This document shows, in pieces, positions 1 through 64,000 of a stretch of DNA of 64,000 bases (positions within the stretch are counted from its first letter, which is position 1; the number at the start of each line of letters is the position of its first letter). A program made the position numbers and the translations under genes. This stretch comes from Chloroflexota bacterium. GTDB taxonomy: Bacteria; Chloroflexota; Anaerolineae; UBA4142. Location: positions 28,910 to 92,909 of the forward strand of contig JBBIUF010000003.1 in assembly GCA_037440365.1 (NCBI GenBank). Direction: 5' to 3'. The notes beneath the pieces were generated by a model, which saw only the letters and a program-made list of their open reading frames with translations, was not told the DNA's origin and made no database searches.

Positions 1-666
1 GCTTCCAAGTTTAGCACCGATCTCAAGAAAACAATCAATACAACTGACTTGGATATTGCGAATGGATTGATTTCGATCAAGGGTGACTCGACCACCAAGC
101 CGCTCACGTTCAAAGATGCGATCGCCTCTGGTTTTGTCGTCATTGATGAACAACGCATTCCGGCGGCGGCGACGATCATCGGGCGTGGGGTGATCCCGCC
201 CGAAACCAAGTACGCGCAACAAACCTATGCCGCGGCGTTTTACGAAGTTGAAGTCAATACGGATACGGGCGTGGTGCATGTGACGGATGCGCTTCAAGCG
301 CATGATGTGGGCAAAGTCATCAATCCGCTGTCACTGCGTAATCAGGTTGATGGAGGTGCGATCCAAGGAATTGGCTTTGCGCTCACCGAAGATTTTGTCT
401 ATGACACAGCGACCGGTATTCCAGTCGCTTCCAACCTTGACGATTACAAGATGCAGATGATTACGAATGCGCCCAAGGTCACAGCGCTGTTCATTGAATC
501 CAATGATGCGATCGGACCGTTTGGCGCAAAGGGCATTGGTGAGCCAGCGTTTATGGCGGCGGCGGCGGCCATCTCAAACGCAATTTACAACGCGGCGGGA
601 ATTCGTCTCAAATCGCTACCCATGAATCCTAAAAAAGTCATGGAAGCCCTCAAGAACAAGGCTTAG
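1..666 (+). CDS. Molybdopterin-dependent hydroxylase large (Mo-binding) subunit, C-terminal part (5' end outside window)
   Basis: Frame 1 is open from the window edge. The tail GAKGIGEP...AAAAISNAIYNAAGIRL is typical of xanthine dehydrogenase/aldehyde oxidase/CoxL-family subunits. The FAD subunit gene follows 12 nt later. Confidence 0.85.
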   Translation, partial: ASKFSTDLKKTINTTDLDIANGLISIKGDSTTKPLTFKDAIASGFVVIDEQRIPAAATIIGRGVIPPETKYAQQTYAAAFYEVEVNTDTGVVHVTDALQAHDVGKVINPLSLRNQVDGGAIQGIGFALTEDFVYDTATGIPVASNLDDYKMQMITNAPKVTALFIESNDAIGPFGAKGIGEPAFMAAAAAISNAIYNAAGIRLKSLPMNPKKVMEALKNKA

Positions 667-678
667 GCGGAGGAAACC

Positions 679-1674
679 ATGCGAAGTCTAAAATACTATG
701 CCGCGACCAGCTGGGATGATGCAGTCGCAACGTTGACCAAATATCCAACCGCGCAAGTGATCGCGGGCGGAAGCGACGTGCTAGGTTGGATCAAGGATGA
801 TCTCAATGGTCCGGGCGCACCCCGCGCAGATCTGATGGTGGATATACGGACCATTCCGAATACAAATTATATCAAATACGACGCGACCGCAGGATTAAAG
901 TTGGGCGCGTTGACCTCACTCACGACTGTGGCTGAATCACCAGATGTGCTCAAGAATTATCCTGGGCTTGCGATTGCGGCTGTTTCGCCCGCGTCGCCAT
1001 CGATTCGCAACGTGGGTACGCTTGCGGGCAATATCATGCAACGTCCACGGTGCTGGTATCTGCGCGGTAAAGAGTTCAACTGTTACAAAAAAGGCGGCGA
1101 CTTTTGTTTCTCCGTCACCGGCGAAAATCAATATCACGCGATCCTTGATGGCGAACTGTGCTACATCGTTCATCCGTCTGACACTGCGCCCGCGCTCATG
1201 GCGTTGAATGCCACCGCAACCGTTGTGGGACCGAGCGGGCCCAAGAGTGTCGCGTTCGACAAACTCTTTATTGGCCCACGCACGAATGTCTTGAAAGAAA
1301 CCGTGCTAGAGCACAATGAAATCCTTACGGAAATTACTGTGCCTGCAGTAACGGCAAACATGAAGAGCACCTTTATCAAAGTGACGCAACGCAACGTGTA
1401 CGATTTCGCGATTGTGAGTATCGCGGTGGCGGCTCAAATTGAGAATGGGGTTTGGAAAGATGGCCGCATCGTGTTAGGGGGTGTTGCGCCCACGCCCTAC
1501 CGCGCCACCGCCGCAGAAGACGCGCTCAAGGGTCAGAAGGTTGATGCGAATGTGGCAAAAGATGCCGCAGATAAAACAATGCTCAAGGCGCGCCCGATGA
1601 GTCAAAATGCTTACAAAGTTGACATCGCGAGAAACCTCATCATCAATGCGGTGACGAGTCTAGTTAACGCCTAA
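679..1674 (+). CDS. Molybdopterin dehydrogenase FAD-binding subunit (CoxM/XdhB family)
   Basis: 331 aa with RBS GGAGGA upstream. Has the IAGGSDVL FAD-binding motif. Length and C-terminal domain fit CO-dehydrogenase flavoprotein-like subunits. Confidence 0.85.
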   Translation: MRSLKYYAATSWDDAVATLTKYPTAQVIAGGSDVLGWIKDDLNGPGAPRADLMVDIRTIPNTNYIKYDATAGLKLGALTSLTTVAESPDVLKNYPGLAIAAVSPASPSIRNVGTLAGNIMQRPRCWYLRGKEFNCYKKGGDFCFSVTGENQYHAILDGELCYIVHPSDTAPALMALNATATVVGPSGPKSVAFDKLFIGPRTNVLKETVLEHNEILTEITVPAVTANMKSTFIKVTQRNVYDFAIVSIAVAAQIENGVWKDGRIVLGGVAPTPYRATAAEDALKGQKVDANVAKDAADKTMLKARPMSQNAYKVDIARNLIINAVTSLVNA

Positions 1675-1798
1675 GCCGTCCCGAACGAGAACATGCCGGA
1701 GTGCGGACGGGATCATGGATTATCGGTGACGGTCCGCGCTCCGACCGAATTGGCTCAAGCGTTCTTGGCTAGCTCGTCCATCCTACAGGAGATCCGCT

Positions 1799-2569
1799 GT
1801 GCGAAGCTTTTACGTCCGACGCAAAGATCTCGATCACGTGCCGTTTCAATACTATGTGAATAGCGATGGCACTGCGCGTTTGTTAGATGATGGCTACACG
1901 GGCGTTTTTACGCTTCTGCCTCCCAAAGGTGAGATAGATACTTTTTACGTGCGGCTCACGAACGAGTTGATCCGCGACATGGCGGAACGCTGGGGCATTT
2001 TGCAAGCTGACTTGATGCGCGTTGCCGCCAAAGGGGTTGAAGCGTGGTTAAAAGGCGATCCAATTCCAGCGGATCATTTTTATGGACCTGAATGGTTAAA
2101 GCTGGATCTCGATTGGTTTCCGCGCGACCCTGATGGCGCGCCATCCATGGCGGTCGATCCCTATAGTTTTCAGGTCGTCACGGATGAACCCTGGCCTTCG
2201 ATTTTGGATTGGGATTTTGATCGCCCGCGCATCGAAGAACTTGGCCCCGCTCGATCGGATGGTAATGACACCCCTGTGTTTGTCTTTGGTTTTACACTCG
2301 AAATCTTTCCTGCCATGGTGATCGTGGGTTACGAACAGATGAAACACAAGGTTGAGCAAGCCGGGTTGAACGTGCAAGTGAAAATGTTGCCGCTCGACGA
2401 TTTGCCAGCCACACTTCATTCGCTATTTGTGCCGCTCGAATTAGACCTGGCCGCGCGCCAAGCCGCGCCCGCCGCCCAAGTATACCCACTTGCTGAAATG
2501 GTCAATGCGCTACTCTATGATCATGTACTCCTTGAATTCAAGCCCGCATCAATGGCAAACCTGACCTGA
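1799..2569 (+). CDS. Hypothetical protein (256 aa)
   Basis: GTG start with AGGAG 7 nt upstream. Long ORF with normal amino-acid composition. No family recognised. Confidence 0.6.
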   Translation: MRSFYVRRKDLDHVPFQYYVNSDGTARLLDDGYTGVFTLLPPKGEIDTFYVRLTNELIRDMAERWGILQADLMRVAAKGVEAWLKGDPIPADHFYGPEWLKLDLDWFPRDPDGAPSMAVDPYSFQVVTDEPWPSILDWDFDRPRIEELGPARSDGNDTPVFVFGFTLEIFPAMVIVGYEQMKHKVEQAGLNVQVKMLPLDDLPATLHSLFVPLELDLAARQAAPAAQVYPLAEMVNALLYDHVLLEFKPASMANLT

Positions 2570-2578
2570 GGAGGATGA

Positions 2579-2875
2579 ATGCTATTGGCACTGGAAGAAT
2601 CAGCGCGACGACTCGAACAGCAAATCGTGTCTTTTGAAAAATTGCATAACGATGAGCTCAAACGCTTCCAGGAACAATTGGAAACGTATCAGCGCTTACA
2701 AAACGACGAAATGCAAATGCTCCGCGATCAACTGAAACGTCTCAAAGAGGAAATTCTGGCTTTACCGGTACACCCGACTGATCCGCCCGTTCAGACAACC
2801 CAGGTTCCGCCTGAACCGGGCATGACGCGGCGCCAGTTTTTGACCACGACTCTCCGTACGATTGAACACACATAG
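2579..2875 (+). CDS. Hypothetical coiled-coil protein (98 aa)
   Basis: GAGGAGGA RBS. N-terminal 60 aa are heptad-like and Glu/Gln/Leu/Lys-rich. Pro-rich tail. No family recognised. Confidence 0.55.
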   Translation: MLLALEESARRLEQQIVSFEKLHNDELKRFQEQLETYQRLQNDEMQMLRDQLKRLKEEILALPVHPTDPPVQTTQVPPEPGMTRRQFLTTTLRTIEHT

Positions 2876-2880
2876 TTAGC

Positions 2881-4011
2881 ATGAACCTCCGTCGAATATT
2901 GGTTTTGATTTTTTCCATTGTAGGGACAAGCGGTCTTTGGTTCATCGCCACGCCCGCGACTCTGGCGACTCCGCCGAATCCGCCCATTCTGCAACTGACC
3001 AATAGTCACGCGATCGATGTGCGCCCGGCATGGAGTCCGGATAATCGTTTGATCGCGTTTCAGTCGAATCGTCATAGCGACACGTTCCACATTTATGTGA
3101 TGAACGCTGATGGCACCCATCAACGCGCGTTGACCCAAGGCGCTACGGACGATCGGCATCCGGTATGGATGCCCGATGGCAAATCGATCTTGTTCGATTC
3201 GTCCGATGGGAGTCACGATGAAATCTGGCAAGTGAATGTTGCCGACGGCAACTTGAAACAGATCACCCATCTGGGCGCGCAAGCAAATTTTGTCTCATCC
3301 AGCCCGGATGGACAGCGGATTGCTTTTTACGTTTATAAAAACGAAACGCTTGATTTGTGGACCGCGCAGATTGATGGTAGTCAAGCGAGGCAATTGACGA
3401 CGAACCTGGCGAGCGCGACCAATAATCAATGCACTTTTCCTTGCCATTCGGCGGCGTGGAGCCCGGACGGTCGTTCGATTGCTTATTCGGCGGGGGAATT
3501 AGACACCATTTGGATGATGGGGGCGGACGGCAAAAATATCAATCAAGTCATCGCCGATGGCGCAGACAATCACTTTCCCTGGTTTTTGCCAGATGGACGG
3601 CTGGGGTATATCACTGAGCATGTGAGCCCAGTTCAATCTTGGACGGATGCGTGGGCGTATGATTTGAAATCGGGTCAGACGACTTTGTTGCAAGAACAAA
3701 TGTCGGCGCAGGGTCCGTTTGATTGGAATACAGATAATTCCAAGGTTTTATTCCACTCGCCGCGTTCAGGTAGTTTCGAGATTTATTTGATCGATCTTTC
3801 TACGCCGATTGGCGTAGAGGCTTTGCGCGGCAAGCAAGTGCCCGTTGCTCTGGCGGATATAACCACAACGTCGAGTCCCGTTTCGAGCGTGGCGGCAAGC
3901 ACCACGCCGAATAGCGCGCTGATTCTCGTTGGCGCAAGTGGGGTCGGGATTCTATTGATCGGCGGAGGGATTGGATTCGCATTTTGGCGCAGGGCACGAC
4001 GACGGCGGTAA
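2881..4011 (+). CDS. TolB-like PD40/WD40-like beta-propeller protein with N-terminal signal and C-terminal TM anchor
   Basis: Repeated PD40-type motifs (P.WSPDG..IAF.S.R). N-terminal hydrophobic signal. C-terminus is ILLIGGGIGFAFW followed by RRARRRR. Confidence 0.8.
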   Translation: MNLRRILVLIFSIVGTSGLWFIATPATLATPPNPPILQLTNSHAIDVRPAWSPDNRLIAFQSNRHSDTFHIYVMNADGTHQRALTQGATDDRHPVWMPDGKSILFDSSDGSHDEIWQVNVADGNLKQITHLGAQANFVSSSPDGQRIAFYVYKNETLDLWTAQIDGSQARQLTTNLASATNNQCTFPCHSAAWSPDGRSIAYSAGELDTIWMMGADGKNINQVIADGADNHFPWFLPDGRLGYITEHVSPVQSWTDAWAYDLKSGQTTLLQEQMSAQGPFDWNTDNSKVLFHSPRSGSFEIYLIDLSTPIGVEALRGKQVPVALADITTTSSPVSSVAASTTPNSALILVGASGVGILLIGGGIGFAFWRRARRRR

Positions 4012-4104
4012 GTCAAGTCGGGTAGGCATAAAAGCCATTGAATTCGATTCGCTGACCTGGCAGTAAACAAAGGTCACTATCACTTTCATCGGACGAGGAA
4101 AAAC

Positions 4105-4863
4105 ATGGAGTTATCAAACGGCGAACTGAATCAAGATCAAACTAGACGGATTTCGCGGCGCGAGTTTATTGCGACCGCCGCAAGTGGGTTTGTCGCATTA
4201 GGAATGATTGGCGTCAGCGGCATCGATTTTTTCAAATCGAGTGTGACGCCAATTGATCGTGAATCTTCTGGCGTCATCTTCCCAGATCCAACATTGTGTA
4301 TCGGTTGTCTGACGTGCGAAGTGGCGTGCAGTGAAGCGCATCGCCAGGAAGGTCTGTCCGATGTTTCGCGGATTCGCGTGTTCAACGAGCCCGCCACGCA
4401 AGTCAATTCTGAAATTTTGAAAAATTATCCTGGGCATGGAGCATTCATTCAGCAACCTTGTTTGCAATGCCCAGACTCGCCGTGTTTGCCGGTCTGCCCC
4501 GTCAATGCGCTACACGTCGAGCCGAAAACCGGCGCGCGGGTCATCAATGAAAAAGCTTGCATTGCTTGCGGGCGTTGCGCCGAAGCCTGTCCTTTTCCGG
4601 TGCGTGCTGAAGCGGTAGCGACTAACGAAAAAAGTTATGGGCAAAAAACGCGGATTACGTACGATACTCAAAAGAATGTGTTTACCAAATGCGACCTCTG
4701 CTATTTTCGCGCTGAAGGTCCCGCGTGTGTGCAGAAATGCCCGATCAACATTCGGATCAAACAGGGCATCGTCAAGAGCGATCACATGTGTTTGAATCTG
4801 CCGAAATCGGATGAGACTCTGTTTACGAAAATGAAAGAACAACAAACCGTCAAAAAGAGTTGA
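4105..4863 (+). CDS. TAT-exported 4Fe-4S dicluster-domain ferredoxin (DmsB/HybA/FdnH-like electron-transfer subunit)
   Basis: Twin-arginine signal SRREFIATAASG. Four Cys clusters: CIGCLTCEVAC, CLQCPDSPCLPVCP, CIACGRCAEACP, CDLCYFR..ACVQKCP. Confidence 0.85.
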   Translation: MELSNGELNQDQTRRISRREFIATAASGFVALGMIGVSGIDFFKSSVTPIDRESSGVIFPDPTLCIGCLTCEVACSEAHRQEGLSDVSRIRVFNEPATQVNSEILKNYPGHGAFIQQPCLQCPDSPCLPVCPVNALHVEPKTGARVINEKACIACGRCAEACPFPVRAEAVATNEKSYGQKTRITYDTQKNVFTKCDLCYFRAEGPACVQKCPINIRIKQGIVKSDHMCLNLPKSDETLFTKMKEQQTVKKS

Positions 4864-4954
4864 GCGCGAGTTGAAATTGTCCGCAAGGCACGTAGACCAT
4901 CGGTTTCTTCTGGGTGTCTTTGCGATCAAGAATTGCCAAATGGGGAGAGAATGT

Positions 4955-5962
4955 ATGAAGCGGATTCAGCTTGCAAGCATCGCCGCATTGTTAGGCGCAT
5001 TTATGGCTACGCTAGGAACCGCGTCCGCCCAAGGACCCGTGCCCGTCGGTTTTCCACCGCAGACTAGTCTATACGAAGACGCTGTGCTATTGGCGCGGCT
5101 CTTGCCGCTCATCGCCGTGCTCGGAATTGGCTTTGGCGTTTGGCAAGCTAAAATTACGATGCGCCAACCAAAATCGTCACCCAATTCACCGACGGTGATT
5201 CGCCATGATTTCGGAACGGTGATCGCGCATTGGACGAACGGGATCGGCTTTATCATCGGAATGATTACTGGTATGATCGTGTTACGACGTTTGCCGCGCC
5301 CTGATGAAATGCGGATCATCTTTGCAATTCATTACGTTGGATCGGCATTGGCGGTGTTTGGCGTTGTGAGTCATCTAACGCAAAATGCTGTCACCGGCGG
5401 CATGGGGCTCATCCCGCGCTCGCTGAAAGATGTACGCGATGGGATTAGCGATCTGTTTGAACAAGCCGGTATCTTTGGACCGAGCGGCGCAGTATTTGGA
5501 ATTCATTGGCCCCAAGTCATCCGCGAGACGCTGGCAGAAACCGTGAGCGCGTTTGGATTTCGGCAGTCCAAGAAAATCGGAAAATTTCTGCCTGCCGAAA
5601 AAGTATTTTCCTATACGCCGTGGGCGATCATCGTCACAGTGATCGTGGTCACCGGCGTGATCAAAGCGTTTCGTTATTTGTATCCGATTCCGCCAGATTT
5701 CATCGCCCAGGTTTCTACGCTTCACGATATTTTTGCTTACGCCGCGATTGTGATGCTAGGAATTCATCTGGTTGCCGTGTTGCTCGTGCCGCGTCATTGG
5801 CCCCTGGTCATTTCAATGTTGAATACGCGGATCAGTCGCGCGTTTGTCCAAAAGTGGCATCCGCTGTGGTATCAAGAGTTGATCGCCAAAGAAAAAGCGG
5901 CGGCGTTATCCACGCCGATGCCTCAAGTGGCCGCGCAACCGCTCAAGGAAACCAAAGCATGA
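4955..5962 (+). CDS. Cytochrome b-like integral membrane protein (FdnI / Ni-Fe hydrogenase b-type cytochrome family-like)
   Basis: Start chosen at ATG 4955 (GGGAGAGA RBS, signal-like MKRIQLASIAALLGAFMATLGTASA). About 4-5 TM helices with conserved-looking His (HWTNG, IHYVG, GIHLV). Adjacent to the FeS subunit gene. Confidence 0.65.
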   Translation: MKRIQLASIAALLGAFMATLGTASAQGPVPVGFPPQTSLYEDAVLLARLLPLIAVLGIGFGVWQAKITMRQPKSSPNSPTVIRHDFGTVIAHWTNGIGFIIGMITGMIVLRRLPRPDEMRIIFAIHYVGSALAVFGVVSHLTQNAVTGGMGLIPRSLKDVRDGISDLFEQAGIFGPSGAVFGIHWPQVIRETLAETVSAFGFRQSKKIGKFLPAEKVFSYTPWAIIVTVIVVTGVIKAFRYLYPIPPDFIAQVSTLHDIFAYAAIVMLGIHLVAVLLVPRHWPLVISMLNTRISRAFVQKWHPLWYQELIAKEKAAALSTPMPQVAAQPLKETKA

Positions 5963-6558
5963 TTTCCGCGATTGTCTTGGGCGCGGGTTTATCGCAACGC
6001 ATGGGTGCGTTCAAACAGTTGTTGCCTTATGGCGAACATACGGTGATTGAGCAAGTCGTTTCGGTTTTGCTTGCGAGCCCAATTGATGAAATAGTGGTTG
6101 TCCTGGGACACCGGCATGAGCAAGTTGAACAAGTGTTGGCGCAGTGGAATGTGCGGCTGAGTTGGAACCCACGGTATGGCGAGGGGATGTTGAGCTCACT
6201 ACAACATGGCTGGCGCAATGTGCATCCTGAGACGGATGCCGTAATGCATGTGCTCGGCGATCAGCCGCAAATTGAACGCGGCGTGGTTGAGCAGATGCTC
6301 TCTGCCTATCGCGAAAAAAAATCAGGAATCGTCGTCCCTAAATTTAGTGGGCGACGCGGGCATCCGGTTCTGTTGGATGCGCATTATCGCGATGAAATCC
6401 TTGAACTGGGAAAGGATGCCACCCTGCGCGATCTGATGCGTCGTCACACGGACGAGACGCTGGAGGTGAATGCCATCACGGATGGCATTTTGCGCGACAT
6501 GGATACGTGGGCTGAGTACGAACGCGAAATCAATTTTAGAAAACAGGTCGTGGTATAA
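5959..6558 (+). CDS. mocA: MobA-like NTP transferase, probable molybdenum cofactor cytidylyltransferase
   Basis: N-terminus MISAIVLGAGLSQRMG..KQLLPYG is the MobA/MocA signature. ATGA overlap with the upstream gene. The 5506-5958 part of the tracked ORF is an out-of-frame shadow over the cytochrome b gene. Confidence 0.8.
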   Translation: MISAIVLGAGLSQRMGAFKQLLPYGEHTVIEQVVSVLLASPIDEIVVVLGHRHEQVEQVLAQWNVRLSWNPRYGEGMLSSLQHGWRNVHPETDAVMHVLGDQPQIERGVVEQMLSAYREKKSGIVVPKFSGRRGHPVLLDAHYRDEILELGKDATLRDLMRRHTDETLEVNAITDGILRDMDTWAEYEREINFRKQVVV

Positions 6559-6570
6559 AAATCAAGGGCA

Positions 6571-7437
6571 TCAGGATTGGATGCCCTTGATACTTTGCGC
6601 CACGATCGCGCTGCCCTTGTATTGCCTGAGCGGCAGTCCAGTAGCGTGACGCTGAACCATTAGCATTTCGGCAATAATGGAAACCGCAATTTCGGCGGGG
6701 GTTTCCGCGCCCAGGTCTAACCCCGTTGGCACACGCACGCGCTTGAGTGAATCCGGCGCGATGCCTTCGGTGACTAGATCGCGAAAAATGAAAATACTTT
6801 TGCGCGCGCTGGCAACCAAACCCAGGTATGCCGCCGGTGCATCAATGATCTGGCGCAACACGGGTTCATCCCAGCCCCACGTTGCCACCAACACAAACGT
6901 CGAGGCGGTAATTGTAATCGGCATGGGTTCAAGTGTTTCAGTCTTGGGATCATAACGAACCAGGATTCGCTCGTCGGCATCAGGCAGGCGTGCGGACGTG
7001 ATAAAATCCGGACGATCATCAACCACCACAATGCGCCATTTGAGCATCTTGGCAAGTGGCATCATTGCCTCACCAATGTGTCCAGCGCCAATCAAAAGTA
7101 AGGTGGGACTAGATTGCAAGACCTGGATAAATAGATCGACCTCGCCGGATTCACCGGGCTGAACTTGCACCAGGTTACCCTGTTGGTACGTGTACCCGAT
7201 CTGACGGGATGTCCCTGAAGCGAGGGTTTGGCGCGCCAGATCGCAAACGCACGCGGCGAGTTGATCGTTATTGAGATTCCCCAGCATCGAGCCATCCGCA
7301 TGGACCAACATACGCGCTCCGACAGTCCAACGCGGGTCGGATTGAATAACTGTGACGATCGCAACGGATTCGCCTTTTTCCAAAGCATGCAGACCGGCGG
7401 CAAAAATTTCTTGCGCGGATGTATTGATTCGAGTCAT
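6571..7437 (-). CDS. XdhC/CoxI family molybdoenzyme maturation protein (N-domain plus Rossmann-like domain)
   Basis: 288 aa. XdhC_CoxI-like N-terminus (ALEKGESVAIVTVI...GARMLV..DGS..G). LLIGAGHIG Rossmann motif in the C-terminal domain. Confidence 0.85.
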   Translation of the reverse strand: MTRINTSAQEIFAAGLHALEKGESVAIVTVIQSDPRWTVGARMLVHADGSMLGNLNNDQLAACVCDLARQTLASGTSRQIGYTYQQGNLVQVQPGESGEVDLFIQVLQSSPTLLLIGAGHIGEAMMPLAKMLKWRIVVVDDRPDFITSARLPDADERILVRYDPKTETLEPMPITITASTFVLVATWGWDEPVLRQIIDAPAAYLGLVASARKSIFIFRDLVTEGIAPDSLKRVRVPTGLDLGAETPAEIAVSIIAEMLMVQRHATGLPLRQYKGSAIVAQSIKGIQS

Positions 7438-7754
7438 GTTTTGTTGGAGGATAACACGTCGATGAAAACTTGCTCAGTTCCACCGCACAATCCAACTGTC
7501 CCCGGCACTTTGCCAGTCAAGTTATAATCAATGAGAGACGATTGCCCGGCATACATTGCCGCACGCGCATCTTGAATGGCTTGGAATTCCATTGCTCCAC
7601 CGCCGATACTTCCCACGAAACTTCCATCAGCGCGTACCATCATGTTCGAGGAGAGATGGCGCGGTGTTGAACCCGAAGCGCGCACGACGGTCAACACCGC
7701 TATCGTTTCCCCATGCTGTAACGCATCGATAATTGCTTGCAATACCTGCTTCAT
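7434..7754 (-). CDS. XdhC/CoxI N-terminal-domain-only protein
   Basis: 106 aa. ALQHGETIAVLTVVRASGSTPR...DGSFVGSIGGG matches the XdhC N-domain pattern. AGGAGGAAG RBS. 4-nt overlap with the downstream xdhC-like gene. Confidence 0.8.
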   Translation of the reverse strand: MKQVLQAIIDALQHGETIAVLTVVRASGSTPRHLSSNMMVRADGSFVGSIGGGAMEFQAIQDARAAMYAGQSSLIDYNLTGKVPGTVGLCGGTEQVFIDVLSSNKT

Positions 7755-7774
7755 TGCTTCCTCCTACTCACAAA

Positions 7775-7803
7775 AGTATACACCTCTTAACCACTGCCGA
7801 CAA
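7775..7803 (-). promoter_or_regulatory. Sigma-70-like promoter for the xdhC-like genes
   Basis: Minus strand reads TTGTCG-17 nt-TATACT, about 20 nt upstream of the ATG at 7754. Confidence 0.5.
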
Positions 7804-8041
7804 GATAGGGGCTGATTTTAATCGCTACAAGCCTTGAAGGTCTGGTTAAGATTTGGAATGTGTTTATTCAACGCTGAACCCGGCTCGCGATCGAATGAGG
7901 AGTGAAAGGACAGCATTGGGCCAGTGACGTACTGTCCGCGTACTTACTCGGAAGCGTTTGGCTCCCCTGTCAGTCCATGTTTGAAGAGTGGTCCGATTTG
8001 TAATCTGCTCAAACCTAAAGTGAAAATACAAGGACAAGAAA

Positions 8042-8083
8042 ATGACTCGAAAGAATCCCCACGTGGGGATTCTTTCGAGTCAT
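8042..8083 (-). terminator. 42-bp perfect palindrome, likely intrinsic terminator of the pfkB-family gene
   Basis: ATGACTCGAAAGAATCCCC-ACGT-GGGGATTCTTTCGAGTCAT. On the minus strand it lies 45 nt after the stop at 8128 and is followed by TTTCTTGTCC. Confidence 0.6.
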
Positions 8084-8127
8084 GGACGCACATGGAACAT
8101 CCAGTCAGACCTCTGCATACTTTGCCA

Positions 8128-9039
8128 TCAAGTGTCTGGATTATTTTGCCAAGTCCGCCGCGCCTGGGTTAGTTTTTCATAGAGCATTTCAACTTCAGGC
8201 AGTGTGCCTCGAAAAGGGCCTTCAGTTTCCAATTTCAAACTCGTGACCGCCGCCGCCCAAGTAACCGCTTCGGCTGGGGGACTTGTCAAGCGCTTGGAAA
8301 GAAAAGCCGCAGTACACGTGTCGCCGCGGCCACTGCGGCCCTTGAGCGCGCGCGGGACGAGTGGCACTGTTTCAATGATGCCATCATGGTGGAGCAGGAC
8401 TTGCTCGCTCTGCGTCATCAAAATTTCACGCGGCCCCCATTGGGCAAGTTGGCGCAAGGCGGCATACGGATTCGATTCGCCAGTCAATCCTGTGGCTTCG
8501 ACCAGATCAGTCTTGAGCACGGTAACATATTGCAAGACCTCTTCCTTGTCCGGCCAATCGCCAAAGGTGAGTTTGCCATCTTTGGCAACGCGGATGTAAC
8601 CTTGCACATCCAGTGCGATCAGCGCGCCTTTCGCGGCAAGCGCCGCCACAACTTTTGTTGGAACTTCGCCACGCACCGATGCGCCGATGATAAACGCCTG
8701 CGCATTCACTTGCGCCACTTCGCTCACTGTGAAAGGACCTGCCGACGAAGTGATCTCAATGGTCCGCTGGTCCAAATTGGTGGTTGGGTAGCTCAAGCGC
8801 AAGCACGTCGAGGCAGGTGTGGCGTGCGCAAAAACCTGAACGCCTAATTGCTCCAACTCACGCACCACATGCCAGTCCTGTTGTGCCAAACGTGTGATCA
8901 CGCCTGCTCGCAAGCCCATCCGCGCAATAACGTTACAGCCATAATAAAACGCGCCGCCATCCACCGTGCGCGTTGCCTCCGGATAAATAATCGTGTCCTG
9001 GGTATAATGCCCAATATAGGCAATATCAAGTCTAGTCAT
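8128..9039 (-). CDS. PfkB-family carbohydrate kinase
   Basis: 303 aa. N-terminal DIAYIGH..QD and C-terminal GRGDTCTAAFL match the PfkB signature 2 region. Confidence 0.85.
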   Translation of the reverse strand: MTRLDIAYIGHYTQDTIIYPEATRTVDGGAFYYGCNVIARMGLRAGVITRLAQQDWHVVRELEQLGVQVFAHATPASTCLRLSYPTTNLDQRTIEITSSAGPFTVSEVAQVNAQAFIIGASVRGEVPTKVVAALAAKGALIALDVQGYIRVAKDGKLTFGDWPDKEEVLQYVTVLKTDLVEATGLTGESNPYAALRQLAQWGPREILMTQSEQVLLHHDGIIETVPLVPRALKGRSGRGDTCTAAFLSKRLTSPPAEAVTWAAAVTSLKLETEGPFRGTLPEVEMLYEKLTQARRTWQNNPDT

Positions 9040-9237
9040 AGTGTCTCACGTGACCTTGACAACAACATCGCAAATGATGTTTGCGGCTTTATCGCCCCAA
9101 TCGGCGGCGTTAGCAAGTGCCGCGCGATCTAAACCTCGCACTCGGTAATCCATCTCGTCCCGTCAGCGCCATCTCCAGATCTGCGCAAACAAGGTGCATT
9201 GCAACAAGGCAAAAGAAACTGGGCTGGTTACACAAGT

Positions 9238-10320
9238 TCATTCTTCTGCAATCAAATGACAGCGTTCCATTGGCAGATGCAAGCGGATCGCGTCGCCCGC
9301 CGCGTATCGGTGAAACGTATCGGCTTGCACGCGCAATTCCATGCCGGCTTCCAATTGCACCCGATAATCTACGATGTTCCCCAGGTACGTCGCGTGTTTG
9401 ACCACGCCCAGCAATAGATTCTTTTCCGTTTGTTTGTCTGCCAGCGCAATATCATACGGGCGAATATGAAGCAGAATAGATTGTCCCACCGCTAGCCGCG
9501 TTGGTGGCGTTGGCACGGTGAATACCTGGTTTGCCGCAGAAACTTGCGCCAAGTGAGCATCAAACGATTCCACGCGCGCGGGAATGAAATCGGACAAGCC
9601 GATGAAATCCGCGACAAAGCGTGATCGCGGGTGCTCGTAGATTTCTTCCGGCGAGCCGAGTTGCGCTAGCTTGCCCTTGTGCATAATCGCGATCTGATCG
9701 GACATGACGAGCGCTTCTTCCTGCGCGTGCGTCACATAAATCGCCGTGATGCCCAAACGCTTTTGCAGATCGCGAATTTCAAAACGCATCTCTTCGCGCA
9801 GTTTGGCGTCCAGGTTGGACAGCGGCTCGTCAAACAACAGCACTTTGGGTTCGATGACGAGCGCACGCGCGAGCGCAACGCGCTGTTGCTGTCCACCCGA
9901 CAGTTGGTTCGGCGCGCGATCTTCCAACCCAGTCAACTGGGTCAGCTTGGTCACTTCGGCTACGCGTCGCTTGATTTCTGCGGTTGAGAGTTTTTTGATC
10001 TTGAGACCATAGGCGATATTTTCAAATACATTGAGGTGCGGAAAGATGGCGTAACTCTGAAACACCATCGCCATATCCCGACGGTTGGGCGGGACATTTT
10101 CCAATTGGTGTGCGTCTAACACAATATGCCCGTCCGTGGGAAATTCAAAACCGGCAATCAGGCGCAACGTTGTCGTTTTGCCGCAACCCGATGGTCCGAG
10201 CAAGGTCACGAATTGGCCTTTTTCAATGTTGAGCGATACATCGTCTACCGCAATCACTTCGCCAATTTGCTTTCCGCGCGCGGGAAATTTTTTCGTCAGA
10301 TGATCGAGTGTGAGATACAT
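9238..10320 (-). CDS. ABC importer ATP-binding protein (FbpC/PotA/AfuC type)
   Basis: Start set at ATG 10320 (MYLTLDHLTKKF). Walker A GPSGCGKTT, signature LSGGQQQRVALARAL, Walker B LLFDEPLS. C-terminal TOBE-like domain. Confidence 0.9.
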   Translation of the reverse strand: MYLTLDHLTKKFPARGKQIGEVIAVDDVSLNIEKGQFVTLLGPSGCGKTTTLRLIAGFEFPTDGHIVLDAHQLENVPPNRRDMAMVFQSYAIFPHLNVFENIAYGLKIKKLSTAEIKRRVAEVTKLTQLTGLEDRAPNQLSGGQQQRVALARALVIEPKVLLFDEPLSNLDAKLREEMRFEIRDLQKRLGITAIYVTHAQEEALVMSDQIAIMHKGKLAQLGSPEEIYEHPRSRFVADFIGLSDFIPARVESFDAHLAQVSAANQVFTVPTPPTRLAVGQSILLHIRPYDIALADKQTEKNLLLGVVKHATYLGNIVDYRVQLEAGMELRVQADTFHRYAAGDAIRLHLPMERCHLIAEE

Positions 10321-10339
10321 GAATTCAACTCCGTTGGGA

Positions 10340-12691
10340 TTATCCAGCGCCCAGCGACAATTCGACGCCTTCGCCGCGGAATGCGCGCCCCACAATGGCA
10401 TACATTAAACCAATCGCCACCAGCACGATCAAAATCAGCACAAACGAATACGCGGCGGCAACGCTCGTGCCACCTTGTTCCACTTCGCTCATGATCAGCG
10501 CGGTCAAGATGGGCCATTTCGCCGAAGAAAGAAAAATGATCGCGGAAAGCGAGGTCATGTGCCGCGCAAAACTAAAGACCAGTCCGGCGATGAACGCGGG
10601 CAGAATCAGTGGTAGCGTGACCTGGCGAAAAGTTAGCGATGCATCAGCTCCCAGGTTCGTAGACGCTTCTTCGATTGCGGGATCAATTTGTTGCAGAGAG
10701 GCCATCCCCGCGCGCACGGACGCGGGCAAACTCCGCACCGCGTAGGCGGCAAGAATGATGTAGGGTGAACCAACCAGGGCAAGCGGCGTGCCCCAAAATG
10801 TGATCGCGCACGTGACCGCCACCAGTGCGACGGTGACTGGCCCCCGCGCGCGCGGCACAAAATGTCCCACCACATACGCGCCCAGCACCGTATACGTGAA
10901 ACCCAGGATCGCGGTCGGCGGCTGAAAGAGCAAATTGATCCATTTGGCAAGACTCGCCGCAAAGCGGGGAAGGAAATCGCCGCCCATGCCGCGGCCCCAA
11001 ATCGTAATTTGCACTGTGACCTCGGCGATGAATTCGCGTGACACCAGGTACGCCGCCATCAACACCAGCAAGACCACAAGCGCGCGCCGTGCTTTGCGAT
11101 CCGCCAACACCAGGCTCGCCGCGGCAATGATGAGCAAGACCGCCGCCAGCACAAACAACCAGGTTTTGTTATCCAGCGTCGGTAGAGTGGCAAACGGTTT
11201 GAGGAATTCGTTTGCCCAAAGCGGCTGGCGTGCTTTGGCATCCAGGTTCAGTATCAGCGCGCCCGCGCCCAAGCCCACACCGAGCGTCAGCGTCACTAGG
11301 CGCATGATCAAATTCTGCGTGCTGGGCGCGATTAGGTAGTACGCCAGCATGGCAAAAATCAGGACGACGACGATCAGGGGTGCTTGAATGAACGCGATGA
11401 TATAGCCAATCCCCAGGATCGTGCCAGGCACCGCGCCACCCAGGTTTGACGCAAAGTCAAGCGCTTCTTTGCCGCTAAAGGTTTTGCGGACTACGAGGTA
11501 TGCGATCACCATGCCCGCTAGTCCCGCAATCGGCGTTGCCAGTGCAGACAGGAATGTCGTGTCCAGAATCGCGGTCAAGCCCGCCGAGAACATGCGCCCA
11601 TAGTGGGAAAAATCAAGCGTGTAATCAACGCCCCAGAGTTTAGTGATCGAACCGAGAAAAATTGCCGAATAAAGCGCCAGGATCAAAACCAGGGTCAATC
11701 CCGTCAGCGTGATAAATGTCCACCGAATCAACGGTTCTTTGACAAAACCTGTGCCACCGCCGGTCGGCTTGCCGGTTACGGAAATGTACGATTTGCGCGC
11801 AACCCAGTAGCGTTGCAGGAGGTACACCGCCAGCGTCGGGAGAAGCAGAATCAGCGAGAGCGCCGCGCCTTTTTGCTGGTTGTACTCGCCCACGATCGCG
11901 ATCCAAATTTGGGTTGAGAGAACAGTTACGTTGCCGCCAATAAAAACCGGGTTGCCCAGGTCGGCAAGCGACTCGACAAACATCAACAAGAACGAAGCGG
12001 CGATGCCCGGTGTCAACAAGGGTAGCGTGATTGTCCGAAAGATATGCCATTTGCTCGCGCCTAGACTCAGCGCGGCTTCTTCCATTGACGGGTCAATGCG
12101 TTCAAGCATTCCGCGAATAATGAGATAAGCCACCGAAAAGAACGTAATGATTTGAACAAAGACCAAACCGTTCATGCCATAAATGCCCGTGTCGCCCGCT
12201 TTGAACTCCATGTGCAAAATATCTTTGGTGACGAGACCCGAACGACCAAAGAGTAAAATCGCGGCGATGGCAATGGCAAACGGGGGCGAGATCGTCGGCA
12301 GGAGGGTGAGCGCGTGGACGAGACGTTTGAACGGAATGTTGCATCGGACTAGGGTATACGCAAACAGGAATCCGAGCGCAGTGCTTCCAATCGCGGACAA
12401 GACGCCCATGGTGAGCGTGTCGCGAAATATCGTCCAATACTGCAAGGCATACTGGGGATTGAGGTAACGCCCAAATTGATCGAGGTTGAACGCGCCCGCG
12501 CGGGGTTGGCCGTCCGGCAAAAAGAACCCTTGCACGATCACCCGCGCCAGGGGCCACAGGACAAACGCGAACATGAACGCGCCAGTGATGATCAATCCGA
12601 TAAGGAGTACGGGGTCTTGGGCAATCAAACGTAATTCGCGGTAACGTCTGACCAGGGAATCAAACCGTGAGGAACGCGTGGCAACTGTCAT
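10340..12691 (-). CDS. Fused two-domain ABC importer permease (FbpB/AfuB type), unusually long (783 aa)
   Basis: Two EAA-loop regions (MEEAALSLGASKW..TLPLL and IEEASTNLGADAS..TLPLI). Many TM helices. Extra hydrophobic insert in the second half. Confidence 0.85.
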   Translation of the reverse strand: MTVATRSSRFDSLVRRYRELRLIAQDPVLLIGLIITGAFMFAFVLWPLARVIVQGFFLPDGQPRAGAFNLDQFGRYLNPQYALQYWTIFRDTLTMGVLSAIGSTALGFLFAYTLVRCNIPFKRLVHALTLLPTISPPFAIAIAAILLFGRSGLVTKDILHMEFKAGDTGIYGMNGLVFVQIITFFSVAYLIIRGMLERIDPSMEEAALSLGASKWHIFRTITLPLLTPGIAASFLLMFVESLADLGNPVFIGGNVTVLSTQIWIAIVGEYNQQKGAALSLILLLPTLAVYLLQRYWVARKSYISVTGKPTGGGTGFVKEPLIRWTFITLTGLTLVLILALYSAIFLGSITKLWGVDYTLDFSHYGRMFSAGLTAILDTTFLSALATPIAGLAGMVIAYLVVRKTFSGKEALDFASNLGGAVPGTILGIGYIIAFIQAPLIVVVLIFAMLAYYLIAPSTQNLIMRLVTLTLGVGLGAGALILNLDAKARQPLWANEFLKPFATLPTLDNKTWLFVLAAVLLIIAAASLVLADRKARRALVVLLVLMAAYLVSREFIAEVTVQITIWGRGMGGDFLPRFAASLAKWINLLFQPPTAILGFTYTVLGAYVVGHFVPRARGPVTVALVAVTCAITFWGTPLALVGSPYIILAAYAVRSLPASVRAGMASLQQIDPAIEEASTNLGADASLTFRQVTLPLILPAFIAGLVFSFARHMTSLSAIIFLSSAKWPILTALIMSEVEQGGTSVAAAYSFVLILIVLVAIGLMYAIVGRAFRGEGVELSLGAG

Positions 12692-12716
12692 AGTTAATCC
12701 ATCGTGTCGGGAGATG

Positions 12717-12744
12717 CGTAGGGGCGGGTCACCTCGCCCCTACG
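12717..12744. other. Intercistronic GC-rich hairpin between the SBP and permease genes
   Basis: CGTAGGGGCG-8 nt-CGCCCCTACG, a perfect 10-bp stem, located in the 62-nt gap between the stop at 12754 and the start at 12691. Confidence 0.6.
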
Positions 12745-12753
12745 CGGACGTTT

Positions 12754-13944
12754 TTATTTCGCGAGTGAAGCGGCGGCGATTTCGTTCGAGAATTTGTCGA
12801 TGAACGCCGTTTTGTTGTTACCGCAATAGTCAAAGTTATAGTTAATCAACTTGACTTGGAGCAGTTCGGGTTTGGGCGGAACAGCCCCCTTGATTGTCAA
12901 ACCCTGATACGCATGATATTTCTTGCCCAGTTCCTGCGTGCTGGCTTCGAGCGCCCAATCGTACCACGCTTTCGCGTTGTCAGGATTCTTCGCGCCCTTG
13001 ATGATCGCCATGCCGCCGATTTCATAGCCCGTGCCTTCGGCGGGGAAACTCAATTGCAATGGCATGCCCTGGTCTTGGATGCCCGTCACAATGTCATGCG
13101 AAAAGACGACGCCGACCGCGGCTTCGCCTTTACCGACGGTCTGCACGGGGGTCGCGCCGCTCTTGGTCCAGAGCAAAACGTTCTGCGCGAATTTCTTCAT
13201 GTAATCCCAGCCGGCGGTCTCGCCTTTGATCTGGAGGACGGTGCACATGAAGGTGTAGGACGTGCCGGAAGTTGCCGGGTGAGCGATGACGATCTGCCCT
13301 TTCATTTCCGGTTTGATCAAATCGTCGAATGAAGTCGGCGCTTTGATGGCGGTTTGCTTGGTGTTTGTTGCGAAACCGAGCGAACCGACGTAAATGCCAG
13401 TCCATGACGGAATTGGATCGGTGTCCAGCATCAATTTGGGATCGATGATGTTGGCTTGTTGGGCATCCTTGTACGGCTCGAGCAAGCCTTCTTTTTTCGC
13501 GGCGATTTGCGAATCAATGGGGCCACCCCACCAAATATCGAACTGGGGATTGGCTTTTTCATTGCGGAGACGAGTCACGGCTTCACCCGCGGACAAGCGG
13601 ATGTAGTTGACTGTCACGCCGGGGTACTTGGTCTCGAACTCTTTTTTCATGCCCGCGCACCATTCTTCTTGCGGCGTGCACAGGACATTGAGTTCACCCT
13701 TGACCACGCGCGGTGCAGTGGTTGGCGCAACCGTTGGCGGGACAGCCGTTGCCGCAACGGTAGGTGGCACAGTGGTCGCGGCTACGGTGGGCTTGGACGC
13801 ATCCGTTGGTTTCGGCGCGGCAGTCGGGGGGACAGCCGTTGGTGGCACTGTCGTTGGCGCAGGCGTCGGCGCGGGCGCGCACGCGGCAAGCGCAATCAGG
13901 ACGAGGGCGATCACAACAAACAACACGGTCTTGCGGGAAAACAT
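12754..13944 (-). CDS. ABC transporter substrate-binding lipoprotein (FbpA/AfuA, family-1 solute-binding type) with Pro/Thr-rich linker
   Basis: Start set at ATG 13944 (AAGGAG RBS). Signal plus lipobox LAAC. 56-aa P/T/A/V linker. Then NVLCT..EEW...YIRLSAGE...FDIWWGG, typical of the Fe3+/Afu-type SBP fold. Confidence 0.85.
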   Translation of the reverse strand: MFSRKTVLFVVIALVLIALAACAPAPTPAPTTVPPTAVPPTAAPKPTDASKPTVAATTVPPTVAATAVPPTVAPTTAPRVVKGELNVLCTPQEEWCAGMKKEFETKYPGVTVNYIRLSAGEAVTRLRNEKANPQFDIWWGGPIDSQIAAKKEGLLEPYKDAQQANIIDPKLMLDTDPIPSWTGIYVGSLGFATNTKQTAIKAPTSFDDLIKPEMKGQIVIAHPATSGTSYTFMCTVLQIKGETAGWDYMKKFAQNVLLWTKSGATPVQTVGKGEAAVGVVFSHDIVTGIQDQGMPLQLSFPAEGTGYEIGGMAIIKGAKNPDNAKAWYDWALEASTQELGKKYHAYQGLTIKGAVPPKPELLQVKLINYNFDYCGNNKTAFIDKFSNEIAAASLAK

Positions 13945-14035
13945 CCTTGTCTCCTTTTCGATCAGAATTGGGTATTCGTGCAAGTTGCATAAATCATAAC
14001 ACAACTTGGTAGATAGCACAATTTTTTTCGTTTGA

Positions 14036-14917
14036 TCATTGTTGCCGCATGACGTGTTCAACATCGGTCAGCGTGCCAGCCCACGGTCCGGGATTTTCTT
14101 GCTTCAAGGTTGTGACGACCGCGGCAAACCGACAGGCTTGATCGGGGGAGGTGCTCAAACGTCGTCCGAGGTACGAAGCAAAGCATGTGTCGCCGCGCCC
14201 TGTGCGACCGGCGAGTGAACGCGGCGTGAAGGGCGCTTGATGAATCTGTCCATCTGCAAATACGGTGACACCGGAAGATTGAGTTAAAATAATTTCGCGC
14301 GGACCATACGCATTCAATTTGCGCGCCGCGCTGGACAGATCGGTTTCACCGGTGAGCAATTCCGCTTCAGCGCGATCGACTTTCAAATAGGTAACGTGCT
14401 TGAGACCTTCTGCCATTTCCCGCCACGGACGAGAGACTAGGTCGTTGCCTTTGCGCATGCGAACAAATCCTTGCGCGTCCAGCGCAACTGGTCCACGCGC
14501 GGCAAGGTTTTGGAGAAACTCCAGGTTGAATTCGCCAGCGATGATCGGCGTGGTCGCATAGATGCGGGCGGTTACATTGGGAATATCTTTGATTTGCATT
14601 GCGCCGGCAAAGCCCAAGAGCCTGCACGTGCGACGTTCCATGTCCGTCGAGTGGTACGTGTTTTCGATGCCGGAGGTTTCCGGCGCGGGTTGGGCAAAAA
14701 CATCAATGCCTGCGTGTTTCAATTCGGCAAGCCGAAAAAAATCGTCGGGGTGGAGGCGTGTGACAATCGCAACGGAAAGACCCAGTCGCCGCGCGACGGC
14801 ACTGCCGAAATACACTGCGCCGCCCGAAGCGATCGCGCCGTGACCATCCACGACGTTATAATCTTTTGCAAAATGTCCGAACATGACGATGTCGTAATTT
14901 GTTTGCGTTAATTCCAA
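14036..14917 (-). CDS. PfkB-family carbohydrate kinase (second copy)
   Basis: 293 aa. TTG start keeps the conserved N-terminal strand YDIVMFGHF. C-terminal GRGDTCFASYL motif. 10-nt overlap with the upstream gene. Confidence 0.8.
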   Translation of the reverse strand: MELTQTNYDIVMFGHFAKDYNVVDGHGAIASGGAVYFGSAVARRLGLSVAIVTRLHPDDFFRLAELKHAGIDVFAQPAPETSGIENTYHSTDMERRTCRLLGFAGAMQIKDIPNVTARIYATTPIIAGEFNLEFLQNLAARGPVALDAQGFVRMRKGNDLVSRPWREMAEGLKHVTYLKVDRAEAELLTGETDLSSAARKLNAYGPREIILTQSSGVTVFADGQIHQAPFTPRSLAGRTGRGDTCFASYLGRRLSTSPDQACRFAAVVTTLKQENPGPWAGTLTDVEHVMRQQ

Positions 14918-15771
14918 AAGGTTTCTCCAAAGACAGATTGATCACAATTTCCAGGCATTGATATATGGCGCAAATGCTCAATTGCGCGTTGCGCGGCAGT
15001 CGCGGCATCTGGCACTGGCAAAAACTCGCCAGACACAAAGCCGGCATAGCCGCTAGCAACGAGTGAATTCATGATCGAACGAAAATCAAGATGCCCTGCG
15101 CCCGGTGACCAACGATTCGAGTCGGCGACGTGAAAATGAAAGATGCGGCGACCGGTTTGTTGAATGCTCGCTTCGATTGCGCGCTCTTCAATGTTCATGT
15201 GAAATGTATCCAGCAAGAGACCAAAATTATCCAGCCCCACGCGCTCGATCAAATCCAAGCCCTGGGTGGCGTTGTTGATCAGAGTCGTTTCGTAACGATT
15301 GATCGGCTCGAGCGCAAGCCGGACGCTCGAACCAGCCGCGAAGGCGCTACACTCGCGTAACGCTTCGACGAGCCAGATCATGGCTTGCGCATGATCGATC
15401 CCTGGCTTGACGATGCCGCGCACCAAGCCGATGATGATCACCGCGTCGAACCGGGACGCCGCAGGCACATGGCTTTTGATGCGCTCGATTGCCGCGCGTC
15501 GAATTGTCGGATCGGGATCGGTGAACGAGAGTCCTTCTTCGCCCCACGCTTGCCCTGTGCCAATCGCCGGCACGGACAAATGATGGCGGCGCACCAGGTG
15601 TGCGAGTTCGTCCAAATTGATGAGCTTGGGATCGCGGATTGCAAATTCAACGCCATCGTAACCGAGTGCGGCAATCTGTGCTAGGTTCGTTGCCAGATCG
15701 CCTTTGAACGTTGCCGCCTGAAACTTGGCGGGTTGAGTTGAAAGCACAATAGAGCATTTCATTATTTTCAC
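14908..15771 (-). CDS. Sugar phosphate isomerase/epimerase (xylose isomerase-like TIM barrel)
   Basis: 287 aa. Pattern GYDGVEF...LEPINRYET...DTFHMNIEE...HFHVADSNR is typical of AP-endonuclease-2/xylose-isomerase-like TIM barrels (IolE/IolI-like). Confidence 0.8.
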   Translation of the reverse strand: MKIMKCSIVLSTQPAKFQAATFKGDLATNLAQIAALGYDGVEFAIRDPKLINLDELAHLVRRHHLSVPAIGTGQAWGEEGLSFTDPDPTIRRAAIERIKSHVPAASRFDAVIIIGLVRGIVKPGIDHAQAMIWLVEALRECSAFAAGSSVRLALEPINRYETTLINNATQGLDLIERVGLDNFGLLLDTFHMNIEERAIEASIQQTGRRIFHFHVADSNRWSPGAGHLDFRSIMNSLVASGYAGFVSGEFLPVPDAATAAQRAIEHLRHISMPGNCDQSVFGETFWN

Positions 15772-15834
15772 AACGGATCAGAGCCAGCCGATTGCTCAAC
15801 CTGGTAGTTGACGATCGGCTGGCGTCCGCCAAGT

Positions 15835-17031
15835 TTAGGATGCCACGTACGTAATCTTACATTCACTCCGGTCGGTTTGCAGTTGGACAATGTTAGTCGG
15901 CAGTTCTTCCAAGCGGATTTTCTTGGTGCTGATGCGTGTCATATCCATGCCATCCGCCATGCACTCGATCACGCGCGGAAAGTTGCCGTGTCCTGAATGT
16001 CCCTGTGCGCCGATGATGCTGGCACGCCGCACTTGTAACACTTCGCCGGTGACAGGCATTTTGGCTTCAGCGCGCGCGGTCACCACGACGCGGCTGTTCA
16101 AGGTGCGCCCTTCCCAAATCACGCGCTCAATGCCGGGATAAACTTGGGTCGGCAAGCCGGTGGCTTCCATAAACAGATCCGCGCCCATGCCTGCAGTGAG
16201 TTCCAACACGCGCTCCGCGAAATCTTCCTTGAGCGGATTGATGGCATAGTCCGCGCCCACCTTCAAAGCGAGATCGGTGCGCTCCGCTTGCGGCTCGGAA
16301 ATGATCACCTGGGATGCTCCCGCGCGTTTGAGGATCGCACACGCGGCAATGCCAACGGGGCCACCGCCCAAAATGACCACGCGATCGCCAGGGCGAATGC
16401 CGCCGCCACGTTCGATCACCGCGTTATACGCCACACAGGTTGGCTCGATCAAACTACCGGCAATAAAAATGTCGTCGCCGTGATAGCGTCGTGCCATTGG
16501 CTCCAAACTCCAGATCGTGCGCGCGGGCAGAACCATGTATTGGGCATACGCGCCGTTCACGTTAAAACCCACTTCGTCCAAACGTTCGCAGTGGTTGGGT
16601 TGCCCATCCGCGCATGGACGGCAACTGGCGCACCACAACATTTCTTCCGAGGTCACGCGCTCGCCACCCTTGAATGGTTTGTTTGTGCGTTTGTCGAATG
16701 CCTTCTTGCCGGCTTGAACCACGACGCCGGAAAATTCATGGCCGAGAATACTGGGAAAGCCAGTCAGACCTGGATAGAGAATATAGCCATCCTTGTCCGC
16801 TTGTGACATATGCACATCTGAGCCGCAGATGCCGCAGGCTTTAACCTCAAGCAACACTTCGTCGGGACCGGGTGTGGGAATAGCATACTCGCGAATTTCG
16901 AGACGTGGGTTACGCCACACTTGACTGCCCGAATACGTTTGATGCCCTTGGATATCTTTTGCGCCCAACTTGAATCCGGGTTTGGGCGACCAATCGGCGA
17001 CCAGGGTCACACCTGCCATTTTGCCGCTCAT
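15835..17031 (-). CDS. Zinc-dependent medium-chain dehydrogenase (sorbitol/polyol dehydrogenase-like)
   Basis: 398 aa. ACGICGSDVH and GHEFSGVV zinc-ligand motifs. GGGPVG Rossmann motif. AAGGAG RBS. Confidence 0.85.
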   Translation of the reverse strand: MSGKMAGVTLVADWSPKPGFKLGAKDIQGHQTYSGSQVWRNPRLEIREYAIPTPGPDEVLLEVKACGICGSDVHMSQADKDGYILYPGLTGFPSILGHEFSGVVVQAGKKAFDKRTNKPFKGGERVTSEEMLWCASCRPCADGQPNHCERLDEVGFNVNGAYAQYMVLPARTIWSLEPMARRYHGDDIFIAGSLIEPTCVAYNAVIERGGGIRPGDRVVILGGGPVGIAACAILKRAGASQVIISEPQAERTDLALKVGADYAINPLKEDFAERVLELTAGMGADLFMEATGLPTQVYPGIERVIWEGRTLNSRVVVTARAEAKMPVTGEVLQVRRASIIGAQGHSGHGNFPRVIECMADGMDMTRISTKKIRLEELPTNIVQLQTDRSECKITYVAS

Positions 17032-17112
17032 TGTCGTACTCCTTGGATTATCATTTTTTGGATCGAGGGAAACATTACGAGTCGCGCTAGAAAATGTTTT
17101 GTCATTACAAAC

Positions 17113-18234
17113 CTAGACTTCGGTGCCTTGCCCGATGCGTGGAATGCCATATACGGTTTTCCAACCGGGGCTAAGGGGTTCGCGCAGATAGGGTTCCATT
17201 TCGGCTTGGGTGCGCAACGTCACCTGTTCCACGGGCGGGACTTGGCCCGGCGGAAAAGCGGCAAGCACATCATCTGCCCACAGCGTCAGATATTTCAGAA
17301 TTGCCGCCATCGGTCGTTTTGCTTTTTGCGCCGCGCCCGCTTTAGCTTTACCCACGACGCCTTCGGGGGTTGCCGCGATCTCGATCGCAAAATGGCCTTC
17401 ACCTTCCGACCAGCGGCTGGGGCGCCCAAACGGATCCACAGATTTATCAAAGTGACCTTCGGGCATAAAGTTTTTGCCTTCGGTGTCCACGGCGTACCGC
17501 ATATCAACCATTTCCGGATGCAGTAACAGGCTCAATGATGTTTCGGACTCGTCCGCATGAACAAAGTTGGTGTCCATCTGCCCGCCGCGATCAGTGGAAC
17601 GGAAGAATTCACGTACGCCTCGATGCCAGTCAATCACGCGGAAAATGCCGGGCAATTGATAGCGCTTCATAAATTCTTGCACGGCGGATTCCAGCATCCA
17701 TAACTGACCGTGATTGTTCACAATGATCTGTTTGCGAAAACCATCATTCCACAAACCCAGCATCACGTCAATCATCATTTCACGGACGGCGTGCTCACGC
17801 ACGATCACCGTGCCGGGCATACCCAAGTGATGGTACGGATGGCCGCCATAATTCAGCGGCGGCAAAGCCAGGTTGATCGGCGCGCCGCGCTTGGCGGTAT
17901 AGCGGCGCACGCCTTCACAGATGGCGCTGACGTAGAGCGTATCTGCGGCGCTCGGCAAGTGCTGTCCATGCAATTCCGTGCAACCCACTGGGATAAACAC
18001 AATGTCGTTCTTTTTGCGATTCTGCTCAACTTGCCAGCGGGTGGTGGTCTGAATATACGATCCTGGCTTACCCCATTCGACGGGCGAAGGAATTCCATAG
18101 TCAGCCAGGATCGCGTCAATCTGCTCATCGGTAGCTTGCCAGATTTCTTTCTTCATGCGCCCCACGCTGTTATCTTCGAAAAACAGGTCGGGCTGATTTG
18201 TGGCTAGAAATCCATGCGGTACATTGGTGGTCAT
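17113..18234 (-). CDS. Creatininase-family amidohydrolase
   Basis: 373 aa. FIPVGCTELHGQHLPSAADT matches the creatininase/ArfB/MftE family metal-binding signature. Confidence 0.75.
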   Translation of the reverse strand: MTTNVPHGFLATNQPDLFFEDNSVGRMKKEIWQATDEQIDAILADYGIPSPVEWGKPGSYIQTTTRWQVEQNRKKNDIVFIPVGCTELHGQHLPSAADTLYVSAICEGVRRYTAKRGAPINLALPPLNYGGHPYHHLGMPGTVIVREHAVREMMIDVMLGLWNDGFRKQIIVNNHGQLWMLESAVQEFMKRYQLPGIFRVIDWHRGVREFFRSTDRGGQMDTNFVHADESETSLSLLLHPEMVDMRYAVDTEGKNFMPEGHFDKSVDPFGRPSRWSEGEGHFAIEIAATPEGVVGKAKAGAAQKAKRPMAAILKYLTLWADDVLAAFPPGQVPPVEQVTLRTQAEMEPYLREPLSPGWKTVYGIPRIGQGTEV

Positions 18235-18280
18235 TTTATTTTTTCCTTTGCACTAGTTAGATTGATCAAACGATCGGGCA

Positions 18281-19114
18281 TTATTCAATTTTGAAATAGG
18301 GGCTCAGCACGTTGAGCGCAGTCGCTTTTGCTTTCACCGCAACTTGGCGCGGCTCCCAACTCCAATACTCGGGACGAAACAGTTCGACGGAGCAAGAACC
18401 ATCGTAGCCAATGCCTTTGAGCCGCGCGCAAATTTCGGCAAGCGGAATCACGCCCAGACCAGGGAACAGCCGGGTCGCATCTGTGATCGCTTCCTTGGGC
18501 GTATCGTCGAGATCGTCGAGGTGAAAAGCAAAGATGCGTTTTGGATCGAGTTGATCAAGTTCACTCAGCAGTCCGCCGCCGCCAAACAAGTGCGCCGCGT
18601 CAATCGTCATGCCGATATTGTCACGATCTGTTTTTTGCACGATCTCGAATGCGGCGCGCGGCGTGCGGACACTGCACCAACCAAATCCTAGAAATTCGAA
18701 CGAGAGTTTGATGCCGTACCGGTGCGCGATCTCACCCAAGTCACGCAACACCGTGACATACTCGGTAACGATGTCTGCCCAAGCCAGGTTACGGTCAGGC
18801 GTCGGGCTAGGCACGACGACGATGGTTGGACAATGAATGGCTTGAGCGATGCGGCAGAGCTCGTGACAACGCGCTTGAATGCGCGTATAGTCTTGTCCGC
18901 GAAACGCAATAAACTCGATCGAGTTGATTGCACTGGGGGTAATGCTATGGTCGGCAAACAAAGCGTTGAGTTCAGCCAGCGCATGGTGCGTTAGGTACTG
19001 ATCCATTTTGGTCGCCCACACTTCGAGTGCCTTGAAACCAGCATACGCGGTAATGGCAACATCGGTTTCGAGATCGCTCGTCATTGTTGTTGCACCATGA
19101 AAACCCAACTGCAT
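18281..19114 (-). CDS. Sugar phosphate isomerase/epimerase (xylose isomerase-like TIM barrel, second copy)
   Basis: 277 aa. GFKALEV, FEFLGF, DAAHLF and FHLDD motifs of the TIM-barrel family. AAAGGAG RBS. Confidence 0.8.
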
Positions 19115-19159
19115 GATTCACTCCTTTAATTGCGGTTGCCCAATGTCACGGCGCGCCTG

Positions 19160-20170
19160 TTAGCCAATCTCGCTTAATTTGACTGGACGATTCTCGCGGT
19201 ACGATTTCCACGCGGCATATCCCAACACCACTGCCATGCGTCCATCATGACCATTCGTCGGCGTAGGCTTGTCATCGCGCACACATTCGATAAATTGGCG
19301 GACTTCTTCCACATAGCACGGCGCATAGCGAGCCATGAAAAAGTAGGGCGGTCGCGCGGAATGATAACCATCCTTGGTGCCTCGAACGACAGTATTTTCC
19401 GCTTCGTTGTCGGCTCTAGCGTTGCCGTTCGAGCAAAACACTTCGAGTTGTTGATCATAGCCATAAACTGCCTGGCGACTGTTGTCAATGACCCCGATTG
19501 CGCCATTCGTGAATTTTAATGTGACCAGAGTTGTGTCGAGATCATTCACCTCGGCGAGTTGCGGCGCGACGAGGACGTTGCCCAAAGCATAGACTTGTTC
19601 AATCTCGCCGACCTGGTAACGCGCCATATCGAAATCGTGAATGGTCATATCGAGAAACATTCCCCCCGAGCCGCGCGCGTATTCGACTGAGGGTGGTTCT
19701 GGATCACGGCTGGCGATGCGCAGGATGCAGGGTTTGCCAATGTCGCCGGAAGCCACAATGTCATGCACCTGTTTGAAACTTTTATCAAAGCGGCGATTGA
19801 ACCCGACTTGGAGTTTGACGCCGGCTTGATCCACTGTGGCCAGTGCGTCATCAATGGTAGCCAGGTCGAGTGCGAGCGGCTTTTCGCAAAAAATATGTTT
19901 ACCCGCCGCCGCGACATCTTTCATGATGAATGCGTGGGTGTTCGTCGTGGTGGCAATCAGAATTGCTTCAATGTCCTGGTCTGCGAGGAGCTCGTGATAA
20001 TCACGCACGACTCGCTTGACCCCCAGTTCGTCGGCGAGCGCTTGCGCGACATCGAGGCGGAGATCGCACACCGCCACCAAGTCCGCTTCGGGGATGAGGC
20101 GCGCGAGATTACGTGCATGGACACTGCCCATCCGCCCTGTGCCGATCACCGCAATTTTGATTTTTTTCAT
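19160..20170 (-). CDS. Gfo/Idh/MocA-family NAD(P) oxidoreductase (inositol 2-dehydrogenase-like)
   Basis: 336 aa. MKKIKIAVIGTGRMG Rossmann N-terminus, EKP motif (FCEKPLA), and IolG-like length. Confidence 0.85.
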   Translation of the reverse strand: MKKIKIAVIGTGRMGSVHARNLARLIPEADLVAVCDLRLDVAQALADELGVKRVVRDYHELLADQDIEAILIATTTNTHAFIMKDVAAAGKHIFCEKPLALDLATIDDALATVDQAGVKLQVGFNRRFDKSFKQVHDIVASGDIGKPCILRIASRDPEPPSVEYARGSGGMFLDMTIHDFDMARYQVGEIEQVYALGNVLVAPQLAEVNDLDTTLVTLKFTNGAIGVIDNSRQAVYGYDQQLEVFCSNGNARADNEAENTVVRGTKDGYHSARPPYFFMARYAPCYVEEVRQFIECVRDDKPTPTNGHDGRMAVVLGYAAWKSYRENRPVKLSEIG

Positions 20171-20171
20171 A

Positions 20172-21221
20172 TCAGGGTTGAACCTGCATCACGATTTTCA
20201 TTGCGCTCTTGGGTTTATGCGTCAAGGTTTTGAGATCGAGACCCAAGTCCTCAAACGCGCTCAAGCCTTCCATCAGCGGAATGACCTTGGTGAAAAATGG
20301 TTTCATGTCCAAGCGCTTTTCTTGGAACAAGCGAATTGAGGGTACCATGGTGTTCTGACCCAGGTACAAGCCTAGAATTTTAGTCGCCCAACGGGTAATT
20401 TCGTTCGGCACCACCGTGGCTTGGATACTCGAATCCATGCCAAAAGGCAACACTTTGCCGCCAGGCGTTACACATTGCAAGGCGGTCTCCAACGCATTGC
20501 CAGTCGCTTCGATGACAATATCGGCTTTGCGACCGTAAGTGAACGCGGTGATTTTTTCGACCACGTTGACCTCGTTCGGATTCCAAACGGTCAGTCCACA
20601 TTCCTTGGCAACATTAATGCGAAAAGGATCGATCTCGGTCACGGCAACTTTGGCGGCAATGTTCTTGGCGAACTGGGCGAACAAATAGCCGATCGGGCCG
20701 AACCCCAGGATCATCACATAATCATAGGGCAACATCAAAAGCGTGTTCATGCCATTGACGACTGTCGCCAGCGTTTCAACTTGCGTGCCTAGCACATTAT
20801 CAATTTCTGGCGGCAGAACAAAACATTGCTTTTCCGGCACTAGGCAGTACTCGGCATAGCCGCCATCGCGCATCACCCCGAGTGCGCTGGTCTTGATCTC
20901 GACACACTGGCTACTCAAGCCCATGCGGCAAAACGAGCAAAAGCCGCAACGGATATTATTATCAATCGCCACGCGGTCGCCCAGTTGCAGATGCGTTACA
21001 TGCGTGCCAATGTCCACGACTTCGCCGCAAAATTCGTGACCCAGCACCGTGTTGGGTTTGAAATGGTGTTTGCCTTCGAGAATCTTGACGTCCGTCCCGC
21101 AGATGCCAACCGTTTTTACTTTGAGCAACACGTCATCTGGGGCTTGGACTTGCGGAATGGGAATTTCTTCGGCGACTAGGTTGCCTACATTCTTAAATAC
21201 GAGCGCTTGCATTGTGTTCAT
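20172..21221 (-). CDS. Zinc-dependent medium-chain dehydrogenase (threonine/sorbitol dehydrogenase-like)
   Basis: 349 aa. GICGTDV and GHEFCGEV motifs, plus the structural-zinc Cys cluster CGFCSFC. 1-nt gap to the next gene. Confidence 0.85.
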   Translation of the reverse strand: MNTMQALVFKNVGNLVAEEIPIPQVQAPDDVLLKVKTVGICGTDVKILEGKHHFKPNTVLGHEFCGEVVDIGTHVTHLQLGDRVAIDNNIRCGFCSFCRMGLSSQCVEIKTSALGVMRDGGYAEYCLVPEKQCFVLPPEIDNVLGTQVETLATVVNGMNTLLMLPYDYVMILGFGPIGYLFAQFAKNIAAKVAVTEIDPFRINVAKECGLTVWNPNEVNVVEKITAFTYGRKADIVIEATGNALETALQCVTPGGKVLPFGMDSSIQATVVPNEITRWATKILGLYLGQNTMVPSIRLFQEKRLDMKPFFTKVIPLMEGLSAFEDLGLDLKTLTHKPKSAMKIVMQVQP

Positions 21222-21328
21222 AGTGCACTCCTCGAGTTATTTAGCATCACCGCAGACTTGGGCTTGCGATGAGGTTTGGACCTTCCTGGGTTGGAGCGTT
21301 TTTGGGCGCGATAAAAGAGCGCGCTGGT

Positions 21329-22333
21329 TTAGGTCTGGCTTTGCGGCGACGATTCCCGCACAATCAACTCGCCTGGAATTACCACGTCCGAAACTTGGGA
21401 TGCCGGATCGTTCATCAGCGTCAATGCCATGTGCATCGCTTGCTGGCCCATTTCAAGCATGGGCTGGTGAATCGTCGTCAACGGCGGATCGACGTACATG
21501 CCAAACGCAATATCGTCAAACCCTACGAGCGCCATGTCAGCAGGCACGCGAATCCTGTGTTGTCTAAGGGTACTGAGGGCGCCGATTGCCGTGATATCGT
21601 TGTAACAGAAAACGGCGGTGGGGATTGGGGTATGCGACAAGAGCCGGGTGATCTGTGCGCCACCTTCGATGCGGCCGTTGCCAGCTACAACCAGGGTCGG
21701 ATCAAAAATAATTCCGGCTTTTTTCAAGGCACTGCGATAACCCGCGAGGCGATTCTTGCTCGCCGCATAACCTTTCGGTCCGCAGATGTGACCAATCGTG
21801 CGATGTCCGAGCGCAAGCAGGTGGTTCGTGGCAAGTTTTGCGCCCTGGGTATCGTCAATTGCAATCGAGTGGATGAACGAGCCTTGTTGCTGGTTATTGA
21901 TCAGCACAATCGGCACGCCAATATCCTGAAGGATTGAACTGTACAGTGAACCCACGCGGGACGATGCGACGATCACACCATCCACGCGCCATTCGCGCAA
22001 CGCTTTGACCGAGTTGATTTCACGCTCGGGATCGTTATGCGATGTGCCGAGAACGACGCGATAACCATTATCGCCGGCGATTTGTTCAATGCCGCGGACA
22101 ACTTCGGCGACAAAAGGATCGGCGATCGAGGTAACGATCACGCCGATCGCGTGCGTCCGCTGGGTCACGAGGCCGCGTGCGATTGCGTTAGGGGTATAGC
22201 CGAGTTTCTTGGCGATCCGTTCGACGCGGTGCCGAGTTTTTGCGGGGATCAGCGGGCTGTTCGCAAGCGCGCGGGAGACAGTAGAATGAGAAACGCTAGC
22301 GGCTTTGGCAACGTCTTTGATCGAGACTTTCAT
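21329..22333 (-). CDS. LacI-family transcriptional regulator
   Basis: Start set at ATG 22333 (MKVSIKDVAKAASVSHSTVSRAL, the HTH motif). Periplasmic-binding-protein-like effector domain. Confidence 0.9.
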   Translation of the reverse strand: MKVSIKDVAKAASVSHSTVSRALANSPLIPAKTRHRVERIAKKLGYTPNAIARGLVTQRTHAIGVIVTSIADPFVAEVVRGIEQIAGDNGYRVVLGTSHNDPEREINSVKALREWRVDGVIVASSRVGSLYSSILQDIGVPIVLINNQQQGSFIHSIAIDDTQGAKLATNHLLALGHRTIGHICGPKGYAASKNRLAGYRSALKKAGIIFDPTLVVAGNGRIEGGAQITRLLSHTPIPTAVFCYNDITAIGALSTLRQHRIRVPADMALVGFDDIAFGMYVDPPLTTIHQPMLEMGQQAMHMALTLMNDPASQVSDVVIPGELIVRESSPQSQT

Positions 22334-22348
22334 TGTCCCTCTATAATT

Positions 22349-22364
22349 ATGCACACGTGTGCAT
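22349..22364. promoter_or_regulatory. 16-bp perfect palindrome, candidate LacI-family operator
   Basis: ATGCACACGTGTGCAT with a central CG, 16 nt upstream of the lacI-family start codon, inside an AT-rich promoter-like stretch. Confidence 0.5.
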
Positions 22365-22487
22365 GAAGAATATAACAGAAAACGCGCTTGCCGTCAAGTC
22401 AAGCCGGGAACTGGTCGGGCGGGGTCACGGTTTTGGCCAAGTTCGAACTTTCCCAAAACTGGGATGCGCTCTGCTCACGCCAGGGGC

Positions 22488-22515
22488 TTGACAAAATAGT
22501 TCGATTCCGTATAAT
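22488..22515 (+). promoter_or_regulatory. Sigma-70-like promoter for the marR-ABC exporter operon
   Basis: TTGACA-16 nt-TATAAT, 29 nt upstream of the ATG at 22544. Confidence 0.6.
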
Positions 22516-22543
22516 TCGGCTTGTGATTATATAGGAGTCGTCA

Positions 22544-23101
22544 ATGAGAACCAATGTGGCTGAAACCAAACGCGAAAAAGCATGGCAGGACTTGCCGTTA
22601 GCGCAAGATGTGGAGAATCCGCAAGGTTTTGCGCTTATGCGGGCGCTAATGTCTTCCGCGCATTTGCTCGAAGTTGTCGCCGATCACAGTTTGCAAGCCA
22701 AGGGTTTGTCCCTGCCGCGCATGCGTTTGCTCTTGCGGCTCTTTGCCGAAGAACAGCACGGCAGTAAAGAGGGCGTCTCCCCCAGTGCGCTGAGTCAACA
22801 TCAGCACATTAGCAAAAACACGGTGAGTTCGTTGCTCGGTTCGCTCGAAGAGCAGGGCTTGATTGAGCGGGCGTTATGCAATGAAGACAAGCGCAGTTTC
22901 AAAATACGCTTAACCCGCACCGGACGCGAGCTCATTCGCGCTGCGTTGCCCGCGCACAATACCTTGATCGCGGAAACATTTGCCGCGCTCTCGGCGGAGG
23001 ACCAAAAAATTCTGTTCAAGGTGTTGAGCAAACTTCGCGAATCGTTAATGCGGCAAATCGAAAAAATCGATCTTAGTTCATACAAAACATCTGCGGAGTA
23101 A
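22544..23101 (+). CDS. MarR-family transcriptional regulator
   Basis: 185 aa. Winged-helix region (LSQHQHISKNTVSSLLGSLEEQGLIER...DKRSFKIRLT). AGGAG RBS. Confidence 0.85.
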   Translation: MRTNVAETKREKAWQDLPLAQDVENPQGFALMRALMSSAHLLEVVADHSLQAKGLSLPRMRLLLRLFAEEQHGSKEGVSPSALSQHQHISKNTVSSLLGSLEEQGLIERALCNEDKRSFKIRLTRTGRELIRAALPAHNTLIAETFAALSAEDQKILFKVLSKLRESLMRQIEKIDLSSYKTSAE

Positions 23102-23137
23102 TCAACTAGTTGCAAGACATCGTCGAGATGAAAATAT

Positions 23138-24877
23138 ATGATTAAATTATTACGGTTCCTGAATCCCTATCGGGCTTTACTCGTGCTGATCTTGGTGCTG
23201 GCCATTGCCCAGTCTACGGCGAATTTATATTTGCCGAATTTAATGTCTGACATTGTGAATAACGGCATTGCGCGATTCAACACCAACTATATCGAGCGAA
23301 CGGGCCTAGTCATGGTGGTGGTGGCGATCGGCGGAACGATCTGCACCGTGATCGGCACATTTCTAGCCGCGCAAGTGGCGACCGATATGATCAAAACGGT
23401 GCGCGCCCAGATTTTCCGCAGGGTTCAACTCTTTTCGCTTCACGAGTTTGACACGATCAGCACCGCGTCGCTCATCACGCGCACCACCAACGATACGACC
23501 CAGGTTCAACAGTTGATGGTCATGTCGTTGAGCATGTTGATCACCGCTCCGATTACCCTTGTGGTCGGAATCATCATGGCATTGCAACAGGATGTCGGCT
23601 TGTCTTGGATCCTGCTCGTGATTATGCCGATTCTCGTCGGCGTGGTGGTTGTCTTGCTGATCCAGGCGGTGCCACTCTTCAGAATGATGCAATCCAAAAT
23701 TGACCGGCTCAATCTCATTCTCGACGAAAATTTGACGGGTGTGCGGGTCATTCGGGCGTTTAATCGCATCAAACACGAAGAGCAACGGTTTGACGTTGCC
23801 AACCGCGATGTCACAGACCTGGCGATCAAAGTCAATCGCCTTGTCGCCACGATGATGCCGATTATGATGTTGATGATCAACCTTTCGACCGTGGCGATCA
23901 TCTGGTTCGGCAGTGATCGCGTAGGGCACGGCACATTGCAGATGGGCGCGATGTTTGCTTTTATGCAGTATTCTATGCAGATTCTCTTTTCGCTCTTGAT
24001 GGTCGCATTAATGTTCATCATGATCCCGCGCGCGGAAGCGTCTGCGAACCGCATCAACGAAGTCCTGGACATCCAGCCGGAAATCAACGATCCTCAAGCA
24101 CCCCAGCCCGCCGTTCTGACGCGCGGCTCGGTCGAATTTCAAGACGTAGCGTTTAGTTATCACGGTGCGGAAACGCCCGCGCTCTCCAACATTACCTTCC
24201 GCGCTTTGCCGGGCAAGGTCACGGCGATCATTGGCGGCACCGGCGCGGGTAAATCCACACTCGTCAATCTCATTCCGCGTTTCTATGACATTAATAGCGG
24301 GCGCATTTTGGTTGACGGCGTTGAAACGCGCGAGATGACGCAGGAACATTTACGAGCCAAGATCGGATTCGTGCCGCAAAAAGCCGTGTTGTTTTCGGGA
24401 ACGATCGATGATAATCTCCGCTATGGCAAGGAAGACGCGACCGCGGCTGAAATCAAACACGCGGCGGATATCGCTCAAGCTACCGATTTCATTTCTCAGA
24501 TGCCGGACAAGTTTGAATCTTTGATTTCGCAGGGCGGGACGAATGTTTCGGGCGGGCAGATGCAACGGCTCTCCATTGCGCGCGCCCTGGTGCGCAAACC
24601 CGAAATCTATATCTTTGACGATACCTTTTCCGCGCTTGATTTCAAGACTGATGCTAAATTGCGCGCGGCGCTCAAGCAAGAGACTCGCGAGGCAACGGTG
24701 TTGATCGTCGCTCAGCGCGTCAGCACCGTGATGGACGCCGATCAGATTATCGTCCTGGACGAAGGTCGGATGGCTGGAATTGGTACTCACCGCGAACTGA
24801 TGAAGACATGCGAGGTGTATAGCGGCATTGTCTACTCACAGTTGTCGGCGGCAGAAGTGGCGGAAGAAACAGCATGA
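23138..24877 (+). CDS. ABC exporter fused permease/ATPase, degenerate-site half of a heterodimer
   Basis: 6-TM domain plus NBD. Walker A GGTGAGKST, signature VSGGQMQRLSIARAL. Walker B IYIFDD has Asp in place of the catalytic Glu. Confidence 0.9.
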   Translation: MIKLLRFLNPYRALLVLILVLAIAQSTANLYLPNLMSDIVNNGIARFNTNYIERTGLVMVVVAIGGTICTVIGTFLAAQVATDMIKTVRAQIFRRVQLFSLHEFDTISTASLITRTTNDTTQVQQLMVMSLSMLITAPITLVVGIIMALQQDVGLSWILLVIMPILVGVVVVLLIQAVPLFRMMQSKIDRLNLILDENLTGVRVIRAFNRIKHEEQRFDVANRDVTDLAIKVNRLVATMMPIMMLMINLSTVAIIWFGSDRVGHGTLQMGAMFAFMQYSMQILFSLLMVALMFIMIPRAEASANRINEVLDIQPEINDPQAPQPAVLTRGSVEFQDVAFSYHGAETPALSNITFRALPGKVTAIIGGTGAGKSTLVNLIPRFYDINSGRILVDGVETREMTQEHLRAKIGFVPQKAVLFSGTIDDNLRYGKEDATAAEIKHAADIAQATDFISQMPDKFESLISQGGTNVSGGQMQRLSIARALVRKPEIYIFDDTFSALDFKTDAKLRAALKQETREATVLIVAQRVSTVMDADQIIVLDEGRMAGIGTHRELMKTCEVYSGIVYSQLSAAEVAEETA

Positions 24878-26871
24878 TGGCAAATACGAATTCAACTAGT
24901 TCCAAAAACCAAAGGGATACGCAACCGCGCGGTCCGATGGGTGCGATGGGCGCGATGGGACGCCCGGTCGAAAAAGCCAAAGATTTTTCGGGAACGCTCC
25001 GGCGCTTGTTAATGTACTTTGTGCCGGAAAAGATCAATCTAACCGTTGTGCTTGCCGCCGCGATCATCGGCACGATTTTCAATATCGTCGGTCCCAAAAT
25101 CCTGGGGTTTGCCACGACGCGTTTGTTCAATAATCTGATCGACCGCTTTGTTGCCGAGGCAACGAATCAATCGATCCGACAGCAACTCGCGCAAAACGCA
25201 TCACTGCCCCTGCAACTCTCACCCGTTCCTGGGATCGATTTTGCCTATATTGGCAGAATCATCTTGATATTGATTGGATTGTACCTGATCAGCGCGGTTT
25301 TTATTTTCATTCAACAATACCTGATGGCGGGCGTGTCGCAACGAACGATTTACACCATGCGCAAGCAAGTGGACGAGAAATTATCGCGCTTGCCGCTCAA
25401 ATACTTTGACGGGCGCACGCACGGCGAAATTCTCAGCCGCGCCGTCAATGATATGGATAACATTGCCTCCACGCTTCAGCAAAGTCTGATGCAAATGATT
25501 ACCTCGGTGGTCACGCTGGTCGGCGTGTTAGTCATGATGCTTTCGATCAGTTGGGAGTTGACCCTGATCGTTTTGTTGACGCTTCCGCTGTCTGTGATGA
25601 TTATCGGCGGCATTGCCAAGCGCTCCCAGGAATATTTTCGCAATCAGCAAAGATCGCTCGGCGAACTCAACGGTCATGTCGAAGAAATGTACGCCGGCCA
25701 CAAGATCGTCAAAGCGTTTGGGCACGAAGCCAAGGCGATTGCGGAATTTGACGAGTTGAACGCCAAGCTCCGCGAAGCCGGCTGGAAGGCGCAATTCGTT
25801 TCCGGCATCATCATGCCGCTCATGCGCTTTGTCGGCAACCTGGGTTACGTCTTGGTCGCCGTTGTCGGCGGCGTGATGGTCACCAAGAATTCGATTTCGC
25901 TGGGCGACGTTCAGGCGTTTATCCAGTATTCCAATCAATTTACACAGCCGATCATTCAGCTCGCGAACATTGCCAACGTGATCCAATCCACCATTGCTTC
26001 GGCGGAGCGCGTCTTTGAACTCTTGGACGAACAAGAACAAGTGCCCGAAATTGCCGAGTCGCTGATCGTTCAATCGGCAGGTCATGTTGAGTTCCGCCAC
26101 GTCAAGTTTGGGTACAGCCCGGACAAGATTTTGATGCAAGACGTGAATATCGAAGCCAAACCGGGGCAGATGATCGCGATTGTGGGTCCGACCGGCGCGG
26201 GCAAGACGACGCTCGTCAATCTGCTGATGCGTTTTTACGAAGTGAACGGCGGCAAAATTTTGGTGGACGGCGTGGATATTGTCAATCTCACGCGCGGCGA
26301 TTTGCGTTGCATGTTCGGCATGGTGCTCCAAGACACCTGGCTTTTCCACGGCACTCTGCGCGACAATATCGCGTATGGCAAAGAAAATGCGAACGAGGAA
26401 GAAATTATTCGCGCCTCCAAAGTGGCGTATGCCGATCACTTTATCCGCACTCTGCCGGAGGGCTATCAAACGGTTCTCAACGAAGAAGCCACAAATATCT
26501 CCCAGGGTCAAAAGCAATTGCTCACCATCGCGCGCGCGTTCCTGAATGATCCCCAGGTCTTGATTTTGGACGAAGCGACCAGCAGTGTCGATACGCGAAC
26601 CGAAATTTTGATCCAGGAAGCCATGAGTCGGCTGATGAAAGGCAGAACGAGTTTCGTCATTGCGCACCGCCTCTCGACCATCCGCAACGCGGATCTGATC
26701 CTGGTGATGAATCATGGCACGATCATCGAGCAGGGCACACACGAACAACTGCTCGCCAAACGCGGCTTTTATGCGGACCTGTACAATAGTCAATTCAAAG
26801 GGTATTCCATTGATGAGGCAGCCGCATTACCTGAATACACAAAACAAAATTCTGAAGAATTGGTAGGTTAA
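24874..26871 (+). CDS. ABC exporter fused permease/ATPase, consensus-site half of a heterodimer
   Basis: ATGA overlap with the partner gene. Walker A GPTGAGKTT, Walker B LILDEATS. Non-canonical signature ISQGQKQ, which faces the partner's degenerate site. Confidence 0.9.
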   Translation: MMANTNSTSSKNQRDTQPRGPMGAMGAMGRPVEKAKDFSGTLRRLLMYFVPEKINLTVVLAAAIIGTIFNIVGPKILGFATTRLFNNLIDRFVAEATNQSIRQQLAQNASLPLQLSPVPGIDFAYIGRIILILIGLYLISAVFIFIQQYLMAGVSQRTIYTMRKQVDEKLSRLPLKYFDGRTHGEILSRAVNDMDNIASTLQQSLMQMITSVVTLVGVLVMMLSISWELTLIVLLTLPLSVMIIGGIAKRSQEYFRNQQRSLGELNGHVEEMYAGHKIVKAFGHEAKAIAEFDELNAKLREAGWKAQFVSGIIMPLMRFVGNLGYVLVAVVGGVMVTKNSISLGDVQAFIQYSNQFTQPIIQLANIANVIQSTIASAERVFELLDEQEQVPEIAESLIVQSAGHVEFRHVKFGYSPDKILMQDVNIEAKPGQMIAIVGPTGAGKTTLVNLLMRFYEVNGGKILVDGVDIVNLTRGDLRCMFGMVLQDTWLFHGTLRDNIAYGKENANEEEIIRASKVAYADHFIRTLPEGYQTVLNEEATNISQGQKQLLTIARAFLNDPQVLILDEATSSVDTRTEILIQEAMSRLMKGRTSFVIAHRLSTIRNADLILVMNHGTIIEQGTHEQLLAKRGFYADLYNSQFKGYSIDEAAALPEYTKQNSEELVG

Positions 26872-26882
26872 AGAGGAATCAC

Positions 26883-28037
26883 ATGAAGTCATTAACTCTT
26901 CGTATGGCGCTCGTTTGGCTCGTGGCCGCAGGAATGGCGGCGATGGTCGTTGCGTGCGGTGGTAGCCCGTTAGCCACCACGGCACTGCCGCCCACGAGTT
27001 CAACCGCATCTCAGATCGTCACTCAATCCGCGACCAGCGTTCGCGCCATCGGCACGATGAGTTCCGCGAACCAAGCGTCGCTTGCGTTCCAAACGGCGGG
27101 ACGTGTGAAACAGATCAATGTCAAGGAAGGCGATATGGTTCACACGGGCGATTTGCTCATCGCGCTCGACACCACGATGCTCGATTTGCAAGTCGCGCAG
27201 GCGCAAGCCGCCGTCGATACCGCGCAAGCGCGGCTCGATCAATTGAAAAATCCGGCATCGGCCGATGTCGCCGCGGCGCAAGCCCAAGTCGCGTCCGCGC
27301 AAGCCGCGCTCGCGCAATTGAAAACGCCGACGGTAAACGATCTCCAAATTGCTAAAGCTGACTTGGACAACGCTCAAGCCGCCGTCGCGCAAGCGCAAGC
27401 CGCGTTTGATCGTGTGGGCGGGGACAGCAATCCATACATTGGAATGTTGCCGCAGGGATTGGCACTCCAACAAGCCTCGAACGGATTGCTCAAGGCGCAA
27501 GCGGCATTCAACGCGCGCACCAATCCCAGCGACGCCCAGTTGAAACAAGCGCAAGCGCTCGTCGATCAAGCGCAAGCGGCGCTGAATCGTCTGACGAACC
27601 CCAGCGCAAACGATGTGAAAACTGCGCAAGCCACGGTTGCCCAGGCGCAAGCCGCGCTCGATCTGGCAAAACAAAATGTCGCGAACGCAAAAATCGTTGC
27701 GCCGTTCGACGGCACCGTTGTGTGGTTTGGTCCGCATCTCGGTGAATCTGCCGCGCCGAACGTACCGATGGTGACGCTTGCCGATTTAACGCATATGCAG
27801 GTGCAAATCGGCGTAGATGAAAACACGGTCGCGCAACTCAAACTGGGTCAAGCGGCGACCATCACCGCCGATGCCTTGCCAGGAAAAACTTTGACCGGAC
27901 GGATCAGCAAAATTGGCTTGCTGGCTACATCAACCGCGGGCATCATCAGTCTGCCGGTCACGATCAACGTGGATGCTACCGATGCGCCGATTGCGCCGGG
28001 CTTGAGCGCCACCGTCGAAATTAACGTTGCAAAATAG
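26883..28037 (+). CDS. HlyD/efflux periplasmic adaptor-family lipoprotein with long Ala/Gln coiled coil
   Basis: Lipobox VVAC. Barrel-sandwich motif (VKEGDMVHTGDLLIALD). About 180-aa repetitive coiled coil (AQAQAAL..L.NPS..DV..AQA). Beta-barrel C-terminus. Confidence 0.85.
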   Translation: MKSLTLRMALVWLVAAGMAAMVVACGGSPLATTALPPTSSTASQIVTQSATSVRAIGTMSSANQASLAFQTAGRVKQINVKEGDMVHTGDLLIALDTTMLDLQVAQAQAAVDTAQARLDQLKNPASADVAAAQAQVASAQAALAQLKTPTVNDLQIAKADLDNAQAAVAQAQAAFDRVGGDSNPYIGMLPQGLALQQASNGLLKAQAAFNARTNPSDAQLKQAQALVDQAQAALNRLTNPSANDVKTAQATVAQAQAALDLAKQNVANAKIVAPFDGTVVWFGPHLGESAAPNVPMVTLADLTHMQVQIGVDENTVAQLKLGQAATITADALPGKTLTGRISKIGLLATSTAGIISLPVTINVDATDAPIAPGLSATVEINVAK

Positions 28038-28049
28038 AAATTGGAAATT

Positions 28050-28086
28050 GGAGATTGAAAATTAGAATCTCGATTCTCTAATCTCC
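28050..28086. repeat. AT-rich imperfect palindrome in the HlyD-HlyD intergenic region
   Basis: GGAGATT-7 nt-AGAATC-TC-GATTCT-CT-AATCTCC, preceded by tandem AAATTGG AAATTGG. Confidence 0.5.
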
Positions 28087-28116
28087 GACATCCAACTTTT
28101 AACCAAAGAGGAAACC

Positions 28117-28791
28117 ATGAAAATTCTTCGTCGCGCCATTTTATTACTCATCCTGATTGTGATCTTGGGAGCCGCAGGATTTGCGGGCTATCGTTACTGG
28201 TATCAACCCACGTTCGTTTTTTTCAACACGACCGATGCCAGCGTCACCGGCACGTTCATCCGCGTCGCCGCGCCGGCGTCGGGTCAGATTAACGATATTC
28301 TAAACGCCGGCGTCAGCGTTAATAAAGGCGATGTGCTGGCAACCATCAAAGTGGTATCCACTGCGCCAACGACGGCATCGGGTCCATCGGTTCCGCGCTT
28401 GCTTACGCGCGTCACTAGCCCGATCAGCGGCATCGTTTCAGTGCGCAACGTCAGCGTCGGCGAAACGATTGCCGCAGGACAGTCGGTGGCAAGCATTGTA
28501 GATTTGAGTCAATTGTGGGTTATCGTGAATGTTGAAGAATCACGGGTCGCCGATGTTCACATTGGGCAGACTGCCGATGTGGACATTGCGGATGTAAAGC
28601 TAACTTTTCGCGGTCGAGTCGCGGACATTGGTTCGGCGACGACGAATGTGGCTTCGCCCAGCATCAGTCTCAGTAGTTCAGGCGATACCACGCAAAAGGT
28701 TCCGGTGAAAATCGTATTCGACTATGCGGGCGCGCGTCTCGTCCCAGGCATGTCGACCAGCGTCACGATTTACACGCACGGCGCGCCATAA
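28117..28791 (+). CDS. Short HlyD-family secretion/adaptor protein
   Basis: 224 aa. N-terminal TM helix, lipoyl-like motif (VNKGDVLATI), and a beta-barrel segment. No long coiled coil. Confidence 0.75.
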   Translation: MKILRRAILLLILIVILGAAGFAGYRYWYQPTFVFFNTTDASVTGTFIRVAAPASGQINDILNAGVSVNKGDVLATIKVVSTAPTTASGPSVPRLLTRVTSPISGIVSVRNVSVGETIAAGQSVASIVDLSQLWVIVNVEESRVADVHIGQTADVDIADVKLTFRGRVADIGSATTNVASPSISLSSSGDTTQKVPVKIVFDYAGARLVPGMSTSVTIYTHGAP

Positions 28792-29005
28792 TCGTTCTGG
28801 TGTGTTAATGCGCGACGACGCCAGGCGGCACAGCGCCACTTGGCAAACGCAAATGGCGTTAGCTCGTTGTTCGTTTGAGGACGGCTGTGGTATGACGATA
28901 GGTTTGCTCAGGAATCCTCACAGTAACATTTAAGATTGAGCTTGGTTGATACCTAGGCAACCTGTGGATTAAAAAGCTGAGTTGATTTTCTATAGGGGAT
29001 CAGTC

Positions 29006-29034
29006 AAGGGGCGACCATTGGTCGCCCCTTTTGT
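29006..29034. terminator. Intrinsic terminator hairpin between convergent genes
   Basis: AAGGGGCGAC-CATTG-GTCGCCCCTT followed by TTGTG. Lies between the plus-strand HlyD-family gene end and the minus-strand small gene end. Confidence 0.7.
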
Positions 29035-29068
29035 GCATCACGCTAACTTGATCTCGCCAATGGTTTGA

Positions 29069-29314
29069 TTATTCAACCTTGATCCGTGTCGCTTTGGGCG
29101 CGGATTTTTCTTTTTCCGCCGTTTCGATTTTCTCGATCCGCGCGTCAATCAGAGAGCGCCATGCGAGCAACATTTCGCGATATGCCGCGCGGCGATGTGT
29201 GTGAAATTCATCGGTGAAATGATCGCTCCGTTGTTCGCGCATCTCTTTACCAAACGCTTTAATCGCGTCCGCAAGATAATCTTCCCAAGATCGTTCCGAG
29301 TTAGTCTCTGTCAT
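29069..29314 (-). CDS. Hypothetical small helical protein (81 aa)
   Basis: Perfect GGAGG RBS 5 nt upstream of the ATG, and only 10 nt after the protease stop. Charged, helical composition. No family recognised. Confidence 0.65.
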   Translation of the reverse strand: MTETNSERSWEDYLADAIKAFGKEMREQRSDHFTDEFHTHRRAAYREMLLAWRSLIDARIEKIETAEKEKSAPKATRIKVE

Positions 29315-29324
29315 GATTTCCTCC

Positions 29325-30194
29325 TCAATCGGCTACGGTTGCATCGGTCTGTGCCACCGTTGGCGCAATCCCTTCAGTCATTTCGCGCATCGCTTGGCAC
29401 GCCGCAATTGTTTCCTCAATGTAATCAACCGGATGCACCGCCGCCAAGCCAGTGTTCTCTTCAAAGATGACGCGCGGGCGATTGGTTTGCGCTGACAAAG
29501 CGACATCCTGGTATGGCACATACGCGCGCACCACGCCAATGAGACACGCCGTCGGATGCGCCGGGGTGCCTTGAATTGCCATTACTTCGGGTTTCAGCAC
29601 AACGGGTCCGCCGCTGTTGCCGGGAAACACAAATGCATCCACTAGATATTCCGTGTCCGTCCCCGATAGCACATCGCGAATTCGCGCCAGCGAACCATTC
29701 CGCACAATCACGGCATTGCGCTTATCGCCGACCAGCCCCATGGGAAAACCCAGGACGTAGGCAAAGTCGCCTTCCGTGACCCCGAGGGTGTTCAATTCCG
29801 CGATCCCGGCAACATGCTCATCGTTGCGAAAATAAGCAACTTGCAACGCGGCGTCTTCGAGTGCGTCATAGTTGATCGGCATTACCGCCACATCAATTTC
29901 CGGGTCGGGGTGCGCGAACCACAACGGTTGGCCAGCGGCATCGCTCAGCGCCAAATTAAATTCGCGCGCCGGTTGATCGGCTTGACGATTGAACCGCAAA
30001 TAGGCATGTGGCAAATGCGTCAGCACATGGCGATTGGTCACGAGATACACGGCATAGTCCCGTTGCGAATTTTCGCCGCGCGCCAACCGATAACCGTACA
30101 GAAAACCGGAGGCAACCCAACGGTGTTCGCCTTGAGCATCCGCCGCACCGATCGCGACGACGCAATCGAGAAAGAAGGGAGGGATGAGCGCCAT
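29325..30194 (-). CDS. Cytoplasmic trypsin-like (S1/chymotrypsin-fold) serine protease
   Basis: 289 aa with no signal peptide. Candidate triad His (LVTNRHVL), Asp (EIDVAV), Ser (FPGNSGGPV). Start overlaps the upstream stop (TAATG). Confidence 0.75.
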   Translation of the reverse strand: MALIPPFFLDCVVAIGAADAQGEHRWVASGFLYGYRLARGENSQRDYAVYLVTNRHVLTHLPHAYLRFNRQADQPAREFNLALSDAAGQPLWFAHPDPEIDVAVMPINYDALEDAALQVAYFRNDEHVAGIAELNTLGVTEGDFAYVLGFPMGLVGDKRNAVIVRNGSLARIRDVLSGTDTEYLVDAFVFPGNSGGPVVLKPEVMAIQGTPAHPTACLIGVVRAYVPYQDVALSAQTNRPRVIFEENTGLAAVHPVDYIEETIAACQAMREMTEGIAPTVAQTDATVAD

Positions 30195-30880
30195 TAGATT
30201 TTCTCCGCGACGACCATGAGCGAGGTGCCGATCGGCAAATTGACGCGCGCGATCAGCGCGGCTTCCAATTGTCCCACGCCGCGCAAAATTGTATTGAGCC
30301 AGGGCGCCGTCGGTTCCATTTCAACCTGGTAGGCATCTTGATCGAAATGATGCGAACTCAGGTTTTGTTTCGCGCCAAAGCGGTTGCGCAATAAAATTAA
30401 AGGCGCGGACATTGGGAATACAAAGAAAAATCCAAACGAGAGCCGTGTGATCCGAAACCCGGCGCGTTCGACGCGCGTGCGTAACTCGCTCGGGGTGTAC
30501 CGATGTTTGTGTCCGTTGAGGACATCGTTGTAACTCCATAACCATTGAAACGCCGGCGTCGAAATTGCCAGCACGCCGCCAGGGCGCAACACGCGGAACG
30601 CCTCGCGCAGAATCGCTTCGTCGGCATCCACATGTTCGATCACGTCTAGCGCCGTCACCAGATCGAACGAGGCGTCGGGAAACGGGATCGCGCGCGTGGC
30701 ATCGCCTTGCCGCACATCATAGCCGCGCGCTTGCGCCATCGCCACAGGGCGCGCGTCCACTTCGATCCCTTTGACGCGCCCGTAGCGCGTGAGATGATGA
30801 ATCATATTGCCCGCGCCGCACCCAATATCGAGCACGTCGCCGCTCCGTTGCCGCACATTGGCGTCAAGCAAATTCAGCAA
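30194..30880 (-). CDS. Class I SAM-dependent methyltransferase (true start probably upstream near 30964, see findings)
   Basis: Motif I VLDIGCGAGN. Methyltransf_11/23-like layout. Coordinates are the canonical-start ORF (TTG at 30880). The in-frame upstream 28 codons contain HWWF and a GAGGAG RBS. Confidence 0.8.
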   Translation of the reverse strand: MLNLLDANVRQRSGDVLDIGCGAGNMIHHLTRYGRVKGIEVDARPVAMAQARGYDVRQGDATRAIPFPDASFDLVTALDVIEHVDADEAILREAFRVLRPGGVLAISTPAFQWLWSYNDVLNGHKHRYTPSELRTRVERAGFRITRLSFGFFFVFPMSAPLILLRNRFGAKQNLSSHHFDQDAYQVEMEPTAPWLNTILRGVGQLEAALIARVNLPIGTSLMVVAEKI

Positions 30881-31030
30881 CGACCAGGTGCGTGTGGCAA
30901 ACCACCAATGCTGGTCTTCTGGTAATTCTGTAATCGTAGGGGCTTGGGTTTGAGTTACGATGATTTTTCTCCTCGATCAATCTCGCGAGTATTCTACATC
31001 ACTTTGAGTTGCGACGCAATCAAAATCCGT

Positions 31031-31059
31031 TTGACATTGCGTCGCGCGCGGATTACAAT
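31031..31059 (+). promoter_or_regulatory. Sigma-70-like promoter of lhr (predicts a leaderless mRNA)
   Basis: TTGACA-17 nt-TACAAT. Only 6 nt (CGCACC) separate the -10 box from the ATG at 31066. Confidence 0.6.
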
Positions 31060-31065
31060 CGCACC

Positions 31066-34000
31066 ATGAGTGATCCACTTGGAAATTTTTCTGTGCCAGT
31101 GCGTACGTGGTTCCGCGAAACGTTTGGCGCGCCGACGCCGCCGCAAACCCAGGGCTGGGAACCGATTCAACGGGGTGAACATACGCTCATCCTCGCGCCC
31201 ACCGGATCGGGCAAAACCATGGCCGCGTTTCTGTGGGGCATTAATCAACTATACAGCGCAAGCCCAACAACCCAAGCTGGAATCCATCTGCTCTATCTCT
31301 CTCCGTTGAAAGCGTTGAACAACGATATTGAGCGCAACTTGCGCGCGCCGCTTGATGGCATTCGCGCCACCGCGTCCCGACTTGGTGTCGCTTTGCCCGA
31401 ATTGCGCGTTGCCGTTCGCACTGGCGATACGCCGCAGAGCGCGCGCGCCGCGATGCTCAAACAGCCGCCGGATATTTTAATCACCACGCCCGAATCGTTA
31501 TACCTGATGCTGACCGCGCCCCGCGCGCGCGATTTATTCCGCACTACCCGCACGGTGATCGTGGATGAAATTCATACACTCGTGGGCAATAAACGCGGCG
31601 TGCACCTCGCGCTTTCGCTCGAACGCTTGGAACATTTGGCAAGCGCGCGTGTGCAACGCATTGGCTTGTCCGCAACGATCCAGCCGCTCGATCAAGCCGC
31701 GCGATTTCTGGGCGGACAAGAACAATGGTCAGTCCACAGTCCACAGCTCGCAAACTCGTCCGCCTTCGTCTTTCGCCCGGTCACTATTGTCAACGCCAAC
31801 TATCATAAATCGCTCGATCTCCGGGTTGTGACCGTCGTTAATGATTTCAACGATCTTCCCGGCGAAACGATTTGGCCCTCAGTTGTCCCTCAAGTTCTAA
31901 AAGATATTTTGACACATCGCACTACGTTGATCTTTGCAAACAATCGCCGTCTTGCCGAGCGCACCGCGGATCGCTTGAACGCGCAATTCGACGCGGTGCA
32001 GAGCGAAGAGATCGCGCCCGATTCCACCGAGGCACTTGCGCCCGGCGGCTTGGCGCGCGATCGCGGCATTTTCGCAATTGGCGCAGAGGGACCCTTTCGC
32101 GCGCATCACGGCTCGATGTCGAAAGAGGCGCGGCACAAGATGGAACAGGATTTGAAAAACGGCATATTGCCCGCGCTCGTCGGCACCAGTTCGCTCGAAC
32201 TGGGGATCGATATTGGCTCAGTCGATCTCGTCGTGCAATTGCAATCGCCGAAAAGTGTCGCGCAAGGATTGCAACGCATCGGGCGCGCGGGGCATCTCGT
32301 CGGGCAAACAAGTGTCGGCAGAATTTATGCGACGTTCCGCGAAGATGTGATCGAAGCGGCGGCAATTGTCCGCGGCATGTTGGACGGCGCTGTCGAACCC
32401 ACGCACACGCCGGAAAATCCGCTGGATGTGCTGGCGCAACACATCGTCGCCATGGTTGCGTGCGAAACCTGGTCGGCATCAACTTTGTTTGATCTCGTGC
32501 GGCAAGCCTACCCGTACCGCGCGCTCTCACGCGCCGCGTTTAACGCGGTCCTGGATATGCTATCTGGCAAGTTTGAAAAAATCAGCGCAAAAATTTCCTG
32601 GGATCGCGTGAATGATAATTTGCTCGCGCTTCCTGGTTCGCGTTTGCTCGCCATGTTGAACGGCGGAACGATTGCGGACACGGGCGCGTTTGGAGTATAT
32701 TTGCCTGATGGCAAAACCAAGGTCGGCGAGCTCGATGAAGAATTTATTTTTGAGACGCGCGTCGGCGACGCATTCTTGCTTGGCAGTCACACCTGGCGCG
32801 TGCGCGACATTGCCGATGACCGCATCGTCGTGGAAGATGCCGCTGACGCAACACCGCGCATGCCATTCTGGAAAGGCGATTATCCCTGGCGGCCGTTCGA
32901 ACTCGGCGTGCGCATCGGCAAGTTTCGGCGCGTCGTGGCGGAAAAAATCGCGGCGCATTCTGTCATTGCGAGGAACGTACTTGGTGACGAAGCAATCCCC
33001 AATTCAGATTTGGAGATTGCTTCGCAAAAAACGCTCACAATGACACCCGTGGTTACTTGGTTGCAGGACGAATACAGGCTCGACGAAAATTCCGCGCGCA
33101 ATCTCATCGCGCATGTGCAACGCCAACTGGATGCCGTCGGCGTTATGGCAGACGATCACACCATCGTCGTCGAAACATTTCAAGATGCCATCGGCGAACC
33201 CAGGATGGTAATTCATTCGCCGTTTGGCGGGCGCGTGAATGGCGCATGGGCGCTCGCGTTGACTAGCGCGATCCGCGAACGCTATAACATAGAACCCCAA
33301 ACACAAACCAATGACGATGGCATTTTATTTCGCTTTCCGCAAACAACCGCGCCGCCTGCCGACCTGGTTGCGCCAATGACCGCAAGCGACGCGCGCGATC
33401 GCATTGTGCGCGAGTTGCCCAACTCGGCAGTGTTCGGTGCGCATTTCCGCATGAACGCGGCGCGCGCGTTGCTCTTGCCCAAAATGCGCGGCAACAAGCG
33501 GACGCCGTTTTGGTTGCAACGGCTCAAAGCGCGCGATTTGCTGGCAACTCTGCGGCGCGAAAATGATTTCCCAATCATTGTGGAAACCTATCGTGATTGT
33601 TTGCGCGATGTCTTTGATCTGCCGCATCTCGAAGAAATTCTCGATCAAATTCAGCGCGGCGAGATTCGCGTTGTGCCACTTGAAACGGTTGTGCCTTCAC
33701 CGATTGCATCCAGCTTGCTATTTAATTTTATCAGCGTGTACATGTACGCCGGTGATGCGCCGCAAGCCGAGCATCAAATGCAAGCGCTCACGCTTAGCCG
33801 CGAATGGTTGGACGATCTGCTGGGACATGCCAATACGCGCGAATTGCTCAAACCCGAAGCCATTGCCGCGGTCGAACATTCCGCGCAACACGACACACTG
33901 GGTTTTCAAGCGCGCAGTGCGGAAGAACTTGCATTGATTCTGCACGAACTCGGCGATCTCACGACGGATGAAATCAGCGCGCGGTGTGTTGGCGACGCGG

Positions 34001-35571
34001 GCGCGTGGATTGAGCAACTAGCGGCGCAAAACCGCATCGTCGAAATTTCCATTGCGACAATGCGTGGTCCGCAAATGCGCTGGGTTCCCGCTGAACTTGC
34101 ACCGGAATACCAATCGCTGGCAAACGAAAATATATTGCGTCGAATGGTGCACCATTCGGGAATGCTCACGCGTGACGCGATCCTGGCTCGTTATGCATTC
34201 CCCGCAACCTGGTTCGACGAAACCATGACCCGCCTCACCGCATCAAACGAAATCGTGACGCTTGCCGCATCGCCCAACCACCCACTTGCTGAATATGTCG
34301 CGCGCTCCAACCTCGAACAGATTCATCGCCGCACCTTGACCTTGCTACGCAAAGAAATTCAGCCCGTCACTATTTTTCAATACGCGGATTTTCTTGCGCG
34401 CTGGCAACATCTTGCGTCGCGTTTGAAGGGTGCGGATGCATTGCCCCACGCGCTTGAACAATTACACGGCGTCGCGTTGCCGCTGACTGTGTGGGAAAAC
34501 GAAATTTTGCCCGCGCGGATCATTGATTTCGATCCGGCAGACCTTGCCGCGCTGTGCGAATCCGGCGAATGGGTCTGGGTCGCCCAAGCCAGTCGTGTGC
34601 GATTTTTCTTGCGCGGACAAGGCGCTGTGTTTCTCAATGCCGCGGCTGAATCGGCTTTATCGCCGGACGCGCAAAAAAATCTTGCGTTTCTCAAAACCGA
34701 AGGCGCATCGTTCACAAATGATTTGCCAGTTCGCGGATCGGCTGTCTTGACGGAATTGATCGCGGCGGGCGCGATTACGAATGATTCGCTCGACGCGGCG
34801 CGCACGCTGACTCAGCGAGTCAGCGCGACTGAACCATCGCAATTAGAATCCGATCTCGCGGCGCGCTTGGCGAACACACCGCGCGCGCTCACAGGATCGC
34901 GCTATCGCGATGCGAAACGGCGTGTGGCAAAACGCCTGCGCGCTGAAACGCCCACGGCGAAACAAGGACGCTGGTCACTCGTCCAGCGGGCTAGCCTCTG
35001 GGGAAATTTTTCCGCCGCTGAGCGCGCGGAAAAATTGGCGCGGGCTTTGCTCGCGCGATATGGCGTCGTCACGCGCGAATGTTTAGAACGCGAAGAGTTG
35101 CTCGGCGAATGGGCAACGCTATATCGGTTGTTTCAGCGTTGGGAAATGCGTGGCGAAATTCGGCGCGGCTATTTTGTGCAAGGTTTGAGCGGTGTGCAAT
35201 TTGCGATCAAGGATGCCGTCGAGGAACTCCGCGCGGCGCGCACTGATCGGTGCCTTGTCGTCAACGCGACGGATCCGGTGAACGTGTTCGGCGGCGAAAT
35301 TGCAGAGGCACCGCGTTTTATGCGGGTGGCATCCACCCGCATTGTGATCTTGCGAGGTGAACCCATTCTGATCGCGGAAGACAACGGCGAGCGCCTGACG
35401 ACGTGCGGCGATACCAACGCAATTCAGCGCGCGTTGCAAATTTATTTCGAATCTGCGCCACGTCACCTCGTCGTCAAGCAATGGAATCGCGCGCCGATCC
35501 TGGCAAGCGCGGGTGAAGCAATCTTGAACGCATTTGGATTTTATCGCACGCCCAAGTATATGGAAAAATAA
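31066..35571 (+). CDS. lhr: Lhr-family large ATP-dependent DEAD/DEAH-box helicase
   Basis: 1501 aa from ATG 31066. N-terminus F..VR.WF...F..PT..Q..GW, Walker A APTGSGKT, DEIH box, HHGSMS, QRIGRAGH. Long Lhr-type C-terminal extension. Confidence 0.9.
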   Translation: MSDPLGNFSVPVRTWFRETFGAPTPPQTQGWEPIQRGEHTLILAPTGSGKTMAAFLWGINQLYSASPTTQAGIHLLYLSPLKALNNDIERNLRAPLDGIRATASRLGVALPELRVAVRTGDTPQSARAAMLKQPPDILITTPESLYLMLTAPRARDLFRTTRTVIVDEIHTLVGNKRGVHLALSLERLEHLASARVQRIGLSATIQPLDQAARFLGGQEQWSVHSPQLANSSAFVFRPVTIVNANYHKSLDLRVVTVVNDFNDLPGETIWPSVVPQVLKDILTHRTTLIFANNRRLAERTADRLNAQFDAVQSEEIAPDSTEALAPGGLARDRGIFAIGAEGPFRAHHGSMSKEARHKMEQDLKNGILPALVGTSSLELGIDIGSVDLVVQLQSPKSVAQGLQRIGRAGHLVGQTSVGRIYATFREDVIEAAAIVRGMLDGAVEPTHTPENPLDVLAQHIVAMVACETWSASTLFDLVRQAYPYRALSRAAFNAVLDMLSGKFEKISAKISWDRVNDNLLALPGSRLLAMLNGGTIADTGAFGVYLPDGKTKVGELDEEFIFETRVGDAFLLGSHTWRVRDIADDRIVVEDAADATPRMPFWKGDYPWRPFELGVRIGKFRRVVAEKIAAHSVIARNVLGDEAIPNSDLEIASQKTLTMTPVVTWLQDEYRLDENSARNLIAHVQRQLDAVGVMADDHTIVVETFQDAIGEPRMVIHSPFGGRVNGAWALALTSAIRERYNIEPQTQTNDDGILFRFPQTTAPPADLVAPMTASDARDRIVRELPNSAVFGAHFRMNAARALLLPKMRGNKRTPFWLQRLKARDLLATLRRENDFPIIVETYRDCLRDVFDLPHLEEILDQIQRGEIRVVPLETVVPSPIASSLLFNFISVYMYAGDAPQAEHQMQALTLSREWLDDLLGHANTRELLKPEAIAAVEHSAQHDTLGFQARSAEELALILHELGDLTTDEISARCVGDAGAWIEQLAAQNRIVEISIATMRGPQMRWVPAELAPEYQSLANENILRRMVHHSGMLTRDAILARYAFPATWFDETMTRLTASNEIVTLAASPNHPLAEYVARSNLEQIHRRTLTLLRKEIQPVTIFQYADFLARWQHLASRLKGADALPHALEQLHGVALPLTVWENEILPARIIDFDPADLAALCESGEWVWVAQASRVRFFLRGQGAVFLNAAAESALSPDAQKNLAFLKTEGASFTNDLPVRGSAVLTELIAAGAITNDSLDAARTLTQRVSATEPSQLESDLAARLANTPRALTGSRYRDAKRRVAKRLRAETPTAKQGRWSLVQRASLWGNFSAAERAEKLARALLARYGVVTRECLEREELLGEWATLYRLFQRWEMRGEIRRGYFVQGLSGVQFAIKDAVEELRAARTDRCLVVNATDPVNVFGGEIAEAPRFMRVASTRIVILRGEPILIAEDNGERLTTCGDTNAIQRALQIYFESAPRHLVVKQWNRAPILASAGEAILNAFGFYRTPKYMEK
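32962..33044. repeat. Nested palindromic (REP/MITE-like) element lying in-frame inside lhr
   Basis: Outer arms GTCATTGCGAGG / GCTCACAATGAC (10/12 complementary). Inner arms CGAAGCAATC / GATTGCTTCG (10/10), extendable via CC/GG and AAT/ATT to a 5-nt loop. Confidence 0.7.
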
Positions 35572-35628
35572 ACGCGACGGCGGACCAGGGATAAAAGATC
35601 CAAAATTTTTCTCCGTCCAGAGGATTCA

Positions 35629-36960
35629 ATGAGCCAAACCAAAATCGTTCTCATCGGCGCCGGTAGTACCAGTTTCGGTGTGAACACGCTCGCCGATTTA
35701 TTTGCGATGCGTGAACATTTGCATGGCAGTCACATTGCGCTGTGCGATCTCGATGGCGCGAAGCTGGCGCGCGTGACGCAGTTGGCAGAGCAAATGAACG
35801 CGGCGACCGATGCTGGCTTTACGATCACGAGCGCTACAAACTATTGCGATGCGTTGCCCGCCGCGGACTTTGTGATCACGTCGGTCGAAACGGATCGCTT
35901 GGAATGCTGGAAACGGGATTGGCTGATTCCGCAAAAGTACGGCATTCGTCATGTGCTTGGCGAAAACGGCGGACCGGGCGGCTTGTCGCACGCGCTCCGC
36001 ACAATCGATCTGGTCCTGGGGATTGCGCGTCAAGTGGAGCGGCTTGCGCCACAAGCATATCTGCTTAACTTTACCAACCCGCTTGCGCGCGTGATGCTGG
36101 CCGTCACGCGCTATACGCATCTCAAAGCCATTGGCTTGTGCCACCAAGTCAACAAAGGGTACCTGCTTGTGGCGCAAGTGCTGGGATTGATCCCGCCGAG
36201 CGCAGAACATTTTCCATCGCCCGCGCTGGCGCGTGAATTGAAAACGCAGATTGATTTGCAAACGGCGGGTTTGAATCACAACACGTGGATTCAAGCGATG
36301 CGCGAGCGCGCGACCGGGCGCGATCTGTATCCTGCGTTTCGCGCGCGCCTGCAAAATTATGATCCGACCTTTGAACCCTTGTCGCGACGATTGCTCAATG
36401 CGTTTGGCTTGTACCCCGCCATTGGCGATGGACATGTCGGTGAATATTTTGCGTATGCGTATGAAACCAGCGATCTCAAAGGTTATGATTTCGATCATTA
36501 TGCGGCGGGCGGTGTCGCCTTGGATGCGCGCGTCGATCACGTAATTCATCATGCGGATGCCCTGCGCGAATTTTTGGAATGGGAATCGGCGGAGCGCGCC
36601 GCAAGCATTATCGCCGGCATTGTGAACGATTGGCATTCGTACGAAGTGACTGTCAACGTGGTGAATCACGGCGCACTCCCTGGTTTGCCCGATTGGGCGG
36701 TGGTCGAAGTGCCGGGTGTGGTGAGCGCCAATGGCGTTACGCCCTTGCGCGTGCCAGCCCTGCCGCCAGCCATCACCGCCGCGCTCAATCAGCAAGCCGC
36801 GATCCAGGATCGTGTGGTGGTTGCCGCCGTGCACGGCGATCGTAACGCCGCCCTGCAAGCGCTCTTGCTCGATCCCTTGATCGCAAGTTATTCTGTCGCG
36901 GAGCAATTGCTCGATGAATTGTTGACCGCGCAGAAAAATTATTTGCCAATGTTCCAATAG
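35629..36960 (+). CDS. Glycoside hydrolase family 4 (NAD+/Mn2+-dependent alpha-glucosidase/galactosidase type)
   Basis: 443 aa. N-terminal KIVLIGAGSTSFG Rossmann motif. GLCHQ motif. Length fits GH4. Confidence 0.85.
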   Translation: MSQTKIVLIGAGSTSFGVNTLADLFAMREHLHGSHIALCDLDGAKLARVTQLAEQMNAATDAGFTITSATNYCDALPAADFVITSVETDRLECWKRDWLIPQKYGIRHVLGENGGPGGLSHALRTIDLVLGIARQVERLAPQAYLLNFTNPLARVMLAVTRYTHLKAIGLCHQVNKGYLLVAQVLGLIPPSAEHFPSPALARELKTQIDLQTAGLNHNTWIQAMRERATGRDLYPAFRARLQNYDPTFEPLSRRLLNAFGLYPAIGDGHVGEYFAYAYETSDLKGYDFDHYAAGGVALDARVDHVIHHADALREFLEWESAERAASIIAGIVNDWHSYEVTVNVVNHGALPGLPDWAVVEVPGVVSANGVTPLRVPALPPAITAALNQQAAIQDRVVVAAVHGDRNAALQALLLDPLIASYSVAEQLLDELLTAQKNYLPMFQ

Positions 36961-37015
36961 CCAGTCCGCAATCCGATGCGATTGCCTGGCATTAAACACC
37001 TATAAAGGAGTTGAG

Positions 37016-38092
37016 ATGCGCGATTATCATGTTGCCGTGATTCCCGGCGATGGAATTGGTCAAGAGGTCACGCCCGAAGGAATCCGGGTGTTGGACGAAG
37101 TGGGAAAACTCACCGGCGCATTCAAGATGCGTTATGATTCTTTTCCCTGGGGCTGTGAATATTATTTGAAAACTGGCAAGATGATGGCAGATGATGGTTT
37201 GAAAACGCTGGAGCAATTCGACATTATTTACTTTGGCGCAGTTGGTTTCCCCGCGCTCGTGCCAGATCATATTTCGTTGCGCGGCTTGCGCCTGCCGATT
37301 TGCCAGGGCTTTGATCAGTACGTTTGCTTGCGGCCCAGTTTGCTGTTGCCAGGGATTACGAGCCCGCTCGCTGGCAAAAAACCAGGTGATATTGATCTCG
37401 TGGTCGTCCGCGAAAATACGGAAGGCGAATACACCGGCGCGGGCGGACGCGCCCATCGCGGCTTGCCGATTGAGTTGGCGATTGAAACGTCCGTGTTTAC
37501 GCGGGTTGGTGTTGAGCGCGTGATTCGATATGCATTCAAGTTGGCGCAAGCGCGCCGCAAAAAATTGGCGAACGCCACCAAGTCGAACGCGCAACAACAT
37601 TCGATGACATTCTGGGATGAAATTTTTATCGAGGTGGGCAAAGAATTTCCGGAGGTGGCAACCGAGCGCGTCCTCATTGATGCCATGGCGGCGCGTTTTG
37701 TTCTGCGTCCCGAATCGCTCGATGTTATAGTCGGCAGTAATTTATTCGGCGATATTCTCACCGATCTCGGCGGCGCGATCTGTGCGAGTCTGGGCTTGGC
37801 GGCGAGCGGCAACATCAATCCCGAGCGGACCTATCCTTCGATGTTTGAGCCGGTGCATGGCTCTGCGCCGGATATTTTTGGTAAGGGTATCGCTAATCCG
37901 ATCGCGATGATTTGGTGCGGCGCGATGATGATTGACTTTCTCGGTGAAAAGGCAGGCGCAGATTTAATGCTGGCGGCGATCAAGGCACTGACCGCTGAAG
38001 GCAAAACACTCACGCCTGATCTCGGCGGTACGGCAAATACGCGCCAAGTGACCGACGCCATCATTGAAAAATTACGCGTCATCACGGGGTAA
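37016..38092 (+). CDS. Tartrate dehydrogenase/decarboxylase (isocitrate/isopropylmalate dehydrogenase family)
   Basis: 358 aa. HVAVIPGDGIGQEV N-terminus, NLFGDILTDLG motif. Size and sequence are typical of the TtuC/D-malate dehydrogenase subgroup. Confidence 0.8.
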   Translation: MRDYHVAVIPGDGIGQEVTPEGIRVLDEVGKLTGAFKMRYDSFPWGCEYYLKTGKMMADDGLKTLEQFDIIYFGAVGFPALVPDHISLRGLRLPICQGFDQYVCLRPSLLLPGITSPLAGKKPGDIDLVVVRENTEGEYTGAGGRAHRGLPIELAIETSVFTRVGVERVIRYAFKLAQARRKKLANATKSNAQQHSMTFWDEIFIEVGKEFPEVATERVLIDAMAARFVLRPESLDVIVGSNLFGDILTDLGGAICASLGLAASGNINPERTYPSMFEPVHGSAPDIFGKGIANPIAMIWCGAMMIDFLGEKAGADLMLAAIKALTAEGKTLTPDLGGTANTRQVTDAIIEKLRVITG

Positions 38093-38205
38093 TCGCGTAA
38101 AAATTTTCACCCGATTTTGACCCGCCTTTGACTTGGGTCTGTTAGAATCAACATAGCTTCAGCGGCTCGCGACGACGCGGTTCGCATGAATCAAATTGGT
38201 AATGA

Positions 38206-38237
38206 GCGCCTCTCAGCATTGGGAGGCGTTTTATTTT
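38206..38237 (+). terminator. Intrinsic terminator-like hairpin in the ttuC-DASS intergenic region
   Basis: CGCCTC-10 nt-GAGGCG followed by TTTTATTTT. Lies 114 nt after the stop at 38092 and 65 nt before the ATG at 38302. Confidence 0.6.
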
Positions 38238-38301
38238 GTGCGGATCGCAATTTCGCTTGCCGTCATGCAAGTCGAAATAAATTTCTCAGGGTGGAGGACA
38301 A

Positions 38302-39765
38302 ATGAAACTCAATTGGAAAGTGGTGATTCCCTTATTGGTGTGGGCTGTGCTAGTTGCCTATGGGTATTTGTTTGGTGTACCCGCTGGGCTGACAATGAGC
38401 GCTTGGTTGTATTTTGCGCTCTTTGCCGCCGTGATCGTTGGATTGATTCTGGAACCGCTTCCCGCCGCCGCGATTGGTTTGATCGGCGTTACGGTTGCGG
38501 CGACGATGCGTTACGTCAACGCAGACATGACCGCATCGGTCACGTGGGCGTTGAGCGGTTTTCAAGACACAACTGTTTGGCTGATCTTTGGCGCGTTCGT
38601 GTTTTCGATGGGTTATAACAAAACTGGCTTGGGCCGCCGCATTGCGTTGATCTTGGTGCGTTGGCTCGGCGGACGCACGCTGGGTTTGGGCTATGCAATC
38701 ACGCTCGCCGACCTGGTGCTTGCGCCTGGCACGCCGTCGAATACCGCGCGCAGTGGCGGCACGATCTATCCCGTGATTCGCAACATTCCAAGCTTGTACG
38801 GTTCCGAGCCCAACTCGCCGACCGCGCGCAAGATCGGCTCGTACATCATGTGGACGGCGTTTGCCGCAACGTGCGTGACCAGTTCCATGTTCATTACGGC
38901 ACTTGCGCCGAATGCCGCGGCGCTCACGCTGGTCAAAACCGCCACCAAGCTCGACATCAACTGGTTGCAATGGTTCATGGGCTTTTTGCCAGTTGGTATT
39001 GTCTTGCTTTTGCTCGTTCCGGTGGTGACTTATTTTGTGTACCCGCCCGAAATCAAAACGAGTAAAGAGATTCCGGTGTGGGCAGGCAAAGAACTCGACA
39101 AGATGGGCCAAGTGTCGCGCCCCGAGATCATTATGATTGGCTTGGTCTTGCTGGCGATCTTTTTGTGGATCACCGGTTCCAACGTCTTGTTCCAATTGCC
39201 GTACTTTGGCACCAATTTTATCAATGCGACAACCGTCGTGTTGCTTGGAATCGCGTTGATGTTGATCACGAACGTTGTAACCTGGGACGAAGTCCTGGGG
39301 AACAAGGGCGCCTGGAATGTGCTCGTCTGGTTTGCCACGCTCGTTACGTTGGCGAACGGTTTGAACCTGGTTGGTTTTGTCGCGTGGTTTGCTAAACTCG
39401 CCGCCGCGCCCCTGCAAGGTTTTGATCCCATTGTCGCTATGGCGCTCCTCGTCGCTTTGTTCTTCTTTATCCACTATTTCTTTGCGTCGTTGAGTGCACA
39501 CACCGCCGCCGTGTTGCCGGTCATCCTGACGATCGGGACCAAGATTCCGGGGATTCCGATTTTGCCCTTTGCGTTGCTGTTAGTCTACTCACTCGGTTTG
39601 ATGGGCGTCATCTCGCCCTATGCCACTGGACCTTCGCCGATTTATTACGGCAGTGGCTATATCTCCCGCACCGATTTCTGGAAACTCGGCTTGATCTTTG
39701 GTTTGATCTTTTTCGCCGCGTTGTTGCTCATCGGCATGCCCTGGTTACTGAACGTCAAAATTTAA
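38302..39765 (+). CDS. DASS-family anion:cation symporter/antiporter (2-oxoglutarate/malate or tartrate/succinate type)
   Basis: 487 aa, polytopic. Has the SNTARSGG hairpin motif of the DASS/CitT family. GGAGGA RBS. Confidence 0.85.
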   Translation: MKLNWKVVIPLLVWAVLVAYGYLFGVPAGLTMSAWLYFALFAAVIVGLILEPLPAAAIGLIGVTVAATMRYVNADMTASVTWALSGFQDTTVWLIFGAFVFSMGYNKTGLGRRIALILVRWLGGRTLGLGYAITLADLVLAPGTPSNTARSGGTIYPVIRNIPSLYGSEPNSPTARKIGSYIMWTAFAATCVTSSMFITALAPNAAALTLVKTATKLDINWLQWFMGFLPVGIVLLLLVPVVTYFVYPPEIKTSKEIPVWAGKELDKMGQVSRPEIIMIGLVLLAIFLWITGSNVLFQLPYFGTNFINATTVVLLGIALMLITNVVTWDEVLGNKGAWNVLVWFATLVTLANGLNLVGFVAWFAKLAAAPLQGFDPIVAMALLVALFFFIHYFFASLSAHTAAVLPVILTIGTKIPGIPILPFALLLVYSLGLMGVISPYATGPSPIYYGSGYISRTDFWKLGLIFGLIFFAALLLIGMPWLLNVKI

Positions 39766-39782
39766 CACGCACGGCTTGAAAA

Positions 39783-39821
39783 ATAATCGGCGCGCGGTAC
39801 GCCACGCGCCGATTATTTTTA
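39783..39821 (+). terminator. Intrinsic terminator after the DASS transporter gene
   Basis: ATAATCGGCGCG-10 nt-CGCGCCGATTAT (perfect 12-bp stem) followed by TTTTT. Confidence 0.8.
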
Positions 39822-39900
39822 TGCGGATCAAAACATTCACTGCAACAAAGGTTTGCGTGTTCACGCGCGCAATGCTATAATGCGCGCGGAGGGAAAAACA

Positions 39901-40173
39901 ATGGCATGGCGTCAGTGGAGCGTGATTGTCGTTTTGATTTTGGCAAACCTGGTCGTATTCAGTTTGGTGGCAACATTGGTTTTTCCAGTGCCGATTCAAC
40001 TTGCGCCAACGCACGTTGCGCGCCCAACCTTCACACCCGGTATGCCGCCTTTGCAACCGGTTGGCACACTTACGTATGATTTTCTCACGCCAACCATCAC
40101 GCCAACGGGGACTCCCACCGCAACGCTTACCGGCACCGTCAAATCAACCCTGGTGCCAACCAAGAGTCCGTGA
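39901..40173 (+). CDS. Small membrane-anchored protein with Pro/Thr-rich tail (90 aa)
   Basis: ATG 39901 has a GGAGGG RBS and an upstream TTGCGT-17 nt-TATAAT (39853-39881). One TM helix, then a T/P-rich low-complexity tail. Confidence 0.55.
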   Translation: MAWRQWSVIVVLILANLVVFSLVATLVFPVPIQLAPTHVARPTFTPGMPPLQPVGTLTYDFLTPTITPTGTPTATLTGTVKSTLVPTKSP

Positions 40174-40177
40174 AATC

Positions 40178-40210
40178 AAAAACCAGGTTTCTTGATGAAA
40201 CCTGGTTTTT
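40178..40210. terminator. Bidirectional intrinsic terminator between convergent genes
   Basis: AAAAACCAGGTTTC-TTGAT-GAAACCTGGTTTTT. A/T runs on both sides serve both strands. Confidence 0.8.
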
Positions 40211-40217
40211 ATTTTGC

Positions 40218-41408
40218 TTACTTGCCTGCTTTCTTCAACGTCTCCGGCAACAACGCCGCCGCTTGCTGTACCTGCTTGGTCGAACACGAAAATGCAAAGC
40301 GGATATGTCCCGCGCCTGCCGCGCCAAATGCCGAACCTGGAGCCGCGCCGATGCCAGCCGTGTCAATCAAGTAATTCGTCATGGACCAGTCATCATTCAT
40401 ACCATTATAGCCGACCCAATCCGGTGACATTTTGCACCACAAGTAAAATGCGCCACCTGGCTTAAAGGGCATCACATACGGCGCTTCGACCAGCGCATCG
40501 TGCAAGGTATCGCGGCGCAATTGGTACTCGACTGCCATGGCGAGCGTGGCGTCTTGCGGCGCATTCAGCGCGGCGGTCGCGCCCCACTGCGCCACCGAGT
40601 TCACGCCGTTGATCGTGCACCGCACCAATTTTTTGATCCGCTCTAAAATCCATGCTTGCGGAATGACGAGATACCCCATTCGCAAACCACTCATCGCATA
40701 CGTTTTCGACATTGAGAATACGGTAATTGTGCGTTCACGCGCGGCGGGCAATGAGCCAATGCTGATATGTTGCAAGCCGTCAAAAATTACATGCTCATAG
40801 GCTTCATCGCTAACGATGTACAAATTGTGCTTGTCCGCAATCGCCGCGATCGCTTCCAGGGTTTCCCGGCTTGCCACCGCGCCGGTTGGGTTATGCGGCG
40901 TGTTGATGAAAATTGCGCGCGTGCGCGGCGTGATTGCCGCTTCGATCTCCGCCGGATCGTACTCGTAATGATTATCTTCGCGCAAACGCACCGGCACCGC
41001 CGTGCCCCCGCCCAGCCGAATGTTTTCCGCAATCTCAGTCCACATCGGATCCGGCAAAATCACTTCGTCGCCCGCATCCAGCAGTGCGCGAAATAAAATG
41101 TACAGCCCGTGCATCCCGCCATTCGTCACGACCACGTGATCCGCACTGGGAACCGTCAGCCCATTTTGTTGCGCCACCTTGCGCACAATCGCATCGCGCA
41201 ATTGCGGAATGCCCGTCGAAGCGGTATAGTGCGTCAAACCATCCCGCAACGCTTTTTCCATCGCCTCGCGCACATGCACCGGAATATCGAACGACGGATC
41301 GCCCGATTCCAAGCGCAACACTTGGCGCCCGCGCGCCTGCTGTTCGAGCAGACGATCGCGCACTTGCACAATCGCGCCTAACGAAACCTGATCCACTATG
41401 TGCGTCAT
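40218..41408 (-). CDS. Pyridoxal-phosphate-dependent aminotransferase, class I/II (aspartate aminotransferase-like)
   Basis: 396 aa. NPHNPTG-type motif (NTPHNPTGAV) and SMSKTYAMSGLRMGY PLP-lysine region. Confidence 0.9.
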   Translation of the reverse strand: MTHIVDQVSLGAIVQVRDRLLEQQARGRQVLRLESGDPSFDIPVHVREAMEKALRDGLTHYTASTGIPQLRDAIVRKVAQQNGLTVPSADHVVVTNGGMHGLYILFRALLDAGDEVILPDPMWTEIAENIRLGGGTAVPVRLREDNHYEYDPAEIEAAITPRTRAIFINTPHNPTGAVASRETLEAIAAIADKHNLYIVSDEAYEHVIFDGLQHISIGSLPAARERTITVFSMSKTYAMSGLRMGYLVIPQAWILERIKKLVRCTINGVNSVAQWGATAALNAPQDATLAMAVEYQLRRDTLHDALVEAPYVMPFKPGGAFYLWCKMSPDWVGYNGMNDDWSMTNYLIDTAGIGAAPGSAFGAAGAGHIRFAFSCSTKQVQQAAALLPETLKKAGK

Positions 41409-41598
41409 GCTCCTCCTCCTCCCCCAAAAAATTGATTGCTGATATCCTAGTCGAGTAAATCAAAACGCGGATCGCTGTAGATCAACGCGGTTTGTATCCC
41501 GCGCGCATCTGCATTGATCCGCGTCCCTGTTCGATTCGACCGTTGCGCTCACGCCGCAAGCGCAAATCTAATTTGCCCGATTTTACGCATTTTAGCAA

Positions 41599-42771
41599 TT
41601 AAGGCAAGTTGACTTGATCGCCCTCGTTGACTCCGCTGACGATCTCGGTCTGATTGCCATCGCTCACACCTACCTCGACCACCACGTCGCGCGCGCCGCT
41701 ACCGGTGATCACTTGCACCGCCTTGCGCGTGCCCACATTTTTCAGCGCGCGATTCGGCACGAGCAGGACACCGTGTTTTTCGATGGTTTGAATTTTGAGA
41801 TTCGCGCCCATCCCTGGTCGCACCTTGAAATTCTTGAAATCGAAATCCACTACCGCGCTATAGACTGTGCTTCCACGTTGCGCGGTTGAGGCAGGAAACA
41901 AACGCGTTACTTTGCCCGAATATATCTCGCCGGGAAATGCGTCCAGCCGCACCTCTACTTTTTGTCCAACTTGGGCATTCGCGATATCAATCTCGTCAAT
42001 GTCGGCGGCAATTTCCAACGCGGATAAATCGGCAACCGAAGCCAGCGGCGTATAGCCACCCACCAGCTCGCCTTCATGCACGGTGACCTCGGTCACCGTG
42101 CCGGCGAACGGCGCGGTCAATTTTGTTTGCGCGAGTGCGGCTTTGGCCGTATCGAGATCATACTGCGCGTTCGTCACCGCGTTTTGCAATGTAGCGAGTT
42201 CTTCTTTTGTTGCGCCATTCGTCAAACGATTAAAACTCGCGCGCGCAATGTCAAGATCGGCGCGCGCGATCTCGCGTCCGGCATCGTTCTGCGCATTGGG
42301 CGTCGCGGTATACGCGGCTTCGGCGGCGGCAACCGCGACCGTCGCTTTACGCAAATTGGCGCGCGCGATCTCCAGGTCTTCATCGCGCGGTGCCGCTTTG
42401 GCGCGCGCGAGATCGAATTGGCGCGATTGCAAATTCAACTCGGCTTGCTTGACGCGACGCGCGCTGTCGTCCGCGCGCAGAGACACGATCACGTCGCTCG
42501 GCGTCACCTCATCGCCTTCCATCTTGTTGACACTCTGCACAATCCCGGACATGGGCAGTGACAGTCGCGCCGATTTTTTCGCGCGCACTTTGCCGGTTGC
42601 GCTGACGGTGGCACTGAGATCGCCGCGCCGCACCACGACGAGATTGGGTGGCGCGGTTTTCGGCGTGATTTGTGTGAGTGCAAGCGTAACCGCCACAATC
42701 AAAACGATGAGGACTGCCGCGCCAAGCACCAAATTTTTTCGAGTGAATTTGAAAGCCAAGTGGAACTTCAT
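41599..42771 (-). CDS. HlyD/MacA-like efflux periplasmic adaptor protein
   Basis: 390 aa. N-terminal TM helix, lipoyl motif (EGDEVTPSDVIVSL), coiled-coil hairpin, beta-barrel and MP domains. No cognate pump gene is adjacent in this window. Confidence 0.85.
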   Translation of the reverse strand: MKFHLAFKFTRKNLVLGAAVLIVLIVAVTLALTQITPKTAPPNLVVVRRGDLSATVSATGKVRAKKSARLSLPMSGIVQSVNKMEGDEVTPSDVIVSLRADDSARRVKQAELNLQSRQFDLARAKAAPRDEDLEIARANLRKATVAVAAAEAAYTATPNAQNDAGREIARADLDIARASFNRLTNGATKEELATLQNAVTNAQYDLDTAKAALAQTKLTAPFAGTVTEVTVHEGELVGGYTPLASVADLSALEIAADIDEIDIANAQVGQKVEVRLDAFPGEIYSGKVTRLFPASTAQRGSTVYSAVVDFDFKNFKVRPGMGANLKIQTIEKHGVLLVPNRALKNVGTRKAVQVITGSGARDVVVEVGVSDGNQTEIVSGVNEGDQVNLP

Positions 42772-42824
42772 AAAAAAACTCCAACGCGAATAGATAAAAT
42801 GGAATGCGTGATGATGTTCCGCGT

Positions 42825-45557
42825 TTATTCGCCGAAATCGTTTGCGCGGTACGGCTCGGTGGTCAAGGTTTGCGTTTGATCCGTTTGCACTGCCGCCCAG
42901 TTCGCGTCCATCAACACGAGTTCGATCGTATACGGGCCGTCCAGCCCGCGCGCGCGAATATCCCGACCTGGGATCGCGACCGTGGCGGTCTGCTTGCCCG
43001 CGCGGAACGTTTGCGGCGCAGTGATGGCGGTAACGAGTTGCCCGCGCGCGTCGCGGAGCGTTGCGGCAAGCGCATAGTTACCGGCGCGTGCTACGTTCGC
43101 GTTCGCGTCAATGGTTAGCGTTCCATCTTGGCGATACGCGCGGGCCGCGCCATCAAACGTTGCCGTCTTGGGCGATACAGCAATCAAGGTTTCGCGTTCG
43201 CGCGCATAGTCATTGCCGCGCGCGGTCACTCGAAGCAAATAATAACCACCGCGCGTCAAGCCGGTCAGCGTATCGGCATACGTCCCCGGATCACCTTCCT
43301 CAAGCAATTTCACTTCGGTGGCATCGCCGCGCGGCGTGACGCCATCGCCGAGCCATTCGATTTTCACGCGCACATCGGCGTTGGCATCCTTGTTCGAAAT
43401 CTGGGTTTCGACAACAATCGGCGCGCCTGGCGGATACCACGTCGGATCCACCTTGAGATCGAATTTCAAATCGGCATCCAGATCAACATAGGTTGTGAGC
43501 GTCAAGGCTTGATTACCCGTGTCCGCGCGCGTAGCGATCAGTTGCCACGACCCAGGTTGCGCGTGTGGAATCGCATAGCCGATCAAGCTCCCCATGTCTG
43601 CCTTGAGGTAGGTTGCGTCAAGCAACCCGGCTCCGTTCTGGCGAATGAATGTGGTCGAGGTACTATCGCGCACGGTGTTCGGCGTATAGCGCGTGCCATT
43701 TGGCGCGCGCAGAGTCACAGTGACATCGCCCGTATTCCATCGCGCAATAAAACGCGCCGCGCGGTTTAGATCGATCGGCAAGACGCGCGTGATCGTATCG
43801 CCGGCGCGCAACGTGTCCACATTGAGCGGTGTCGTATTGCGCGGCGCAAGCGGCTCGACGGGCGCGGCGGCAAAACCAATCGGGCGCGCGTCGGGATCGC
43901 GGAGTGCGTTGCGAATAAAACGTTCATACGTTTGCGCGGGATACAAGTACGACGTGGGGTTGACGGGCAGAGGCGCGGGGTCCCAGGCATGGACATCGCT
44001 GTCGGTAATGTGGCGCACTTGCGGACCGCCGAGCGCGTGCGCGCTCCACACGTCAATCAAACCATCGCTCGGCGGAAAAACCTGAAGCAACCCCAGACCG
44101 GTTTGCGTCCGCGCATCGCCGACAAGCAAATCATACGGCACCGTCACGCGCGGCGCATGAGTGCGGTTGAAGAGCGTGGCATACTCTGGCGACAATTCGA
44201 TCGCGGAAGGTTCGGTGGGGCGATCTTCGATTTCGCGCGTGAGGAGCGGATACCACAACTGCACTCCCGCTTGCGGTGTGCCGAGAATGATCGCGCGGCG
44301 CACATTGTTTTGGTATAGTGATGATTCGAGATACGCGCGCGTGTTCAAGCCGCCCATCGAAAACGCGATCACGTCCACGCGCGGCGCTCCAGTTTTGTTT
44401 AGCACCTCGGCGATCACGTCACGCAAAACTTGCGCGTTCTCAAACAAGGTGTTGAACGGCGAAATTCCAGCGGCATAAAAAACCTGAAAGCCATCTTGTT
44501 CAAGATCATGTTTGATGAAACGGAACTCGGTATCGTCAATTTGATCGGAATCCGCCGTGTGCCAGCCATGCACCAGGACAACCGGATACGTCGTCGTGCG
44601 TTGCAAGGGCGCGCCTGTTACACTGACGCCGTGCGGCGTGCCGACCCAAAGATTTTTCTGCGCGTCCAGTGCGAGGGTGGTTACCGTGTCATCTGCGAGA
44701 CCATTAGCGACCGAGTCCGTTTTCCATTTGCCCGCGTCGAACAAGGTAACGCCGTGCGCCGTGCCTAGCCACGCGCGATTCGCCGTCTCGAATGCAATCG
44801 CGCGCACGTTGTTATCGGCGAGTCCGTCTGATTTTTTATAGGTGTGATAGGTCTTGCCGTCGTACACCGTTGCCCCGTTCTCAGTGCCAAACCAAATTTT
44901 GCCATCGGGCGCAAGCGCAACGGTGTTGACCTGATTACTGGCGAGACCAGCGGCTTGGGTGAACCGCGTCCACGATTTGCCGTCGAAAAAAAACGCGCCG
45001 TCATTCGTCGCGACCCAGGGATTACCGCTCGCATCGAGCGCGAGCGCGTTGATATAATTATTTGCCAGCGCATATTTCGTCCATGTGTCGCCGTCGAGTC
45101 GCGCGACGCCCGCGCCGAATGTGCCAACCCAGACGCGCCCCGATTTGTCGAGTGCAACTGCGGTGAGATAATTACTGGGGATTGCCGAACTGGTGGTGTC
45201 ATACGTTTTGCGTTTTGTGCCATCAAATAGGGTCAGCCCGCCGCCGTTCGTCGCAAAATATATTTTGCCGTCGCTCGCAATTGCTAACGCGCGCACATCG
45301 GCGTTTGGCAAACCGTTCGCCGCTGTGTAGGATACCCAATACTTGGTCTGCACGCGTGTTGCGCCGCGGGACGTGCCGAGCCACGCCGCGCCGTCTGGTG
45401 CAAACGCAACGCTCGTTACGTAATCGCTGGCTAGACCATCGCGTTGCGCGAACGATTGGAACGTGGGGGTATCTGCGCGAGACGCGGGAACGAAATAGAA
45501 GAGGGCGGAGACAAGGATGCCGAGAACGAAAAGGCGATTTTTTTTCAGAGGAATCAT
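42825..45557 (-). CDS. Secreted multidomain protein: two-component-regulator-propeller-type beta-propeller + alpha/beta-hydrolase (lipase-like) + C-terminal beta-rich domains
   Basis: 910 aa with a signal peptide. About 7 repeats of W.GT..G...FDG..W..Y. VVLVHGW and AFSMGG (GxSxG-type) motifs. About 380-aa Ig-like tail. Confidence 0.7.
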   Translation of the reverse strand: MIPLKKNRLFVLGILVSALFYFVPASRADTPTFQSFAQRDGLASDYVTSVAFAPDGAAWLGTSRGATRVQTKYWVSYTAANGLPNADVRALAIASDGKIYFATNGGGLTLFDGTKRKTYDTTSSAIPSNYLTAVALDKSGRVWVGTFGAGVARLDGDTWTKYALANNYINALALDASGNPWVATNDGAFFFDGKSWTRFTQAAGLASNQVNTVALAPDGKIWFGTENGATVYDGKTYHTYKKSDGLADNNVRAIAFETANRAWLGTAHGVTLFDAGKWKTDSVANGLADDTVTTLALDAQKNLWVGTPHGVSVTGAPLQRTTTYPVVLVHGWHTADSDQIDDTEFRFIKHDLEQDGFQVFYAAGISPFNTLFENAQVLRDVIAEVLNKTGAPRVDVIAFSMGGLNTRAYLESSLYQNNVRRAIILGTPQAGVQLWYPLLTREIEDRPTEPSAIELSPEYATLFNRTHAPRVTVPYDLLVGDARTQTGLGLLQVFPPSDGLIDVWSAHALGGPQVRHITDSDVHAWDPAPLPVNPTSYLYPAQTYERFIRNALRDPDARPIGFAAAPVEPLAPRNTTPLNVDTLRAGDTITRVLPIDLNRAARFIARWNTGDVTVTLRAPNGTRYTPNTVRDSTSTTFIRQNGAGLLDATYLKADMGSLIGYAIPHAQPGSWQLIATRADTGNQALTLTTYVDLDADLKFDLKVDPTWYPPGAPIVVETQISNKDANADVRVKIEWLGDGVTPRGDATEVKLLEEGDPGTYADTLTGLTRGGYYLLRVTARGNDYARERETLIAVSPKTATFDGAARAYRQDGTLTIDANANVARAGNYALAATLRDARGQLVTAITAPQTFRAGKQTATVAIPGRDIRARGLDGPYTIELVLMDANWAAVQTDQTQTLTTEPYRANDFGE

Positions 45558-45575
45558 AGAGATGCTTGGGCGCGG

Positions 45576-46103
45576 CTATCGCTTGGGTTCGAGCGCATGA
45601 ATGCGTTGCCGATTCACTAGCGCAAATTTCAGATCGGTTTCGAGTTTGATGCCGGTCTGGGTGCGCCAGAGATTAGCGTTGGTGATGGGAAAGAATTCTT
45701 CGTTCGGCACGCTAACCACATGCAACCAATCGGCATTGTGTAACACCTTGAGTTCACCAATCAACGTGTATGGCGGCAGATGTAACACTGCGCCAAAAGC
45801 TAGTTTGCGAATACGTTCCATCGAAGAACCTTGCGGCGCGGGCGCATCGGTGTCTGACACGATCACGCTAAGGTTGCGCTTGATCAACGCGCTGGATTCC
45901 ACCGTTTGCAGTTCGCGCAATGTGTCATTCTGCCAGATCGCGTGTGTGACCTGGGTTAAGGTCAGCGTGGCGAGCGCCGGATCGTTGAGATAATCGGATA
46001 GCCGGCGGTGCATTGGGATCGCCAGTTCGCCGCTCCAGCGAAACTCGGACGAATACACCGTCAGATGATAGGGCATCATATTTGAATCGTGCGACATGAT
46101 CAC
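45576..46103 (-). CDS. Hypothetical protein (175 aa)
   Basis: ORF with normal composition, 5 nt after the bcp stop. The start could be ATG 46097 (AAGGTG upstream). No family recognised. Confidence 0.55.
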   Translation of the reverse strand: MIMSHDSNMMPYHLTVYSSEFRWSGELAIPMHRRLSDYLNDPALATLTLTQVTHAIWQNDTLRELQTVESSALIKRNLSVIVSDTDAPAPQGSSMERIRKLAFGAVLHLPPYTLIGELKVLHNADWLHVVSVPNEEFFPITNANLWRTQTGIKLETDLKFALVNRQRIHALEPKR

Positions 46104-46108
46104 CTTGT

Positions 46109-46591
46109 CTAGTCCTGGGCTGATGTACCCAGGAGGGTTTGCATTGCTAGATTGGGACTGGCTTGGGCATTCACTTGAAGCTGTATATCCACAATAATGC
46201 CTTGCGCGTCAATCACATAATGACTGCGAATTATTCCCAGGGACGTTTTGCCCAGGAATGATTTTTCGCCCCACGCGCCGTACTGTTCGGCGACGGTGTG
46301 ATCGTGATCGCTCAACAGCACAAATGGTAAATTGTATTTGGTGCGGAATTTGATATGCGAGGCGGCGTCATCCGGGCTGATGCCAATCACGACCCCATGA
46401 CGCTCTTGAATCTCTACGAAATTATCGCGAAAGCCACACGCTTGCGCTGTGCAACCGGGGGTATCGTCTTTGGGATAGAAATAGAGAATAACTTGATTGC
46501 CGCGAAAACTCGACAGCGTAACCAACTTGCCGTGCTCGTCGGGCAATGCAAAATCGGGCGCGAGATCGCCGACGTGAAGATTATTTAACAT
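46109..46591 (-). CDS. bcp: Thioredoxin-dependent peroxiredoxin Bcp
   Basis: Start set at ATG 46591 (MLNNLHVGDLAPDF). Has the YFYPKDDTPGCT peroxidatic Cys motif. The upstream part of the tracked ORF is Arg/Ala-rich shadow. Confidence 0.9.
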   Translation of the reverse strand: MLNNLHVGDLAPDFALPDEHGKLVTLSSFRGNQVILYFYPKDDTPGCTAQACGFRDNFVEIQERHGVVIGISPDDAASHIKFRTKYNLPFVLLSDHDHTVAEQYGAWGEKSFLGKTSLGIIRSHYVIDAQGIIVDIQLQVNAQASPNLAMQTLLGTSAQD

Positions 46592-46614
46592 GTGCGCATG
46601 ATCCTTTCTGGTTT

Positions 46615-47451
46615 TTACTTTGATCCGGTACGGTCTAACCATTCGATAATAGTGCGCGCAAGCGCGATGCGGTGATCGCAGAACGCGTGATCGGTGTCGA
46701 AGGTGAGTTGGGTTATAGCGCGCGCGTGCGCCTCCTGCAGTGCTTGCGCGAGCGGCGCATGATGCAACACGGCTGGCGCGATGCGATCCTGTGCCGCATC
46801 CACTAATAACAGTTGCCGTTCGGCAAGTGTTGCCGCATACTGGGGCAGATGCCAATTCGCGCCGTGCGTCATCAATTCGTCAAGCAATGCTTGCGGCGAG
46901 GTGTCGCGCAATGGCGGCATCCCCCATTCGAAAAACTGCCGCGTAGCTTCTGCGTACGCCGCGTTGTGGCACGCATTGGCAATTGCGCCGAGATCATACA
47001 GCGCAAGCGAAATGACCGCACGAATTTGCGAGTCGGCGAGCGCGGTGGTCAACGCGGCGAATGCGCCGAGACTATGCCCCAGCAACACGATGCGGTCAAT
47101 CTCCACGCGATATAATTCGCGCGCGCGCGGTTCGCGCAAAAATGCGAGCGCGGCGCGCGTGTCATCCAACACGTGTTGAAACGAGAACGCGCCTGGACTG
47201 CCCCATGCGCCGCGATAATGAAACACAAGCGCATTCCAACCTGCGCGCCGCACTGCTTGCGCGAGATCGAAATTACGCTCGTAACCCGGAATACCGTGCA
47301 ACAAAAGGATGGTTGGATGCGGCTCGGCACCGGCGGCAAGATGCAACAGACCTAACACGCGCGCGTCGGTGCTTTCAAAAGTGACTGCCGCATTTGTCGC
47401 TGGAAATTTGAAATCGCGTGGTGGATCATGGTCCGTTGAATCGAACGTCAT
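46615..47451 (-). CDS. Alpha/beta-fold hydrolase
   Basis: Start set at ATG 47451. HG oxyanion motif (LLLHGIPG) and nucleophile elbow GHSLG. Confidence 0.75.
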   Translation of the reverse strand: MTFDSTDHDPPRDFKFPATNAAVTFESTDARVLGLLHLAAGAEPHPTILLLHGIPGYERNFDLAQAVRRAGWNALVFHYRGAWGSPGAFSFQHVLDDTRAALAFLREPRARELYRVEIDRIVLLGHSLGAFAALTTALADSQIRAVISLALYDLGAIANACHNAAYAEATRQFFEWGMPPLRDTSPQALLDELMTHGANWHLPQYAATLAERQLLLVDAAQDRIAPAVLHHAPLAQALQEAHARAITQLTFDTDHAFCDHRIALARTIIEWLDRTGSK

Positions 47452-47637
47452 CTTTGCACCTTGACGATTGTCGCTCACGTGGGACTGGCCGGCGCGGGTC
47501 TTTCGCTTTTGGCGATGGCTTGACAAGTGACTTGCTTGCGTTGATCGTTCCAGCGGCATCCATGACACTTTCAGGCGTCTTTCGATCAAGCGTGTGATTC
47601 AAACCCGCATACAAAAAAATCTTTCTCGGCGGGTGGG

Positions 47638-49350
47638 CTAGTTGGTTTGCCGCGCGCGCCGCATTTCGGCACGCAAGCGACCGAGCGGCACGTCCGGTGT
47701 CAAATCTACAAATGTCATTGCTTGAACGAGCACTGGGTGCACCGCTTGAAGCGCGCGAAACATTTGCTGGCTGGTGTTGCGATAATCGGGATGACCCTGC
47801 GGCGCTGACCGTAGTTCGATCCAGTGGTACGCTTCGCGCAAATTCAAGCGCACGTTGTAGCGGACGCGAAACCCAAACGGCACGACGTATTGCGCCTCGA
47901 AGGGCATTGCCACCGCCAGGCGATCGTGGAACAGCGCGGCTTGCTCCATGCACCGCGCATAGTCCGCGCGAATCTCGGCGACGGCGTTAAGGTCGTCGTT
48001 GATTTCGTAACCGAGCGCGGTCGTAAACATTTGCCGCTCCGCCGACACAACGCGATGCCGCTGGAGGTCGCGGTATTCGCCGATATTCAATTGGAGATCA
48101 AATTCATACTGGGCATGTTCAAACGCGCGCCCAGGTTTGTGGCGGCGGTTCTGACGCGCGCCGACGTACGTCTGGATGATGCGTGTCTTTTCCGCGTCCG
48201 TCATTTCGCGCACGTGTTCGACGATTTCGGTTTTGGGCAGGGCGGTGCCGGGAAATAAAATCGCGGCGACGACGCGTTCGACGGCATCCGCGTTGTAATC
48301 CACTAGCACAACTTTGGCATCCGTGGCGCGCGCGTGATGCGGCAGATATTCGCGCGCTAATTCGATTTGTCGCAATCGCTGGTCTTGCAAAAACGTTTGA
48401 TACGCTTGGCCTTTTTCGTCGTCGGCGCGTTTGAGAAAAGGCCCAATGACCTCGCCGAGTTCGTACTGCGCGGCGCGCGCGATGAGTTGATTTTCTTCGA
48501 GCGGATCGGCGTAGAGTTTGATGAGGAGATATTCCAGCGCGCGTCCATTGCCCCACACGCCCACATTGGTCAGCGTCGCCATGGGCAGAAAACAGCGGAG
48601 CATGTCCCGCGCGCGCGAACGCACCGCTTGCTTGTACGCGAACGCGGCGCTGGCGCGCAAATCATCGTCGTGGATTGTCGCATAGCGCACAACCTCGCCG
48701 GTAAGCGCGTTTTCAAATTCCAGTGTGTCAATCGGCGTGCGTTCGGTCACGTGCGCGATCATGCGCGGCAAGTGGTGCGCATACGCATCGAACAATGCGT
48801 CCAACGTCGTTACATAGTCAGCGGCGAATGGCGCTTCCATAATGCGGCGCGGGCGATAGTAGCGGTATTGTCCATTGACCTTGTCGTCAAAGGCAACATA
48901 GCGCGAGGATTTTTCGAGGTAGGAAATTCCCACGCGGCTATTTTCGATGGCGCGCGCGGCGATCTGCGAGATATCCTGGCAGGCGAGGTGCGCGCCGCCG
49001 AGTTCGCCGACCGAATCATCGCCGTAATCGGAGAGGACGCGGCGATAAAACGATTCGGCTTTGGCCGCTCCGGCGCGAATCTCGGTTTGCGTCGGGTTTG
49101 CGTTGGGCGCGATTTGTTCGATGCCCAGAGCGGGCTGTCCAAAAAATTCGTCGAGGAATAAATGCCGCACCCCTTTGGCGGTGCGGCTATAGCGCGAAAA
49201 TAATGCGCCCTTGATCACTTCGGGTAAATTTTTTAGCGCGACCACCGAGCGATCGATGTTGGTGAAAAAAGGCGCGACGAGTTGAGCTTGGTCGGCGGTG
49301 AGCGTTTCGCTTGAGGGAGTCAATTGCGCCAGGAATTCGGGTTGTGCCAT
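47638..49350 (-). CDS. Tandem-domain ThyX (flavin-dependent thymidylate synthase)-like protein
   Basis: 570 aa, about 2x normal ThyX length. The C-terminal half has YRDLQRHRVVS (RHR motif) and a WIELRS..QGH region. The N-terminal half has FSRYSR and a similar helical pattern but no RHR. Confidence 0.55.
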   Translation of the reverse strand: MAQPEFLAQLTPSSETLTADQAQLVAPFFTNIDRSVVALKNLPEVIKGALFSRYSRTAKGVRHLFLDEFFGQPALGIEQIAPNANPTQTEIRAGAAKAESFYRRVLSDYGDDSVGELGGAHLACQDISQIAARAIENSRVGISYLEKSSRYVAFDDKVNGQYRYYRPRRIMEAPFAADYVTTLDALFDAYAHHLPRMIAHVTERTPIDTLEFENALTGEVVRYATIHDDDLRASAAFAYKQAVRSRARDMLRCFLPMATLTNVGVWGNGRALEYLLIKLYADPLEENQLIARAAQYELGEVIGPFLKRADDEKGQAYQTFLQDQRLRQIELAREYLPHHARATDAKVVLVDYNADAVERVVAAILFPGTALPKTEIVEHVREMTDAEKTRIIQTYVGARQNRRHKPGRAFEHAQYEFDLQLNIGEYRDLQRHRVVSAERQMFTTALGYEINDDLNAVAEIRADYARCMEQAALFHDRLAVAMPFEAQYVVPFGFRVRYNVRLNLREAYHWIELRSAPQGHPDYRNTSQQMFRALQAVHPVLVQAMTFVDLTPDVPLGRLRAEMRRARQTN

Positions 49351-49379
49351 TGCGCCTCCGCGTGGAAAACCGATTGGGA

Positions 49380-49814
49380 TTAGAGCGCAATTTGCTTTGC
49401 CAGCAAGTGCCGCGTGGGCGCGGGTAATTTGGCAAAGTCTACGGCAACCTGATAAAAATTATCACGCTTGCTCACGCGCGCAACTTGGCCGGGTACCTGG
49501 ACGATCCGGTTATTGTCCAACAAAAATTCCAGGGCGAGTGTTTGCCCCACCGCAAACTCATCGGGTGATTCCAAGAGCGCGCCTGTTTCGCTGAGATTGA
49601 GCGCGCGCGCAAAACCGGTGAACGTTTCCGCGCCGGCATCGAGACACCGATACGCTGTTAATAGCTTGAGTTTGCCGCGGGTTGCGCGACGGCGTTCGTC
49701 CGCCCGTTTGCGAATTGTGCGTTTGCGTGTCACTGGTTTTTGCGCCACGGGTTTGCGGGCGACTGGCTTTTTTGTGGTGACCGTGCGTTTGGATTTAGCT
49801 TGGGGAGCAGGCAT
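49380..49814 (-). CDS. PilZ-domain protein with basic KPV-repeat N-terminal tail
   Basis: Start set at ATG 49814. PilZ motifs RRATR (RxxxR) and NLSETG (D/NxSxxG). N-terminal KKPVARKPVAQKPVTRKR. Confidence 0.75.
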   Translation of the reverse strand: MPAPQAKSKRTVTTKKPVARKPVAQKPVTRKRTIRKRADERRRATRGKLKLLTAYRCLDAGAETFTGFARALNLSETGALLESPDEFAVGQTLALEFLLDNNRIVQVPGQVARVSKRDNFYQVAVDFAKLPAPTRHLLAKQIAL

Positions 49815-49863
49815 AGCACCCTCGTCAGTTTTTTTAACATGCGCCGCAAAACCAGCCAGCGCG

Positions 49864-50691
49864 TTATTCGTCAAACAAGAAAACGGGTTCTTGATAATAG
49901 CGCACATGCCGTTCACGCATTTTGCTTTTCATCCACTCGTCGAGCCAGGCATTTTTGGCGGGGAGTGGTTCATTGCGCTCTAAAATCTCAAGCGGAATGT
50001 TGATCCGCATGGCGCGCCCTGGGATGATGTGGCGCGTAATACCCATGGGCAACTTGGAGCCATTCAGCGCGAGATGGCGTATTTCGTTTGGATGGTAACG
50101 TGGAAAAACGATCAGCGCGCTCAGCCGCGTGTTTTCGGTGAGCAACCGTTCGAGATCGGTGTGCGCCACGCGAAACAATTCGCCGCGTCCTTCATACTGC
50201 GCTACGACCCGGTTTAACTGCCGCGCTTGCTCGGCGAGTTTCGTTTCGGTCGAGGTTAGCGCATATACGGTGCCGTCATTGAGCATGACGGTTGCAATGC
50301 TCGCGCGCTGTGCCAGGGCGGCTTCCGCCGCGTCCGCGGTCATGGGTTCGATCTGCAAACCGCGCAAGTGCCGGATGGCTTCCAGCACATCGAACACCGG
50401 CAAATCGATCAGCATGTGGTTCCAGGTTTCCAGCACAAGATCAGGCGCGTCATAGTCAATGACCTGGGCAACGACATCGAGACAACCGATTTGCTTGAGC
50501 GCGGTCACGCGCGTTGCGCCATCGAGCAAAATAAATTTGCCGCCGAACTCGGTGACGATGGGTGGATTTTTAAGGTAGCGATCCATGCCGAGGCGTTCCA
50601 CCAATCGCGCGACACGCTTTTTTTCGATCTGCTCGTGCAATAATACTTCGCTGAGCGCAACCATCCGCAGAGTGACTTCTTTGGCGTTCAC
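49864..50691 (-). CDS. ParB/Srx-fold domain protein (candidate small-molecule kinase, see findings)
   Basis: Start proposed at GTG 50691 (GGAG 7 nt upstream), which avoids overlap with trpB2. LSEVLLHEQ...PPIV....FILLDGATRVTAL fits the ParB/sulfiredoxin N-domain pattern. About 170-aa C-terminal domain of unknown family. Confidence 0.6.
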   Translation of the reverse strand: MNAKEVTLRMVALSEVLLHEQIEKKRVARLVERLGMDRYLKNPPIVTEFGGKFILLDGATRVTALKQIGCLDVVAQVIDYDAPDLVLETWNHMLIDLPVFDVLEAIRHLRGLQIEPMTADAAEAALAQRASIATVMLNDGTVYALTSTETKLAEQARQLNRVVAQYEGRGELFRVAHTDLERLLTENTRLSALIVFPRYHPNEIRHLALNGSKLPMGITRHIIPGRAMRINIPLEILERNEPLPAKNAWLDEWMKSKMRERHVRYYQEPVFLFDE

Positions 50692-50760
50692 AGACGGACT
50701 CCGATTTTCCCGCGGCGGCTCGCCGATATTATAGACGAAAGGTAAACGCGAGTCAACCGC

Positions 50761-50797
50761 ATTGGAACGGGGCGAGATCAACTCGCCCCGTTCCAAT
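50761..50797 (-). other. 16-bp perfect-stem hairpin immediately after the trpB2 stop
   Basis: ATTGGAACGGGGCGAG-5 nt-CTCGCCCCGTTCCAAT, 3 nt downstream of the stop. No U-tract follows on the minus strand. Confidence 0.6.
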
Positions 50798-50800
50798 GGA

Positions 50801-52165
50801 TTAGAGTTCAACTTGGGGCAAATTGGCAATGGCTTCGCGGACGGCTTCAGCGGGGTATTCGTAATCCGGGAGTTGTTTGCGAAAGTAGGCATCATATCCT
50901 CCAAGATCAAAGTGACCGTGACCGCTCAAGTTAAAGGCGATGATTTTCTTTTCGCCGCTCGCTTTGCATTTCAAGGCTTCGTCAATTGCCACGCGGATCG
51001 CGTGCGACGATTCCGGCGCAGGCACAATGCCTTCGGCGCGCGCGAACTGGACGCCGGCGGCAAACACGGTGTTTTGTTGCACGGCCACCGCTTCGATGAT
51101 TTTTTGATCGTACAGCGCGGAAATGATCGGCGACATGCCGTGATAGCGCAAGCCGCCTGCGTGAATGGACGCTGGCATGAACGACGAGCCCAGCGTGTAC
51201 ATTTTAACGATCGGCGCCATCTTCGCCGTATCGCCGTAATCAAACGCATACGTGCCTTTAGTCAGCGACGGCGTTGCGGTTGGCTCGACAGCGATGATGC
51301 GCGTCGTTTTACCGTTGACCAGGTTTTCGCGGACGAACGGCAGGGCAATGCCGCCAAAGTTCGAGCCGCCGCCGACACACCCGATCAAAATATCGGGATA
51401 GACATCGGCTTTTTCAAATTGTTTGAGCGTTTCCAAGCCAATGATGGTTTGGTGCATCAAGACATGATTCAGCACCGAGCCGAGCGAATACTTGGTGCTG
51501 GGCTGGTGCGTCGCGGCATCTTCGACGGCTTCGCTGATCGCGAGACCGAGTGAGCCGGAGCAATCTGGGTCTTGCGCGAGCATCGCGCGTCCCGCGTTCG
51601 TATCAACGGACGGCGACGCAACAACCGACGCGCCGTAGGTTTCCATCAAAATGCGGCGATAGGGTTTTTGCTCGTAAGAAATTTTGACCATGTACACTTT
51701 ACATTCCATATCGAATACGTTACACGCGAACGCTAGCGCCGTGCCCCATTGCCCCGCGCCGGTTTCAGTAGACAAGCGTTTGGTCCCGGCTTGCTTGTTG
51801 TAGAACGCTTGCGGGATGGCGGTGTTGAGTTTGTGCGATCCAACTGGGGATACGCCTTCGTACTTGAAATAGATTTGCGCTGGCGTGTCAAGCAGTTTTT
51901 CCAAACGCCGTGCGCGAATCAACGGCGACGGACGATACAATTTATAAATATCTCGCACTGGTTCGGGAATATCAATGTAGCGTTCCTGGCTCACCTCTTG
52001 CATGATCAGTTCCATTGGGAACAGAACCGCCAGGTCAGCGGGTCCAATTGGTTTGCCGGTGCCGGGATGGATGACGGGCGGTAAGGGTTGAGGCAAATCG
52101 GCTTGGATGTTGTACCACGCCTTGGGCATTTCACTTTCTTCGAGCAAGAATTTGGTCTGGTCCAT
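50801..52165 (-). CDS. trpB: TrpB2-type tryptophan synthase beta-like PLP enzyme
   Basis: 454 aa. N-terminus [18 protein letters not shown] and extended length are TrpB2 hallmarks. PLP-lysine motif [17 protein letters not shown]. Confidence 0.9.
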
Positions 52166-52263
52166 TTTGTTTCTCCTGAGTTAATTTTTTGAGCGAACGG
52201 CTGAACTGCGCGTTACCTGTTCAAGTCATCGTCACCTCCCCGATCTGCGGTTTAGGACGCGGG

Positions 52264-53271
52264 CTATTGATAACTCGCCAAGCCTAGCCCCATGGCGGTG
52301 CGCGCATCATCCACCGTTTGCTGGGAAATTGGGCGTACCTTTGCCGCGCCGGCGGCGAGAATGTCGTCCAACAATTTTTTCTGGGAAGCATAATACGCAC
52401 GGCGTTCGCGGATCGGATCGAGAAAATTGTTTAGCGCGACAGCTAGCTTCTTTTTCACTTCGACATCGCCAACCTTGCCCGCGCGATACCGCGTTTTCAA
52501 ATCTTCCACTTCGGCCTTGTTTGGATTAAAGGCGTCGTGATATTGAAACACCGGGTTGCCTTCTGGATTGGCGGGAATGTCGGCACGGATGCGCGTAGGA
52601 TCGGTGTACATGGCGCGCACTTTGGTCTCAACGGTTTTGGCGTCGTCGGAAAGCAAAATTGCATTGCCAATGGACTTGGACATTTTGCCTTTGCCGTCGG
52701 TGCCCATCAACGTCGGCACTTCGCCGATCAGCGCGTCCGGTTCGGGGAATACTTCGCCGTATTGAAAATTAAATCGCCGCGCAAGTTCGCGCGTCACTTC
52801 AATGTGCGATTCCTGATCCTTGCCGACTGGGACGAGGTGCGCCTTGACGTGCAGAATATCGGCGGCTTGTAACACGGGATAGCCCAGCAAGCCATACGCT
52901 GGGTTTTCGATGTGTTCCGCGTCCATCACTTCCTTGAGCGAAGGCACGCGCTCCAAACGCGGCACGGTGGTCAACATCGAAAAAAGTAAATGCAATTCGC
53001 ACACGCTTGGCACATCCGATTGCACATAGATGGTGGTCTTGGCTGGATCGATGCCAACTGCGAGATAATCAAGCACCAGGTCGCGGGAATATTGCCGCGT
53101 GGCGACGACGTGTTCCTTGTCTTGGTTGCGCGTGAGTGCGTGATAATCGGCGACGACGAGAAAGACTTCGTATTCGTCTTGTAAACGCACGCGGTTTGCC
53201 AATGTGCCGACGAAATGCCCCAGATGCAATGGCCCGGTTGGGCGATCACCTGTCAAGATTCGCTTTTTCAT
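52264..53271 (-). CDS. trpS: Tryptophan--tRNA ligase
   Basis: Start set at ATG 53271 (GGAGGA RBS). [13 protein letters not shown] (HIGH-type) and KMSKS motifs. The upstream part of the tracked ORF covers the T-box leader. Confidence 0.95.
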
Positions 53272-53313
53272 TTTGTCCTCCCAAAGTTGGCGCAATGCCG
53301 CTCGTGCTGTATG

Positions 53314-53680
53314 AATAAAAAACGCTCGTCCCGCGCACAAGTTTGTGCGACTAGGGACGAGCGTTTGATTGCCCGTGGTGCCACCCGTTTTAGACTGGTT
53401 GGCGTTACCGTCAACGCCGTTACAAAATAAAATCCCTATCGCGAAACGATAGGGATTTGTGCCAGTCTCACTCTTGAGGGACGCGGAATAAATCCTGAAT
53501 CCCTTTTGCCATGATAACGGAGGCGACACCGGGAAACCCTACTGACCTGCGCGTTCGGATTTCCAACTCCCCGATCCATTTACCGCCGTTCCCAGCATCG
53601 CGCTCACACCCTTGCACGCGACTCTCTGCGCTTGTCCTGACGGTTACTCGTTCGGCTCAACGTTGTTATTTAATCAGTTG
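53314..53680 (-). promoter_or_regulatory. T-box riboswitch leader (tryptophan-specific by context) with terminator/antiterminator
   Basis: Minus strand has an AG-bay-like CAGAGAG, a distal GGGTGTGAGC, UGG candidates at 53578-53576 and 53594-53592, and the T-box core AAACGGGTGGCACCACGGG (53390-53372). The terminator is AACGCTCGTCCC...GGGACGAGCGTT plus TTTTTT (53366-53314). Confidence 0.85.
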
Positions 53681-53685
53681 ACGCA

Positions 53686-53714
53686 ACTATATCACGCCAG
53701 ACCTAAATTGTCAA
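53686..53714 (-). promoter_or_regulatory. Sigma-70-like promoter of the T-box/trpS transcript
   Basis: Minus strand reads TTGACA-17 nt-TATAGT. Confidence 0.7.
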
Positions 53715-53770
53715 GCGTAAAATGAACTAGCCATGCGTGACGCTAATTTGTTTTGCGCCACCGGCTTGCA

Positions 53771-54250
53771 TTACGTGGCGCTACTCGAGCGAGCGCGGCG
53801 CGCGGCAAAAATGATCAGTACCAGCACAACGCCACCCGCTAGGATGAGTAAATCTTCACCCAAGCCGGATTTCGGCAATGTGCCGGTTCCAGGTGTGCCA
53901 GTGCCGGGAGCAACCGTGCCGCTGATAAACGTGGTGGCTGTCACGGTTGAACTGCCGCCCACCGGTGTCCCGCCGCCCCCGCCGCCAATGACGACGAGCG
54001 TAGCCGTTGCCGTTGGTTCCAGCGTGTTTGTCGGTGCAGACGTGGCAACCGCGACCCGCGCCGGTGTTGGGGTGGTTACCGTAACCTTGACTGCTGTTGG
54101 CACCACCGCGGCTGGTTTGGTTATTTGCTGAAAGATCAAAATACCGCCAACGGCAATCCCGCCCAAAATTAACAAGCCAACCAAGCCGAGCGCAATCACC
54201 AAGAATGCTTTGTTGGGTCCGCCACCGCCCGCAGGTGCAACTTCTGCCAT
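53771..54250 (-). CDS. Small Thr/Pro/Gly-rich envelope protein with LPXTG-like (LPKSG) C-terminal sorting signal
   Basis: 159 aa, AAGGAGA RBS. N-terminal TM/signal helix, about 90-aa low-complexity T/P/V/G region, then LPKSG-LGED-hydrophobic 19 aa-RRARSS. Confidence 0.65.
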   Translation of the reverse strand: MAEVAPAGGGGPNKAFLVIALGLVGLLILGGIAVGGILIFQQITKPAAVVPTAVKVTVTTPTPARVAVATSAPTNTLEPTATATLVVIGGGGGGTPVGGSSTVTATTFISGTVAPGTGTPGTGTLPKSGLGEDLLILAGGVVLVLIIFAARRARSSSAT

Positions 54251-54291
54251 AGTTTTGTCTCCTTTTCTCCTGAATGTAAATCCACCCTAGT

Positions 54292-55377
54292 TCAGCCGAT
54301 CAGCTCTAAATTGTCCCAGGGGACGAAAACGTGAGCTTCCGATAAATCAATCTCTGCGCCCCATGCCAGCATCCCGCTATCTAAGGTTCGTGGTGAGGAT
54401 GGAGTGTCGGCAAGTTTGCCGATCTCGCCCGCATATGCGCCATTCACAATTCGCACTGTCGCGCCTACTTCCGCGACCAAGGTTGGCGGCGGCGTTATGG
54501 TGGTGTTGCTGTTCGCCGCGACCAGCATCGGAATGAATATTTCAGGACGCATCCCGTTCTTGACCACAGAGGGGGCGTTGATCACAGTCTCGTCACCGAT
54601 GTGCTGGGAGAGTAAATCAAAAATTGGCGCGCTTATTTTGTGCTCGCCCAAATTTTCCGTCACCAGTGTGGGCAGAGCCAACTCTTTGACCAGCGCGCGC
54701 AAGTCAGGAGCCAAGCCACCGACGATCAAACCTGCCGCGCGTTCTTGTGCCGCGCGGCGGATGGTTGCTTCGGTCACACCGGCGCCAGCAATCAACACCG
54801 CGCCGCGCGCGTTCATATCAATTTTATCATCAGTGAGTACGCTATCCGGTGCATCGGTCATTTTTTTGAGGATGCCATACCCCTCGCCGCCACCACCCCA
54901 GAGCCCTTGCACGAGTGCGCCAGTTGCTTCGATCACGGCACCCATGCGGGGCATGACATTGGTGACACTGCCACGATATAATGCTTTTAACTCAAAGGGG
55001 TCGTCCGCTAGTTCAATGGCAAGCCAAGCGCCTTGTACGGCTGTAATGCGCCCGCCGCTGGGTGCGCGATAAATCCGTTTCAAGGTGCCGAACAATTCCG
55101 GCTTGGAGGCAATGACTTCACGCGCGAGGACATCTTCGCCCGGCTTTTTGAGCAAATAGTTGGGCATCTGTGCTTCGGTGGTGCGTATATAGCGGGCGAG
55201 CGGAACCGGGCGCACATGCCCCAGCGCGTTCGTTTTGGCGATAATATCCAATGCGCCAACGCGCGCGCCCATGCTCACGACCACTGCACCGCGCACCGGA
55301 AGCATGCGTTCGCGTCGAATGCGTGCAAGATTCACCACGCGCGTTTGCGCGAGAGCGGGAATGAACACACTAGTCAT
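54292..55377 (-). CDS. Hypothetical soluble protein (361 aa) with C-terminal KOW-like motif
   Basis: 8-nt overlap with the upstream ATPase gene. C-terminal GATVRIVNGAYAGEIGKL resembles a KOW/SH3-like barrel motif. The rest is unassigned. Confidence 0.65.
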   Translation of the reverse strand: MTSVFIPALAQTRVVNLARIRRERMLPVRGAVVVSMGARVGALDIIAKTNALGHVRPVPLARYIRTTEAQMPNYLLKKPGEDVLAREVIASKPELFGTLKRIYRAPSGGRITAVQGAWLAIELADDPFELKALYRGSVTNVMPRMGAVIEATGALVQGLWGGGGEGYGILKKMTDAPDSVLTDDKIDMNARGAVLIAGAGVTEATIRRAAQERAAGLIVGGLAPDLRALVKELALPTLVTENLGEHKISAPIFDLLSQHIGDETVINAPSVVKNGMRPEIFIPMLVAANSNTTITPPPTLVAEVGATVRIVNGAYAGEIGKLADTPSSPRTLDSGMLAWGAEIDLSEAHVFVPWDNLELIG

Positions 55378-57160
55378 TCATCACCTCGCTACCCAGATCC
55401 CAATACCACCGTTGTACCTGCGCGCGCCGTTTCTCCGCGTCGGTGGACAAGGTGATCGGTCTGCCGCGCGCGTCAATAATCAAACCCAACGCGCCGCCTT
55501 CGATTTCGGCTTTGAAAATACCGGATGTGGGTTTGCCCAAAGTCACTCCGCTGGCGGGACGCGCTTCAATCATGGCTTTTTGCCCTAGCGGTAACGGAAT
55601 CAACTCAAGCGAGCCGTGTTCAACTTCGACATTCATCGTGCCACCGTTGGGAGTTTGCACCGTTATGCGCAAATCAATTTGACCGTCTCGGTTTTTCGAA
55701 AGCGGAACCAGGACGGTGCCCAGTGTGACAAAACCATCGCGTTCAATCACATTTGCCGCGGCTTCGGCGTTCACTGCCGCTAACCCGCCAAATGCCGGCA
55801 CCAAGCCAAGCGTATCAACGGCGAGTGTGAACACGCCAGATGGTTGGATCGTATCCAGCGCGAGTAATGCCAGCGCGCCGAGATTGGTATTGCGCGCGAC
55901 CAGGTTGCCGGTTAATACGATCAAATCCACTTGCGGATCGAGATCACTCGTGGCGATTGTTTCGCCAAGTGCGATATGCGCGGCGGCTTGCGCGAGGAAT
56001 GCTTCTGCGCGTGTGGACGGAATCGCGCGTGGCCGCAAGGCTTGATTCAACCAATGCAATTCCGCCGCTTCCGCGCTCATTTCGATCGGCAACCATTCAG
56101 TCAATCGGTCAATCTCGGCAGGGGTTGGAAGATTTTCCATTTGCCGACTCAGGCCTAGATCGCCGCGGACCACGCGCGTAAACGTTTCGTCGTGTGCCGA
56201 GACGACGGTGATCGCCGCGCGGCTAATATCCGCGCCCAAGACGCGCAGATTGTAGCGGCGCGCCAAAAAGCGCACGACATTTTCAAAAGCGCGGGCGGTT
56301 GGCACAACCGGCGTCGCAAGCCAGTTGGTCAAGGCATTCAAACCGGCAAGCCATGCAATTTTTTTCTCGATATAGATTGTTTCTAGCTCGTGTTGCAACG
56401 GTTGTAGATTTTCGCGTTCCATGGTCGGGCGCACATTATCCACTGGGCGAAGTTGGGTCACTTGGCCCAAGCGCGCGGCAATCTGCGAACGTGCTTCGTT
56501 GTTGCCGGCAAAGATCACAATGGGGCGCGTGCCTTCATCGCGGGAAGCAACGATCGCGGCGACTAGGTTCGTAATATCGTACAGCGCGGCAGTCGCGCCG
56601 CCATCGGTGCCGCCAACTAGGACGATCACTTCGGGATTGGCGCGCGCCAACCCTTCAGCCGCAATCACAGCCGGGTCGAGCGCAGACGCGATCGGCATTT
56701 TGCCGTCTTCGTTGGCAACTTGGGCATGCGCGGGTAACCAACGCCCGCCGCTTTCATCGAGCGCTAAGGTTGCTTCGATTGTGGCGTGGGTGCGCTTGAC
56801 GGCGCGTTCTGCGCTTGTCAAACTGACTTCACGGCTCAGTCCGACAATCGCCACACGCAAGGGTTGCGGCGCGCTCGTTACGATCACGCACGCATCCACG
56901 CCGCGTCCATCCGGGCGTTCGGGTGAAATCAATTGTCCGTCATCGCCAAGGATTTGGCGTTCGGTCTGCATTTGAATTTGCGCGATTGCATTCCGTACTC
57001 CTACGCCCACATCGGCAACGGGGTCGTCGGTCGTCGTCGCCGCAATGCCTGCGCCGACAAAGCGAAATTCGCCGGCGACGAGATCAACCAGCGCAACGTT
57101 CGTTGTGTCGCGACCAATATCGGCGACGAGGAGCGATTCAAGTTTTTGCAAGTCTGCCAT
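55370..57160 (-). CDS. GlmL/MutL-family (glutamate-mutase-L-like) ASKHA/actin-fold ATPase homologue
   Basis: 596 aa. N-terminal phosphate-1-like LLVADIGRDTTNVALVD, second nucleotide-fold-like VIVLVGGTDGG. Family call is from memory of GlmL-like sequences. Confidence 0.6.
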   Translation of the reverse strand: MADLQKLESLLVADIGRDTTNVALVDLVAGEFRFVGAGIAATTTDDPVADVGVGVRNAIAQIQMQTERQILGDDGQLISPERPDGRGVDACVIVTSAPQPLRVAIVGLSREVSLTSAERAVKRTHATIEATLALDESGGRWLPAHAQVANEDGKMPIASALDPAVIAAEGLARANPEVIVLVGGTDGGATAALYDITNLVAAIVASRDEGTRPIVIFAGNNEARSQIAARLGQVTQLRPVDNVRPTMERENLQPLQHELETIYIEKKIAWLAGLNALTNWLATPVVPTARAFENVVRFLARRYNLRVLGADISRAAITVVSAHDETFTRVVRGDLGLSRQMENLPTPAEIDRLTEWLPIEMSAEAAELHWLNQALRPRAIPSTRAEAFLAQAAAHIALGETIATSDLDPQVDLIVLTGNLVARNTNLGALALLALDTIQPSGVFTLAVDTLGLVPAFGGLAAVNAEAAANVIERDGFVTLGTVLVPLSKNRDGQIDLRITVQTPNGGTMNVEVEHGSLELIPLPLGQKAMIEARPASGVTLGKPTSGIFKAEIEGGALGLIIDARGRPITLSTDAEKRRAQVQRWYWDLGSEVMND

Positions 57161-57210
57161 TTTGGATCAGGTGTGTAGATTGGCGATGCGGGTCTAGGGC
57201 CAGTGTGTCA

Positions 57211-57867
57211 CTAGTGAATGAGCGGCAACCAATCATGCAAGATATAGTAAACTCGGCCGATCAAGATCGAAACGCGCGAAACGGCGGTTTGCGCAAAAAT
57301 TGCGCCGAACGCAATCAGGATGAACCAGCGCCCGATATAGCCCCAACCGCGCGCGAGCGTGTCCACCGCGCGCATGGATACGCGCTGAGGCGATTGAATA
57401 AATCGAAATGAGAGAAATGCGCCGACCGCGCCGAATACCATGAGTGCGTTGTTGGCAACCACATCCATTCCTTGCGTGGGTGACAGCGAGACCATCAGCG
57501 CGGCAATTTGCGGCACGAGTGCGCCTTGCAACGCGCCGCCAATGGCAAGCGCGCCGCCAATCCCAAATAGAAACGCAATTGGAAGGTTGCCGAGTGGCGC
57601 CCAGGTCGCGCGTAATTTTGCGAACAATAACAAGCCTAACACGAGTGGAATGATCAGGTGCCATTGATTTGCCGCGTCATCCAAAAGGGGCCATGCCAGT
57701 TGATCAATCAGCACGACGTTGATCGCGAGTACCGCCGCATAGCCAACCGCGACACCCACAAAGATCGCTTGGGCAATGCGAAACAAAGGCGTATCGCCCA
57801 ACAAGTAACTCAACACCAACAGTGTCAGGATTGCGCCGACGGTTACGCCAATAAAATCGCTGTTCAT
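57211..57867 (-). CDS. Polytopic membrane protein, unknown function (218 aa)
   Basis: About 6 predicted TM helices. 4-nt overlap with the upstream gene. No family recognised. Confidence 0.7.
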   Translation of the reverse strand: MNSDFIGVTVGAILTLLVLSYLLGDTPLFRIAQAIFVGVAVGYAAVLAINVVLIDQLAWPLLDDAANQWHLIIPLVLGLLLFAKLRATWAPLGNLPIAFLFGIGGALAIGGALQGALVPQIAALMVSLSPTQGMDVVANNALMVFGAVGAFLSFRFIQSPQRVSMRAVDTLARGWGYIGRWFILIAFGAIFAQTAVSRVSILIGRVYYILHDWLPLIH

Positions 57868-60113
57868 TTCGTCTTGTCCTGTGCGTGTTGCAATCGCCGT
57901 GTCAAATAAACTAGGTTGCCCAAGATAATGACGAACACGAACACTAGTTGCGCCGCAGTTTGGGCGTCGACACTTGTTACCGCCAGGCTTGCCGATTGAT
58001 TCGAAAGCAATTCATATTGCGCCGCGCCCAACAAGCCGCTCGTGATTGCGATGAGTTGGTTGGCATCGCGGTAGGCGCGTGCTTTTGGTTCGACTGCGGC
58101 GCTCACACCTGCCGCCATCGGTACGTTTGAAGGCAGGGCGACTTGTTCCAGCCACAATTTCAAATCGTTTTCCGATCCCGCTAACTCGATGACCAGCTTG
58201 ACGTCGCGCAACGATTTAAGGTTTGCGGTTACTGGGTATTTGCCCAACGCTTGGCCCTTGACGTCATTGCCCGTAAATCCGCGTGATGCAAACGCCGACA
58301 AACCCGCTTCGTGCCCGGCGATCCAATTCAGTATGACATAGTGTGTGCCGTACGTATAGTTACTGGCGTCTTGCGCGACGGTTGTCAAAACTCGTTGCGC
58401 AATCTGTGGCCCCGTTTCGTGCGTGCTGACGGCGACAATGTTGACATTCCGCGAAACCAGGTCGCGCGCAATGGTTGTGGCGAGCAGGTCCATCTCGCCT
58501 GACATGCCAGGATCGTAATCGAATGCCAATACGACCGTTGCGCCTGCGGGTAATTTGTGCACCACTTGGACGAAATCTTCCGCCGGCACGTGTCCTGTAA
58601 TTGGCACCGCCGCGCCAAAGAGATCGAATTTAACAAAGAACGGCAACACGACGGCGATGAACATGAACAAATAAATCAGCGGGCGCATGGTCCAAGCGCG
58701 CCGTGTTTTTGCGGCAACCGGCGCAGTCGTCACCGCAGGCGCGGCGAGAATCGCTTCAAATGCGCGCGCATGCTCCGATGCAGTTGTGGACGTTGCTGAT
58801 TTCGTTGTTGGAAAGGCATGTGGTTCGGCAATCGCTAATGCCAAGGGCAATACGCCACGCAACCCTTCAAGCGGTCCGGTTAGTTCCGTTTGCTCTTGTA
58901 CGGCGTCGGATGTTTCGGCTGGCTTGAGCGCGGCGACCCATGCCGGCACTTCTTCCGGCAATGCGGGTTGCAATGCCGGGGGTGCTGATTCAGTTGAAGC
59001 AGGTTCGCCAGTTGACGCGGGCGCTGGACCGCGCAACCAGTCGGGCAAATCATCGTCGTCGCTGGATTCCGTCATGGGCGCTTCAAGTGCCCATGCAGGT
59101 ACTTGCGAATCGAGCGGCGGCGCAACGAACGGGACATCGGATTCTAGAGATTCGAGCAAGAGATCGTTCGGCGATTCCTTGGCGGCGACAGGTGTAGACG
59201 CGGGTTCGACTGGTGGTTTGAGCGTTTCAAGCCAATCTGGGATCGCCGGTTCATCTACTGGTGTCGGCGCGATCGGTTCCGGAGTTGGCTCGACAGATTG
59301 ACCAATTGGCGGCAACAGTACCGCAGGCGGTGTAACTGGAGCAGGTGGGGTAAGCGGTGCGGGTTCGATTGGCGTGGCTTCAGTCCTGGGCAACCGCTTG
59401 AGCCAATCTGGGATTTCGCCGATGGTCGGTGACGATTCTTCCTGTGCGCCAATTGCTTCGGTGAGTGCAGATTCTTCGCGCGTTGGCTCATCGCGCAAGC
59501 GCTTGAGCCAATCAGGCGTTTCATCTGGCGTGTCATCGCTCGGCGATGCTGACCCGCGTGCTGGTGGCGCGCCTTTAAGCCAATCGGGAGTATCGGATGG
59601 AGATTCTTCTTTAATTGATGAATCCAAGATGGGCGCGGCGGATGCGTCGGTGGTCGGCTCATCTGCAGGTTGCGCCATGCGCAAACGCGCCAGCCAATCT
59701 GGGGTTTGATCTGGTGCAGGTGGCGGTTCGACGGCAAGCGATTCTGGTTTAAGCGTCGGCGCTGTTTCTTCCGCGGGCGGTGTTGTGGTGCGTAAACGTT
59801 CGAGCCAATCTTCAGCCGAAGGTTGTCCGGCGGCGGAGCTTGGCGGTTCAACTTTGGCGGGCGGTTCGACATGTTTTGCCGGAAGCGACAGTCCTTTGAT
59901 CGGCACAGCGGGTTGAACTTTTTCCGCCTCTGGTGCGGCGGTTAAGGGAACCAAGCGCGCGCCACAGCTACTGCAAAAAACACTTTCGACTTTGTTTGCC
60001 GTGCCGCACATGGGGCAAGTCAAACCCGACGCTTGTGTAAAGCGCGCGCCGCAGTTACTGCAAAATTTACTGCCATCTCGATTTTGGGTCCCGCAATGAG
60101 CACAATGAATCAT
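57864..60113 (-). CDS. Double zinc-ribbon protein with disordered PDWL-motif array and C-terminal TM-domain-TM module
   Basis: 749 aa. CAHCGT..CSNCG and CPMCGT..CSSCG. aa 100-395 are P/E/A/T-rich with 7 xDWL plus 2 PAW variants. TM helices near aa 455 and 715. Confidence 0.8.
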   Translation of the reverse strand: MIHCAHCGTQNRDGSKFCSNCGARFTQASGLTCPMCGTANKVESVFCSSCGARLVPLTAAPEAEKVQPAVPIKGLSLPAKHVEPPAKVEPPSSAAGQPSAEDWLERLRTTTPPAEETAPTLKPESLAVEPPPAPDQTPDWLARLRMAQPADEPTTDASAAPILDSSIKEESPSDTPDWLKGAPPARGSASPSDDTPDETPDWLKRLRDEPTREESALTEAIGAQEESSPTIGEIPDWLKRLPRTEATPIEPAPLTPPAPVTPPAVLLPPIGQSVEPTPEPIAPTPVDEPAIPDWLETLKPPVEPASTPVAAKESPNDLLLESLESDVPFVAPPLDSQVPAWALEAPMTESSDDDDLPDWLRGPAPASTGEPASTESAPPALQPALPEEVPAWVAALKPAETSDAVQEQTELTGPLEGLRGVLPLALAIAEPHAFPTTKSATSTTASEHARAFEAILAAPAVTTAPVAAKTRRAWTMRPLIYLFMFIAVVLPFFVKFDLFGAAVPITGHVPAEDFVQVVHKLPAGATVVLAFDYDPGMSGEMDLLATTIARDLVSRNVNIVAVSTHETGPQIAQRVLTTVAQDASNYTYGTHYVILNWIAGHEAGLSAFASRGFTGNDVKGQALGKYPVTANLKSLRDVKLVIELAGSENDLKLWLEQVALPSNVPMAAGVSAAVEPKARAYRDANQLIAITSGLLGAAQYELLSNQSASLAVTSVDAQTAAQLVFVFVIILGNLVYLTRRLQHAQDKTK

Positions 60114-60115
60114 GG

Positions 60116-60715
60116 TTATTCAGAATAGGGTCGATCCATGCCGACGATCAAACGCAACGCAGTCGCGATTGTGCCAAGCGCCACACCCAACAAAATGCCG
60201 CGCACGCCGGCGACACTTGGCACGTTCAGCAACCACTCTTTCGCTTGCGTTGCCACGTTGAGCAAGGGTGCCTGCCCAATAAACACGACGAGCGCGGTGA
60301 TCAACATCAGCAATGTTTCGATGTTCCGTGCGCGCATCGCGCGATACGCGGCGGTTGCCAAGAAGAATGCGGACAGCGCAAAGAATGCGCTTTGTAAGGG
60401 TGTGTAGATGTTATTGAAAATCCACGCCATCGCGTCGCCGGACGAGCCAAAAAGCAGACCGATCACTAGGACTAGAAATGCGGTAACGATCACGATCACG
60501 CTATAGCCCGCGCCCGGTTCGCTTCGCTTGACAATCCGCGACAGGTGGACGAGTAATAGATTGACTAAACCCAGGAGCAACGCAAACGCCGTGAGGATCA
60601 CTGCCCATTGTCGGAACGCGACGCCGAGCGCGCCCAGCACGGTCTGCTGGAAAAAGAAAGTGAGCAGAGTGACGAATCCAACGCCAATTGCAATTGCGGT
60701 GGCTAACCACTTCAT
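60116..60715 (-). CDS. Polytopic membrane protein, unknown function (199 aa)
   Basis: About 5-6 TM helices. 1-nt and 2-nt gaps to the neighbouring genes. No family recognised. Confidence 0.7.
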   Translation of the reverse strand: MKWLATAIAIGVGFVTLLTFFFQQTVLGALGVAFRQWAVILTAFALLLGLVNLLLVHLSRIVKRSEPGAGYSVIVIVTAFLVLVIGLLFGSSGDAMAWIFNNIYTPLQSAFFALSAFFLATAAYRAMRARNIETLLMLITALVVFIGQAPLLNVATQAKEWLLNVPSVAGVRGILLGVALGTIATALRLIVGMDRPYSE

Positions 60716-60716
60716 C

Positions 60717-61535
60717 TTACACCAGCCCCAAGGTTTTCAACACGATGGCGACAAACACGCCGCCAACCAGAACCCAACGCATAATGTCTTGCGCGAGCAA
60801 ACTGCTCAAGTGTGAGGGCTTGTTTGCTAGATACGCGCCGCCCGCATAAATCTCTTCGCCGATGAGTGGATGGGTCATGGTGGCGTTCACAAAGGGCAGA
60901 ACCCCCGGCGCGCTCGTGCCGCCGATTTGCATGAGTTCACGTTGTGCGCCCGTTTCACCCAACAACAAAAACTCGTCGCCGAAACGCCCAATCATCACGT
61001 TCGCCGCCAACTTTTGCTGATTCAATAAACGCATAACGCCCGCCGCATACGCAAACGCCCCAGCAGATCCGTTCGGCGATTCGATTAGAAGCGGCGGCGG
61101 TGCAACAAAGCGCGCATGGGTTGGGTTATATTCTTCAGGATATCCTTGCCGATTATACGCGCGGCGCAAAATATCTTGCGCGACGAGCAAGGCTGTTGGG
61201 TTAGCGACGGTAATAGTGGACGGCGTTGCGTTGACCGCACTACGATCAGCCATATAGTCCAACACCGTGAGCGCGGCGGCGGTATCTGCCGTCGCTTCAT
61301 CACCGATGCCAGCGACGCCAAGCGATAGATGCACCGGTTGCCCAAGTTCTGCCGCGCGTCCTAACAAACTTTTGAGCGTGGCATAGCCCGCAATCGGACG
61401 CAAGGTGAACTGCGCCCCGCGTTTCACTGCCCAGTAGGCAAAGAAAAAAATGGGGAGGAAAAAGAGGAAAAGTCCGAGCATGATGGCTTGCTCGGTGCCA
61501 ATCGTTGAATTGAGAAGATTCAGTAACGCATCCAA
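60717..61535 (-). CDS. Membrane protein, TM-soluble domain-TM architecture, unknown function (272 aa)
   Basis: N-terminal TM (LGLFLFFLPIFFFAYW), about 210-aa domain, C-terminal TM (WVLVGGVFVAIVL). No family recognised. Confidence 0.7.
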   Translation of the reverse strand: MDALLNLLNSTIGTEQAIMLGLFLFFLPIFFFAYWAVKRGAQFTLRPIAGYATLKSLLGRAAELGQPVHLSLGVAGIGDEATADTAAALTVLDYMADRSAVNATPSTITVANPTALLVAQDILRRAYNRQGYPEEYNPTHARFVAPPPLLIESPNGSAGAFAYAAGVMRLLNQQKLAANVMIGRFGDEFLLLGETGAQRELMQIGGTSAPGVLPFVNATMTHPLIGEEIYAGGAYLANKPSHLSSLLAQDIMRWVLVGGVFVAIVLKTLGLV

Positions 61536-61574
61536 CCCGCGACTCCTGATGAATGGTCACGTGCGCCGATACTG

Positions 61575-61850
61575 CTAATTAGGATTTGGGCGTTGATTCG
61601 CTTCCAAGTGTGCGAGTAACGCTTCAACCCCGTCTGGCTCTTGCACAATCAAGGTGAAATCGTTATAGTCCGCCGCATTGAATCCAAACGAGAGCAAGGG
61701 CTGGGCAACCCAAAGCAATTGCGCGCCCAAAAACGCCAACGGCTTGAAGGACTCGAAAAACAAAATCGCCGGTGCGGTCATTCCCAGTTCGGCGATCCGC
61801 CGCGCCAAACGATTCAGAACTTCTTCGCGTCGTGCCGGGTTCAAACACAT
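61575..61850 (-). CDS. Small hydrophobic protein, unknown function (91 aa)
   Basis: First ORF after the consensus promoter. One or two hydrophobic helices (APAILFFESFKPLAFLGAQLLWVAQPLL). Weak RBS, so the start is uncertain. Confidence 0.5.
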   Translation of the reverse strand: MCLNPARREEVLNRLARRIAELGMTAPAILFFESFKPLAFLGAQLLWVAQPLLSFGFNAADYNDFTLIVQEPDGVEALLAHLEANQRPNPN

Positions 61851-61890
61851 CGTTTAGCTCACAGAAGATTCTTATCCAACTCTGTTTCTC

Positions 61891-61919
61891 ATTATAAGTC
61901 TAGTATCACGTCAAGTCAA
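61891..61919 (-). promoter_or_regulatory. Near-consensus sigma-70 promoter of the 61.85-53.77 kb operon
   Basis: Minus strand reads TTGACT-17 nt-TATAAT, about 40 nt upstream of the ATG at 61850. Confidence 0.7.
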
Positions 61920-62146
61920 GCGTCCGATTGTCTGCACGAATCACGCTGGCATGGGTGCGCGTCCTAGTTTTGGATCGTTGCAGAGTTTGACCGCCATCGT
62001 TTTCAAACGATGGCTCACAAGATAAAAACTCGGTGAGCCGAGTTGCGCAAAGCGAATCGGTTTGGCCGAGTTGCACTTGCTCAGCCGCCGAATTTGATTC
62101 GGCGCTCGCCAAAAAAACTGACGCACACCTCGCTGGCATCGTCAAA

Positions 62147-62175
62147 TTGTCAAACCTCGCGCTTTCAGGTATAAT
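62147..62175 (+). promoter_or_regulatory. Near-consensus sigma-70 promoter upstream of the sugar ABC permease genes
   Basis: TTGTCA-17 nt-TATAAT. Predicts a leader of about 185 nt before the GTG at 62368. Confidence 0.65.
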
Positions 62176-62367
62176 CGCCACCGGAATTCTCAAGCAACCG
62201 ATCGAGCGCAAACCAATGGGTTGGTGGTTTAAGAAAACCTAACCGCAACGTTACATCCGCACTATGTTTGGATCAATCCATCTTAACCTAGACCGTCTAG
62301 TCTCAAGCGAGCTCACTGTGGTCGTCGAGGCATAGCGCTCTACGGCTAGAGCCGAGGAGTATCTAGC

Positions 62368-63387
62368 GTGGCTGAATCTGCTACACCTGTTTCGAAAACG
62401 CAAACCCGCGTCGCCACCACTACTGTCCATCCTCACCCGCGCCGAATCCAGTGGTCAGCCTACCTCTATATCCTGCCCGCGTTTGCGATCATCATCACCT
62501 TTCACATCCTGCCTGTGTTCTACGCAATTTATATCAGCCTGAACAAAGGTGCCATCAACAAATTTCAATTTGTAGGTCTGGAGAATTATGCGCGCGCGCT
62601 GGGGAGCGGCGATTTTTGGAACGCGCTCGTCACCACGTTTGCGTATGCGCTGTTGACCATGCCCTTTACGATTGCACTCGCCTTGTTCTTTGCCTACTTG
62701 CTTTACCAACCGTTTGTCAAAGCGCGCGGTTTTTTTCGCGCAATTTTTTTCCTGCCCTATGTCGTGTCCACCGTCGGTTCTTCGATTGTGTGGGCATGGA
62801 TTTTCGATCCGCGGAGCGGTCTCGCCAACTGGATGCTCAAACATCTGGGTCTGCCATCTTTGCGTTGGTTGATTGAACCCTCCGGTATTTTCGAGATCAT
62901 GGCGAAAAATGCGGGCATTACTCTGCCGGGTTGGGCGAACGGGCCCAGCCTTGCGCTCGTCGCCATCGCGATTTTTTCCATCTGGCAAGCGATGGGCTAT
63001 GACATTGTAATCTTTCTTGCGGGACTCACGAACATTCCGGGCGAATTGTACGAAGCGGCACGCATGGACGGCGCAAATGGTTGGGATTTGTTTCGCAACA
63101 TCACCTTGCCCTTGCTTGCGCCAACGACGTTTTTCGTGATCGTCATTTCAGTCATAGGGTCACTCCAATCGTTCAATCATATCTTTACGATGAACAAAGC
63201 GGCGGCGCAATCATTGGGCGGACCGCTGGGTAGCACCAGCACCTTGACCGTGTACATGTTCGATCAACTCTACTCGTACTCCAATTACGGTTACGCCTCG
63301 GCGATTGCCATTTTGCTTTCGCTGATTATCCTCAGTTTCACCATTTTCAACTTTACCGTCCTCGAAAAACGCGCGCGCCCAAATTAA
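62368..63387 (+). CDS. Carbohydrate ABC transporter permease (MalF/UgpA-like)
   Basis: 339 aa, GTG start with GAGGAG 8 nt upstream. 6 TM helices. EAA loop (LYEAARMDGANGWDLFRNITLPLL). Confidence 0.9.
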   Translation: MAESATPVSKTQTRVATTTVHPHPRRIQWSAYLYILPAFAIIITFHILPVFYAIYISLNKGAINKFQFVGLENYARALGSGDFWNALVTTFAYALLTMPFTIALALFFAYLLYQPFVKARGFFRAIFFLPYVVSTVGSSIVWAWIFDPRSGLANWMLKHLGLPSLRWLIEPSGIFEIMAKNAGITLPGWANGPSLALVAIAIFSIWQAMGYDIVIFLAGLTNIPGELYEAARMDGANGWDLFRNITLPLLAPTTFFVIVISVIGSLQSFNHIFTMNKAAAQSLGGPLGSTSTLTVYMFDQLYSYSNYGYASAIAILLSLIILSFTIFNFTVLEKRARPN

Positions 63388-63401
63388 CATAGGATCATCC
63401 C

Positions 63402-64000
63402 ATGTCGCTCAATATCGATCGAATCAAAAACGGCTTGACGCAAACAATCATTTACGCCATCTTGATCGGCGGCGCGATCTGGGCGATCTTTCCCTTTGTG
63501 TGGATGGTGCTGTCATCGCTCAAAGGTTATGCGGAAGCGTCCGCCGCGGAAAATTTTTTGCCGACCCGCTGGCTCTTTTCCAACTATGTGCAAGCGTGGA
63601 ACCAGGTCGGCTTTTTTCCGCAATATTTTGCGAACACCATTTTTATCGCGCTTGCTACAGTGGCTGGCGTGTTAATTACGTCAACGCTCGCCGCGTATGC
63701 GTTCGCACGCATGGAATTTCCAGGCCGCAACGTATTATTCATCATCTTGCTTGCCACGATGATGGTCCCGTTCGAAGTGACACTGATTCCAAATTTCATC
63801 ATGGTGCGAAATTTGAAATGGGTGGATAATTTTGCGGCGTTGATCATTCCGTGGACCGCTAGTGCGTTTAGCGTTTTTCTTCTGCGCCAATTCTTTCGCT
63901 CGATTCCAACTGAATTGTACGATGCCGCCGTAATTGACGGATGCTCACAGTTGCGCTTTTTAATCTCGATCGTGATTCCGCTCTCGCGTCCCGCGATGAT
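63402..64000 (+). CDS. Carbohydrate ABC transporter permease (MalG/UgpE-like), 3' end outside window
   Basis: Translated manually from ATG 63402: MSLNIDRIKNG...FPFVWMVLSSLK...LYDAAVIDGCSQLRFL (EAA loop). Open to the window edge. Not in the ORF track because it has no stop codon. Confidence 0.9.
   Translation, partial: MSLNIDRIKNGLTQTIIYAILIGGAIWAIFPFVWMVLSSLKGYAEASAAENFLPTRWLFSNYVQAWNQVGFFPQYFANTIFIALATVAGVLITSTLAAYAFARMEFPGRNVLFIILLATMMVPFEVTLIPNFIMVRNLKWVDNFAALIIPWTASAFSVFLLRQFFRSIPTELYDAAVIDGCSQLRFLISIVIPLSRPAM

Follow-up and report, generated by a model that had tools for sequence, protein, structure and literature searches.

A probable LacI-repressed operon for Thermotoga-type myo-inositol catabolism in a Chloroflexota bacterium

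In the Bacillus subtilis-type iol pathway (IolG, E, D, B, C, J and A, with IolI), the inositol ring is opened by dehydration followed by a ThDP-dependent hydrolase. In Thermotoga maritima, the operon TM0411-TM0416 encodes IolR, IolM, IolN, IolG, the TM0415 kinase, and IolO (Rodionova et al. 2013, PMID 23441918). The operon, its intermediates, and the activity of IolO have been described (PMC5931981, PMC3750489, PMC12632266). The product, D-tagaturonate, enters a UxaE-type hexuronate route, and a UxaE/GntE (LarA homologue)/GntK/Gnd link connects hexuronates to the pentose phosphate pathway (Rodionova 2012; Desguin 2020, PMC7583248). TM0415 is a pyrophosphate-dependent inositol kinase; its Km for inositol is 12 mM, and the authors who described it question whether its true acceptor is inositol (PMC5931981). 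Further, T. maritima does not grow on inositol, and its ROK-family regulator, IolR, responds to neither inositol nor inositol phosphate (PMC3750489). Thus, the physiological substrate is unsettled even in the model organism.

Here, we describe a gene cluster within a 64,000-nucleotide window of DNA from a Chloroflexota (Anaerolineae) bacterium. A first-pass annotation had recorded twelve co-directional genes, no canonical iol pathway, and a non-canonical route with an unknown substrate. Enzyme assignments were based on NCBIfam equivalog models with curated cut-offs, Pfam families, and PDB sequence matches. These point to a single LacI-repressed operon for Thermotoga-type (IolG-IolM-IolN-IolO) myo-inositol catabolism, a reading to which we assign a probability of about 0.85.

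Operon structure and control

The twelve genes at 8128-22333 all lie on the minus strand, and every ORF is present. Their Pfam families agree with those first recorded: two ADH_N/ADH_zinc_N, GFO_IDH_MocA, two AP_endonuc_2, Creatininase, two PfkB, LacI, a substrate-binding protein (SBP), a permease, and an ATPase. The junctions had been called short or overlapping; small overlaps are indeed present, and the widest gap is 198 nt (longest-ORF calls). Two starts were corrected. For the LacI gene, the start is the ATG at 22333, which follows GAGGGA, and not the GTG at 22354 within the operator. The SBP starts at M41 of its ORF (13944), which yields a signal peptide with the lipobox LAAC. The true start of the ABC ATPase is probably later than that of its longest ORF.

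The operon is bounded by a promoter and a perfect palindromic operator (22349-22397) on one side and by a terminator on the other (Table 1). The promoter-like site is immediately upstream of the operator and the LacI gene. The 14-bp core of the operator has no other zero-mismatch match within the window, and the 4.06-Mb genome contains only two perfect sites. The same palindrome precedes the MDR_A gene in approximately 42 of 64 relatives, at a distance of 28-60 nt and in rare cases more. An HTH_LacI domain joined to a periplasmic-binding-protein fold, together with a palindrome with a central CG, is consistent with a predicted LacI/GalR repressor-operator pair. By binding the palindrome, which lies between the -10 box and the start codon of the repressor gene, the repressor would control all twelve genes. 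This predicted repressor is the functional counterpart of IolR. LacI in place of ROK is a non-orthologous replacement of the regulator that leaves the catalytic pathway untouched.

Table 1. Predicted features of the operon, in order of transcription.
Feature	Position	Strand	Basis and remarks
Sigma-70-like promoter	22369..22397	-	TTGACG, 17 nt, TATATT, extended TG; 10/12 matches, consensus match only
Predicted LacI-type operator, perfect 16-bp palindrome ATGCACACGTGTGCAT	22349..22364		Central CG; near promoter
LacI-family repressor	21329..22333	-	Pfam LacI HTH and Peripla_BP_1/3; corrected start, ATG with an RBS
MDR_A, Zn-dependent dehydrogenase, IolM paralogue	20172..21221	-	ADH_N/ADH_zinc_N; first structural gene
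IolG, inositol 2-dehydrogenase	19160..20170	-	TIGR04380, 430 bits (cut-off 355); Pfam GFO_IDH_MocA
IolI-like TIM barrel, probable inosose isomerase	18281..19114	-	PDB 1I60 (B. subtilis IolI), 164 bits, full length
IolN, 3-dehydro-scyllo-inosose hydrolase, creatininase fold	17113..18234	-	NF041098, 308 bits (cut-off 245)
IolM, scyllo-inosose 3-dehydrogenase	15835..17031	-	NF041097, 511 bits (cut-off 450); ADH_N/ADH_zinc_N, Zn-dependent MDR
IolO, 5-keto-L-gluconate 4-epimerase	14908..15771	-	NF041099, 343 bits (cut-off 300); AP_endonuc_2 barrel
PfkB1, predicted PPi-dependent inositol kinase, TM0415-type	14036..14917	-	PDB 1VK4/5YSP (TM0415), 167 bits
AfuA/P5PA-like substrate-binding lipoprotein, Pro/Thr-rich linker	12754..13944	-	PDB 4R72-4R75 (AfuA), 214 bits; 6WCE (P5PA), 185 bits
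GC-rich hairpin between SBP and permease genes	12715..12746		14-pair stem; T-tract on antisense strand only
Fused two-module ABC permease, AfuB/PhnU2-like, 783 aa	10340..12691	-	BPD_transp_1
ABC ATPase with TOBE_2 domain	9238..10401	-	Longest ORF; 62-nt overlap with permease gene
PfkB2, second TM0415-like kinase, divergent acceptor site	8128..9039	-	PDB 7E4L, 135 bits; TM0415, 130 bits
Intrinsic terminator ending the operon	8042..8083	-	19-bp stem and T-tract

Core enzymes and their distribution

Four enzymes exceed the curated NCBIfam equivalog cut-offs: IolG, IolM, IolN, and IolO. The best PDB match of IolG is 3EZY (359 bits), which we take to be TM0414 of T. maritima; that of IolM is 3IP1 (554 bits), presumably T. 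maritima TM0412; and that of IolO is 2ZVR (TM_0416; 224 bits). The NF041098 match spans residues 58-364 of IolN, leaving an N-terminal extension of approximately 57 residues that distinguishes the protein from its T. maritima counterpart. The four core assignments rest on equivalog-level homology to enzymes characterized elsewhere. On these assignments, IolG would oxidize myo-inositol to scyllo-inosose, which IolM would oxidize to the diketone 3-dehydro-scyllo-inosose. IolN would open the ring of the latter hydrolytically to give 5-keto-L-gluconate, and IolO would epimerize this to D-tagaturonate.

The probable genes for the next steps are on other contigs. Contig C62 encodes UxaE, a mannonate oxidoreductase (SDR), a LarA-like protein, and UxaC, while contig C106 encodes Gnd and a PfkB kinase; these are likely the downstream route for D-tagaturonate. 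UxaE would produce fructuronate and the SDR mannonate, from which ribulose-5-phosphate may be formed via the LarA-like protein as hexonate 2-epimerase, the PfkB kinase, and Gnd. This gene set, the same as in the described UxaE/GntE/GntK/Gnd link, adjoins the iol core in relatives: UxaE, SDR, LarA-like, 6PGD, and PfkB genes share a locus with the core in 17 of 61 Anaerolineae relatives. Departures from that link are a PfkB-type kinase in place of a classical GntK and a LarA-like protein whose score falls short of the hexonate-epimerase cut-off (196 versus 500 bits). No copies of the operator were found at the downstream genes in this genome. In many genomes, a single operon holds both the inositol route and the one that leads via UxaE, a LarA-like epimerase, and Gnd into the pentose phosphate pathway.

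With the B. subtilis-type pathway, the locus has in common an IolG first step and an IolI-like barrel. In contrast to that pathway, a second oxidation would here precede ring opening, and the ring-opening enzyme would be a hydrolase with a creatininase fold. The cluster itself lacks IolD, IolB, IolE, and IolC. In genome-wide searches (genome 93% complete), IolD, IolE, and IolC were not found, the best scores being 248, 30, and 110 bits versus cut-offs of 715, 290, and 300, respectively. The IolB model gave one borderline IolB/KduI-type match on contig C27 (216 bits versus 205), which neighbors SDR and PfkB genes in what looks like a KduI-KduD-KdgK context. The genome-wide searches covered these four enzymes, the families of IolJ and IolA not being pathway-specific. 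The locus was correctly described as non-canonical, and IolD, IolE, and IolC were not found elsewhere in the genome.

The order MDR_A-IolG-(IolI)-IolN-IolM-IolO recurs with 60-91% identity in as many as 80 species genomes, of which nearly all carry an Anaerolineae or Chloroflexota label. IolN is 87-91% identical across 80 species genomes, almost all with these labels, and a match to it occurs in 88 of the 201 genomes of the class sample. The predicted Thermotoga-type route is thus widespread and unusually well conserved in Anaerolineae.

The first-pass annotation had favored an uncharacterized route whose substrate could be a substituted cyclitol, a sugar alcohol, or an amino/acyl-sugar, with the creatininase-family protein as an amidohydrolase. 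The non-canonical gene content, including the missing IolD, IolE, and IolC, fits this proposal, as do the extra dehydrogenase, the second kinase, and the phosphate-ester-type SBP. However, the supposed amidohydrolase clears the IolN cut-off and scores only 72 bits versus 235 with the creatininase model; IolM, IolO, and IolG also exceed their cut-offs, and the best solved relatives are T. maritima proteins. This makes an uncharacterized route very improbable. As IolN is a predicted C-C hydrolase of diketo-inositol and not an amidohydrolase, amino- and acyl-sugar substrates are not indicated. The idea of a substituted cyclitol fared better: a phosphorylated inositol may well fit, as the solved proteins closest to the SBP bind phosphate esters. 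The core is strongly co-conserved in relatives, and its enzymes fall into Iol clades that already have names. Judged from homology, the operon is a largely ordinary copy of an alternative inositol route already described, first in T. maritima. The apparent orphan pathway is thereby removed; NCBIfam equivalogs and the KEGG orthologues for iolM and iolN (K22231, K22232) already name its key enzymes.

Kinases, importer, and additional enzymes

The operon has in common with that of T. maritima the four catalytic enzymes at equivalog level, a TM0415-type kinase, an ABC importer linked to the enzymes, and the predicted delivery of D-tagaturonate to a UxaE-type hexuronate route. Apart from host, regulator, and the IolN extension, it differs in having a second TM0415-like kinase, MDR_A, and an IolI-like isomerase, and in its importer, which is AfuABC-like with a fused permease. 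The T. maritima inositol-phosphate transporter is InoEFGK (TM0418-TM0421).

Both kinases resemble the TM0415 group of PPi-dependent ribokinase-family kinases (Nagata et al. 2018, PMC5931981). They contain the RxGRGD motif (GRTGRGD in PfkB1, GRSGRGD in PfkB2) and the basic donor-site residues K171, R229, and R232, the lysine lying within an LKVD/LKTD stretch. In contrast to the TM0415 group, the two hydrophobic residues that occlude the pocket are partly or wholly replaced: these positions are F and Q in PfkB1 (M266 to Q; four of five donor-site signature residues kept) and L and L in PfkB2 (F221 to L, M266 to L). In the acceptor site, PfkB1 retains I76 and N78 and has S89 to C and L116 to I, while PfkB2 has N78 to L, S89 to I, and L116 to S, resembling the group's assayed homolog 49 (Levilinea). 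The presence of two paralogues within one operon is a further difference. Both kinases would use pyrophosphate, interconverting inositol and inositol phosphate.

Among solved proteins, the SBP is closest to the sugar-phosphate binder AfuA and to P5PA, which binds pyridoxal phosphate; this similarity suggests that its own substrate is phosphorylated. AfuA binds G6P, F6P, and S7P (PMC4546632). As in AfuABC (Sit et al. 2015, PMC4546632), a single ATPase accompanies a fused double permease. What sets the SBP apart from AfuA and P5PA is its lipoprotein form with a long Pro/Thr linker, its Chloroflexota host, and its place within an inositol operon. With the phnS2 model it scores 204 bits versus a cut-off of 393. 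The permease matches the PhnU2, CysT, and PotC models over two stretches, and its C-terminal module comprises residues 622-772. Of phosphorylated substrates, inositol monophosphate is the one that the importer would most likely take up.

Alternatively, the importer might be a passenger with a function of its own, such as the uptake of hexose phosphates or organophosphates, and free inositol would enter through another transporter. The ligands of AfuA are consistent with this, as are the absence of the importer from most related iol loci and the presence of the SBP clade, beside unrelated genes, in genomes that gave no IolN match (13 of 32 sampled). Moreover, the importer is not an obligate part of the pathway, since G145, a distant member of the class that has these enzymes in a Thermotoga-like gene order, carries an unrelated SBP in the equivalent position, with split permeases. 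However, the importer genes are inside the operon, with IolO and PfkB1 on one side and PfkB2 on the other. One operator serves the whole unit, the sense strand between the SBP and permease genes showed no terminator-like hairpin with a T-tract, and L079 and G038 have the same linkage. On balance, a separate role is unlikely.

A variant compatible with the core explanation is that the importer and the two kinases salvage inositol phosphate. The kinases would run in the PPi-forming direction (inositol-P + Pi to inositol + PPi) before the IolGMNO steps, thereby conserving the phosphoester bond. The PPi motif retained in both kinases, the very high Km of TM0415 for inositol (PMC5931981), the AfuA/P5PA-like SBP, and an H+-PPase in the genome are in keeping with this. 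In addition, the kinase genes adjoin the SBP-permease-ATPase genes in G187, G085, G042, and L079, and in G038 the kinase genes neighbor a GDPD gene and the SBP gene neighbors one for a DUF89 phosphatase. Nevertheless, no reverse reaction has been reported, the term appearing once in PMC5931981, for PPi-PFK; 44 of 61 genomes contain the kinases without this SBP; and two IMPase-family genes in the genome could dephosphorylate inositol phosphate instead. Salvage in this form is decidedly doubtful. The same low probability applies, as a whole, to a broader phosphorolytic module in which inositol monophosphates or glycerophosphoinositol products would be imported, the two paralogues would act on different phosphate positions, and the bond kept as PPi would feed a PPi-based energy economy. 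In this module, the same repressor would also act on a second operon, on contig C74, with genes for a glycerophosphodiesterase and another ABC importer. The occurrence of two TM0415-like kinases beside a phosphate-ester-type importer makes the physiological role of these PPi-dependent kinases directly testable.

Two further enzymes may widen the substrate range of the predicted inositol operon. The IolI-like barrel, which has no NCBIfam equivalog match and whose gene was found in 22 of 80 related loci, may isomerize inosose, giving D-chiro-inositol an entry. MDR_A might provide a second entry into the same trunk, so that the operon would serve more than one substrate. Its substrate might be an L-hexonate, either L-gluconate or L-galactonate, which it would oxidize to 5-keto-L-gluconate or D-tagaturonate; or it might form an inosose by oxidizing another inositol stereoisomer. 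The L-galactonate dehydrogenase of E. coli is a Zn-dependent MDR enzyme. IolO-type epimerases act in an L-glucose/L-gluconate route (PMC12632266). The cut-offs exclude MDR_A from being IolM, its top NCBIfam model (172 versus 450 bits), or Tdh (167 versus 458). However, MDR_A has no specific homology to a characterized L-hexonate dehydrogenase, its best matches being threonine dehydrogenases or uncharacterized proteins, such as 4EJ6 in the PDB. A second entry is therefore a tentative possibility, to which the conservation of this first structural gene lends weight: MDR_A is kept at 64-89% identity beside IolG in nearly all related loci whose flank reaches that position.

Core enzymes and the inositol route

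Gene identity was judged by NCBI curated equivalog cut-offs (NCBIfam bit scores). Four proteins of the minus-strand operon exceeded theirs: IolG, inositol 2-dehydrogenase (TIGR04380, 430 bits versus a cut-off of 355); IolM, scyllo-inosose 3-dehydrogenase (NF041097, 511 versus 450); IolN, 3-dehydro-scyllo-inosose hydrolase (NF041098, 308 versus 245); and IolO, 5-keto-L-gluconate epimerase (NF041099, 343 versus 300). IolN is the protein that the first-pass annotation had called a creatininase-family hydrolase; it reached 72 bits on the creatininase model, against a cut-off of 235, and curated scores also ruled out an amidase, MftE or ArfB. The best PDB relatives were 3IP1 for IolM (554 bits), 3EZY for IolG (359 bits) and 2ZVR, labelled TM_0416, for IolO (224 bits), and 1VK4/5YSP, labelled TM0415, scored 167 bits and 130 bits with the two kinases, PfkB1 and PfkB2. 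We take 3IP1 and 3EZY to be TM0412 and TM0414 of Thermotoga maritima, respectively. As judged from these matches, the best solved relatives point to a single source organism. The second barrel aligned along its entire length with Bacillus subtilis IolI (1I60), at 164 bits. MDR_A, the second Zn-dependent MDR dehydrogenase, was the most conserved accessory gene and was claimed by no equivalog model; it was rejected as a second IolM (172 bits versus 450) and as a threonine dehydrogenase (Tdh model, 167 versus 458).

TM0411-TM0416 of T. maritima is described as a myo-inositol catabolic cluster (PMC5931981), IolO is cited as that organism's 5-keto-L-gluconate 4-epimerase (PMC12632266), and the KEGG orthologues K22231 (iolM) and K22232 (iolN) are routinely used. 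Given the equivalog matches, the published operon and the KEGG orthologues, the pathway is therefore known and annotated by standard pipelines. On sequence grounds, the operon is the published Thermotoga-type inositol route, seen here in Anaerolineae. The route's primary paper is Rodionova et al. 2013 (PMID 23441918). It differs from the T. maritima inositol system, whose regulon has the ROK-family regulator IolR and the transporter InoEFGK (PMC3750489), in its LacI regulator and its extra accessory genes.

The operon had been described as non-canonical with an unknown substrate. Relative to Bacillus, the first part holds; the second gives way to a published route with four equivalogs above cut-off. 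IolD, IolE and IolC, which the operon lacks, also stayed below cut-off elsewhere in the assembled contigs of the 93%-complete genome, where the best genome-wide scores were 248 bits for IolD (cut-off 715), 30 bits for IolE (cut-off 290) and 110 bits for IolC (cut-off 300). An IolB/KduI-type gene on contig C27 reached 216 bits versus a cut-off of 205; with the adjoining SDR and PfkB kinase genes, it looks like a KduI-KduD-KdgK set acting on unsaturated uronates and not like an iol pathway component. With IolD, IolE and IolC below their cut-offs, the Bacillus-type route is therefore absent from the assembled contigs.

Transcription unit and putative operator

Twelve consecutive minus-strand ORFs with short or overlapping junctions were found, as first proposed, and Pfam agreed with the families named for them (LacI, two MDR, Gfo/Idh/MocA, two barrels, creatininase, two PfkB, SBP, permease and ATPase). 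The permease is 783 aa long, the ABC ATPase has a TOBE domain, and the TIM barrels are xylose-isomerase-like. The starts of LacI and SBP were corrected, the latter revealing a signal peptide. A promoter-like site and a terminator enclose all twelve genes. An Rfam scan of the operon region detected no riboswitch or other RNA family. The hairpin between the SBP and permease genes may be an mRNA stabiliser or a block on antisense transcription.

Features of the operon and of related loci (coordinates without a prefix refer to the window)
Feature	Location	Strand	Details
Promoter-like site	22397-22369	-	TTGACG, 17 nt, TATATT
Perfect palindrome	22349-22364		between -10 box and LacI ribosome-binding site
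Twelve ORFs	8128-22354	-
LacI start	22333	-	ATG, GAGGGA just before
MDR_A	20172-21221	-
IolN	17113-18234	-	~57-residue N-terminal extension beyond NCBIfam model
PfkB1	14036-14917	-
SBP start	13944	-	M41 of ORF
SBP N-terminus	13711-13944	-	lipobox LAAC, then ~56-residue Pro/Thr/Ala/Val-rich linker, then globular domain
Hairpin	12715-12746		GC-rich, 14 pairs; T-tract on antisense strand only
PfkB2	8128-9039	-
Terminator	8083-8042	-	19-bp stem and T-tract
Second operator core	C74:14213-14226 (L096:8214-8227)		perfect copy
Genes after C74 site	L096:8336-14600
IolB/KduI-type gene and neighbours	C27:34966-38348
glpA and glpB	C62:10-3165
Rearranged operon (L094)	G038:C96:32000-50000
GlcD-like oxidase and CCG/4Fe-4S genes (examples)	L013:7255-10000; L035:7274-10000; L047:13381-17134

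Regions upstream of MDR_A were compared among 64 relatives. A palindrome, (A/T)TGCACACGTGTGCA(A/T), occurred in ~42 of the 64, mostly 28-60 nt ahead of the MDR_A start codon. The window contains exactly one perfect copy of it, and from its position between promoter and LacI, LacI would thus head a twelve-gene unit under its own control. The putative operator, ATGCACACGTGTGCAT, is represented by the window site and a site on contig C74; perfect copies of its 14-bp core number two in the whole genome, versus ~0.015 expected by chance. The genes after the C74 site encode two permeases, a quinone-oxidoreductase-like MDR, a CUT1-type SBP, a glycerophosphodiester phosphodiesterase and a GntR-family regulator, and could form a further operon within the same regulon. 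We infer that such a common regulon would tie inositol catabolism to phosphodiester headgroups. No operator was found at ≤2 mismatches ahead of the downstream uronate genes on contigs C62 and C106.

Importer and kinases

The closest solved relative of the SBP was AfuA (4R72-4R75, 214 bits), whose ligands are G6P, F6P and S7P (PMC4546632), followed by the pyridoxal-phosphate binding protein P5PA (6WCE, 185 bits); iron- and polyamine-binding SBPs trailed well behind. The permease comprises two transmembrane modules, and we read the complete transporter as AfuABC-like. This make-up, together with AfuA and P5PA as closest SBP relatives, points to a phosphorylated ligand. Supporting context comes from a rearranged operon in G038, a genome of the same family, where a gene for a DUF89/ARMT1-like phosphatase lies beside SBP and a GDPD gene lies beside the kinase pair (ATPase-permease-SBP-DUF89 phosphatase-small ORF-LysM protein-IolM-IolG-MDR_A-LacI-PfkB2-PfkB1-GDPD; IolN is on another contig). 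Rodionova et al. are said to have reported in 2013 that InoEFGK binds inositol phosphate.

Residues of both kinases were mapped from alignments onto the donor and acceptor sites of TM0415, for which Nagata et al. give a PPi signature of donor-site residues K171, F221, R229, R232 and M266 plus an RxGRGD motif (PMC5931981). PfkB1 has K, F, R, R and Q with RTGRGD, and its acceptor site (I, N, C and I for I76, N78, S89 and L116) is close to that of TM0415. PfkB2 has K, L, R, R and L with RSGRGD; in its acceptor site, N78 is L, S89 is I and L116 is S. This pattern is close to that of 'homolog 49' from Levilinea saccharolytica (Chloroflexota; N78L, S89L, L116S), which was assayed as PPi-dependent and whose true acceptor, in its authors' view, is not inositol (PMC5931981).

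An importer and kinases acting together as a PPi-conserving inositol-phosphate salvage module would be in keeping with a phosphorylated ligand; we consider this unlikely. The genome holds two IMPase-family genes and an H+-PPase, and no PPi-PFK match exceeded the cut-off (TIGR02477), so the H+-PPase is the sole support for a 'PPi economy'. Of the 201 class genomes sampled, 32 carried SBP orthologues (at least 58% identity), and only 19 of these 32 had an IolN match; in genomes without IolN, the SBP gene had unrelated neighbours. G145, a distant class member, has the order IolM-IolG-barrel-IolI-SBP-permease-permease-ATPase-PfkB2-IolN-PfkB1-IolO with an SBP unrelated to that of the window. These observations argue against a strict importer-pathway link. 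TM0415-like kinases, often an adjacent pair, were present in 61 of the 201 genomes. Strict dependence of the kinases on the importer was rejected, as 44 of the 61 had no orthologue of the SBP. It is IolN that the kinases follow, with a match in 51 of the 61, related genomes being non-independent samples.

Related loci and downstream genes

A survey of IolN with one genome per species yielded 173 relatives. The best 80, used for locus comparison, were 87-91% identical, an unusual degree of conservation for species assigned to many different genera; nearly all were labelled Anaerolineae or Chloroflexota. The class also has a second IolN clade, shorter and of ~37-44% identity, at times alongside the first in one genome. 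Two loci labelled Gallionellaceae (L008, IolN 91% identical to the Anaerolineae protein) and Acidobacteria (L046, 89%) are probably mis-binned contigs rather than cases of gene transfer.

All twelve proteins were compared with the best 80 loci by tblastn. The order MDR_A-IolG-(IolI-like)-IolN-IolM-IolO was kept wherever flanks were long enough, which bears out co-conservation of this core in the comparison across Chloroflexota that the first-pass annotation had proposed. Identities were 64-89% for MDR_A, 53-80% for IolG, mostly 80-89% for IolM and 50-81% for IolO. Linkage of both kinases and the importer to the core was confined to L079, with partial linkage in L035, L064 and L075.

Neighbouring ORFs of the best 80 of 173 loci were clustered and assigned by Pfam. 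Conserved partners were a PfkB kinase of ~365 aa (41/80 loci), a LacI-family regulator (35/80), the tagaturonate epimerase UxaE (33/80), an SDR (32/80), 6-phosphogluconate dehydrogenase (30/80) and a LarA-like protein (29/80). The order LacI-UxaE-SDR-LarA-6PGD-PfkB-MDR_A-IolG-IolN-IolM-IolO recurred in many Anaerolineae (e.g. L031, L047, L052 and L064), and all five downstream genes were present in 17 of 61 loci containing MDR_A. This single-locus arrangement, of which a literature search found no description for Anaerolineae, would convert inositol through to ribulose-5-phosphate.

In the window's own genome, UxaE/SDR/LarA-type genes sit on contigs other than that of the operon. C62 encodes UxaC (513 bits versus 387), D-mannonate oxidoreductase (383 versus 281) and a LarA-like protein (196 versus 500 on its best model, 'putative hexonate epimerase'), with UxaE and a Gfo-family gene in the UxaC cluster and a divergent LacI gene adjoining; C106 encodes Gnd (681 versus 413) with a PfkB kinase and a histidine phosphatase. 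This set matches the hexuronate-to-pentose phosphate link proposed for T. maritima (UxaE, GntE and GntK), and LarA homologues have been shown to act as GntE (PMC7583248; PMC6978723). An alternative order of steps proceeds by mannonate kinase and 6-phosphomannonate epimerase (PMC6978723). The anaerobic glycerol-3-phosphate dehydrogenase genes glpA and glpB directly adjoin the UxaC/LarA-like/UxuB/UxaE cluster.

Genes for a GlcD-like FAD oxidase and a CCG/4Fe-4S protein occurred in the loci of 23-28 of the 80 relatives, between IolG/IolI and IolN in the arrangements examined. A second FAD oxidase with EtfAB was found in 12-20 of the 80, placed after IolO in the arrangements inspected.

Follow-up and report, generated by a model that had tools for sequence, protein, structure and literature searches.

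A SerK/SbnI-type serine kinase homologue beside trpB2 in a Chloroflexota bacterium: genomic support for a proposed route from indole and O-phosphoserine to tryptophan

Stand-alone TrpB2 enzymes bind indole with high affinity and mostly do not partner with TrpA, and their cellular role has been unclear since their discovery. A dependence of TrpB2 on O-phosphoserine, with a preference for it in vitro, has been reported (Busch 2014, cited in PMC11917138). This compound is produced from free serine by two characterised kinases. SbnI (Staphylococcus aureus / S. pseudintermedius; PDB 5uje, 5ujd, 6nr6) acts in staphyloferrin B synthesis as an ATP-dependent free L-serine kinase and gives O-phosphoserine to the adjoining fold-type II PLP enzyme SbnA. 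Its activity is described in PMC9641203, citing Verstraete 2018, as requiring Glu20 and Asp58. SerK (Thermococcus kodakarensis TK0378; PDB 5x0b and others, including the E30A and E30Q mutants) is an ADP-dependent free serine kinase serving cysteine synthesis and serine assimilation. The DUF1015 'SerBK' proteins (GapMind 2026, PMC13759103), remote structural relatives of SbnI encoded beside serA, also act at the serine/O-phosphoserine step.

The window analysed here is a 64,000-nucleotide stretch of a Chloroflexota bacterium (GCA_037440365.1, contig JBBIUF010000003.1, positions 28,910 to 92,909 of the forward strand), in which the unit under study covers 49864-53714. Read 5' to 3' on the minus strand, the unit consists of a promoter, a Trp (UGG) T-box leader with terminator, trpS, trpB2, a 17-bp hairpin and a gene for a 275-aa protein (Table 1). 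All elements listed for this interval in the original prediction, which was made from the sequence, were recovered on this strand and where they had been placed. The genes adjoining the 275-aa gene are trpB2, trpS, a PilZ gene and a ThyX-like gene.

Table 1. Features of the trpS-trpB2-kinase homologue locus, in positions of the window.
Feature	Position	Strand	Remarks
Sigma-70-type promoter, TTGACA-17-TG-TATAGT	53686..53714	-	11/12 matches, TG extension; directly upstream of T-box
Trp T-box leader and intrinsic terminator	53317..53669	-	RF00230; terminator about 53363-53317
trpS, tryptophanyl-tRNA synthetase, 335 aa	52264..53271	-	PF00579 E 8e-78; ATG at 53271, stop 52264-52266
trpB2, tryptophan synthase beta chain of the stand-alone TrpB2 type, 454 aa	50801..52165	-	NF009057 736 bits
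Hairpin, perfect 17-bp stem, 5-nt loop	50760..50798	-	3 nt after trpB2 stop; without T-tail
Own promoter of the kinase homologue, TTGACT-17-TATAAT	50728..50756	-	11/12 matches; between hairpin and 275-aa gene
Homologue of the SerK/SbnI family of free serine kinases, 275 aa	49864..50691	-	ParB/Srx-like N-domain and SerK-type C-domain; GTG at 50691, GGAG 8 nt upstream, stop 49864-49866

The 275-aa protein, whose start corresponds by homology to an ATG in its relatives, contains the ParB/sulfiredoxin-type motifs that had been described for it (LLHEQ, NPPIV and LLDGATRVTAL). A Pfam search with this protein returned zero matches, including none to ParBc, and therefore none to DUF1015. Along its full length, it matches SbnI with E-values of 5.6e-15 (single sequence) and 2.9e-39 (family profile against the PDB), and SerK with 3e-7 and 4.5e-16, respectively, whereas the ParB-type Noc reaches only 8e-4 with the N-domain alone. 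The same picture was obtained with the AlphaFold (AF2) model, which has a pLDDT of 93.6. Foldseek aligned both of its domains with SbnI (E 3e-20, TM 0.82-0.83) and SerK (E 5e-16, TM 0.82) over 238-277 columns, whereas ParB, Noc and sulfiredoxin cover only about 80 N-terminal residues (TMq 0.25), that is, the nucleotide-binding ParB/Srx domain including the DG..R motif region. The protein thus has the two-domain architecture of the SerK/SbnI family, without a helix-turn-helix, and with 275 aa it is within the family's length range of about 240-280 aa.

The catalytic residues are also shared. E20 of the query aligns with the catalytic Glu of SbnI (E20) and SerK (E30) within an H-E motif common to all three, which is extended to an identical H-E-Q motif around E30 of SerK, and D57, the Asp of the DG..R motif, which is likewise found in SerK, aligns with D58 of SbnI. 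In 48 homologues, D57 and G58 are invariant, and E20 and R61 are conserved in at least 90 %. The C-domain motifs common to SbnI and SerK are kept across the family, with LPMGITRH..PGRA of the query aligned with VPAGVTRF..SGRC of SbnI. Profile, fold and catalytic residues therefore agree in pointing to the SerK/SbnI branch, as predicted, rather than to DNA-binding ParB proteins or nucleases. A classical ParB role was rejected, as the match to ParB and Noc is confined to the N-terminal residues, a helix-turn-helix and a dimerisation domain are lacking, and the absence of a partition context noted earlier was borne out, with no parA or repeats among the adjacent genes and no parA/parS context. 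The scores against the NCBIfam equivalog models are far below the cut-offs for both SbnI (NF033589, 87.6 vs 350 bits) and SerK (NF053625, 59 vs 380 bits). The protein therefore represents a distant subfamily that is an equivalog of neither, and its substrate could differ. It shares about 20 % identity with each of them, and it is found here without siderophore genes and with TrpB2 in place of SbnA as the neighbouring candidate consumer, in contrast to SbnI, and in a bacterial, mesophilic lineage, in contrast to SerK.

The neighbouring trpB2 starts 98 nt after the trpS stop, as originally described. Its product exceeds the cut-offs of NF009057 'TrpB-like PLP enzyme' (736 bits, cut-off 366) and TIGR01415 (637 bits, cut-off 519), and its best solved relatives are the Sulfolobus TrpB2 structures 6hul (6hul_B, E 1e-133) and 4qys (E 1e-113), compared with only about E 1e-37 for TrpB1 structures. 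By sequence, it belongs to the same family as Sulfolobus TrpB2a and TrpB2i and Thermotoga TrpB2, for which O-phosphoserine dependence is reported. A canonical trpB1-trpA pair is located elsewhere in the genome, so that trpB2 stands apart from trpA, while trpS is the only clear copy (one strong tblastn match). The promoter and T-box leader proposed upstream of trpS are both present. The covariance match to Rfam RF00230 (53669-53350) reached 97.5 bits (gathering cutoff 93, E 3e-20), and the specifier position in this alignment is UGG, followed by A. The T-box sequence GGGUGGCACCACG precedes the terminator stem, whose arms, read from the sequence, are GCTCGTCCC...GGGACGAGCG, followed by a T-run. 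T-boxes are found at the equivalent place in relatives (loci L012, L108, L109 and L098). To our knowledge, T-box-controlled co-transcription with trpS has not been described for characterised TrpB2 enzymes.

The hairpin predicted after trpB2 exists, with a stem of 17 bp and not 16 bp. Folding of the 91-nt region gives -42.6 kcal/mol (z = -6.0 compared to shuffles), and no T-run follows the hairpin. In relatives, the equivalent place is occupied by a GC-rich hairpin that differs in sequence, in some cases with T-tails. The trpS-trpB2 transcript probably ends at the 17-bp hairpin. This hairpin is followed by a near-consensus promoter that was absent from the original prediction and is the most conserved intergenic element among relatives. 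Its pattern TTGAC(G/T)...TCTATAAT is kept at almost every locus in the organism's family, also where trpS directly precedes the gene. Control of the kinase homologue by the T-box is doubtful because its own strongly conserved consensus promoter lies after the hairpin, and the proposed induction of this gene by uncharged tRNA-Trp is weakened accordingly. The two genes are neighbours but not demonstrably an operon, with the hairpin and a separate promoter between them.

Gene contexts were read from order-level and phylum-level genome searches; a contig scan with the single 275-aa protein yielded only two close relatives. In the organism's order, the kinase homologue is present in 33 of 34 genomes, and trpB2 lies immediately upstream of it at about 21 of 29 loci, with trpS in this position at 3 more. 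This adjacency is found in 18 genera of two families, with changing neighbours downstream; in the second family, it is kept although downstream synteny is lost. A sister paralogue (SH-aLRT 87) is found in a cluster of trpB2, a class-V aminotransferase, phosphoglycerate dehydrogenase, the kinase homologue and iorAB, and thus shares the aminotransferase and dehydrogenase neighbours of archaeal SerK relatives. The two trpB2 lineages found next to these paralogues do not form sister groups, which suggests that the linkage either arose twice separately or is ancient and was retained. These relationships are derived from a quick version of the kinase homologue tree and, for TrpB2, from FastTree only. 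Since all linked genomes belong to one order, inherited gene order contributes to the linkage.

The linkage to trpB2 expected in other genomes thus holds, with trpB2 or trpS as the neighbour, across the whole order and for two paralogous lineages, but not beyond it, as neither trpB2 nor trpS was found within 1.5 kb at the 29 Chloroflexota homologue loci fetched outside the order. Of 401 Chloroflexota genomes, 205 have TrpB2 and 38 have a member of the kinase family. TrpB2 occurs in about 20 of these 38 genomes, which is no enrichment over the 205 of 401 overall and does not support a co-occurrence of the family with TrpB2. These phylum tallies include the unpublished genomes G145 (locus L040, also in the kinase tree), G227 and G344, although no conclusion rests on them alone. 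Across the wider family, phosphoglycerate dehydrogenase predominates as partner, by adjacency or, often, by fusion. In the closest outgroups, which are abundant in Chloroflexota, either phosphoglycerate dehydrogenase is fused to the kinase, or a Ser/Thr-dehydratase-like PALP domain, the dehydrogenase and the kinase domain are fused; all longer family forms are of these two types, and no TrpB2-kinase fusion is among them. Metagenomic homologues of the 275-aa protein are 59-71 % identical and further representatives 40-51 %. About 1,165 cluster representatives match the family, which has no Pfam model and whose members are mostly labelled 'hypothetical'. Of the original interpretation, the placement in the SerK/SbnI branch and the linkage to trpB2 within the order stand, whereas the T-box induction of the kinase homologue is weakened and the family-wide co-occurrence is not supported.

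The genome contains a SerB-like/SerC-like/SerA-like operon as well as cysE and cysK, so that neither serine nor cysteine synthesis should require the kinase homologue in this organism. An archaeal-SerK-like role in cysteine synthesis is unlikely to be essential in the presence of cysE and cysK, and in contrast to SerK the conserved neighbour is trpB2. A divergent CysK-like gene was also observed (G000 C131:6083-7150). As both pathways seem complete without the kinase homologue, TrpB2 is the evident O-phosphoserine consumer among the candidates checked. In support, both characterised kinases feed O-phosphoserine to fold-type II PLP enzymes, and TrpB2 is such an enzyme. Against this explanation counts that SerA and SerC already make O-phosphoserine without a kinase.

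Overall, the 275-aa protein is probably a serine kinase feeding O-phosphoserine to the neighbouring TrpB2. It would convert free L-serine with ATP or ADP to O-phospho-L-serine, TrpB2 would form tryptophan from O-phosphoserine and indole, and the co-transcribed TrpRS would charge the tryptophan onto tRNA-Trp. trpS and trpB2 would be one transcript, switched on by the Trp T-box when tRNA-Trp is uncharged and most likely stopping at the hairpin. The kinase gene would be a separate unit expressed from its own promoter, and the O-phosphoserine supply would therefore be constitutive or separately controlled, outside the T-box response. The data show the homology, the fold, the conserved catalytic residues, the gene order with its conservation and the regulatory elements; from these, we infer the kinase activity with its direction and nucleotide, that this TrpB2 uses O-phosphoserine, and where the transcripts begin and end. 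The explanation as a whole, in which a SerK/SbnI-type kinase supplies TrpB2, trpS and trpB2 form a T-box unit and the kinase gene is transcribed separately, has in our judgement an even chance of being right. The broader claim, that in this order a dedicated free-serine kinase was recruited beside two TrpB2 lineages, once at the T-box-controlled trpS-trpB2 unit and once within the aminotransferase/dehydrogenase/iorAB cluster, and that O-phosphoserine, not serine, is the physiological co-substrate of TrpB2 in vivo, falls slightly short of that and is made tentatively.

A somewhat unlikely alternative is that the protein is a general enzyme of the serine/O-phosphoserine node, either leading from serine via O-phosphoserine and 3-phosphohydroxypyruvate to 3-phosphoglycerate or serving several consumers, and that trpB2 is beside it by inherited order without coupling. 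This would fit the dehydrogenase-containing fusions among the closest outgroups, the reading of archaeal serK, phosphoglycerate dehydrogenase and aminotransferase genes as a serine assimilation operon (Makino 2016), the absence of phylum-wide co-occurrence with TrpB2, and the hairpin and own promoter between the two genes. However, it does not account well for an adjacency that persists across families and genera despite changing downstream neighbours and that involves two non-sister TrpB2 lineages, and the serA and serC homologues are located on another contig, beside the SerB-like gene and away from the kinase homologue.

The protein could also replace a phosphoserine phosphatase, converting O-phosphoserine to serine and thereby completing serine synthesis, so that TrpB2 would receive serine. 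A SerB-like protein or TIGR00338 is detected in only 6-7 of the 34 order genomes, compared to 33 with the kinase homologue, and a SerB-like gene is lacking in four of the five genomes with the aminotransferase/dehydrogenase/kinase homologue cluster. In addition, genetics shows that the DUF1015 'SerBK' proteins, which are structurally similar to SbnI, replace serB (GapMind 2026, PMC13759103). Yet these belong to another family, the genome studied here has retained an operon in which a SerB-like gene accompanies serC and serA homologues, other phosphatase types may be present, and TIGR00338 also misses 6 of 14 control genomes. According to GapMind 2026, thermodynamics disfavour the reverse kinase reaction, and both characterised relatives work as kinases. 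This substitution is improbable. Least probable is a protein acting mainly as a regulator, either as a nucleotide-binding ParB-like switch or as a DNA-binding protein, with kinase chemistry secondary or lost. SbnI bears a bifunctional annotation, as regulator and as O-phosphoserine synthase, and is also a haem-responsive transcription factor, and one SerK-like protein binds CTP rather than ATP in a 2025 survey (PMC12704722). However, the catalytic Glu and Asp and the SbnI/SerK C-domain motifs are retained across the family, and the domain architecture and gene context that spoke against a classical ParB role apply here as well.

The locus provides genomic support for a possible route to tryptophan from indole and O-phosphoserine. 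No paper on a serine kinase-TrpB2 pathway was found in the literature searched, and the locus would represent a new variant pathway for an enzyme family that is already known. The conserved partnership of the kinase homologue and TrpB2 offers a concrete pathway, in which serine would be converted to O-phosphoserine and, with indole, to tryptophan and Trp-tRNA. The small SerK/SbnI family is extended to a large unannotated bacterial group, and its phosphoglycerate dehydrogenase fusions bear on how many bacteria manage the serine/O-phosphoserine step without SerB. If true, the proposed supply of TrpB2 would give the in vitro TrpB2 finding of 2014 its first in vivo context and, besides cysteine and siderophore synthesis, assign SerK/SbnI-type kinases a third biological role.

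The 275-aa protein returned zero matches in a Pfam search. Compared with PDB sequences, it aligned along its full length with SbnI (E 5.6e-15) and also matched Thermococcus SerK (E 3e-7), and a profile built from 48 homologues raised these matches to 2.9e-39 and 4.5e-16, respectively. With the same profile, the top ParB-type protein, Noc, reached 8e-4 over the N-domain only. An AlphaFold model built on the 48-homologue alignment (pLDDT 93.6, pTM 0.89) gave SbnI (TM 0.82-0.83) and SerK (TM 0.82) as the top Foldseek hits across both domains, whereas ParB, Noc and sulfiredoxin span only about 80 residues of the model. The catalytic glutamate is retained: E20 pairs with E20 of SbnI and with E30 of SerK, the residue replaced in the crystallised mutants E30A and E30Q, and the motif H-E-Q is common to the query and SerK. 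D57 pairs with D58 of SbnI, whose kinase activity needs Glu20 and Asp58 according to a passage of PMC9641203 citing Verstraete 2018. D57 and G58 never vary among the 48 homologues, and H19, E20 and R61 are each kept by at least 90 % of them. The proposal that this ParB-like gene is a SerK relative is therefore supported by the profile search, the predicted fold over both domains and the retained catalytic residues. By the structural and catalytic-residue criteria the protein resembles SbnI and SerK and is predicted to work alike. It differs in scoring far below the NCBIfam equivalog cut-offs of both, which, with the family-level match, indicates a distant subfamily that is orthologous to neither. 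Judged from sequence and predicted fold, it is thus a distant member of the SbnI/SerK enzyme family.

Features of the trpS-trpB2-kinase locus and its downstream neighbours (window positions)
Feature	Position	Strand	Evidence or remark
Promoter with TG extension, near consensus	53714-53686	-	11/12 matches; 5' of T-box
T-box leader	53669-53350	-	Rfam, 97.5 bits vs gathering score 93, E 3e-20
T-box intrinsic terminator, 3' of T-box sequence	~53363-53317	-	two 10-13-nt GC-rich arms and T-run, read from sequence
trpS	53271-52264	-	PF00579, E 8e-78
trpB2, 454 aa	52165-50801	-	NCBIfam NF009057, 736 bits, cut-off 366
Hairpin, perfect 17 bp, 3 nt past trpB2 stop	50798-50760	-	z = -6.0; without T-tail
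Second promoter, TTGACT-17-TATAAT, between hairpin and 275-aa gene	50756-50728	-	11/12 matches
275-aa kinase-homologue gene	GTG 50691, stop 49864	-	ORF
PilZ-domain gene	49380-49814	-	PF07238, E 3e-12
ThyX-like gene, 570 aa	47641-49350	-	two matched stretches of Thy1 domain

Nothing sets the T-box, trpS or trpB2 apart from other members of their families. In the Rfam alignment, UGG with a following A occupies the specifier position, which makes tRNA-Trp the ligand of the leader; the downstream trpS is the sole clear TrpRS gene of the source genome. After a gap of 98 nt, trpB2 encodes a protein that matches the solved Sulfolobus TrpB2 structures with E-values of 1e-113 to 1e-133, compared with only about 1e-37 for TrpB1 structures. 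The elements described in the original prediction were accurate, except that the hairpin stem is 17 bp instead of 16 bp and that the second promoter had been overlooked.

This promoter bears on the regulation of the kinase gene. Within the organism's family, the trpB2-kinase intergenic DNA of relatives differs in length and sequence. A GC-rich hairpin just past the trpB2 stop is nevertheless always present, with T-tails in some, and a promoter TTGAC(G/T)-17-TCTATAAT is strongly conserved before the kinase gene, even where trpS directly precedes it. T-boxes of 80-94 bits lie upstream of trpS in these relatives; none was found in two loci from the second family of the order. These sequences would most simply be read as two units, one comprising the T-box, trpS and trpB2 up to the hairpin, and the other the kinase gene transcribed from its own promoter. 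Induction of the kinase by uncharged tRNA-Trp, as originally proposed, is doubtful given the hairpin and the conserved promoter, although read-through may occur. The source genome has nine T-box matches in all. A second Trp-specific T-box (contig C3:10941-11266, positions 442-767 of locus L117; 105 bits, specifier UGG) lies outside the window and precedes a canonical trp operon ending in trpB1-trpA, which brings the Trp T-box units of this genome to at least two.

Immediately downstream of the kinase gene is the PilZ-domain gene, an arrangement shared by most relatives in the organism's family. Its product carries KPVxx repeats in a very basic N-terminal tail and gives a weak match to histone-like HC2. 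The ThyX-like protein, 68-73 % identical in relatives, exceeds the usual ThyX length more than twofold and contains two Thy1 stretches, pointing to a flavin-dependent thymidylate synthase that was fused or duplicated internally.

Conservation of the locus was surveyed in 34 species genomes of the order, covering two families and 18 genera. A kinase homologue occurs in 33 of the 34. Directly upstream of it lies trpB2 in about 21 of 29 fetched loci, and trpS without an intervening trpB2 in three more. The linkage thus holds in other genomes of the order, and it is kept in the second family, where the homologue is 46-52 % identical, despite the loss of the downstream PilZ/ThyX synteny. This family retains a trpS-like gene, trpB2, a small MGMT-like gene and the kinase homologue, with trpB1 and trpA adjoining. 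In loci L090-L095 and L097, the MGMT-like gene (about 135 aa, DNA_binding_1, PF01035) separates the kinase homologue from trpB2 or trpS. Short tandem or inverted repeats, such as those of GCGATAC type in L085, occur in the intergenic DNA of this region.

Several genomes of the order carry a second kinase paralogue, 42-45 % identical, in a different cluster, which runs trpB2, class-V aminotransferase, phosphoglycerate dehydrogenase (TIGR01327, 428 bits), kinase paralogue, IorA (TIGR03336, over cut-off) and IorB. A quick maximum-likelihood tree joins the two paralogue groups as sisters (SH-aLRT 87), with dehydrogenase-fused forms as their next relatives. The adjacent trpB2 groups are not sisters in a tree built with FastTree only, in which the second-cluster TrpB2 groups with TrpB2 from other families of the class (support 100), separate from the T-box-linked TrpB2. 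If this topology holds, the kinase gene would have stayed, or come to lie, next to two distinct TrpB2 lineages, making inherited gene order alone harder to accept as an explanation. In loci L100, L103, L104 and L106 (about 2.3-10.4 kb in each), the cluster also includes an FAD-binding molybdopterin-dehydrogenase subunit. It brings together two routes by which tryptophan might be salvaged, one starting from indole, the other from indolepyruvate.

Across Chloroflexota the association does not extend. Of 401 genomes, 38 have the kinase family and 205 have a TrpB2 scoring above cut-off. The two occur together in about 20 genomes, which is the background rate, so co-occurrence is not enriched at this level. 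These tallies count three unpublished genomes (G145, G227 and G344), on which the conclusions do not depend. None of 29 fetched loci outside the order has trpB2 or trpS within 1.5 kb of the kinase homologue; neighbours vary and include phosphoglycerate dehydrogenase, ThiF-family, pseudouridine synthase and thymidylate kinase genes. In the wider family (1,165 representatives, E up to 1e-3), fusion to phosphoglycerate dehydrogenase recurs; many members are proteins of about 910 aa that combine a Ser/Thr-dehydratase-like PALP domain, a dehydrogenase and the kinase domain; no TrpB2-kinase fusion was seen among the fused forms. Taken as a whole, the family thus falls at the serine/O-phosphoserine node, and the TrpB2 partnership is a speciality of the source organism's order.

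The tri-domain proteins (P0179, P0275, P0279 and many others; locus L018) are abundant in the Chloroflexota families Promineifilaceae and Ardenticatenaceae, their PALP domain being Ser/Thr-dehydratase- or serine-racemase-like and their kinase domain SerK-like. Dehydrogenase-only fusions of about 570 aa are commoner still. One homologue (P0240) carries a fused prokaryotic JAB domain, and a ThiF-family E1-like gene adjoins the homologue in two genomes (L015 and L016). This context resembles the O-phosphoserine-dependent mycobacterial CysO/MoeZ/Mec/CysM cysteine route.

O-phosphoserine dependence has been reported for TrpB2 enzymes (Busch 2014, as cited in a passage of PMC11917138). In the source genome, a SerB-like HAD-IB gene that shares an operon with aminotransferase and dehydrogenase homologues (contig C37), together with cysE (245 bits, above cut-off) and cysK, accounts for serine and cysteine synthesis without the kinase. 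Among the candidates checked, this leaves TrpB2 as the evident consumer of serine-derived O-phosphoserine. A possible alternative is that the kinase homologue takes the role of the phosphoserine phosphatase SerB in relatives, since just 6-7 of the order's 34 genomes have the SerB-like gene and four of the five with the second cluster lack it, and the remote SbnI-like family DUF1015 can replace serB (GapMind 2026). However, the reverse kinase reaction is unfavourable, and the source genome carries its SerB-like gene in an operon. Archaeal serK beside dehydrogenase and aminotransferase genes has been read as serine assimilation (Makino 2016), which fits the dehydrogenase-fused outgroups. Another possible O-phosphoserine-using enzyme of the source genome is a divergent CysK-like PALP protein of 356 aa (cysK 107 bits vs cut-off 351). 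Its gene lies some 850 nt past one that is ThrC/cysteate-synthase-like, the pair spanning contig C131:3984-7150.

In the literature searched, no paper mentions both a serine kinase and TrpB2 or tryptophan synthase. The individual parts belong to known families, and what is new is the pairing of the serine kinase homologue with TrpB2, for which comparative evidence from one order argues. This pairing turns the in-vitro O-phosphoserine dependence of TrpB2 into a testable in-vivo pathway in which a putative kinase would supply the substrate.

Follow-up and report, generated by a model that had tools for sequence, protein, structure and literature searches.

The window, the whole 64,000-nt stretch of Chloroflexota contig DNA that was analysed, carries on its minus strand a run of eight co-directional open reading frames, referred to here as g1 to g8. 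These frames, their junctions and a TTGACT-17-TATAAT site had been described in the original prediction, and all of them were found again:

61891-61919, minus strand: sigma-70-like promoter candidate TTGACT-17-TATAAT, a pattern match at 11/12 positions
61850-61575, minus strand: g1, open reading frame of 91 aa
61535-60717, minus strand: g2, open reading frame of 272 aa with a TTG start
60715-60116, minus strand: g3, open reading frame of 199 aa
60113-57864, minus strand: g4, open reading frame of 749 aa
59955-60113, minus strand: double zinc ribbon of g4, residues 1-53 (PF13240, PF12773 and related families), predicted cytoplasmic
58935-59705, minus strand: disordered arm of g4 with a PDWL-type array, in which the acidic motif [ILVT]P[DA]W[LVA] occurs eight times
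57864-58721, minus strand: C-terminal module of g4, residues ~465-749 (TM, alpha/beta domain, TM)
57867-57211, minus strand: g5, open reading frame of 218 aa
57160-55370, minus strand: g6, open reading frame of 596 aa
55377-54292, minus strand: g7, open reading frame of 361 aa
54250-53771, minus strand: g8, open reading frame of 159 aa

The successive junctions from g1 to g8 measure +39, +1, +2, -4, +50, -8 and +41 nt, with g4 and g5 overlapping by 4 nt and g6 and g7 by 8 nt. The promoter match is by itself weak evidence, because the pattern scan returned 7 such sites in the region vs 4.5 ± 1.9 in shuffled sequences; its position, ~35 nt 5' of the first ATG (that of g1), makes it plausible. 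The operon of eight genes is genuine and closely conserved, and its arrangement is far above chance, since it is kept across phyla. Of the 45 Chloroflexota loci with sufficient flanking sequence, 41 have g2-g3-(g4)-g5-g6-g7 colinear and 32 have all eight genes in order, the Chloroflexota gene order holding down to 32% identity in g6. The system ranges over Chloroflexota, WOR-3, Zixibacteria and Cloacimonadota, and 67 of the 73 g2 genes of the other phyla are followed by g3, g4 and g5. This conserved synteny, in which the GlmL-like gene keeps company with the membrane genes in the 41 Chloroflexota loci and in other phyla, supports the prediction of a dedicated, membrane-associated unit built around an ASKHA, or actin/Hsp70-fold, protein of the MutL/GlmL family.

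Pfam searches of all eight products identify g2 as DUF6754 and g6 as MutL/GlmL and place zinc ribbons in the N-terminus of g4; apart from these three, nothing was returned by Pfam, NCBIfam or PADLOC. The profiles of g3, g4, g5 and g6 find no match among PDB sequences, the models of g2 and g7 find no specific fold match in the PDB, and the literature searched holds no mention of these protein families. The system thus matches no described one in the databases and literature searched, in agreement with the earlier statement that the set could not be mapped to a known system.

Four of the products make up a membrane quartet (Module B), composed of g2 (DUF6754), the ~200-aa polytopic g3, the TM-ectodomain-TM protein g4 and the ~215-aa polytopic g5. 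The assignment of g2 to DUF6754 (PF20539, E 2e-45) places it in a family of 1637 representative clusters. Its AlphaFold2 model (pLDDT 94.5) shows an alpha/beta domain flanked by two helices, with strand 68-73 leading through a loop into helix 82-102, and retrieves only generic Rossmann-like neighbours in Foldseek. The K+R counts, with means of 4.2 after TM1 vs 1.1 before it, predict that the Rossmann-like core between the two TM helices is cytoplasmic. This domain contains many invariant polar residues, as would also be expected of an enzyme or of a ligand-binding site. Outside Chloroflexota, the g2 proteins bear variable domains predicted to face outwards; an N-terminal signal-like hydrophobic segment is found in 85 of the 94 long forms, some of which carry FN3, PKD or PQQ-propeller domains.

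The second and fourth genes of the quartet encode the polytopic membrane proteins g3 (199 aa) and g5 (218 aa), and the third position is held by the C-terminal module of g4; none of these three has a match in Pfam or the PDB. The g4 module, whose hydrophobic segments lie at residues ~478-496 and ~712-730, aligns with ~280-aa stand-alone homologues of other phyla. Mean K+R values of 3.1 before TM1 and 3.5 after TM2, vs 1.1 and 1.4 on the sides facing the domain, lead to a predicted extracytoplasmic location of its alpha/beta domain. The paralogies suspected earlier on grounds of shared architecture do not hold: hhalign gives a probability of 3.6% for g2 and the g4 module and of 0.7% for g3 and g5, and BLASTP finds nothing for either pair. 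A common origin of g2 and g4 is further opposed by their opposite predicted topology, the g2 core being cytoplasmic and the g4 domain extracytoplasmic.

The quartet could be regarded as a novel kind of transporter driven by ATP. Its ~16 TM helices would let a solute, a lipid or a polymer precursor pass, a phosphorylated or nucleotide-linked substrate would be bound by the g2 domain, and g6 and g7 would supply energy or gating. We consider this rather unlikely. The pairing of two polytopic with two TM-domain-TM subunits is consistent with it, as are polar residues conserved within or close to TM segments (H260 and N271 in TM2 of g4; H57, R172 and R195 in g3; D25, N26, Q120 and R205 in g5). Moreover, the sequence of the g2 loop after strand 68-73 is rich in Gly, the neighbours of g2 in Foldseek are folds that bind nucleotides or sugar phosphates (MurG, PGK, SIS, LOG; TMq ≤0.37), and the presence of several quartets per ATPase module may recall Mce and ECF arrangements. 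However, no similarity to a transporter family appears in Pfam, NCBIfam or the PDB, neither a substrate-binding protein nor a metabolic gene is regularly found next to the system, and we know of no transporter powered by an ASKHA protein.

The remaining conserved unit is an ATPase trio (Module A) of the small hydrophobic g1, the GlmL-like ATPase g6 and the ~370-aa, KOW-ended g7. No Pfam family covers g1, which has a conserved hydrophobic stretch of ~35 residues, below the standard TM hydropathy threshold, and a conserved core of the form ..TAPAIxFxESxKPxxFxxAQ..P... For g7, the AlphaFold2 model (pLDDT 89.2) combines beta-barrel domains with an alpha/beta domain and ends in a KOW/SH3-like barrel; the latter resembles Spt5/NusG KOW domains in Foldseek, the rest of the protein being unmatched. 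The modelled barrel bears out the KOW-like ending noted before, the Pfam KOW score itself being sub-threshold (18.1 bits vs a cut-off of 22.3). g7 adjoins g6 in 81 of 84 loci, as well as in WOR-3, Zixibacteria and NPL-UPA2.

Residues 11-474 of g6 match PF13941 MutL (E 1e-50, 173 bits) over profile positions 2-448 of 450. Among 88 relatives, D14 (95%), G16 (100%), T20 (97%), GG183-184 (100%) and G313 (97%) are conserved, so that the proposed fit to the ASKHA fold is supported at the level of the family's nucleotide-binding motifs. The protein of the window departs from the family at two nucleotide-loop positions, with N21 where 85% of the relatives have K/R and S313 where 97% have G, which makes ATP turnover in this organism uncertain. 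Beyond the MutL region, g6 has an extra C-terminal domain of ~120 aa with a near-invariant GGxxGxxxDARGRP motif, the best-conserved part of the family (DARGRP 98-100% among the 88 relatives). This extra domain, together with scores far under the NCBIfam cut-offs (GlmL, NF040745: 74 bits vs 475; TIGR01319: 40 bits vs 204), leads to the rejection of g6 as a GlmL equivalog.

Membership of the MutL family and a DdrA-like size of ~600 aa are nevertheless what would be expected if g6 and g7 were a GlmL/DdrA/EutA-style reactivating chaperone for a B12 or radical enzyme, with the quartet as enzyme or anchor. In eight Anaerolineales loci, a gene with a B12-binding domain (methylmalonyl-CoA-mutase-like, DxHxxG) even lies divergently just upstream of g1; these loci are close relatives and thus represent one evolutionary event, and the other 76 Chloroflexota loci have no such gene. 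In the window, too, one phmmer query of limited sensitivity for the B12-binding domain found none, in agreement with the original prediction. The low scores of g6 against the GlmL-equivalog and TIGR01319 models, the lack of a DDR/EutA Pfam match, the conserved partnership with membrane proteins that have no cofactor motifs, and the failure of g2 His69 to be conserved outside Chloroflexota all argue against such a chaperone, which is accordingly judged improbable.

In Chloroflexota, the system carries further elements. Of 66 Chloroflexota orthologues of g4, 52 have the N-terminal CxxC..CxxC pattern; in the alignment, the zinc-ribbon region is missing from g4 proteins of other phyla. The eight PDWL-type motifs of the arm fall within residues 137-393 and follow the consensus EEE-[LVI]-P-D-W-L-x-x-L-x-P; they form the sole array of this kind in the window, and at least two copies (maximum 26) occur in 62 of 66 orthologues. 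The 749-aa scaffold suggested earlier therefore stands as to its zinc ribbons and motif array, and loses its place in the core of the system: on the compared sequences, it is a lineage-specific addition, seen only in Chloroflexota loci. The arm also bears on the idea that g6 polymerises like MreB, FtsA or ParM within a membrane-anchored cytoskeletal or morphogenetic apparatus (division, filament, gliding), the LPDWL arm mimicking the FtsA-binding C-terminal peptide of FtsZ (D-I-P-x-F-L-R). The membership of g6 in an ASKHA-fold family, the many filamentous Chloroflexota among the hosts and the acidic [LVI]PDWLxxL motif, which we take to resemble the FtsZ peptide as a lead only, point in this direction. 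Its probability is low, as the arm is wholly missing from g4 in WOR-3, Zixibacteria and Cloacimonadota, g6 has no FtsA, MreB or PilM Pfam match, division or cell-wall genes are not consistently adjacent, and a polymerising member of the GlmL family is not known to us.

The other addition is g8, a Thr/Pro/Gly-rich protein of 159 aa whose N-terminus holds a TM segment or signal anchor, found in Chloroflexota loci only and not in the metagenome loci of other phyla. Its C-terminus, which runs from LPKSG through a hydrophobic helix to RRAR, constitutes a sortase-type sorting signal. The succession of L[PAS]x[TSA]G motif, hydrophobic helix and RRLR-type tail recurs in 40 of 69 orthologues, which substantiates the signal first proposed for the single protein. 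Genes for proteins with a C-terminal domain of type IX secretion (T9SS) adjoin the system in Cloacimonadota loci, just as the LPxTG-type g8 does in Chloroflexota, so that C-terminally sorted surface proteins accompany it in two phyla. Their presence beside the system could be a coincidence, because Cloacimonadota commonly have proteins of this kind and the loci of that phylum are close relatives of one another.

Judged from gene order, the system is modular, consisting of the membrane quartet and the ATPase trio. In Chloroflexota the quartet is placed between g1 and g6. Elsewhere, g1-g6-g7 lie directly 5' of quartets in L122, L126 and L157 (WOR-3-like and Zixibacteria-like contigs), with g1 immediately 5' of the g6 gene; g6-g7 lie upstream of quartets in L148 and a truncated g6 with g7 in L117, and g7 is found at the contig edge in L127 and L139. 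These non-Chloroflexota loci with trio and quartet genes belong to WOR-3, TA06 and Zixibacteria. Tandem quartets in two or three copies occur at 12 loci outside Chloroflexota, and single quartets elsewhere. The association of trio and quartet outlasts the change of gene order across phyla, since the two are adjacent in both arrangements. Each also occurs without the other nearby: the trio stands by itself in NPL-UPA2/Bacillota, some lineages have g6-g7 with no quartet close by (L043, L079 and L074, the last, from NPL-UPA2, with g1 ~120 nt upstream of the g6 gene), and no g6 or g7 lies within 10 kb of the Cloacimonadota quartets. The coupling of trio and quartet may consequently not be obligatory. 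This separate occurrence would suit neighbours without a common function, i.e., a housekeeping g6/g7 beside an unrelated membrane operon. Trio and quartet adjoin each other in Chloroflexota, in WOR-3 and in Zixibacteria, and so in three or more lineages of phylum rank, although the gene order differs; together with tight or overlapping junctions and the lack of any further conserved neighbour, this makes such an explanation very improbable.

The reading we favour, tentatively and with slightly less than an even chance of being correct, is that of one functional system of two modules, in which the cytoplasmic ASKHA ATPase trio acts on the envelope-spanning membrane quartet. Module A would be cytoplasmic or peripheral, with g1 probably tethering it to the membrane, and would dock on the cytoplasmic face of the quartet. 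A nucleotide-dependent conformational change in g6 could then be relayed across the membrane to the outward-facing domains, whose target may be the cell envelope, where a surface component could, for instance, be assembled, displayed or remodelled; to our knowledge, no mechanochemical role has been demonstrated for GlmL-family proteins. In Chloroflexota, g4 has acquired the zinc-ribbon head and the multivalent LPDWL arm, through which Module A or other partners may be recruited, and the LPxTG-type g8 is a candidate client or product. Outside Chloroflexota, several quartets with differing outward g2 domains stand beside one ATPase trio. The system is not taken to be a glutamate-mutase accessory.

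GlmL/MutL is an accessory protein of glutamate (methylaspartate) mutase operons. g6 shares its DxGSxxTK, GGxDGG and DIGGxxT motifs at family level, but differs in the extra ~120-aa C-terminal domain, in having no B12-enzyme neighbours by the limited search, and in being paired with g7 and usually also with membrane proteins. DdrAB and EutA likewise combine an ASKHA large subunit of similar size with a smaller partner containing an alpha/beta domain; here, however, there is no DDR/EutA Pfam match, the g7 fold matches the PDB at the KOW barrel only, and no cofactor-dependent enzyme is consistently adjacent. In mycobacterial Mce operons with MceG and in group II ECF transporters, a single ATPase probably serves a number of paralogous membrane cassettes, much as one g1-g6-g7 trio lies beside two or three g2-g5 quartets differing in their g2 ectodomains. 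The ATPase here is of the ASKHA and not of the P-loop/ABC fold type, none of the components is a homologue, and gene order only suggests that the ATPase is shared. PilM-PilN-PilO of type IV pili, GspL-GspM of type II secretion and FtsA-FtsN/FtsZ, in which ASKHA proteins couple to bitopic membrane partners, show no sequence or profile similarity to the system (g6 has no PilM_2, FtsA or GspL Pfam match), which contains TM-domain-TM hairpins and two polytopic subunits and has no pilin, secretin or division genes. In their organisation, by analogy, they may nonetheless be compared with it, a cytoplasmic actin-fold protein being encoded together with membrane partners whose domains are exposed across the membrane, and a short linear peptide motif on the partner may serve for docking.

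The eight minus-strand reading frames of the operon (53771-61919), designated g1 to g8 in order (91, 272, 199, 749, 218, 596, 361 and 159 aa), were recovered as originally predicted, with junctions of +39, +1, +2, -4, +50, -8 and +41 nt. The proposed promoter, TTGACT-17-TATAAT, is likewise present at 61919-61891. Promoter-like sites in the region number 7, vs 4.5 ± 1.9 in shuffled sequences; because this count is close to that of the shuffles, the case for the promoter is positional only (it precedes the first ATG by about 35 nt). The 3' boundary of the operon is clear, and the following features lie on its two flanks.

Features flanking the operon
53350-53669, minus strand, T-box leader (Rfam RF00230; 97.5 bits, E 3e-20), immediately downstream of the operon
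53714-53686, minus strand, promoter-like site of the T-box leader (TTGACA-17-TATAGT, with a TG extension), recognised by pattern
53458-53430, minus strand, 13-bp terminator hairpin of the T-box leader
61920-62367, divergent intergenic region of about 450 bp, separating the operon from an ABC-type permease-like ORF on the plus strand (62368-63387)
62044-62027, minus strand, hairpin with a T-run, upstream of the operon promoter
62147-62175, plus strand, TTGTCA-17-TATAAT site in the divergent intergenic region

The T-box leader belongs to the downstream tryptophanyl-tRNA synthetase gene and, because it precedes that gene, the mechanically listed 421-aa ORF (53529-52264) is over-extended, its true start probably lying further in. 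Downstream of the operon (50801-53529, minus strand), a class Ib tRNA-synthetase gene (PF00579) is followed by a PALP (TrpB-like) gene; the pair is also kept in three relatives of 54-60% identity (L002, L003, L004), in which PilZ-domain genes also occur a short distance of a few genes beyond the pair. No Rfam family was matched in 61920-62367.

The gene order is strongly conserved. With each GTDB species represented by a single genome, at least 532 genomes encode a relative of g6, the GlmL-like ASKHA protein, with its C-terminal motifs; HMMs were built for the eight products, and the best 80 loci of these genomes were searched. The same order was found in four contexts at 45-60% g6 identity and is kept down to 32%. 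Among the 45 scored Chloroflexota loci (g6 flanks no shorter than 6 kb upstream and 2.5 kb downstream), g2-g3-(g4)-g5-g6-g7 are colinear in 41, and all eight genes occur in order in 32. The loci are labelled Anaerolineae/Anaerolineales, Thermoflexia/Thermoflexales, Ardenticatenaceae, Promineifilaceae, Chloroflexia and Chloroheliaceae. Three loci (L043, L079, L074) carry g6-g7 without the membrane genes, and L055 carries g6 and g8 only. The reading of the operon as a set of unrelated neighbouring genes is considered highly improbable. Two complete Chloroflexota-type operons are found in MAGs labelled Acidobacteriota (L009, 59% g6 identity) and Syntrophothermus (L065, 32%), a placement for which mis-binning seems a more likely explanation than transfer.

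The neighbour survey of these loci revealed no general extra partner of the operon. Lineage-restricted neighbours are a PspA/IM30-like gene about 6 kb beyond the start of g6 in 12 Chloroflexota loci, on the downstream side (e.g. L079:14751-15443), an AAA/STAND-like gene of about 450 aa directly after g8 in 13 (e.g. L057:13462-14817) and, in eight, a B12-binding-domain gene. The last (about 140 aa, methylmalonyl-CoA-mutase-like, with a GLDGHDRG motif) lies divergently just upstream of g1 (minus strand, at positions of about 4.3-5.2 kb in L059, L060, L062, L064, L071, L075, L081 and L084), and is notable given the link of the GlmL family to B12 mutases. It is the sole support for an alternative in which the system is a reactivase-type chaperone for a cofactor enzyme. 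The gene is absent from the window and from all loci but these eight closely related Anaerolineales genomes, so that it probably reflects a single lineage event, and a phmmer search of the window with a B12-binding domain as the only query gave no match; the reactivase reading is accordingly considered improbable.

Metagenome contigs were then scanned with a profile of g2 relatives, and 80 loci were searched with the Chloroflexota HMMs. In 67 of the 73 cases with enough downstream sequence, g2 is followed by g3, a g4-like protein of about 280 aa and g5; the g4-like protein is homologous to the C-terminal module of g4 only. Tandem arrays of two or three quartets are present in twelve loci. The g1-g6-g7 trio lies directly upstream of quartets in L122, L126 and L157; g6-g7 occur in L148, a truncated g6 with g7 in L117, g7 at the contig edge in L127 and L139, and g6 divergently upstream in L151-L153. 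On the basis of these quartets and trio placements, the cluster therefore consists of two modules: g2, g3, the C-terminal module of g4 and g5 make up a membrane quartet, and g1, g6 and g7 an ATPase trio. The modules remain neighbours, in an order that varies from phylum to phylum; the Chloroflexota quartet is placed between g1 and g6. Exact-sequence look-up assigned L126 and its relatives to WOR-3 and TA06, L157 to Zixibacteria, g2 forms of about 950 aa to Cloacimonadota and another g2 form to Abditibacteriales (Armatimonadota). In a NPL-UPA2/Bacillota MAG (L074, 571-4364), the trio is found without quartets amid housekeeping genes (thiL-like, tsaE, tsaB, rimI-like, tsaD, groEL), with a second g1-like gene after g7, which suggests that the ATPase module can act alone or with partners encoded elsewhere. 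The prediction of a dedicated membrane-associated set thus holds, but was too narrow in both taxonomy and architecture.

The Cloacimonadota-type loci (L098-L100, L112, L115, L116, L125, L143, L165, L166) show an arrangement of their own: the g4 homologue of the quartet measures about 400 aa instead of about 280, and after the quartet comes a second DUF6754 gene, of about 950 aa and without its own quartet. In nine of them, a downstream protein of about 720 aa carries a type IX secretion C-terminal sorting domain (Por_Secre_tail/FlgD_ig). No g6 was found within 10 kb of the Cloacimonadota quartets.

The g6 protein belongs to the Pfam MutL family (PF13941; 173.4 bits vs a cut-off of 27, E 1e-50), its residues 11-474 aligning to profile positions 2-448 of 450. 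It falls below the cut-offs of the GlmL equivalog (NF040745, 74.1 bits vs 475) and of the TIGR01319 subfamily (39.7 bits vs 204), and the NCBIfam GlmL alignment covers residues 170-326 only. Its conserved neighbours are g1-g5, g7 and g8, whereas GlmL proper is encoded with glmS (B12-binding sigma subunit of glutamate mutase) and glmE (its catalytic subunit); of these two, the search of the window covered the B12-binding part, with no match. Neither the curated scores nor the genomic context fits a functional GlmL equivalog. The search for g6 returned 177 relatives, the best 63% identical, and all named hits among them are Chloroflexota or Anaerolineae metagenome-assembled genomes. Across 88 relatives, both the phosphate-1 and phosphate-2 loops of the ASKHA fold are conserved (D14 95%, G16 100%, T20 97%, K/R21 85%, D311 85%, G313 97%), as is GG183-184 (100%). 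A C-terminal extension of about 120 aa, outside the Pfam domain, bears GGxxGxxxDARGRP at 96-100% and, judged from the alignments, is the most conserved feature of g6. The protein of this window has N21 in the phosphate-1 loop, where 85% of these relatives have K or R, and S313 in the DIGG loop, where 97% have G. Because of these two residues its ATPase competence is uncertain; this organism may have a weakened or altered nucleotide site.

A polymerising cytoskeletal system would be a further way to employ an actin-fold protein. MutL is the sole Pfam match of g6 at E ≤0.1, with none to the PilM, FtsA, MreB or GspL families, and neither the sequence nor the profile of g6 matches PDB sequences; we regard the cytoskeletal reading as having little probability. 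Homology between the C-terminal domain of g6 and g7 was also considered and rejected (hhalign probability 0.3%).

Apart from zinc ribbons, a curated-family threshold is reached only by g6 and g2. The latter is a DUF6754 protein (PF20539; 155.3 bits vs a cut-off of 27, E 2e-45) with the layout TM, domain of about 200 aa, TM. In its AF2 model (pLDDT 94.5, pTM 0.89), TM helices 14-38 and 240-268 flank a Rossmann-like alpha/beta domain whose Foldseek neighbours are generic Rossmann-like folds (TMq ≤0.37). The positive-residue distribution over 164 homologues (mean K+R 4.2 after TM1 vs 1.1 before) places this core in the predicted cytoplasm; the His of g2 is not kept across phyla. An exhaustive search gave 1637 representative clusters at E ≤1e-3. 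Grouped at 50% identity, the family comprises at least 1637 clusters; at the 90% level, no fewer than 7998 match the profile. Many g2 relatives are 400-1066 aa long, DUF6754 then being C-terminal to a signal peptide and a large variable region in which FN3, PKD or PQQ-propeller domains occur; a signal-like N-terminal segment is present in 85 of 94 long forms. B12-binding-domain, NqrA/RnfC-like and DdrB-like readings of g2 and g7 found no counterpart among the Foldseek matches.

Both g3 and g5 are polytopic, and in each a small number of Arg, His, Asp, Asn or Gln residues are conserved. No match in curated families was obtained for g1, g3, g5 or g8; Pfam scans of 27 members of g3, 28 of g5 and 17 of the g4 C-module gave no consistent family, and the profiles of these three matched no PDB sequence. 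The two paralogies originally suspected are not supported. The pair g2 and g4 C-module gives an hhalign probability of 3.6%, no significant BLASTP match and opposite K+R topology; g3 and g5 give 0.7% and no significant BLASTP match. A new ATP-driven transporter is an alternative that such a set of membrane proteins brings to mind. No membrane subunit matches ABC, Rnf/Nqr, MotAB/ExbBD/TolQR or Mce systems, NCBIfam yields only far-sub-threshold noise on the operon membrane subunits, and the transporter reading is judged unlikely. None of the eight proteins matches the PADLOC anti-phage defence models.

The curated-family matches of g4 are limited to its N-terminal double zinc ribbon, a pattern present in 52 of 66 orthologues. 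The core of its C-module is predicted to face outside the cell, opposite to that of g2: over 131 homologues, mean K+R is 3.1 before TM1 and 3.5 after TM2, vs 1.1 and 1.4 on the domain side. The disordered arm between ribbon and module is seen only in Chloroflexota loci, where g4 ranges from 378 to 1423 aa. It has the consensus EEE-[LVI]-P-D-W-L-x-x-L-x-P; 62 of the 66 orthologues contain at least two [ILV]P[DE]W[L] motifs (median about 5, maximum 26), and the array of g4 is the only one of PDWL type in the window.

For g7, the Pfam KOW score (PF00467) is 18.1 bits vs a cut-off of 22.3. Its AF2 model (pLDDT 89.2) is built of beta-barrel domains and an alpha/beta domain and ends in a further barrel, and the last 60 or so residues align by Foldseek to Spt5/NusG KOW domains (59-60 columns at an rmsd of 1.9-2.3 Å, with a probability of about 1.0 and E values of about 1e-3 to 1e-2). 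Foldseek found no whole-fold match in the PDB (TMq ≤0.2) and, beyond the KOW-like barrel, a weak PA-domain-like hit. The C-terminus of g8 in the window (LPKSG, LGEDLLILAGGVVLVLIIFAA, RRAR) has the layout of a sortase substrate, and L[PAS]x[TSA]G with a hydrophobic helix and an RRLR-type tail occurs in 40 of 69 orthologues. There is no sortase gene within the operon, and the metagenome loci of the other phyla yielded no g8.

The analysis shows two conserved modules that co-localise across phyla, together with opposite predicted topologies, folds and motif conservation. From anatomy and gene context we infer an envelope machine in which the trio acts through the quartet on an envelope component, a reading that we hold at somewhat under even confidence. 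The trio would sit on the cytoplasmic face, with g1 as tether. ASKHA proteins change conformation with nucleotide, and g6 is predicted to do so; the quartet would relay the change to its outward-facing domains (the core of g4 and the variable ectodomains of g2), which would in turn act on the envelope component. The LPDWL array of Chloroflexota would contribute multivalent recruitment, with g6 and the SH3-like barrel of g7 as candidate receptors. The FtsZ C-terminal peptide binds FtsA, and the LPDWL motif presumably resembles that peptide, which is taken as a lead only. Sorted surface-protein genes adjoin the system in two phyla (the LPxTG-type g8 in Chloroflexota, T9SS C-terminal-domain proteins in Cloacimonadota), weak evidence in keeping with a surface role.

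More tentatively, the envelope-spanning machine could represent an undescribed class: a GlmL-type actin/Hsp70-fold ATPase would take the place of a P-loop ATPase and, assisted by a KOW-ended partner and a small tether, would drive or gate a dedicated four-subunit membrane complex. One ATPase module would then serve several paralogous membrane cassettes with different outward-facing domains. Equally tentative is the range of this class: Chloroflexota, WOR-3, TA06 and Zixibacteria, with the quartet also in Cloacimonadota and DUF6754 proteins also in Armatimonadota.

To our knowledge, the GlmL/MutL family has been discussed only as a glutamate mutase accessory, and the conserved membrane context offers a concrete new hypothesis for the function of this GlmL-like ASKHA branch. 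If true, the family would gain its first function outside B12 enzymology, and the coupling of an actin/Hsp70-fold ATPase to a membrane complex would constitute a new way to signal or perform work across a membrane. The unexplained biology concerned is large and widespread (DUF6754 in at least 1637 clusters, ATPase relatives in at least 532 species genomes), in host phyla several of which are known mostly or only from metagenomes. It comes with a testable parts list: two modules, predicted topologies, the conserved DARGRP domain and the LPDWL docking array, as well as a candidate client, the LPxTG protein g8.

Literature searches on DUF6754, PF20539, PF13941, IPR006230, glutamate mutase L, GlmL-like, MutL-like ATPase and PDWL/LPDWL returned nothing relevant, and broad GlmL/ASKHA searches returned only unrelated papers. 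The main claim of the original prediction, that a GlmL-like ASKHA protein is the centre of a dedicated membrane-associated system which maps to none described, is borne out, and the system was rated as outside every described kind, its function being read only from anatomy and gene context. It could be placed in none of the PilM-PilNO/GspL-GspM/FtsA, Mce/ECF and DdrAB/EutA groups. The closest known family is GlmL/MutL, whose Pfam threshold g6 exceeds but whose functional GlmL equivalog it does not match. PilM-PilNO, GspL-GspM and FtsA systems follow a similar logic without homology; Mce and ECF systems resemble it in placing one ATPase module beside several membrane cassettes, and the DdrAB and EutA reactivases in combining a large ASKHA subunit with a small partner.
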